From NCBI GenBank assembly GCA_048882505.1, contig JBHLRO010000016.1, positions 30,001-62,000 on the forward strand: a stretch of 32,000 nucleotides of DNA. Reading direction: 5' to 3'. Positions 1 through 32,000 of the stretch are shown here, one piece after another; position 1 is the first letter of the stretch, and every line of letters begins with the position of its first letter. A program made the position numbers and the translations under genes. The notes under the pieces are model-generated. The model did no database searches, was not told where the DNA came from, and worked only from the letters and a program-made list of their open reading frames with translations. Source of the DNA: Candidatus Thorarchaeota archaeon (lineage in GTDB: Archaea; Asgardarchaeota; Heimdallarchaeia; Hodarchaeales; Hodarchaeaceae).

Positions 1-7
1 GAAAGCC

Positions 8-2695
8 TTGGATGTCTATCTGCCAGAGAATGGGATAAAAAAGAGAAAAAGAAAGAACCCAATTTTTAAGAAAGATACACCCACCAAATCAAATAGCGTA
101 AAGGATCTGATAAATCCCCCTCGTCAGAGAAAAAGGTTGGGAAGATTATCAATTGAAGATATTTATTCTGAACTTGAAAATTCTGGAAGATTCTCGGAGA
201 AGGTCCTCAGAAAGATCATGGATTTACTGTTTAAATACAGGTCACATTACGTAAAAAACCAACCCGTATTTTGGGACAAAGTTTTCAAATCTCTAAGAAG
301 TCTTGGTCAACGCACAGAGATTTTGAATATTGAGAGGGACGAAATCGTTGAACTAAGGGCAATAGCTAATGAATTAAGGAAGTTTACAAGTCAATTTTCT
401 AAGCAGACTTGCGATAGAGATGAAATATCTATACAGACAGCTCGTCTTTTCTACGATTTTATTGATGGAAAAATCTCTCTTTTCAGTAGAATATTCAAGT
501 CTGGATCATTATCAGATGAACATCAAGAATCAATGTATAGAGCACTTTGCGCAGAATTAACAGGAAATAAACCAGACAGTATGGTTACAAGGATATTAAA
601 GGATAGATATGAATCTACTCTTCTGATAAGAGAAGGAATTACAATAATCCGTACCCACAAATTCTGTGATACGAAGACTCATCTAGGAATTGTAAGTGAG
701 GTTTTGGATTTAGATGCAAATTATCCCGTCATTTCTGATGATTATGTTCCCCTAAGTAACACGATCCTAAGTCTCGACATTGCCGATTTAAACAGGCTAA
801 TCACTCACATTGGTAAAATTGATTATCTGAAAAGTTTTACTTTACACGTAATAGACGAAACAGGGAATTTTAGTTCATCCACATTGCCTGAGAAATTTAT
901 TGGTAAAATAACCAAACATCTAGGTAAATTGACGGGCTTAAAAGATGAAGAATTATATCAGTGGTTTATCGACCTTTTTGCGGATGAAAGAACTTTTTAT
1001 TTTGATAACTTCGGTGATGCTAATTGGTTTAGGCAAGCTAGAAAATCGAATGAGTTATTAAGGCTCTATACGCAGCTTTATGAGACATTTGTAAAATTTC
1101 ATTACACTGAAACACCAAATAACGATCAAATCTTGATTAAGAAGGTCAGGAATACACTTAATAGATTCTTTGAAAATGCCGAGTCATTCAAACTATTTTC
1201 CTCCAATACCAAAACTCTAAGAGGTATATCTAATGATTACTGGCTTAACTGCCTTAAATCCATCAGCCAAGATGAACTGGGATATATCCTTCATTTTGAT
1301 TTTAAGGAGTTGCAGGAAAGAACTTCTTTAGAGCAAGTAAGGAACGGAAAAAGGGGATTTTTCAACAGATTAAGGTACAAACACACCACACGTAGTGAAA
1401 TTTATCCCGATCAATGGGAGGGTGTCATTTATGATAATATGGGGAAATTGGTAGGTGAATCATACCATAAATCCCAAAAATATGACTTTCGGATAAGAAA
1501 AGAAATCAGGTTCTGGAATAACACATTTCGAGAGAAGATCCTAAATGACCTCAAAAACATGGCTAGAATTAATTTCAAAAGATTTCCACGTTATCTTGAT
1601 AAAAACACGGAATTTGGGAGGTATTTAGTAAACATTTGGCTGGAGGCCGGATATCTAAGACCTGCAGAGTATCTGGAATCTCTCGTTACTCCACAGAATA
1701 ATCCTTTAAACTTATTAAAGGAAAAAAGGGTCAAATTTCGGGTAATTAAAGCTGAAAACATCCTTCTCAATGATTACGTTCTTAAGAATCCTTCATTTGA
1801 GTTAAACCAGTTTGTCCAGAGTTTTAACAATGACTATTTAATCAAGAAGAGTATTCAGAGTGATAGCATTGTCGAAGAAGTTATTGAAAAAGGGCTTCCA
1901 TATAAGTACTTGAGTGCGAGTACAAAAAGGCAAGTTCCAATTCCTAGACTATCGAAACGCCACGGAATTGCCTATGCAAATATCTTTAACGAAACCGAAA
2001 ATGCTGCAGCCATTAGGATTTTTCTAGATCTGCTGATAAACAGTGACGCGGGTAAAAAGGTTATAAAAAGGTTAGGATTTATTTCTCAACGGAATCTTGA
2101 AGAAATTCTAAAGAGAGGAAATAAAACCAAACTTGTAAGTAGTTGGAAACAAGGCGTACAAACTTCTAATGTCAATATTAATCTTGGGGGAATACCTGAT
2201 GGGGTGGTTGCCCTCAAGCAAGGTGAATCCTATTCAAATGAATTCTTTGTAGAATATATAGGGTTGGGAAAAGCTTCTCAAGGGACTTACTCGTTGCGGA
2301 ATACTAGCCTATTTTCCAATCTAATCGCTGACTTACTGCGAGTGGCGTGTAATTCAGCGGGAGGTAAACCAGGTATTGTAGTCTATGGCAGCCTGGATGA
2401 GTTTAATGAAATTGCTTACACTATTTTCTGGTTCAACAATCAGTCCATATCTAGATTAAAAAAAGTGGGTGCCAATTTTGCTGTTGATTTAAACCGTCCT
2501 ATGATCCAAGAAATTATAAATGAACCCCATAGTTCATTATTGGCCCGTTTAAATGAGGTTTTCTTTGATACTTCTACCATAGATTTTGGAGAAGACCTGC
2601 TTAAATTCACAGTTGTACCCCTAAGTCATAGAAATATGTTTGCATTATATTACAGGCTTTGTCAAATTCTACTTGGTCTGCAATCTGATTTTTGA
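8..2695 (+). CDS. Large hypothetical protein (>=895 aa) with a possible C-terminal PD-(D/E)XK nuclease-like motif; frame is open to the left edge, so it may be 5'-partial
   Basis: Long AT-rich ORF. Codons at 2-7 (AAA GCC) are in frame with no stop. Motif GGIPDGVV...FFVEY at about 2186-2257. No family recognised. Confidence 0.75.
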   Translation: MDVYLPENGIKKRKRKNPIFKKDTPTKSNSVKDLINPPRQRKRLGRLSIEDIYSELENSGRFSEKVLRKIMDLLFKYRSHYVKNQPVFWDKVFKSLRSLGQRTEILNIERDEIVELRAIANELRKFTSQFSKQTCDRDEISIQTARLFYDFIDGKISLFSRIFKSGSLSDEHQESMYRALCAELTGNKPDSMVTRILKDRYESTLLIREGITIIRTHKFCDTKTHLGIVSEVLDLDANYPVISDDYVPLSNTILSLDIADLNRLITHIGKIDYLKSFTLHVIDETGNFSSSTLPEKFIGKITKHLGKLTGLKDEELYQWFIDLFADERTFYFDNFGDANWFRQARKSNELLRLYTQLYETFVKFHYTETPNNDQILIKKVRNTLNRFFENAESFKLFSSNTKTLRGISNDYWLNCLKSISQDELGYILHFDFKELQERTSLEQVRNGKRGFFNRLRYKHTTRSEIYPDQWEGVIYDNMGKLVGESYHKSQKYDFRIRKEIRFWNNTFREKILNDLKNMARINFKRFPRYLDKNTEFGRYLVNIWLEAGYLRPAEYLESLVTPQNNPLNLLKEKRVKFRVIKAENILLNDYVLKNPSFELNQFVQSFNNDYLIKKSIQSDSIVEEVIEKGLPYKYLSASTKRQVPIPRLSKRHGIAYANIFNETENAAAIRIFLDLLINSDAGKKVIKRLGFISQRNLEEILKRGNKTKLVSSWKQGVQTSNVNINLGGIPDGVVALKQGESYSNEFFVEYIGLGKASQGTYSLRNTSLFSNLIADLLRVACNSAGGKPGIVVYGSLDEFNEIAYTIFWFNNQSISRLKKVGANFAVDLNRPMIQEIINEPHSSLLARLNEVFFDTSTIDFGEDLLKFTVVPLSHRNMFALYYRLCQILLGLQSDF

Positions 2696-2764
2696 ATTCC
2701 ATGAACGCAAAAAATTTAATGAAAACAAGTCTTCTAACTGCCCCATTCTAAGAAACAAAGATAG

Positions 2765-2962
2765 TGGGCACGGTCGGATTTGAACCGACGATTTCTGTAC
2801 ACCCTGCATTCTGCAAGGGTGACACCAGGTTTCCTCTGTTTTCCAGAACATCATCATGAGGTCAGTAAACCTAGTGGAGTTCATTGGAAGATCTGGAGCC
2901 TAGCGCGATACGTAGCCGTCCTTATTTAGTATAAACAAGGGCGCTAGCTTCGCTACGTGCCC
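2765..2962 (-). tRNA. trnW: tRNA-Trp(CCA) with three introns: D-loop 2912-2943 (32 nt), canonical 37/38 2831-2892 (62 nt), variable loop 2793-2822 (30 nt)
   Basis: Acceptor GGGCACG/CGTGCCC+A; D stem GCGA/TCGC; anticodon stem CTAGG/CCTGG with loop CT-CCA-GA; T arm GTCGG-TTCAAAT-CCGAC. Spliced length is 74 nt. The D-loop intron has a full BHB (helix AGCT/GGCT, bulges AGC/ACG). The other two have relaxed BHBs. Confidence 0.9.
2831..2892 (-). ncRNA. Intron-encoded box C/D guide RNA of pre-tRNA-Trp (predicted Cm34 and Cm39)
   Basis: D' CTGA at 2865-2862, C' ATGATGA at 2857-2851, D-like CAGA at 2838-2835. D' guide CACTAGGTTT pairs with AAACCTGGTG, putting D+5 on C39. D guide TCTGGA pairs with TCCAGA, putting D+5 on C34. 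This is the layout known from euryarchaeal tRNA-Trp introns. Confidence 0.8.
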
Positions 2963-3066
2963 GTTAAATCAAGCAACATGTATTATTCTTCGAAGAAAGA
3001 GGAAAGGGATTGATGTTAAGAAATTTTTGTGGATTCTTCCGAAACGTACTTTACACATGCAAGGAA

Positions 3067-3140
3067 ATTGGATCAGCCTAGCGCGATACATACCCGAACC
3101 CGCTGTACGCGAGCGAGTCCTCTAGCTTCGCTACGTGCCC
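3067..3140 (-). pseudogene. Truncated 5' copy of tRNA-Trp with its own 32-nt D-loop intron (3090-3121) and the anticodon deleted
   Basis: Exon segments GGGCACGTAGCGAAGCTAG and GTATCGCGCTAGGCT are identical to trnW. They are followed by GATCCAAT instead of CCAGATCTTCCAAT. There is no T arm or 3' acceptor strand before trnW begins. Confidence 0.8.
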
Positions 3141-3172
3141 GAGTATAGCAGTTAACTGTGCCTTATGTCATG

Positions 3173-3928
3173 TTAAAAAAAGGCTTCTTGGCAGGTTATT
3201 TCCCGGAAGTTCAAGACTGAATTTCGTGGAACAGGATAGATATGATTGAAGAGATCAAAACAGCGCGAAACAGAGCATAGGATTGCCGAATCATGAGACA
3301 AAGTTATTCCTTTAGTCTTTTGTTTTAAAAGCGAATCGACCGACTTGGTCACCTTGCAAATTCCATCCATACCTATTTTGGCCATCACATTACGCACAAT
3401 AGTAGCATGGGTCTTACTATGACTTCTCTGTCTATCCAATAAAATTACTACTCTGAGGGGTTGAAAAGGCAGAAGACCCAAAAGGAAGGATTCAATGAAT
3501 CTCTCTTCAATCTGGAGATTTTTCTTTGAATGGAGGGATGAAAAAATGTCGCGAAGAAGATTATCTCGACACAATATTAGAGGGTCCTTGTTAGCAAGAG
3601 AATAATAAGTAGACAATTGATTATAGCCATCCACATAAAGAATGTTATCTCTGAGGTCGTCAGGGTCACGGATTAGTTTCCTTTCAATCTCTTGAACTTC
3701 CAATAAAGGAAGAGCCGCGCGACTTAGGATATTCCGATATACTTGATCCAAATTATGGTGATTGGCTACGAACGTTAGGGCGCTGGTTTTCGGATATCCG
3801 CGATCAAGACAGTATACCAGATCGCAATACGGGTTAAGCAACCGTTCAAAAGCCGTCTTTAGAAAGATGGTTAGATTGTTCACAGGTCGGTATCTTTCCT
3901 TTTTTATAAATGTCTTTAATGAATTCAA
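3173..3928 (-). CDS. DUF434-family protein with a PIN/NYN-like C-terminal part; true start may be GTG at 3883
   Basis: DLVYCLDRGY...ALTFVANHHNL...RNILSR and LYVDGYNQL motifs typical of archaeal DUF434 proteins. Confidence 0.7.
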   Translation of the reverse strand: MNSLKTFIKKERYRPVNNLTIFLKTAFERLLNPYCDLVYCLDRGYPKTSALTFVANHHNLDQVYRNILSRAALPLLEVQEIERKLIRDPDDLRDNILYVDGYNQLSTYYSLANKDPLILCRDNLLRDIFSSLHSKKNLQIEERFIESFLLGLLPFQPLRVVILLDRQRSHSKTHATIVRNVMAKIGMDGICKVTKSVDSLLKQKTKGITLSHDSAILCSVSRCFDLFNHIYPVPRNSVLNFREITCQEAFF

Positions 3929-4481
3929 TCAATTGCTTTGTGGCGAGATAACGATGTGATATGAATTTTTTTTCCTCTCCTAGATCACCGTAGGTTTTGT
4001 TTCCTGGATGGTCCGGAATGAAGATAGGATCATATCCCCAACCGCTCCCAGAGGCATGATGTGCGATCCTACCATTAACCAAACCATTGAACGCACGGAT
4101 CGTTTTATTAAATTTGAAGGCAATAGATGATTGGAAATTCGCTTTCCGATCAATTACTCCCTGCATTAAAGTGAGAATTCCATCTAATCCTAATGTTCTA
4201 TAGGAAAATGATGAAAAAGGCCCAGGAAATCCTTTCAGAGCCCGAATGAACAATCCCGAATCTTCCACAAATACAGGAAAGTTTTCTATATCACCATTGG
4301 TGATTTCGGATAACGATTTGAGGGCAAAGGTAGAAATCTTCTCTAAATCGAAGGATTGAAGCTCTGGAAGTTCAAGATCCAATTGCATTAATTTAAAACT
4401 GGTAAAGCGGCTAAAAAGATGCTTGACTTCGTCAAACTTATGAGAATTCGATGTAACAAATATGATGGTTTCTATAGGCAT
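3846..4481 (-). CDS. rdgB: Non-canonical purine NTP pyrophosphatase (RdgB/HAM1/ITPase)
   Basis: FVTSNSHK, EDSGLFIRALKGFPG, GWGYDPIF and SHR motifs. ATG at 4481 chosen; the ORF track extends to 4505. Confidence 0.93.
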   Translation of the reverse strand: MPIETIIFVTSNSHKFDEVKHLFSRFTSFKLMQLDLELPELQSFDLEKISTFALKSLSEITNGDIENFPVFVEDSGLFIRALKGFPGPFSSFSYRTLGLDGILTLMQGVIDRKANFQSSIAFKFNKTIRAFNGLVNGRIAHHASGSGWGYDPIFIPDHPGNKTYGDLGEEKKFISHRYLATKQLIEFIKDIYKKGKIPTCEQSNHLSKDGF

Positions 4482-4695
4482 AGCAATAACAACTCTAATT
4501 GGCATTAGAAATTTACCAATATTCTGTTTGCGGTACCAGAATTGGAGAGGTTTTGTATACCAGACAAAAAAAGATGTTGAAAAAGAAAAGAAAAAAAGCC
4601 TGGACTAACCACCGTCTTGTGAGTGCAAAAACAGTTTAAATTGGATTAATGTTTTTGATTTTCTAAATTAAGCCGATCTGTTGAAGGATATATTC

Positions 4696-5154
4696 ATGGC
4701 ACGTATGCACGCGCGACGGAAAGGAAAAAGTAGATCTAAACGACCTATATGGAGAAAAACTCCAGATTGGGTGCCATATTCAGCTGAAGAAATCGAGCAA
4801 TTGGTGATAGAAAAAGCCGGAGAAGGGAGTGGATCAGCCCAAATTGGAATGATTCTTCGAGATGCCTATGCAGTTCCAAGTGTAAAGAAAATAACTGGAA
4901 AATCTATTTCTAAAATTATGATGGAGAATGATCTAGGGCCAAAAATGCCTGAGGATTTTCTGAATCTTGTACGGAAGGCAATTAATTTAAGGAAACATCT
5001 CGAAACAGGAAATAAGAAAGACAAACATTCTCAACGAGGTTTGCAGCTAACAGAGTCCAAGATTAGGCGTCTTGTAAAATATTACCGTAAGCGAGGAATA
5101 TTTGAAATCGATTTTAAGTATGAACCAGATAATGCACCGCTTTATCTGCGTTAG
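4696..5154 (+). CDS. rps15: 30S ribosomal protein uS15 (archaeal S15 / eukaryotic S13 type)
   Basis: [13 protein letters not shown]-terminus, GMILRD, PED...[31 protein letters not shown]. Confidence 0.98.
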
Positions 5155-5253
5155 CGGCAAAATTATATCTACATTCGTCTTATTAACGCTGAACGAATAA
5201 TACTTGGGCATCCAGATCATGATCCCCCTAAATAGCTGAACGAAGGATCTCCC

Positions 5254-6183
5254 GTGTCAGACCAGCAAATTGAGTCAATAGAACTTGTTGAAAAAAAATT
5301 ATTAGAAATATCGAACATAGAGGCTCGAGCTCGAGATATAAAACAACAAAGGGAGGAATTTAACCGAAAGGTAACTACTATCGCTAATAAAAGGAACTTA
5401 CTCAACGAACAGGTCAAAGAACTAATCAAAACTGCCAAGGAAGAGCGGGAAAAGCGAGACAATTGTAACGAAACTATTTCGGAAATTAAATCGAAAAAAG
5501 GCCTTTTACTCAAAGAACTGAATGGTTTCAATGAACAGGCCAAAAGATTTGATCAACAACTAAGTGAAAGGCAAGAACGGGAAACAAAAGGAAACTTCAG
5601 ACGCTCCCCCGGCGTTTCCGCGAAAAGAATACGTAGAGAAATTCGACAGCTAGAATGGAAATTGACAACGACCCCTAACTTACCTATAATGGAAGAACGA
5701 GAACTAGTCGAACGTATTACCAGATTAGAAGAAAAAATCCGCGATGTCCAAGAGGGCGATGTAATTGCCCGTGATCTTCAGACAATATTGGGACGAATAA
5801 ACGCTTTAAAAGGAAAATTTCGGGCTCTGGATCATCAGCTCAAGAACCAGGCCCGAGAAAGTCGTTTCCATCATAAAACGATGATACAAGCTTTCAAGAA
5901 TGCGGATATCTTGCGAAAGCAGGCAGATGAGCTTCATGCCCAGTTCTTAAATACAAAAGACCAGGCTAATGCGATACATAATGAGTATCTGGGATATATA
6001 CGTGAAATCAACCGAATCAGACAGGATCTGAATAAGACAAAGCAGAAAACACGGGCCAGACGGGAGAAGATCGAACGGGAGAAAATAGAAGAAAAAGTTG
6101 AAGATGCGAAGCGAAAATTTGAAGAGGGGAGAAAGCTTTCTTTCGAAGAGTTTCGTACTTTAATTAGCAAGGGTATGATCTAA
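5254..6183 (+). CDS. Archaeal coiled-coil protein (COG1340-like)
   Basis: Almost entirely heptad-rich helix. EIRQLEWKLTT.....EERELVERI and C-terminal KFEEGRKLSFEEF are typical of this family. Confidence 0.7.
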   Translation: MSDQQIESIELVEKKLLEISNIEARARDIKQQREEFNRKVTTIANKRNLLNEQVKELIKTAKEEREKRDNCNETISEIKSKKGLLLKELNGFNEQAKRFDQQLSERQERETKGNFRRSPGVSAKRIRREIRQLEWKLTTTPNLPIMEERELVERITRLEEKIRDVQEGDVIARDLQTILGRINALKGKFRALDHQLKNQARESRFHHKTMIQAFKNADILRKQADELHAQFLNTKDQANAIHNEYLGYIREINRIRQDLNKTKQKTRARREKIEREKIEEKVEDAKRKFEEGRKLSFEEFRTLISKGMI

Positions 6184-6353
6184 AGAAAGATAACCTGGAT
6201 TATAGTTCAGATATCAGGACCGGTGCACTTAGAACCAAAGCCCACAAAAAGAAATCCGGGTGGGTACAACTTCTTTCAGATTACGATGAGCTAGTGTGGG
6301 GAGGAGTTTTTTATCCGTAATATACTGCTATCATCTACCGATAAAGAACCATT

Positions 6354-6358
6354 AGGAG
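6354..6358 (+). promoter_or_regulatory. Shine-Dalgarno AGGAG, 9 nt before the ATT at 6368
   Basis: Same 9-nt spacing as at the ATG/GTG starts 8660 and 19581. Confidence 0.6.
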
Positions 6359-6367
6359 TAATACGTC

Positions 6368-7771
6368 ATTTTAGAGAATTCAACAATTCCGCATAAAGAA
6401 GCGCTATCCCAGATATGCCACGAGATCGTTACAAGGCTCCAACAAATCCCTCGTGATCAACTAGTTCACATCTTTGCTCATCCTGAAGCCGATGGACAGT
6501 GTGCAGCAGCGATACTAATTTCCTCTCTCTCTCAAATCGGATTTTCTTTCCATTTACGGTTTACAGGATATGAATTGACTCACGCGGATTTAGAAAAAAT
6601 AGAGATGACGCTTCCAAGTGGAAGTAATGTAATTTTTATCGACATTGGAACCGAAAACCTTGAGACACTTGAATTCTGGGACGTGAATCAGGTCTATATT
6701 CTGGATCATCACTCGAGACCCAAAGAACGTGAATTAGCAAAGAATGTTCAATTGTTCAATCCTCTTATCTTCACGAATGATATGACGGTACAAATATCGA
6801 GTTCAGCGTTGAGCTATTATATAGGAACCAGTATTTCATCAAAAAACACGTATCTATCCATTTTTGTAATAATTGGTACATTAGGTGAGCGTTCAACGTT
6901 AAATGGAGCGTTTAGAAATATAATCAAAGAAGCAAAACGTTTTAAGCTCATTTCAAATGATAAAGCGGTCTGGTTTCCAGATAGGTCTCTATCTATTACA
7001 TCGGTATTGCAAAATGCTGAATTGCCTAGATTAAATACAAGAGAACAGGTCGAAGAGTTTCTTAAAAGACTAGATATCCCGATATTGGCAAAAGAAAAAT
7101 CACGATCATTTTATGACCTTTCTGAGAGCGAAAATCGCCGATTAATTTCCGAATTAACAACAAATTATGGTATTAATCCAAAAAACCTCATAAAACATGA
7201 TTATCAAATAATTAATGAACCAGTAGCCAGTTTAAGAGATGCACGAACTTTTGCTGCAAAATTAAACATTTTTGGGTGGCTTCAACGCCCAGATATCGGA
7301 TTAGCATTGTGTTTGGGGGATCGTGAAGAAGCCTTACGTGACGCAATTTCCGTAGAAGAAGAGTTTAATGGTATAATGCAGAAAGAATTGGATTGGGTTA
7401 CGTTTGAAGAGAAAAGTCAGAAATTTAAGGCGATATACTTCTTTGACGGGAGAAACTCCGGTATTACAGTACCCATATTGGCACCACTTATTAATACGCT
7501 AGGAAAACGTAGAGAGCTTCTTCCCAGACCAGTTCTAGGATGCGTAAGGACTAAATTAGGAGAAATAATGATTCGGGTAACGAATAGTCATTCATTAGGA
7601 ACCAATTTTGATTGTCAGAATCTTATAAACACAATGAAAGGCTTTATGGGACCAAAAGCTCGACTTAGTCGGTCATCTATTGGTACTTATGGTTTGATCG
7701 TGCCCGAAGGTGAGCTTTCTTCTCTTGTTAAAAGAACTGATAACTATTTAGCAGAAAACACGAAAATGTGA
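6368..7771 (+). CDS. DHH-family RecJ/Cdc45-like protein (GAN, GINS-associated nuclease ortholog); probable ATT start, 467 aa
   Basis: HPEADG (motif I, upstream of the ORF-track start at 6575), FIDIG, ILDHH, GTLGER, LGLALCLGD. Lies between rps15 and pcc1/rps3Ae as in the conserved archaeal cluster. The frame is open from 6362 with no ATG/GTG/TTG before 6575. Confidence 0.8.
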   Translation: MLENSTIPHKEALSQICHEIVTRLQQIPRDQLVHIFAHPEADGQCAAAILISSLSQIGFSFHLRFTGYELTHADLEKIEMTLPSGSNVIFIDIGTENLETLEFWDVNQVYILDHHSRPKERELAKNVQLFNPLIFTNDMTVQISSSALSYYIGTSISSKNTYLSIFVIIGTLGERSTLNGAFRNIIKEAKRFKLISNDKAVWFPDRSLSITSVLQNAELPRLNTREQVEEFLKRLDIPILAKEKSRSFYDLSESENRRLISELTTNYGINPKNLIKHDYQIINEPVASLRDARTFAAKLNIFGWLQRPDIGLALCLGDREEALRDAISVEEEFNGIMQKELDWVTFEEKSQKFKAIYFFDGRNSGITVPILAPLINTLGKRRELLPRPVLGCVRTKLGEIMIRVTNSHSLGTNFDCQNLINTMKGFMGPKARLSRSSIGTYGLIVPEGELSSLVKRTDNYLAENTKM

Positions 7772-8043
7772 ACCTATTGTCAATTAAAGAAATACAGATC
7801 CAGATTCAAGTAGAGGTAGAAAATGAGGAAGCGGGAAACAGTATTTGTGCTGCCCTTAATCCTGACAATCTAGTAGATCCTCCTATGATTATTTCAATGA
7901 AATACACGGAGAAGGCAGTGAAGATAGATGTAAATCACGTGGTAGGGATTGAAACAGCTCTTTCAACCATTAACGACCTATTGTTAGCACTGATTGTTTC
8001 CGAGGAAGGGATAATGAAGATTGAACAAAAACTCGGAAAATAA
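7768..8043 (+). CDS. pcc1: KEOPS complex subunit Pcc1
   Basis: 91 aa with AALNPDN and STINDLL motifs. GTGA overlap with the upstream gene. Conserved gene context. Confidence 0.85.
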   Translation: MNLLSIKEIQIQIQVEVENEEAGNSICAALNPDNLVDPPMIISMKYTEKAVKIDVNHVVGIETALSTINDLLLALIVSEEGIMKIEQKLGK

Positions 8044-8045
8044 CA

Positions 8046-8660
8046 CTAATTTGAACCATCTAATGGCATTAAGAGTTTAGTCTTCTGGATTTCTACTCCT
8101 CTCATTGGAAATAAACGCTTAACCTGAAAATAAATCATTGAACCAATCTTCCCGTTAGTAGCTTCACGGATGAATTCGTCATTGTCAAGTTCTGCGGCCC
8201 TGTCTTCCACAATCGTCATCATTTGGCGTCTTATGGCGTCCTTTTGACTGGCTTTTGAGCGATGTGTAGTAAAACCCGTTGCCGTTACTCGGTAGAGAAC
8301 TCCATCTTTTGTTTTAACAGTACTAATGCTGTCTATTCGTGTTCTACGTCTTCTGACAAGAAAGCGCAGATGATCTCGTGCAAATGAATGTCCTTTAAAA
8401 CGAGTTTGTGCTTTATTTCCCGTCACATCAGTGATCTGAAATTGAAGTTTTACATGTCGCTTCGTATAATCATTGGTTAAATCGTCGCCAAGAGAAACTT
8501 CAATAACACGGCCGATCATTTTTTCTGGATCATCAGCAACTGTTTCTCCAATTAGCTTCTCCTCCCCTTCAAGAAAGCCAGGAGGAGTGAAAATCTGGTA
8601 AATATCTTTCGCAGACCATTTATCGATTATACGAGAGCGTGAACGGGAACGACGGCTCAT
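8046..8660 (-). CDS. rps3ae: 30S ribosomal protein eS1 (S3Ae)
   Basis: DKWSAK.IY.I.TP, IGETVADDPEKMIGRVIEVSL.D, T.F.GH....D.LR.LVRRRRTRID, IFPMRxVEI-like C-terminus. SD AGGAG 9 nt before the ATG. Confidence 0.97.
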   Translation of the reverse strand: MSRRSRSRSRIIDKWSAKDIYQIFTPPGFLEGEEKLIGETVADDPEKMIGRVIEVSLGDDLTNDYTKRHVKLQFQITDVTGNKAQTRFKGHSFARDHLRFLVRRRRTRIDSISTVKTKDGVLYRVTATGFTTHRSKASQKDAIRRQMMTIVEDRAAELDNDEFIREATNGKIGSMIYFQVKRLFPMRGVEIQKTKLLMPLDGSN

Positions 8661-8836
8661 TAATAAGAGCTCCTCCTTTTATTTAGATAATAAGGCACAG
8701 GCAATCGTTCTTTGAAGCACAATTAAAAACTTCTGACCCCCGAAATCTCTTTATTCTAAAGGCAACGAAGTAAACGTAGAGCAAAAATCTTGAATTTAAT
8801 AAGGTTATTCCTTGATTTCAGGGTTTGATTGGCGAA

Positions 8837-9520
8837 ATGAAGGAAATAAAGGTCCCTCTTATTGTTTTAAACCTGAAAATCTATCAAAAAGCTTTGGGTA
8901 AACAAGGCCTCGAGCTAGCGAAGATTGCTGAGAGTGTGGCGCAGGAATCTGGTGCAATGATTGTGATCTGCCCTCCAATAACCTATCTAACACAGTTCGC
9001 TGAACAACTCGAAATTCCAGTTTTTTCACAAGCAGTAGACAATGTGTCTACGGGGAGCAATACGGGGAAAATTTCTACGGAGATGATCAATATATCGGGC
9101 GCTTCAGGATCCCTTATTAATCATTCGGAGAATCGAATGACCCTAGCTGATATTGAAAACGTGATTCGGGATTTACGATCACATAGACTATACGCGATTG
9201 TGTGTACGAACAATGAAGCAGTTAGTGCTGCATCTGCAAAATTGAATCCAAATGCAATTGCTTTCGAACCCCCCGAGCTTATCGGTACAGGAATTTCGGT
9301 CTCATCTGCTCAGCCCGAGATTGTAAGAAAAAATGTCCAACGGATCATACTCGAAAATCCCCAAGTGACCCCCCTTTGTGGAGCGGGTATATCTAATGCC
9401 GAGGATGTGAAAAAAGCGCTTGAATTAGGGACACAGGGGGTCCTCCTCGCTTCCGCATATATAAAAGCGAAAGACCCTCATGCATTATTATATAAAATGG
9501 CACAAGCACTCCAACAATAG
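8837..9520 (+). CDS. tpiA: Triosephosphate isomerase (archaeal type)
   Basis: NLKIY (catalytic K), INHSE (catalytic H), EPPELIGTG (catalytic E), CGAGI, GVLLAS. ATG at 8837 chosen; the ORF track starts at TTG 8825. Confidence 0.97.
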   Translation: MKEIKVPLIVLNLKIYQKALGKQGLELAKIAESVAQESGAMIVICPPITYLTQFAEQLEIPVFSQAVDNVSTGSNTGKISTEMINISGASGSLINHSENRMTLADIENVIRDLRSHRLYAIVCTNNEAVSAASAKLNPNAIAFEPPELIGTGISVSSAQPEIVRKNVQRIILENPQVTPLCGAGISNAEDVKKALELGTQGVLLASAYIKAKDPHALLYKMAQALQQ

Positions 9521-9539
9521 AACTTGATCAATGAGAGGG

Positions 9540-9674
9540 CTACGTTTCTGTAATATCTTCCTGTTCTTCCTCCTCCTCATTGTAGAATAATAAATACAAC
9601 ACTATTAAGGCAAGGGATAAGATGGCAAAGATTGTAGCGATAAAGGATGCATATGAAAAGTTAATCAGAGCCAT
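9540..9674 (-). CDS. Small 44-aa single-pass membrane protein with acidic tail (below the ORF-track cutoff)
   Basis: MALINFSYASFIATIFAILSLALIVLYLLFYNEEEEEQEDITET*. Clean TM segment, poly-Glu tail, GGAG upstream. Fills the gap between herA and the convergent tpiA. Confidence 0.55.
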   Translation of the reverse strand: MALINFSYASFIATIFAILSLALIVLYLLFYNEEEEEQEDITET

Positions 9675-9959
9675 AGACGAATTCTACTCCATTATCAGTC
9701 CAAATATACCAGGATTCATGACCTGTAGACACATGAATACAGGTAGCATATAAACATCAGAAATCCTATTCATTTCACTGAATTTTAACTTCTTCTTTTC
9801 TAGTTTCTCCCGATAAAAAATGGTTTATCAAAAGCTTGTCGCTATTTGTGGCAACTGAATAACAGAGTTACTGGAACCATCTGTCAGGATAGACATGAGA
9901 CTAGCTAATAATCTACTTCAAACACTGGAAAATAGGGTTCCTCCCCATAGACCTCGAGG

Positions 9960-11438
9960 CTACGGCTCAGAATAGAAATCCCTAAACCAGCTTTCAGATA
10001 CTGATTCTAAATCCGAATTAGAAATACTTGCCCGAAAACGTCTGGTTCGCACACGAAAAAATACAGGGTAGTTGACTCCCTCGCCTACCAATAAGGCTTC
10101 GCCAATTTCTAAATCTGGGAGTACCCTCAGTGCTGCTCTATCAATTCCTTCAGAAGTTCGACCAATGAAATCGAGATCATATGGATTTCTGATGCGAAGT
10201 ATTAAATTCGAGTTACATTGGGAGAGTGCGGTTACGGACAGGTTCACTGGTCGCTGGGAAATAAGACAGAGCGAAACATAGAATTTTCGTCCTTCACGAG
10301 CAATGGTCTCAATAATCCGTTTTGAAACAGATCTTTGATTTTGAGGACAGAATTGATGGGCCTCTTCAACCACAAACAGCGATGGTGGGATTTTGTTCTG
10401 GATACGTTGGTAATATAGTCCTTTCAGGAAGTGCAGGACAATGATAGCTCTGCTCCGTAGATTTCGAATCTCAGATAAATCGAGAATCGTGATCTTTCCA
10501 GGACGGATCATTTGATCGATAATGGGATTGGTTTGTGCCGAAAAAAGGTAGGTTCGATCTAAAGAATGCAACCACCCGATTAAGGCATCCTTCGTGCGAG
10601 TATTGATTGTTTCGGACTGATCAGTAACACGGATGAGATCTTGTAGACCATAGAGGTCTTTTTGTTTCCGAAGTTCCGCAATTAGATTGTCAAGAACACG
10701 GGTCTGAACAACGGTCATATCGGGAATGAATTCTGAAATGTCCCATGCTGAAAGTTCGGGAACGCCAATTGAAATAAAAGAACCGTTAATAATCTCATTT
10801 CTCTGTTTTTTTCCTGCCATTTCAGGAATAAGGCTCGAATATTCACCATGTGGATCAATGACGAGAACTCCCATCTTTCCATGGTTATGGAGCTCTTCAA
10901 GCAAAACAGTTGTGGCATAAGATTTTCCTGCCCCCGAAATGGCGAGAATTGCAAGATGCTTTCTTAGCAACCGCGAAAGACTGGGTTGTACTTTCACGCT
11001 ATTTGATGGTATTTCCCCCCAAAAAAGGCCATTATCGTCAAATCCAAGAAACTTCGAAACTACGGCGGCTTCTGCCGTATATACCTTCGAACCAGGAGAC
11101 ACAGGAAACTTGAGACGACGAACTTTTCCAGTAACCTTGTTTAGTTCACCCAGTGGTTTGAGTTCAGCTACCGTGCTTTCCCATTCATTTGTTGGAAAGA
11201 TGGCGTCAAACTCCCGAGAGGCTAGCTCTTGGATATTAGAGTCGAGAGTCTCATAATACGCATTATATTTCTTGATTCCTGTAATTTGGCCTAGAACTAC
11301 CAAACTTTGGTCTTTAGGAAGAGCAACAAACTGTCCTCTCTCCGCATACGATTGGTCATTATTTTCAATAATGATGAATTCTATTTTATCCAAGTTAGGG
11401 GAGTCCTTTGTTGAGATAACAGTTCCAAGCAGGGTCAT
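9960..11438 (-). CDS. herA: HerA bipolar DNA helicase/translocase (HAS barrel + FtsK/HerA ATPase)
   Basis: N-terminal HAS barrel, Walker A ILAISGAGKSY, IDPHGEY, Walker B VVEEAH, REGRKF, SQRP. Adjacent to nurA. Confidence 0.93.
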   Translation of the reverse strand: MTLLGTVISTKDSPNLDKIEFIIIENNDQSYAERGQFVALPKDQSLVVLGQITGIKKYNAYYETLDSNIQELASREFDAIFPTNEWESTVAELKPLGELNKVTGKVRRLKFPVSPGSKVYTAEAAVVSKFLGFDDNGLFWGEIPSNSVKVQPSLSRLLRKHLAILAISGAGKSYATTVLLEELHNHGKMGVLVIDPHGEYSSLIPEMAGKKQRNEIINGSFISIGVPELSAWDISEFIPDMTVVQTRVLDNLIAELRKQKDLYGLQDLIRVTDQSETINTRTKDALIGWLHSLDRTYLFSAQTNPIIDQMIRPGKITILDLSEIRNLRSRAIIVLHFLKGLYYQRIQNKIPPSLFVVEEAHQFCPQNQRSVSKRIIETIAREGRKFYVSLCLISQRPVNLSVTALSQCNSNLILRIRNPYDLDFIGRTSEGIDRAALRVLPDLEIGEALLVGEGVNYPVFFRVRTRRFRASISNSDLESVSESWFRDFYSEP

Positions 11439-11472
11439 ATGTATTCAACCTCATTGTTGCCTAATTTCAAGG

Positions 11473-12612
11473 TTAAAACCTCCAAGGGGTTCTTTCTCGA
11501 CGAGGGAACCACAAATCCGGTGTAGGATGTTTTGTATGGATCGACCGGAATAAAGCGTCGACTTCGGCTTCCTTTATTCTTGCTCGAGCATCAGCTTCAA
11601 CTATGGGCGCGGGGATCCCATATTCACGATTATATTGAGAGATAGGCAATATCGCCTCAGAGAGAATATTCACTTCACTTACAAGGGCCGAAGGTTTCAG
11701 AGGAACTGATTGGAACAGCTCAATCCTGAGCGGAATGTCGTATGGTGCCGTTTTCAGGTAATAAACATAGAGTGATAAATTCAAGCCTAAATCAGTAGGC
11801 AATTGGAAGGGGTAGTGATATACCAGGCTCCGATCGCTTGGTTCTAATAGATAGAAGAATAGGTCCATATCTCTACTTCTGTTAATGATGCTGCGATAAT
11901 CAATCGTAAGCATCTGGGGCATCTCCTCACTTAAGAAGGGGAGAATTTGTCCAAGAAATTTAGTGAGAAGGTTTAACCGACTATCCTTGACAATCCAGGC
12001 CAACCGAATCCGATCTTCCCTTGCTTGGGACACAAGTCTGGCAAGATGATTTAGATAGGTTTGGTAGTAACGCAAAATTTTTTGATTTCCTGTTAAAGGT
12101 TTTTTTATGACTGGGCTTCCATCTAAAAGGAGTATATCTACCTTTTTTGGACTTGTCTCCAGAACTTGAATAGTAACCTGAATTTCTGTAATAGCCCGTC
12201 TTATTGTTCCGTATTGTTCTGCGTCAATGACAGATAAACCCACTTCCGAGACCGCTGTTTCAAATGGTGGGGTTTTGGTGGGATAATAGGTAGTTTTCTG
12301 GATACCCGTGGGAGTGTAGCTGGAAAAAACGGCAACTGCTCGGAAAAGAAAGATGTCAAAGCCAATGAACTTTCGTGAAACATACCCGCCATCGACTCCA
12401 GCTATTGTGAGCCCCGCAATATCAGCAGGAGTCAAATGGGTAATTAGGGCACTGTCATAAGTAAGATTTTTGAGATGCGGGGGAAGATGTGTTAACAAGG
12501 GGGAGTATGACCTAAGAAGATTACAGAATTTAATTTTCGTTGCATTTAATCTTGAAATCTCTGATAAAAAGTTAATGATTTCATGATATGCTCCCGAATG
12601 GATAACGTGAAT
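11473..12612 (-). CDS. nurA: NurA 5'-3' nuclease; probable ATT start at 12612, 379 aa
   Basis: IAGVDGG, LLLDGS, G.PAPIVEADARA motifs. The frame is open 38 codons upstream of the ORF-track TTG (12498) to an ATT with AGGAG 9 nt before it. Confidence 0.88.
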   Translation of the reverse strand: MHVIHSGAYHEIINFLSEISRLNATKIKFCNLLRSYSPLLTHLPPHLKNLTYDSALITHLTPADIAGLTIAGVDGGYVSRKFIGFDIFLFRAVAVFSSYTPTGIQKTTYYPTKTPPFETAVSEVGLSVIDAEQYGTIRRAITEIQVTIQVLETSPKKVDILLLDGSPVIKKPLTGNQKILRYYQTYLNHLARLVSQAREDRIRLAWIVKDSRLNLLTKFLGQILPFLSEEMPQMLTIDYRSIINRSRDMDLFFYLLEPSDRSLVYHYPFQLPTDLGLNLSLYVYYLKTAPYDIPLRIELFQSVPLKPSALVSEVNILSEAILPISQYNREYGIPAPIVEADARARIKEAEVDALFRSIHTKHPTPDLWFPRRERTPWRF

Positions 12613-12621
12613 ACAAGATCT

Positions 12622-12626
12622 CTCCT
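12622..12626 (-). promoter_or_regulatory. Shine-Dalgarno AGGAG, 9 nt before the ATT at 12612
   Basis: Minus strand reads CAGGAG-AGATCTTGT-ATT, in frame with nurA. Confidence 0.6.
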
Positions 12627-12726
12627 GAAAAGTTGAATGATCTAAATGCTAGTAGGTAAGCGACGTTTTTAAGAACCCCTCCTGCAAAAACTTCAATTGT
12701 CATCTCGGGAGGTTTTTCCTGCATCA

Positions 12727-12734
12727 TTTAAATA
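12727..12734 (+). promoter_or_regulatory. Probable TATA box of the L32e-L15 operon
   Basis: TTTAAATA in the divergent nurA/rpl32e intergenic region. Confidence 0.4.
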
Positions 12735-12860
12735 TAGGGAATAACGGGGCTTGGTTTGGATTCTGCAGTCGTTTCACGTACAATAGATCTCAATCCCACC
12801 GTTATACTTCTCTCGAAGCGGAAGATAAGGATTCTACGGTATAAATGGAAGAAACATGAA

Positions 12861-13382
12861 ATGTCAGGCATTTCAAAAGTAAGCTCTGGTCAGGAGGCTC
12901 GCCTCCAAAGAATTAAGGCCCTTTTAAAGAAAAAAAGGCCAAAATTCCACCGACCCGAATCTTGGAGATATAGACGAGTTAAAAAAAGCTGGCGGAAGGC
13001 CCGTGGGATTGATTCAAGGACACGTCAAAAGAAACGAGGTTGGCCGGTGTCCCCCTCAATTGGATTTCGAAGCCCGAGGCAGGTCCGTTATCAATCATCT
13101 GTGGGCACTGAAGAGGTACTGATCAATTCTCCTTTGGATTTATCACTCGTTGACACCTCTTATCAGGTGGGACGGATTGCAGCTGGTGTAGGAAGGAAAA
13201 AAAAGGAAAGAATAATTACTGAAGCCCAATTATTGAACGTTCATATTATAAATCCGATTGTCGCCAGAGTGGATCTGCGTGATCTAGAAGAAGAGCTAGC
13301 GCTTGATGAGGAGGCGCTAGAGGATCTCGAGCTATCAGACCTCGAATTGTCAGACCTTGAAATTGGAGACGAAGAAGAATGA
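12861..13382 (+). CDS. rpl32e: 50S ribosomal protein eL32 with acidic C-terminal extension
   Basis: KKRPKFHRPESWRYRRVKKSWRKARGIDS, P.IGFRSP, IAAGVGRKKK. ATG at 12861 preferred over TTG 12756. Confidence 0.96.
   Translation: MSGISKVSSGQEARLQRIKALLKKKRPKFHRPESWRYRRVKKSWRKARGIDSRTRQKKRGWPVSPSIGFRSPRQVRYQSSVGTEEVLINSPLDLSLVDTSYQVGRIAAGVGRKKKERIITEAQLLNVHIINPIVARVDLRDLEEELALDEEALEDLELSDLELSDLEIGDEEE
13326..13370 (+). repeat. Three imperfect 15-nt tandem repeats coding LELSD-LELSD-LEIGD
   Basis: ctcgagctatcagac / ctcgaattgtcagac / cttgaaattggagac. Confidence 0.8.
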
Positions 13383-13846
13383 ATCTTGCTCCTCAAAAAC
13401 GAATCGCCGCTAAAGTCCTAGGAGTAGGGGTACATAGAGTTTGGATTGATCCGGATGTTGAGGAGGACCTTTCCTTAGCCTTGACAAGAGCTGACGTTCG
13501 AAAGCTCATTGCAGATGGAATAATTCGGAAAAAGCCGGTGCAAGGGGTATCACGAGCTCGTGCTAGATACATTAGGAGACAAAAACACCGAGGACAACGG
13601 AGAGGTCCTGGAAGTAGAAAAGGAAGAAAGGGTGCGAGACAACCAAGTAAAAAACTTTGGATTACTAAGGTGAGAGCCCAGAGAAGATATTTACGAGCAC
13701 TTAGAGACAAGCAAGCCATCTCACCTGCCCAGTATAGAACACTTTATGCAAAAGTTAAAGGTAATGCGTACCGCAGTGTGGCCTATCTCCGAAATACAAT
13801 CGAAGATCTTGGAATCGTAAAAAAGCCAAAAGTGCGGAGACGGTGA
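13379..13846 (+). CDS. rpl19e: 50S ribosomal protein eL19
   Basis: QKRIAAKVLGVG..RVWIDP, TRADVRKLI.DG.I, G.RRGPGSRKG, W...VRAQRR.LR.LRD. Confidence 0.98.
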   Translation: MNLAPQKRIAAKVLGVGVHRVWIDPDVEEDLSLALTRADVRKLIADGIIRKKPVQGVSRARARYIRRQKHRGQRRGPGSRKGRKGARQPSKKLWITKVRAQRRYLRALRDKQAISPAQYRTLYAKVKGNAYRSVAYLRNTIEDLGIVKKPKVRRR

Positions 13847-14445
13847 AGAGTATGGCAAAAGGTGCCCGATATCGTGTTCCTTTTAGACGGCGACGCGAAG
13901 GAAAAACAAACTACCATTTACGGCGTCGCCTAGTCCGAAGTAACGAAACCCGAGCGGTTGTCCGTCTCACTAATAATCATTGCCTTATTCAATTTATAGA
14001 CGCAAGAATCAACGGGGATTTCACACTCTCATCGGCCCACACACGTGAACTTACAAAAGAATTTCAATGGGGAGAGGCTACATCAAATATCCCAAGCGCA
14101 TATCTTGTTGGATTTTTAGCAGGACTCAAAGGACAAAAAGCTGGAATCCAACGAGCAATTCTTGATGCGGGGCTGAATCCTCCCGTTTATGGATCCCGTC
14201 TGTTTGCCGCTCTGAAAGGAATTGTTGATTCCGGATTAGAAGTTCCACATTCGGAAAAAGTTTTTCCCACGGAGGAACGACTTAAGGGGAGGCATATTGC
14301 CGAATACGCCAGAATTCTTAAACAGAATGATATGGAGCGGTTTGAAATACAGTTTTCAAAATATATCAAGCAAAAAATCGACCCGACCAAGCTAACCGAC
14401 TTATTTGAGAACACGAAAAATGCAATTGAAACTAAATACCATTAA
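13843..14445 (+). CDS. rpl18: 50S ribosomal protein uL18 (archaeal L18 / eukaryotic L5); start at 13843 or ATG 13852
   Basis: MAKGARYRVPFRRRREGKTNY..R..L, N.PSAYLVG.LAG, AILDAGL, RLFAALKG.VDSGLEVPH, GRHIAEY. Confidence 0.97.
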   Translation: MKSMAKGARYRVPFRRRREGKTNYHLRRRLVRSNETRAVVRLTNNHCLIQFIDARINGDFTLSSAHTRELTKEFQWGEATSNIPSAYLVGFLAGLKGQKAGIQRAILDAGLNPPVYGSRLFAALKGIVDSGLEVPHSEKVFPTEERLKGRHIAEYARILKQNDMERFEIQFSKYIKQKIDPTKLTDLFENTKNAIETKYH

Positions 14446-14478
14446 GATTGAATTAATAATATTAAAGGATGATTGGAC

Positions 14479-15138
14479 ATGAGTAGAAGACGACGCGATA
14501 GAGAAAATGCAGCAACGGAAGTCGATCTTGATTCATGGATGCCTCGAACAGAGGTGGGTCACTTAGTAAAGGAGGGATCTATTACCTCCATTTATGATGT
14601 TTTTCGTGATTCATTTCGAATTGATGATGTCAGGGTTGTCGACTTCCTTGTTCCTAATTTGACCGAAACGGTATTGGATGTGGGTCGAGTTCAGAGACAG
14701 ACTGATGCTGGGCGAAAAACGCTATTTGTTGCGACAGCCGGCGTTGGCAATCGAAATGGAATCGTTGGAGTAGCGCAAGCAAAGGCGGCAGGCGTTGGAA
14801 CGGCCATCAGAAATGCTATCGTTCTTTCTAAATTAAATATTGTACCGATTAAGAGAGGATGCGGGAGTTGGGAATGCACCTGTTCCAATCCCCACTCAAT
14901 TCCGTTCCAAACCGAAGGCAAGGTTGGTAGTGTCCGAGTTATTTTGAAACCCGCCCCCAAAGGATTGGGACTTGTGATTGGGGACGTTGCCACAAACATT
15001 ATGGAACTTGCTGGAATATCTGATATATGGAGTAAATCGTTTGGAGATACTCGAACGACTCAGAATTTTTGTAAAGCTACTTTTGAAGCCCTTCGGGCCA
15101 CGTATGCCCGATCACATGTTACTGAATGGGGGGAATAA
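14479..15138 (+). CDS. rps5: 30S ribosomal protein uS5
   Basis: WMPRTEVG.LVKEG.I, VQRQTDAGRK, VGNRNG.VG, RGCGSWEC.C..PHS.PF...GKVGSV, PAPKGLGL, TRTT.NF.KATF.AL. Confidence 0.98.
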   Translation: MSRRRRDRENAATEVDLDSWMPRTEVGHLVKEGSITSIYDVFRDSFRIDDVRVVDFLVPNLTETVLDVGRVQRQTDAGRKTLFVATAGVGNRNGIVGVAQAKAAGVGTAIRNAIVLSKLNIVPIKRGCGSWECTCSNPHSIPFQTEGKVGSVRVILKPAPKGLGLVIGDVATNIMELAGISDIWSKSFGDTRTTQNFCKATFEALRATYARSHVTEWGE

Positions 15139-15144
15139 CAGATT

Positions 15145-15642
15145 ATGTCAAAATCTCCCTCCCAAGCGACTAGTCGGATGGCGGTGATCCGGATCCGAAG
15201 CGTCATTGGTAGACATCAAGAAATAAAAAAAACTCTCAATCTCTTAAGACTTCATAAAACGAATCACTGTATCATTATAGATGATCGTGAAACCTATAAG
15301 GGTATGTTGCAGAAGGCAAAGGACATAGTTACTTGGGGCGAACTAGATTTCGCTAGCACAAAAGAACTTATCATCAAACGAGGACGCATAAATGGAAATC
15401 AAAGAGTCACGGAAGAGTATGTCAAAAAAAACACACGGTTCTCCAATATCGATGACTTTGTGGAACAATTTTTACGCTTTAAAGCCAATCTAGATGAAAT
15501 AAAAGGTCTAAAACCTGTTTTTCGGTTGCATCCCCCAAGAAAAGGGTTTAGAAGTCGTGGAGTCAAACAACCATATGCCTTGGGAGGGGCACTCGGGTAT
15601 AGAGGCGAACATATCAATCAGCTTATCACCAAAATGGCATAA
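15145..15642 (+). CDS. rpl30: 50S ribosomal protein uL30 (long archaeal form)
   Basis: AVIRIRS.IG, L.LLRLHKTNHC, GMLQKAKD.VTWGE, GLKPVFRLHPPRKGF, GGALGYRG..IN.LI.KM. Confidence 0.97.
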   Translation: MSKSPSQATSRMAVIRIRSVIGRHQEIKKTLNLLRLHKTNHCIIIDDRETYKGMLQKAKDIVTWGELDFASTKELIIKRGRINGNQRVTEEYVKKNTRFSNIDDFVEQFLRFKANLDEIKGLKPVFRLHPPRKGFRSRGVKQPYALGGALGYRGEHINQLITKMA

Positions 15643-15653
15643 TGTGGATGCAT

Positions 15654-16097
15654 ATGACAACCAGACGGTCAAAGAAGATAAGAAAACAGCGTGGCAGTCG
15701 AACCTATGGATATGGTAGAGTATCAGGCGGCCATAGGAAAAGTGGGTCTCGTGGCGGAGTCGGTAAAGCAGGTAGCAAGGGCCACCACCGCATTGGTAAA
15801 ATTTCTAGCATCATCGAGAGCCAAAAAGGATTTTCTCCCCCCAACAGACTGCCATCCCGAACAATTAATGTGGGAATCATAGAAGAACAGCTTGAGAGCT
15901 GGTTATCCTCCAATCAAGCTATTAAGAAAGGACAAACGATCAAGGTAGATGTAGCTCAACTGGGTTATTCGAAAGTCCTAGGTTCTGGTCGAGTCAGCAC
16001 CCGCATCAATCTTTATACCCCTAAAATCACATCCAGGGCACAAACAAAAATAGAAGCTGTTGGTGGTAAAGTTTTTACAAGCAATGCTGATGAATGA
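15654..16097 (+). CDS. rpl15: 50S ribosomal protein uL15
   Basis: RKQRGSRTYGYG....HRKSGSRGG.G.AG, TINVG, KVLGSG, A..KIEAVGG. ATG at 15654 preferred over 15642. Confidence 0.96.
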   Translation: MTTRRSKKIRKQRGSRTYGYGRVSGGHRKSGSRGGVGKAGSKGHHRIGKISSIIESQKGFSPPNRLPSRTINVGIIEEQLESWLSSNQAIKKGQTIKVDVAQLGYSKVLGSGRVSTRINLYTPKITSRAQTKIEAVGGKVFTSNADE

Positions 16098-16249
16098 GAA
16101 CTCACTGAAGAGCTCGTATCTCTGTGATAGACAGATTTTGATAATGTCAGTTGATAAAATTTAAAATCTAAGGATCATTCAACGACCAAAAAGCTCATAA
16201 TAGTTAATAAACACAGAATGATCATTTTAGGACAGTTGCGATAACAAAC

Positions 16250-16323
16250 GGGCCGGTGATCTAGCCCGGTATGATGCCTCCCTGACACGGAGGAAATCCC
16301 CAGTTCAAATCTGGGCCGGCCCA
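16250..16323 (+). tRNA. trnV: tRNA-Val(GAC), intronless
   Basis: Acceptor GGGCCGG/CCGGCCC+A; anticodon arm CCTCC-CTGACAC-GGAGG; T arm CCCAG-TTCAAAT-CTGGG. Confidence 0.96.
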
Positions 16324-16360
16324 TCAGTTAACTTAATATTGACGTACATAGGGGAGTGTT

Positions 16361-23074: not shown

Positions 23075-24580
23075 ATGACATCTCGTTTTCTGCAAGCGGT
23101 CCGTCCTTTTATGTCCATAACCCCTGAAGTAGTTAAACCTACCCGTGAGGTGCGTTTTAATGAAAAAATGGCCTGGACGTTTGTAGCCTTGATTATCTAT
23201 TTCGTTATGGCGTCTACACCCATTTTACTTGCAAATCCTGGGGAGAGTGATCCATTCGCCTACATGCGGACTATTACCGCATCAACTCAAGGATCACTGG
23301 CCGAGTTAGGTATCGGCCCAATAGTTACTGCAGGACTTATTATGCAGATTTTGGTTGGAAGCAAGATTATTAATATCAATATGGGCGATCCGGAGGAACG
23401 TTCTCTTTATACAGGCGCTCAAAAGGTCATGTCTGTGGCTATGACCATCATCGAAGCTGTTGCGTTTCTAATAGGTGGAAGTTACGGCCGAGATCTTGAA
23501 TTACCTGCTCAAATGGCCATCATCGGACAACTACTGTTTGCTGGTATCATCATTATCCTGTTAGATGAATTGGTGCAGAAAGGTTGGGGTTTAGGATCTG
23601 GAATATCACTTTTCATCGCTGGTGGAGTTGGCCTACAAATCTTTACCGGACTATTCTCTGTCCAGGCCATTACAGAGGGCCCTGCAGATTTGTTATCAAA
23701 CCGTGGAATTGTCCTGGCGTTCTTAGCTTGGGTAAGCGCGTATGGGATACCTACGGCTATCGGGGCCTTGTTTTTCCGATACGATCCCTCGAACAATCTT
23801 AATCTCCCCTCCTTATCCCTGCTCTCGGTCATTGCGACCGTTGTGGTCTTCATTATTGTCATATACTTTGAATCCATGCGGATTGAGATACCGGTAGCGT
23901 ATACCCAGTATAAGGGGATTCGGTCAACTTACCCTATTAAGTTGTTGTACGTTTCTAATATCCCCGTTATTCTAACTTCGGCGGTCTTTGCGGACATCTA
24001 CTTCATCGCGCAAATCCTTTGGAATGCCAGCACAGGTGGTGGCACTACCAATCCTGATCTGCTCTCTCGCCTTCTTGGAACGTTTAAACCTGACGATGTG
24101 TCAGGACAATATGTCCCGCAAACTGGCCTGGTCTATTTCTTAACACCGCCTCGGTCGCTTGTGGGAGAATTAGGGGTCATCGATCCAGCGGCTCCGCTGT
24201 CTTCGATTACACGTGCGCTGGTTTATGCCTTGGTCTTGATCTTTCTGTCGGTGGTATTTTCGGTCATGTGGTTGGATACTGCGGGGATGGGACCGCGTGA
24301 TGTGGCACAGCAGTTTCTACAATCAGGAATGCAAATGCCAGGCTGGCGACAGAGCAAGAAACGGATTGAACGTCGGCTAGAAATGTATATTCCCACGATT
24401 ACAGTAATAGGAGGCATTTTTATAGGTGTACTTGCCGCTTTTGCTGATTTTCTTGGTGCTATCGGTTCAGGAATGGGTATTTTGCTATCGGTAAGTATTA
24501 TGCGCCAATATTTTGAACTAATCAGTAAAGAGCGGGTTGCAGAAATGAATCCCGCATTACGTGGATTCTTGGGGCTCTGA
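23075..24580 (+). CDS. secY: Protein translocase SecY/Sec61 alpha
   Basis: GSLAELGIGPIVTAGLIMQIL.G, LLDELVQKGWGLGSGISLFIA, YPIKLLYVSNIPVIL, GMQMPGWR, YIPTITVIGG, GSGMGILLSVSI. Confidence 0.99.
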   Translation: MTSRFLQAVRPFMSITPEVVKPTREVRFNEKMAWTFVALIIYFVMASTPILLANPGESDPFAYMRTITASTQGSLAELGIGPIVTAGLIMQILVGSKIININMGDPEERSLYTGAQKVMSVAMTIIEAVAFLIGGSYGRDLELPAQMAIIGQLLFAGIIIILLDELVQKGWGLGSGISLFIAGGVGLQIFTGLFSVQAITEGPADLLSNRGIVLAFLAWVSAYGIPTAIGALFFRYDPSNNLNLPSLSLLSVIATVVVFIIVIYFESMRIEIPVAYTQYKGIRSTYPIKLLYVSNIPVILTSAVFADIYFIAQILWNASTGGGTTNPDLLSRLLGTFKPDDVSGQYVPQTGLVYFLTPPRSLVGELGVIDPAAPLSSITRALVYALVLIFLSVVFSVMWLDTAGMGPRDVAQQFLQSGMQMPGWRQSKKRIERRLEMYIPTITVIGGIFIGVLAAFADFLGAIGSGMGILLSVSIMRQYFELISKERVAEMNPALRGFLGL

Positions 24581-24601
24581 TTGCGATAGTGATGAGCCCA
24601 C

Positions 24602-24630
24602 CATCTTCTTTCTCCAAAGAAAGATGTTTT
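24602..24630 (+). terminator. Hairpin plus T-run downstream of secY
   Basis: CATCTTCTTT-CTCC-AAAGAAAGATG followed by TTTT. Confidence 0.4.
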
Positions 24631-24724
24631 GGCATCCGATCAAGATCGTAAGATCAATATCACATATTCAATGGAACTCACCGCTTTTTTCAGCCAAGCT
24701 TAGCACACAAAAAAGCAAATCCTT

Positions 24725-26644
24725 TTGGAAGCACTCTTAATGAAAGAAGTAGTTCCCCCCCCGAAAATTGTACTTCTGGACTTTTTTAAAGATATGAAAA
24801 AGCCGGTTAAGGCAGTCCTCAATGCCCCCATGATCAAGAAGTTTTGTGACACCATTGCTGATATGACCATTGTTTTTTCAGATATCACAAAGAACGATGA
24901 GGTACTCTCGTTCATCAAAACCGAAAGTGGACTCCCTTCTGAAGAAATAGAAAGTTTAAAGGAGTTTTTTCTCGTATCATTCCAAAGCAGTTTCAGCTAT
25001 GGCTATAAAGAAAAGGAATTTGTGTTTATTCAGCTGGAGGAATCCTCACGTCTTCTCAAAGCCAAATATCGTTCCAGTTTTAGTGGATTGCTCTTACACG
25101 AGATATTGCACAGCATTCAACGACAGCGGGGATTGGAAATACGTTTACGCAGTTCATTGGTGTTTTCTTTAGATTTTTTCACTCAACTAGCTGAAATTGT
25201 ACCTCCTGGGACATTCGAGAAGAAGGAAATCATTACTTTTCTCAAAACAATTTCCCAATTTGCCCTATATGCACTTAAAGATATTTACGTTAATGTAGAG
25301 ATGATGAAACGCGGGGGTGGGTTAGGAAGGGCGTTGATTGATTTTTACAAAGCAGATCTGCAGTTTGGTAAATCCATCGATATTCCCGAATTCGACACGT
25401 CGTTCCAAAAAGGAGAAGTAACCATAAAAGACCTTGAATCATTCACAAGGGCTTTTAATCTTCTGCTATCACTTATTCCCTCATGGCTTCCCCAGATGGT
25501 GCTCAATCCGAGCTCTCGGGACTATTCTAGTGCACGAGAACTCAAATACTTTATCTTTGAGAACTATTACTCCACGTTGACATTGATAACTCGGGAACTG
25601 TATCATATCGAGAACATCTTTCTCTCTAGTTTTTCCTATTCACGAGGATTTCATTTAAAATGGTTCGGCGCGGTGTTCAACCTAGCATTAGAATATCTCT
25701 TAGGCGAAGACTTCGCTTTCTACCATCTCTCAAAAGTGACCGAGCTTATCGAAGAAATCTATCAGGAAGACGACGAACGTCGTGGTTTAGCGATCGGTCC
25801 GATTCTCAAGGCGGCGTACGTGCACAAGATCTCCGTTAAATCTGCAGGCATCCAACAAATGAACATTAACGCCCTTGATGCCATGATGAAAAGCTATGCG
25901 ATCGATCAAGCTGAGATTGCAGAGTTGAGAGAATCTTTGGAGGAAACAGTTCAAGATGAAGGACTTCATCCTGGGCATCTATTTGAAAGACTATTGCAGC
26001 TCTCAATCATGATACTCTCTCAGGATTATCGAAAACATGCTCTTCATGGCCGCCGCCACAAGATTAGGTTATATGGTCGAGCCATCCTCACTATTCTCCA
26101 GGCTCTAAACTATCTAGGTGATCAATGTGATGAACAATATTATCATCATGTGCGACTCGCGGTGAAGCAGATCCTCCGAAATACTAACGATTTGTTTATT
26201 CAAGCGCGGGCCTTGGTACTCCTCGAACTGTTCGCTAAAAACTCTATCCATACTTCCCCCAATGATCCCACGGAAGAAGAGGTTGACGAACTTCTATTCA
26301 ATCTCGATTTTTTTGAAATTCCAGTTTCCAATACGTTTGTCGAATTGGGATTATCTTTTATCAATAGTATCAAAACCGTGCTACATAGAGTAGCATTGGA
26401 CGATCCTGAATTTCCCGCCTTGGCTTCTCAGTTCACACAGGTACTATTACAGGAAAAAAAACTCAGTAGTGATGAGTTCGATCAAGTGAATATGGTGCTA
26501 GTAGCCAGTCTTATTGCTACTGACGGCGTACCTTTCATTAAAATACAACCTGTGGTCGAACAATTCGTAGCACTGGGGATGCGCCCACTGAACCAAGAAG
26601 TGGATGATACGGAAGAAAATGATACCAATAAAGTAAATGAATAA
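24725..26644 (+). CDS. Hypothetical all-helical protein with an HExxH zinc-metallopeptidase-like motif (start TTG 24725 or ATG 24740)
   Basis: 639-aa ORF. GLLLHEILHS at 25097-25111 and a downstream KDIYVN that could supply a third ligand. Confidence 0.7.
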   Translation: MEALLMKEVVPPPKIVLLDFFKDMKKPVKAVLNAPMIKKFCDTIADMTIVFSDITKNDEVLSFIKTESGLPSEEIESLKEFFLVSFQSSFSYGYKEKEFVFIQLEESSRLLKAKYRSSFSGLLLHEILHSIQRQRGLEIRLRSSLVFSLDFFTQLAEIVPPGTFEKKEIITFLKTISQFALYALKDIYVNVEMMKRGGGLGRALIDFYKADLQFGKSIDIPEFDTSFQKGEVTIKDLESFTRAFNLLLSLIPSWLPQMVLNPSSRDYSSARELKYFIFENYYSTLTLITRELYHIENIFLSSFSYSRGFHLKWFGAVFNLALEYLLGEDFAFYHLSKVTELIEEIYQEDDERRGLAIGPILKAAYVHKISVKSAGIQQMNINALDAMMKSYAIDQAEIAELRESLEETVQDEGLHPGHLFERLLQLSIMILSQDYRKHALHGRRHKIRLYGRAILTILQALNYLGDQCDEQYYHHVRLAVKQILRNTNDLFIQARALVLLELFAKNSIHTSPNDPTEEEVDELLFNLDFFEIPVSNTFVELGLSFINSIKTVLHRVALDDPEFPALASQFTQVLLQEKKLSSDEFDQVNMVLVASLIATDGVPFIKIQPVVEQFVALGMRPLNQEVDDTEENDTNKVNE

Positions 26645-27034
26645 TGAGAAACTCACAATCAATGAACAGTAAGATCCCGTGTTTTTCAATGATTGTCAGC
26701 TAGGGACAACTCCTCCCTTTGACCCACGTTTTAGTTTTTGATTAATCTTGAACAACGAGACGAGAAAAAAAGAAACATAAATGGGGATAATTTGCGAGAA
26801 AATCAAGGAAAAAAAACACCCTGTTGTCTGCATAAATCGGATGATTTCCAGACGTTTTTTCACTCACGGTGTTAGTATAAGCTGAGGACACACGATAAAA
26901 ACGACTTACTTATACGACAGATATGGACGCTCTAGTCCATCAGGTTGGTATATACTGTCCTGACGAGCAGAATTAACAACTGAACTGCTCTTTTCCATTG
27001 AGAGTATCACACCTCCTATCATGAGATGATACAA

Positions 27035-27421
27035 TTGGTTATGCTTGATCCTCTTGCTAATGCCATGTCCAGCATTGCGAATTCCGAAATTCTCGGTCGT
27101 AAAAAGGTTACTATCCGACCTGCGAGTCGTATTATCGCCAACGTGCTCAGAGTGATTCAACAATATGGTGCCATCGGTGAATTCGAAGTTATGGAAGATC
27201 GCTGGATCATTTCCGTCCAGTTACTTGGGCGAATCACAAAAATTGGTGTCATTAAACCCCGCTACCCCGTGAAAGTCAAAGATTACGTTAGCTGGGAAAA
27301 ACAGTATTTACCAGCGCGTGATATGGGAATTCTCGTTGTTTCAACCTCGGAAGGTGTGATGTCCCACAACGAAGCAAAAGAAAGGAATTTGGGCGGACGA
27401 CTGCTCGCATACGTATACTAA
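27035..27421 (+). CDS. rps8: 30S ribosomal protein uS8 (eukaryotic S15a type)
   Basis: [65 protein letters not shown]...[10 protein letters not shown]. Start is TTG 27035, or ATG 27026/27041. Confidence 0.98.
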
Positions 27422-27430
27422 CCTACATGG

Positions 27431-27997
27431 ATGACCCTAACAATGAAACATGTTGTCATAGAAAGAACGGTTGAAGTCCCTGAAGACATCAAAGCATCTC
27501 TCACTCCTATCCGTGGAGGATATCAGGTCAAGATTAAGGGACCAAAAGGAGAACTTACCCGTGCCTTTGAACGGTTACGAGTACATATGGATCTCCTGAA
27601 TGAGAATACCTTTTACATTCAAAGTCATTTCGGTAGCAAAGCAGAGGCATCCATGGTGGGTACGATCACCGGACACCTCAAGAATATGATTAAAGGGGTC
27701 ACCGAAGGATTCACCTACAAGGTTCAAGTCATCACAAGCCATTTCCCTGCCACCGTTGAAGTTCAAAAAGATGTTATCGCTGTTAAGAATCTCTACGGCA
27801 GACGTGATCCCATTAGAGTTCCCTACGACAACTCTGTTAATGTTTCGGTAAAAGGGGATATGATCGAAATTACCGGCATTAATCTTGAAAAAGTTTCCCA
27901 GACTGCGGCTCGTCTTGCTGAATCAACACGCTTACGCGGTCGGCGCAGTAAAGATCCTACCGTCTTTCAGGATGGATTATACGTCGTTTATCCATAA
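27431..27997 (+). CDS. rpl6: 50S ribosomal protein uL6
   Basis: V.IKGPKGELTR.F, GT..GHLKNMIKGVTEGFTYK, HFP, N..GRR, V.QTAA.L, KDP.VFQDGLY. Confidence 0.97.
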   Translation: MTLTMKHVVIERTVEVPEDIKASLTPIRGGYQVKIKGPKGELTRAFERLRVHMDLLNENTFYIQSHFGSKAEASMVGTITGHLKNMIKGVTEGFTYKVQVITSHFPATVEVQKDVIAVKNLYGRRDPIRVPYDNSVNVSVKGDMIEITGINLEKVSQTAARLAESTRLRGRRSKDPTVFQDGLYVVYP

Positions 27998-28001
27998 ATT
28001 C

Positions 28002-28095
28002 GGGCCTGTAGCTTAGCCTGGTCAAAGCGTCCGGCTCATATGGTCCAAACACTGGAGAAACCGGATGATCGTGGGTTCAAATCCCCCCAGGCCCA
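28002..28095 (+). tRNA. trnI: tRNA(CAT) with a 19-nt 37/38 intron (28041-28059); probably tRNA-Ile2 (agmatidine) rather than elongator Met
   Basis: Acceptor GGGCCTG/CAGGCCC+A; D stem GCTT/AAGC; anticodon arm TCCGG-CTCATA^A-CCGGA; BHB-like junction. The GGG start matches archaeal Ile tRNAs (elongator Met usually begins GCC). The gene itself is certain; its identity is less so. Confidence 0.85.
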
Positions 28096-28101
28096 TTATT
28101 C

Positions 28102-28175
28102 GGCATCGTAGCTCAGTTAGGTAGAGCGTCCGGCTGTTAACCGGGTGGTCGCAGGTTCAAGTCCTGCCGGTGCCG
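28102..28175 (+). tRNA. trnN: tRNA-Asn(GTT), intronless
   Basis: Acceptor GGCATCG/CGGTGCC with G73; anticodon arm TCCGG-CTGTTAA-CCGGG; T arm GCAGG-TTCAAGT-CCTGC. Confidence 0.96.
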
Positions 28176-28683
28176 TCCAATTTTAAATTTGATCAACTCT
28201 GTTCTTTTAGTTCTGCAATCATATAATTAGAATCGTTTTAAATAGGATTACTAAATCTACCGACCAATTTTCGAGTAATCCATTTCGTGACAGCATTATT
28301 CCATAATCTCATCCACGTATTAGACCGTGAATTGTTAGGTGATTAAAACATCATGAGTTCCATGGGAAACGCGTACACTTTCTTTAGTCGGTTTTTAGGT
28401 GATTATATTAGATTTGGAGGGTTGGGCATCGGTGTTTTATGCGATGCCTCCCATGGGTGGAAATGAACCAGGTGGTTAAAGTTAATTAGAAATTTGAATT
28501 CTTATATGCCCCATCATTATCAGGATTCAAGAATTTCCATTTTCTTTTTTCTTTTTGCCTGAACAGATGGATTAGTACTGGTTTAAAGAGTAGATTTGGG
28601 TTTTTTCCTCAGATCGGAAGACCAACAACCTTTTAGCTAACAGCTCCCGAATCAATTTTCACCCGTGTCTTAATGAATCGACA

Positions 28684-30255
28684 TTAAAAGTCCTCCAAGT
28701 ACTCCTGGAACACAATGGGTGTGATCCACCGTTGCTGCACCACATCGAGAGATCGTGGGCTGACAAAACTAGGTTGATGGGCCATCACTACTTCAAAGAT
28801 GCTGCTCTGCCTATTCGGGGCCCATCCTGGGGTATGGAAGACTTTAGCGACAGGTGGAGGCACTCGGGTGAACACACTCACTCCATTTGCCGTTCGATAG
28901 ATAGAACTTTGTGGGGCAAAGTTAAGAAGGATCTTTAATTGGTCTGCAGGAAGGTGAGGTAGTTTGAGATACTGGAATGCGCTAAGGGCAATCGTATTGA
29001 CCATATTAGCCAATGACATGTAGAGAATCAGGCCGCCTTTCTGCTGTAATTCATCTAGCAGGGATTGATCATGTGTGGTGAGACTAGGGGGGAGACCGCT
29101 AATGGAAATCTGTTTACCTATTACATTGCGAAGATGAATAAATTCATGGGTGAGAGATATCCGTTCTCCTGACGGATACCGGACTACAAAAAAACCAGAA
29201 TCAGAGGGGATTTCATTTAGTGATTCTGCGGGTTGTCCCTTACCATCCATAAGCTCTCCTAAACTTTGCCAAATCTCTTGGGTTCGAAATTCCTTGAATC
29301 CCACTTGGGACGTGTAAGTTCCTAAAGAATACGTCAGCATTGATTCTTCGACTTTTTCTAAACTAAAACATCGCACCAGTCCCCTCATCTTTTTTTCAGT
29401 CAGAAAGCTGGATAGAGCCCGTTCGTGACCTAAGGGAATACGAAGGAATCCCAGGAAAGTCTTTTCTTCTGCCGATTGTTGCCACGGCATATAGATCCGA
29501 CTCTCGGTTAGGATTGAGTTGGCAGGGTCGGTAAAATCAAAAATATCTTTGAATTCGGTATCTAGGGGAGTTTTAAGTATAATTTCAAACTCATCTACTC
29601 CTACTCGACGCCAATTAACATTCAATCTAAAGAAAAGACCTTGTCTCTTACAAAAATCCGCTATGCTTTTTATCTGTTTGAGTGAGGCACCATGCTGTCG
29701 AAAAATTCCCTTCATGGTTGGGATACTTAAATCAGTATATTTAAGATGGGGAAGAACACTGTAAAGTATTCTAACCATGCCCAATTCATCTGTACTTAGA
29801 GGTCGTTGATATTCATATGCATGGAACTGCAATTCCTCCCAACGATTGTCTGATAGAGCGAAATTCTGCCTTAAAAAGGTGAAAACACCATTATTTTCGT
29901 CATTCCCGTGGAGAACGCCATAACAGAGTTGAAGGAATTGGTGAAAATTGTCCTTAACTTCGATTAGATCAATGGCACGTTCTAAGAATATGTGAACGAA
30001 CCAAAGAAAAGGGAGCGTCTGATATTCCGAGATCCAACGACCAGTAGTTTGAGTACAGTACTTTTCAAGATAGATAGAGGCCGCCGTCACAAATTGATTC
30101 CGGGTAGAGGGAACACGCACATCCACATGTTGCAAAAGGTTAATGAAATCCGCTACATATTGCTGGTGGGCGCCGTCATAATGAGGGACAAACTGTGGAA
30201 GCCGCTCCACGAGCAACTGGAGCAGTCGCCACTTGCGATCCCGCATTTTGGACAC
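28684..30255 (-). CDS. Hypothetical 523-aa protein; C-terminal half resembles degenerate HTH plus Lrp/AsnC-like modules
   Basis: Long ORF bounded upstream by an in-frame TAA at 30289-30291. Segment FRLNVNWRRVGVDEFEIIL resembles the Lrp/AsnC linker. No confident family. Confidence 0.7.
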   Translation of the reverse strand: MSKMRDRKWRLLQLLVERLPQFVPHYDGAHQQYVADFINLLQHVDVRVPSTRNQFVTAASIYLEKYCTQTTGRWISEYQTLPFLWFVHIFLERAIDLIEVKDNFHQFLQLCYGVLHGNDENNGVFTFLRQNFALSDNRWEELQFHAYEYQRPLSTDELGMVRILYSVLPHLKYTDLSIPTMKGIFRQHGASLKQIKSIADFCKRQGLFFRLNVNWRRVGVDEFEIILKTPLDTEFKDIFDFTDPANSILTESRIYMPWQQSAEEKTFLGFLRIPLGHERALSSFLTEKKMRGLVRCFSLEKVEESMLTYSLGTYTSQVGFKEFRTQEIWQSLGELMDGKGQPAESLNEIPSDSGFFVVRYPSGERISLTHEFIHLRNVIGKQISISGLPPSLTTHDQSLLDELQQKGGLILYMSLANMVNTIALSAFQYLKLPHLPADQLKILLNFAPQSSIYRTANGVSVFTRVPPPVAKVFHTPGWAPNRQSSIFEVVMAHQPSFVSPRSLDVVQQRWITPIVFQEYLEDF

Positions 30256-30576
30256 GAGGTGAACACCAGCTGTTAAGGGTAGTTTTAGTTAGGCCACGCC
30301 CCAATTAAATAAGATTTTGTTCATTGAATGAAAAGGGAAGAGCGGAAAAAATAAACAAAAGCAAGATCTTTTCACAACATTCAGTTATGGAAAAAGAGGA
30401 TGGTGAAATCCTAACCGAATTTCGATACATTCTTCATAACTCTGAATTGCAAATTGTTCAAAGTATGGATCATGGGATGAACCAGTCTTTTAAGCTCGTC
30501 TTTCATTAATCGGACTCGTATTAGTTCATCTGTAATGTTGTGTTTCCAGGTGACCAGCCAGAGTTCCCCCACATCG

Positions 30577-30895
30577 TCATACATGCTTTGTTGAAGCGAT
30601 CACTTGGATTTTATTGCTACCCAGAAAAAACCATTCGCTATTTCCATAGAAAATTCTCCTGATCGCATTGTGTACCGAACATAAGCCGATCCTTATGATA
30701 GATCTCGGCATGAAGTTCGAAATGATTTCCTAAAAATGCCTCCTGGTTCGCTTCAACTAGACTGAGGTAGGCCTTTTTCCCAGTTACAGTCCCGTAAGGA
30801 CTGGTGTGTGTGAAAGTCTCTTCTTTAGGTATCTTCGCAAAGTCTCCTTCTTCCCATTTCTAAAATCACAATCGCACTAATTTCTTTAGTTCCAT
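30577..30895 (-). pseudogene. Decayed NTF2/SnoaL-like small protein gene (two premature stops, two frameshifts)
   Basis: Reconstructed as MELKKLVRL*F*KWEEGDFAKIPKEETFTHTSPYGTVTGKKAYLSLVEANQEAFLGNHFELHAEIYHKDR / AYVRYTMRSGEFSMEI / SEWFFLGSNKIQVIAS. ATG is 10 nt after the mbf1 stop. TGA at 30868-30866, TAG at 30862-30860. Confidence 0.7.
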
Positions 30896-30904
30896 TGTGG
30901 CCAC

Positions 30905-31432
30905 TTACTTCTTTTTACGTTTAATCTTGGCAATAGATCCAAGGGTAGTTGAACGGGGGATTAAATCGTCATCTGCGGTGCTTTCCTCTGAAATCTCCGT
31001 TTTCAATTCTATGTCTAGTTCGCGTTCAATTTTTTGAATAACGCGATCCGTTGGTAAAACCTTCTCCGTTTCGATCCGTGCAAGGAGGGTTTCTTTTTCC
31101 TTGATCATTTGAGCGAGTTCGCCTCGTCCGAGGCCACGAGTGCGACGAGCTTCTTGAATAAGTTCACCATAGCCATCGACCAGAATTTTATCATGAAGAA
31201 AGTCTTTTTCGGGAGGACGGGGATGTCTAGGTTGACGATACGGAGATTTATTCATATCACTAGGGCGTCCTGACGGGGTCCGTTGGGAAGATCGCCGTGG
31301 GGATCGTTTCGGAACTACTGGTTTTCCGAATCGGGCACACTTGGGGCATGCGTGCAATTGAACGTGATCAATTTCGACCAGCGTAACGGGTGCTTCAGCC
31401 CCGCACATTTCACATGGTTGTATCCTACTCAA
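30905..31432 (-). CDS. mbf1: Archaeal multiprotein bridging factor 1 (Zn ribbon + HTH)
   Basis: CEMCG...CPKC, YGELIQEARR..GL...ELA..IKEKE..L.RIE......P....I.KIE..L.I.L, TLG.IAKIK. TTG start 9 nt after AGGAT. Confidence 0.95.
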   Translation of the reverse strand: MSRIQPCEMCGAEAPVTLVEIDHVQLHACPKCARFGKPVVPKRSPRRSSQRTPSGRPSDMNKSPYRQPRHPRPPEKDFLHDKILVDGYGELIQEARRTRGLGRGELAQMIKEKETLLARIETEKVLPTDRVIQKIERELDIELKTEISEESTADDDLIPRSTTLGSIAKIKRKKK

Positions 31433-31872
31433 TTTAACAACATCCTATTCTCTGGGCGGGTATCACGATTCATGAGGGAATAATTACTCAATTCTTAAAT
31501 GAATTGACCAATTGGATCGATTTCCTTTTTATTGAGGTAAAGGGCCCTAGGAATTATAATTCTTGGCTGGCCGGTACCAAGCGATGTAGAGCCATTGGTA
31601 CTATTTCTAGGCACTATTGGTCAGAGGAGGTTTTTATTTTACGGGTTTTTTGACACAGCAACAAAAGATGATGAACCGTTACCCGAATTGAGAAAAGGCT
31701 GCAAAGTAAACCAGGCGTTTGTCAATAGATCTTGTGATTTAGCATAGGGAACCGAATAAAAACATTTTTGTTTTTTGGTGGATTTGGAGACCACAACAGA
31801 GAAATACCTATGGAATAGGTATACACGCCTTCATTATATCTTTAAAATTAACCAATTCTACCAGGGAATACT

Positions 31873-32000
31873 ATGTCAGATCCAGTGGATAAGAAACGAT
31901 CGTATGATGATTTTCAAGACTCTTACACAAGAACTATGGAACGTCGGATTCGAGCTTTGGAAACAGAACGGCATTTACTCGAGATCCAACGGAATAAACT
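31873..32000 (+). CDS. pan: Probable N-terminus of proteasome-activating nucleotidase (3'-partial)
   Basis: MSDPVDKKRSYDDFQDSYTRTMERRIRALETERHLLEIQRNKL, a coiled-coil start typical of PAN. mbf1 and pan are frequent neighbours in archaea. Only 42 codons are visible. Confidence 0.6.
   Translation, partial: MSDPVDKKRSYDDFQDSYTRTMERRIRALETERHLLEIQRNK

What the first reader, a model, noticed from the sequence alone, without database searches (positions are those of the whole stretch)
3067..3140. Upstream tRNA-Trp 5' copy with the anticodon precisely deleted and a different, still-folding intron
Seen: 34 exon nt are identical to trnW. The sequence then reads GGCT---GATC---CAAT against GGCT-CCA-GATC-TTC-CAAT, so CCA is removed exactly. 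The D-loop intron is at the same site and the same length (32 nt) but shares only about 12/32 positions, yet still forms a 9-bp stem (GGACTCGCT/AGCGGGTTC). No 3' half follows. Inferred: unchanged exons with a covarying intron suggest continued selection rather than simple decay. Options are a split-tRNA 5' half with a partner elsewhere, an anticodon-less decoy or leader co-transcribed with trnW, or a gene-converted pseudogene. The G-G mismatch in its BHB helix favours some decay.
Basis: partly seen in the sequence, partly recalled or inferred. Interest (0 to 1): 0.65.

Follow-up and report, generated by a model that had tools for sequence, protein, structure and literature searches.

The report
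Orphaned front piece of tRNA-Trp gene
A 66-base copy of the front part of the tryptophan tRNA gene sits just upstream of the working gene in this Asgard archaeon; it is most likely a dead leftover from foreign DNA repeatedly recombining into this gene, not half of a split tRNA.

Summary
Window 3140->3075 (minus strand) repeats exon 1 (19/19 nt) and the first 15 nt of exon 2 (15/15) of the three-intron tRNA-Trp gene (2962->2765). It has a 32-nt D-loop intron at the same site that matches at only 12/32 positions yet keeps a 9-bp hairpin.

- The "precise CCA deletion" is not above chance; homology simply stops at nt 33.
- The "G-G mismatch" lies in a helix that most functional congener genes also lack.
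- A 3' fragment does exist, 22 kb downstream and outside the window.

That 3' fragment and the working gene share a ~136-nt direct repeat that brackets a 22-kb island. The island is missing from the conserved Ham1-DUF434-trnW-P1 neighbourhood in the congeners where it was recovered (at least 10 show both flanks). So trnW is an insertion site.

Neither fragment holds the anticodon. Trailer and leader are not complementary. No second 5' copy was found in the 20 congeners searched.

Best reading (about 0.7): a recently orphaned, non-functional remnant of a displaced trnW allele. Its intact exons and intron are inherited from a once-working gene, not maintained by present selection. The exact sequence of events is unresolved, because no one-step model fits every feature.

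The parts
3122..3140 (-). Copy of trnW exon 1 (nt 1-19), 19/19 identical
3090..3121 (-). 32-nt D-loop intron allele of the fragment. 12/32 identical to the working gene's intron, with a 9-bp hairpin. Mean 55% identity to congener introns, versus 43% for the working gene's intron.
3075..3089 (-). Copy of the first 15 nt of exon 2 (through nt 33, ending GGCT), 15/15 identical, including the G000-specific anticodon-stem strand CTAGG. Homology to trnW ends here.
3067..3074 (-). Their similarity to the start of the anticodon intron is not above chance.
3141..3172 (-). 32 nt between the DUF434 stop codon (3175-3173) and the fragment. Read by eye, a T/A-rich TATA-like run overlaps the stop about 30-41 nt upstream of the fragment. 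No significant similarity to the upstream regions of congener trnW genes or to the spacer.
   Evidence: sequence reading; promoter activity not tested
2963..3066 (-). 104-nt spacer, the genus-type upstream region of trnW. Homologous to the trnW upstream region of congener G019 (z 8.1).
2765..2962 (-). Working tRNA-Trp(CCA) gene with three introns (D-loop 2943-2912, anticodon loop 2892-2831, variable region 2822-2793). The spliced exons give a valid 74-nt cloverleaf. Left junction of the island.
2748..2883 (-). Left copy of the ~136-nt direct repeat (from inside the anticodon intron to 17 nt past the tRNA 3' end). The right copy is C16:10614-10749, outside the window. 13 mismatches in 136.
1..2695 (+). 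3' part of a 1104-aa ORF (C16:29381-32695), convergent with trnW and ending 70 nt from its 3' end. No Pfam or NCBIfam family. A homologue in congener G017 lies the same way beside tRNA-Pro, inside a 3-kb element flanked by a 19-nt repeat of the tRNA 3' end. Candidate insertion protein of the island.
3173..3928 (-). DUF434/DUF5616 gene, the conserved upstream neighbour of trnW in the genus. Marks the chromosomal side.

Best explanation
The fragment is a non-functional, recently orphaned remnant of a tRNA-Trp gene copy or allele. It was cut off at nt 33, in the anticodon loop, where tRNA-targeting recombinases classically act. The cut happened when foreign DNA carrying another trnW 5' part, or a whole trnW, was recombined into this locus. 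The working gene 104 nt downstream took over. That gene is also the left junction of a 22-kb island whose right junction is a 3' trnW fragment 22 kb away.

Shown: the fragment; the island and its ~136-nt tRNA-derived direct repeats; the absence of the island and of any second 5' copy in the congeners searched; the lack of an anticodon and of a complementary partner.

Inferred: the exons and the folding intron are intact because they were inherited from a gene that worked until recently, not because the fragment is under selection now. The order of events is also inferred. Candidate routes are a 5'-half-type integration followed by loss of the element, homology-facilitated illegitimate recombination with DNA from a related donor, or the island itself splitting the resident gene.
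For: (1) trnW is an insertion site. Ham1-DUF434-trnW-P1-HTH lie within ~3 kb in the congener loci; at least 10 loci show both DUF434 and P1. In G000, 22 kb of mosaic-GC DNA (0.33-0.49; mean 0.389 vs 0.412 in the flanks) separate trnW from P1, bracketed by a ~136-nt repeat of the trnW 3' part.
(2) The ORF next to trnW has a homologue placed the same way beside tRNA-Pro in G017, inside a 3-kb unit flanked by a 19-nt repeat of the tRNA 3' end.
(3) The fragment ends exactly before the anticodon. The review PMC8371274 states that archaeal integrase cuts border the anticodon loop, and that pTN3-like integrases use the 5' half of tRNA genes.
(4) The fragment differs from the working gene at 0/34 exon positions but 20/32 D-intron positions. 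The 3' fragment differs at only 4/30 positions of the third intron (Fisher p 8e-5). So the pieces have different histories, and the 5' piece came from a separately evolving functional allele.
(5) Its intron aligns contiguously with the trnW gene of 14 congeners at 73-79%, and the hairpin obeys the genus-wide covariation.
(6) No second 5' copy in the 20 congeners searched. No partner, no anticodon.
Against: No single-step model fits everything.
- The 104-nt spacer upstream of the working gene is the native-type upstream region (z 8.1 vs G019). The fragment's own 32-nt upstream stretch resembles no congener's (z < 1.3). This is the reverse of what a simple 5'-half integration predicts.
- No element body lies between the fragment and the gene.
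- No tyrosine recombinase is on the contig. The candidate insertion protein shows only weak nuclease-like fold matches (Z <= 4.2).
- Both G000 copies share the lineage-specific CTAGG stem strand, which is odd for alleles whose introns are saturated with change.
- Expression was not tested, and a TATA-like run lies at a plausible distance upstream.
- No reads were available to verify the junction.
Confidence: 0.7

Rival explanations
1. The island itself split the resident gene. The 5' fragment (nt 1-33) and the 3' fragment 22 kb away are the two halves of the former chromosomal trnW. About 22.3 kb of inserted DNA (C16 ~10761-33066) brought its own complete trnW with 104 nt of upstream sequence as a replacement. 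This is a special case of the relic reading, with a more unusual mechanism.
For: The two fragments are nearly complementary: one ends at nt 33 and the other begins a few nt into the anticodon intron. Both look more genus-typical than the working gene: D-intron 55% vs 43% mean identity to congeners, and ancestral states at three sites of the 3' part (by eye). The working gene would then be needed because the only other trnW was destroyed; ARAGORN finds no other tRNA-Trp.
Against: Divergence from the working gene is very unequal: 20/32 in the D intron vs 4/30 in the third intron (p 8e-5). The G017 relative of the element is a classical 3'-end integration with no 5' fragment. The inserted DNA would carry a native-type upstream region, while the supposed resident half lacks one. 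No shared core or target-site duplication is visible at the two junctions.
Confidence: 0.2
2. Local tandem duplication of the 5' part of trnW followed by ordinary decay or gene conversion, with no mobile element involved.
For: The two copies are direct repeats only 178 nt apart. Congeners carry, 60-87 nt upstream of trnW, a stretch resembling the third intron plus the start of exon 4 (23/27 in G007, z 4.5). That hints at older partial duplications at this locus.
Against: The sequences flanking the two copies are not similar (p 0.22). 0/34 exon changes against 20/32 intron changes is incompatible with neutral decay of a duplicate (inference). Exon tracts of 15-19 nt are too short for separate conversion.
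Confidence: 0.08
3. A functional RNA. Either a split-tRNA 5' half joined in trans, or an anticodon-less leader/decoy transcribed from its own TATA-like box or read through into pre-tRNA-Trp.
For: Exons and the intron hairpin are intact. Read by eye, a T/A-rich run lies ~30-41 nt upstream and no long T-run separates the fragment from trnW.
Against: No anticodon in either fragment. Trailer/leader pairing is weaker than random, and no complement longer than 14 nt exists in the genome. Not found a second time in the 20 congeners searched. No Rfam family matches.
Confidence: 0.07
4. Assembly artefact: chimeric joining of two strain variants of the trnW locus in a metagenome-assembled genome.
For: The genome is a draft of 83 contigs with 3.7% estimated contamination. 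Several congener assemblies break inside trnW, which shows the locus is hard to assemble.
Against: The fragment shares only 19- and 15-nt identical stretches with the gene, too short for a k-mer-based false join (inference). Both its flanks are unique sequence within a 94.5-kb contig without Ns nearby.
Confidence: 0.05

Closest known systems
Orphan 5' tRNA halves made by pTN3-like integrases of Thermococcales (attB is the 5' half of a tRNA gene; Cossu et al. 2017, as summarised in PMC8371274)
   Same: A 5' part of a tRNA gene is left upstream while a second 5' part, joined to the 3' part, forms the working gene. The break is near the anticodon loop.
   Different: There the whole element with a tyrosine integrase lies between the two copies, and the restored gene is driven by the integrase promoter. 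Here only 104 nt of native-type upstream sequence lie between them, and no tyrosine recombinase is on the contig.
3'-part tRNA att duplications flanking integrated archaeal elements (SSV/pNOB8/pT26-2 types; 'gene capture', She et al. 2001; Thaumarchaeota iMGE survey; PMC8371274)
   Same: The 22-kb island is bracketed by a direct repeat of the trnW 3' part, and the intact gene sits at one junction next to the candidate insertion gene.
   Different: The repeat is long (~136 nt). It runs through half of a box C/D-type anticodon intron and the whole third intron. The adjacent protein is not a recognisable integrase. The 5' fragment is not one of these repeats.
Split and tri-split tRNA genes (Nanoarchaeum equitans, Caldivirga maquilingensis; recently split tRNAs, PMC3218864)
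   Same: A stand-alone 5' piece of a tRNA gene ending in the anticodon-loop region.
   Different: Split halves jointly encode the whole tRNA and carry GC-rich complementary trailer/leader sequences. Here the anticodon is missing from both pieces and there is no complementarity.
Heavily interrupted tRNA genes of Asgard archaea (bioRxiv 10.64898/2026.10.13.758758)
   Same: Multi-intron genes with D-loop introns that standard annotators miss. trnW here was missed by Rfam and by default ARAGORN.
   Different: In the passages retrieved by my term search of that paper, which reports no general link between introns and mobile elements, nothing describes orphan gene fragments. I did not read the whole text.

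Membership tests
Split tRNA 5' half | 5' and 3' pieces together encode a complete cloverleaf including the anticodon | tested here: not met
   The fragment ends at nt 33. The only other trnW piece (C16:10760->10631) begins inside the anticodon intron. CCA is in neither.
Split tRNA 5' half | Complementary 3' trailer and 5' leader forming a helix next to a bulge-helix-bulge motif | tested here: not met
   Duplex -8.2 kcal/mol vs shuffles -10.3 +/- 2.7. Longest complement anywhere in the genome is 14 nt.
Split tRNA 5' half | Conserved as a separate gene in related genomes | tested here: not met
   In the 20 same-genus genomes searched, the fragment query hits only the resident trnW where it hits at all; no second 5' copy was found. 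These drafts are 70-99% complete, so this is 'not found in those searched'.
tRNA att remnant of an integrative element | Island absent from the same syntenic site in relatives | tested here: met
   DUF434-trnW-P1 are contiguous in the congener loci; at least 10 loci show both flanking genes. 22 kb are inserted in G000.
tRNA att remnant of an integrative element | Direct repeats of part of the tRNA gene at both island ends | tested here: met
   A ~136-nt repeat with 13 mismatches, for the 3' part. The 5' fragment itself is not one of these two repeats.
tRNA att remnant of an integrative element | Site-specific recombinase encoded next to the att site | tested here: inconclusive
   No PF00589 hit on contig C16. 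The adjacent 1104-aa ORF has no family and only weak nuclease-like fold matches. Its G017 homologue sits in a 3-kb unit flanked by a repeat of the tRNA-Pro 3' end.
pTN3-like 5'-half integration | Order: host promoter, orphan 5' half, element body with integrase, element-borne 5' half fused to host 3' part | tested here: not met
   Only 104 nt separate the copies, and they are homologous to the native upstream region of G019 (z 8.1). The orphan's own upstream stretch is not native-like. It could still be a decayed derivative.
Tandem-duplication pseudogene | Flanks duplicated with the gene part, and roughly uniform divergence | tested here: not met
   Flank similarity p 0.22. 0/34 exon differences vs 20/32 intron differences.
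Spliceable archaeal tRNA intron | Intron hairpin and splice-site context conserved | tested here: inconclusive
The hairpin is present and fits genus covariation. Cleavage was not tested.

The most novel reading that the evidence does not exclude
An Asgard mobile element that lacks a tyrosine recombinase and encodes a rare nuclease-like protein (a handful of full-length relatives, about five, among 1.84 billion representative proteins). It inserts into the anticodon loop of the single-copy tRNA-Trp gene and destroys it, while supplying its own complete three-intron trnW with a different D-loop intron allele. That would be element-driven replacement of an essential tRNA gene and its intron, and direct support for the idea that element att regions carry tRNA introns between genomes.
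Probability: 0.15. Interest if true: 0.7.

Novelty: new member of a known kind. Interest (0 to 1): 0.38.

Why it matters
On its own the fragment is a genomic scar. It is still a datable marker showing that a heavily interrupted Asgard tRNA gene serves as an insertion site despite its introns. The island's repeat runs through two of those introns, which bears on the old proposal that tRNA gene disruption protects against integration (Randau and Soll; cited from my own knowledge). It also shows that two very different alleles of one intron, with identical exons, existed in this lineage. That is what the 'attP as intron vector' idea (Sugahara et al. 2012, as cited in PMC8371274) predicts. A practical point: fragments like this, and multi-intron genes missed by ARAGORN and Rfam, can mislead tRNA annotation in Asgard genomes.

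Tried and rejected
- Split tRNA: rejected (no anticodon, no complementarity, no partner).
- Precise anticodon deletion: not above chance.
- G-G mismatch as a sign of decay: that helix is unpaired in most congeners.
- Tandem duplication with its flanks: flank similarity not significant.
- Intron copied from another tRNA gene: neither intron allele occurs elsewhere in the genome.
- A decayed 5' fragment in the long DUF434-trnW spacer of G019 or other congeners: none.
- Target-site duplication or shared core at the two junctions: nothing convincing.
- Possible decayed third-intron/T-arm remnant right after the fragment: borderline only (p 0.057 with lenient gaps).
- Element or trnW copies in viral contigs: only chance hits.
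- Two metagenome pattern scans: 0 hits.
- Genome-collection scan for the 1104-aa family: returned only the G017 locus.
- Word-indexed protein search: found only the query itself.
Not pursued further.
- Tyrosine-recombinase fold for the 1104-aa protein: no such match appeared in Foldseek or VIA-align. Only aa 600-1104 were modelled, so this does not exclude it.

Full report
**1. The observation.** On the minus strand the window holds a tRNA-Trp(CCA) gene at 2962->2765 with three introns. ARAGORN in default mode and Rfam miss it. Joining its four exons gives a 74-nt sequence that ARAGORN folds as tRNA-Trp. The finding lies 104 nt upstream. Positions 3140->3122 equal exon 1 (19/19). Positions 3089->3075 equal the first 15 nt of exon 2, ending GGCT at tRNA nt 33 (15/15). 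Both strings occur only at these two places in the 4.3-Mb assembly. The 32 nt between them sit where the D-loop intron sits, have the same length, match at 12/32 positions and form a 9-bp hairpin. So the core observation is correct and is not chance.

**2. Three details that do not hold.**
- The "exact CCA deletion" rests on a two-gap alignment of the next 8 nt. Against shuffles it is unremarkable (p 0.08-0.33). The simpler description is that homology stops right before the anticodon.
- The "G-G mismatch in the BHB helix" sits in a pairing register that is not conserved. In a 16-sequence alignment (the two G000 copies plus 14 congeners) that pair forms in only 3 sequences, so it says nothing about decay. 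By contrast the intron hairpin is well supported across the genus: 92% of cells paired and 6 of 9 pairs with compensatory changes. Both G000 alleles obey it.
- "No 3' half follows" is true only within the window.

**3. Context outside the window.** The window is C16:30001-62000. The last 26 nt of trnW recur at C16:10631 on the same strand. Reading there shows a 3' fragment of trnW that starts inside the anticodon intron and runs to the 3' end, with similarity continuing 17 nt beyond it. Over 136 aligned nt there are 13 mismatches.
- Flanks: the ribosomal protein P1 gene lies just beyond the 3' fragment. DUF434/DUF5616, Ham1 and S15 genes lie just beyond the 5' fragment.
- Between them lie 22 kb: an AAA_14/DUF4143 ATPase, a TnpB, a helicase, a phosphoesterase, an ABC/FtsX set and several large ORFs without families. 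GC is mosaic, 0.33-0.49.
- In same-genus genomes Ham1-DUF434-trnW-P1-HTH are contiguous within about 3 kb; at least 10 loci show both DUF434 and P1.
- Hence G000 carries a 22-kb island at trnW, bracketed by a long direct repeat of the gene's 3' part. I did not see its Cas1 domain with Pfam or NCBIfam and did not pursue it.

**4. The gene next to trnW.**
- No tyrosine recombinase is on the contig.
- The 1104-aa ORF that ends 70 nt from the trnW 3' end, convergent with it, has a 32%-identical homologue in congener G017, a Promethearchaeota MAG. That homologue also lies convergent, about 100 nt from a tRNA (tRNA-Pro GGG).
- A 19-nt repeat of the tRNA-Pro 3' end lies 3 kb further on. The unit it encloses holds only this ORF and one small ORF of about 50 residues that looked ribbon-helix-helix-like to me by eye (not tested).
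- The family is tiny: a handful of full-length relatives (about five) among 1.84 billion representative proteins, and within the class it was found only in this genus.
- An AlphaFold model of residues 600-1104 is confident (pLDDT 82). It has no significant Foldseek match and only weak VIA-align matches (Z <= 4.2). Those matches recur on restriction-endonuclease-like, Hjc and splicing-endonuclease folds.
- I therefore call it a candidate insertion protein of unknown mechanism. By analogy with G017, the working trnW is the left junction of a 3'-part-type insertion and the 3' fragment is the right junction.

**5. What the 5' fragment is not.**
- It is not a split-tRNA half. Neither fragment contains the anticodon. 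The 39-nt trailer and the 3' fragment's leader pair more weakly than shuffled controls (-8.2 vs -10.3 +/- 2.7 kcal/mol). The genome holds no complement longer than 14 nt.
- It is not a conserved element. In the 20 congeners searched, the query hits only the resident trnW, where it hits at all.
- It is not a duplicate made together with its flanks (p 0.22).
- Neither intron allele has a copy elsewhere in the genome.

**6. What its sequence says about history.**
- Against the working gene the fragment shows 0/34 exon differences and 20/32 D-intron differences. The 3' fragment shows only 4/30 differences in the third intron (Fisher p 8e-5).
- A neutrally decaying copy cannot change 60% of its intron and none of its exons. 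So the two D-intron alleles diverged while both sat in working genes, and the truncation is recent (inference).
- The fragment, intron included, aligns contiguously to the trnW of 14 congeners at 73-79%. Its intron is on average closer to theirs than the working gene's intron is (55% vs 43%). Several congeners align to the working gene only from nt 52 on.
- All three G000 pieces carry the lineage-specific anticodon stem (CTAGG/CCTGG), so all come from this lineage or from something co-evolving with it.
- Together with the break position this points to displacement of one trnW allele by another through recombination with foreign DNA. According to the review PMC8371274, the anticodon loop is the classical overlap region of tRNA-targeting recombinases, and pTN3-like integrases use the 5' half.

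**7. Why the exact route stays open.**
- The 104-nt spacer upstream of the working gene is clearly the genus-type upstream region (z 8.1 against G019; weaker signals against others). The 32 nt between the DUF434 stop codon and the fragment resemble no congener's (z < 1.3). They contain only a T/A-rich, TATA-like run at a plausible distance (my reading of the sequence).
- A simple 5'-half integration predicts the opposite arrangement and an element body between the copies.
- The alternative is that the island split the resident gene and brought a complete replacement. It fits the near-complementary break points, and it fits the more "ancestral" look of both fragments. It does not fit the unequal divergence or the classical layout of the G017 element.
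- Homology-facilitated illegitimate recombination with DNA from a related donor that already carried the island would give the observed order in one step. It still needs an unusual resident upstream region.
- I give the general relic reading 0.7, with the island-split variant at about 0.2 as a special case.

**8. Comparison with known systems and verdict.** tRNA gene pieces flanking integrated elements are long known in archaea, including orphan 5' halves. Asgard tRNA genes are known to be heavily interrupted. This is a new example of that kind, with some unusual trimmings:
- the target is a three-intron gene;
- the att repeat spans a box C/D-type intron (read by eye here, also noted in e1-5416568) and a second intron;
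- there is no recognisable integrase;
- two intron alleles lie side by side.

Interest is moderate.

Noticed in passing
L007 (G005) and L010 (G004), about 185-215 nt into trnW: In two congeners trnW carries a fourth intron of about 30 nt inside the T-loop. The match to G000 trnW stops at nt 184 and the remaining T-stem/acceptor strand follows about 30 nt later.
   Followed up: partly
L011 (G007) -87..-60 upstream of trnW; same place in L009, L012, L006, L015: The conserved upstream region of trnW in congeners contains a same-sense stretch resembling the third intron plus the start of exon 4 (23/27 in G007, z 4.5; an exact 11-mer in several). It may be an older partial-duplication scar at this locus, or a shared processing signal.
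   Followed up: partly
L042 (G017:C230) 990-4106: A 3-kb mini-element: tRNA-Pro(GGG), a convergent 864-aa homologue of the island's 1104-aa ORF, a small ORF of about 50 residues (RHH-like by eye, not tested), then a 19-nt repeat of the tRNA-Pro 3' end. A candidate minimal integrative element with an unclassified insertion protein.
   Followed up: partly
window 1-2695 (+), ORF C16:29381-32695: The C-terminal 500 residues give a confident AlphaFold model (pLDDT 82) with no significant structural neighbour. The weak matches are restriction-endonuclease-like, Hjc and tRNA-splicing-endonuclease folds. The N-terminal ~145 residues also occur as stand-alone 150-250-aa proteins in the genus.
   Followed up: partly
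window 2748-2883 (-) and C16:10614-10749: The island's direct repeat includes the 3' half of the anticodon intron (with the box C'/D-like motifs and the guide aimed at C34, read by eye) and the entire third intron. So the introns are part of the attachment sequence rather than a barrier to it.
   Followed up: partly
G003 (C41/C65), G018 (C1/C5), G012 C284, G020 C145: Four congener assemblies break inside or at the edge of trnW. In G003 and G018 the two contigs overlap by 111 nt within the gene. That suggests population variants or extra partial copies at this locus in other species too.
   Followed up: partly
window 2764-2962 (-): ARAGORN with intron search calls the gene tRNA-Ile(tat) with one long intron. 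Default ARAGORN and Rfam miss it altogether. With intron search, ARAGORN finds only 39 tRNAs in the whole assembly.
   Followed up: yes
window 28002-28095 (+): ARAGORN calls this tRNA-SeC(tca) in default mode but tRNA-Ser(aga) with intron search. A separate SeC call lies at 65699-65815 on an unidentified contig. The identities were not resolved.
   Followed up: no
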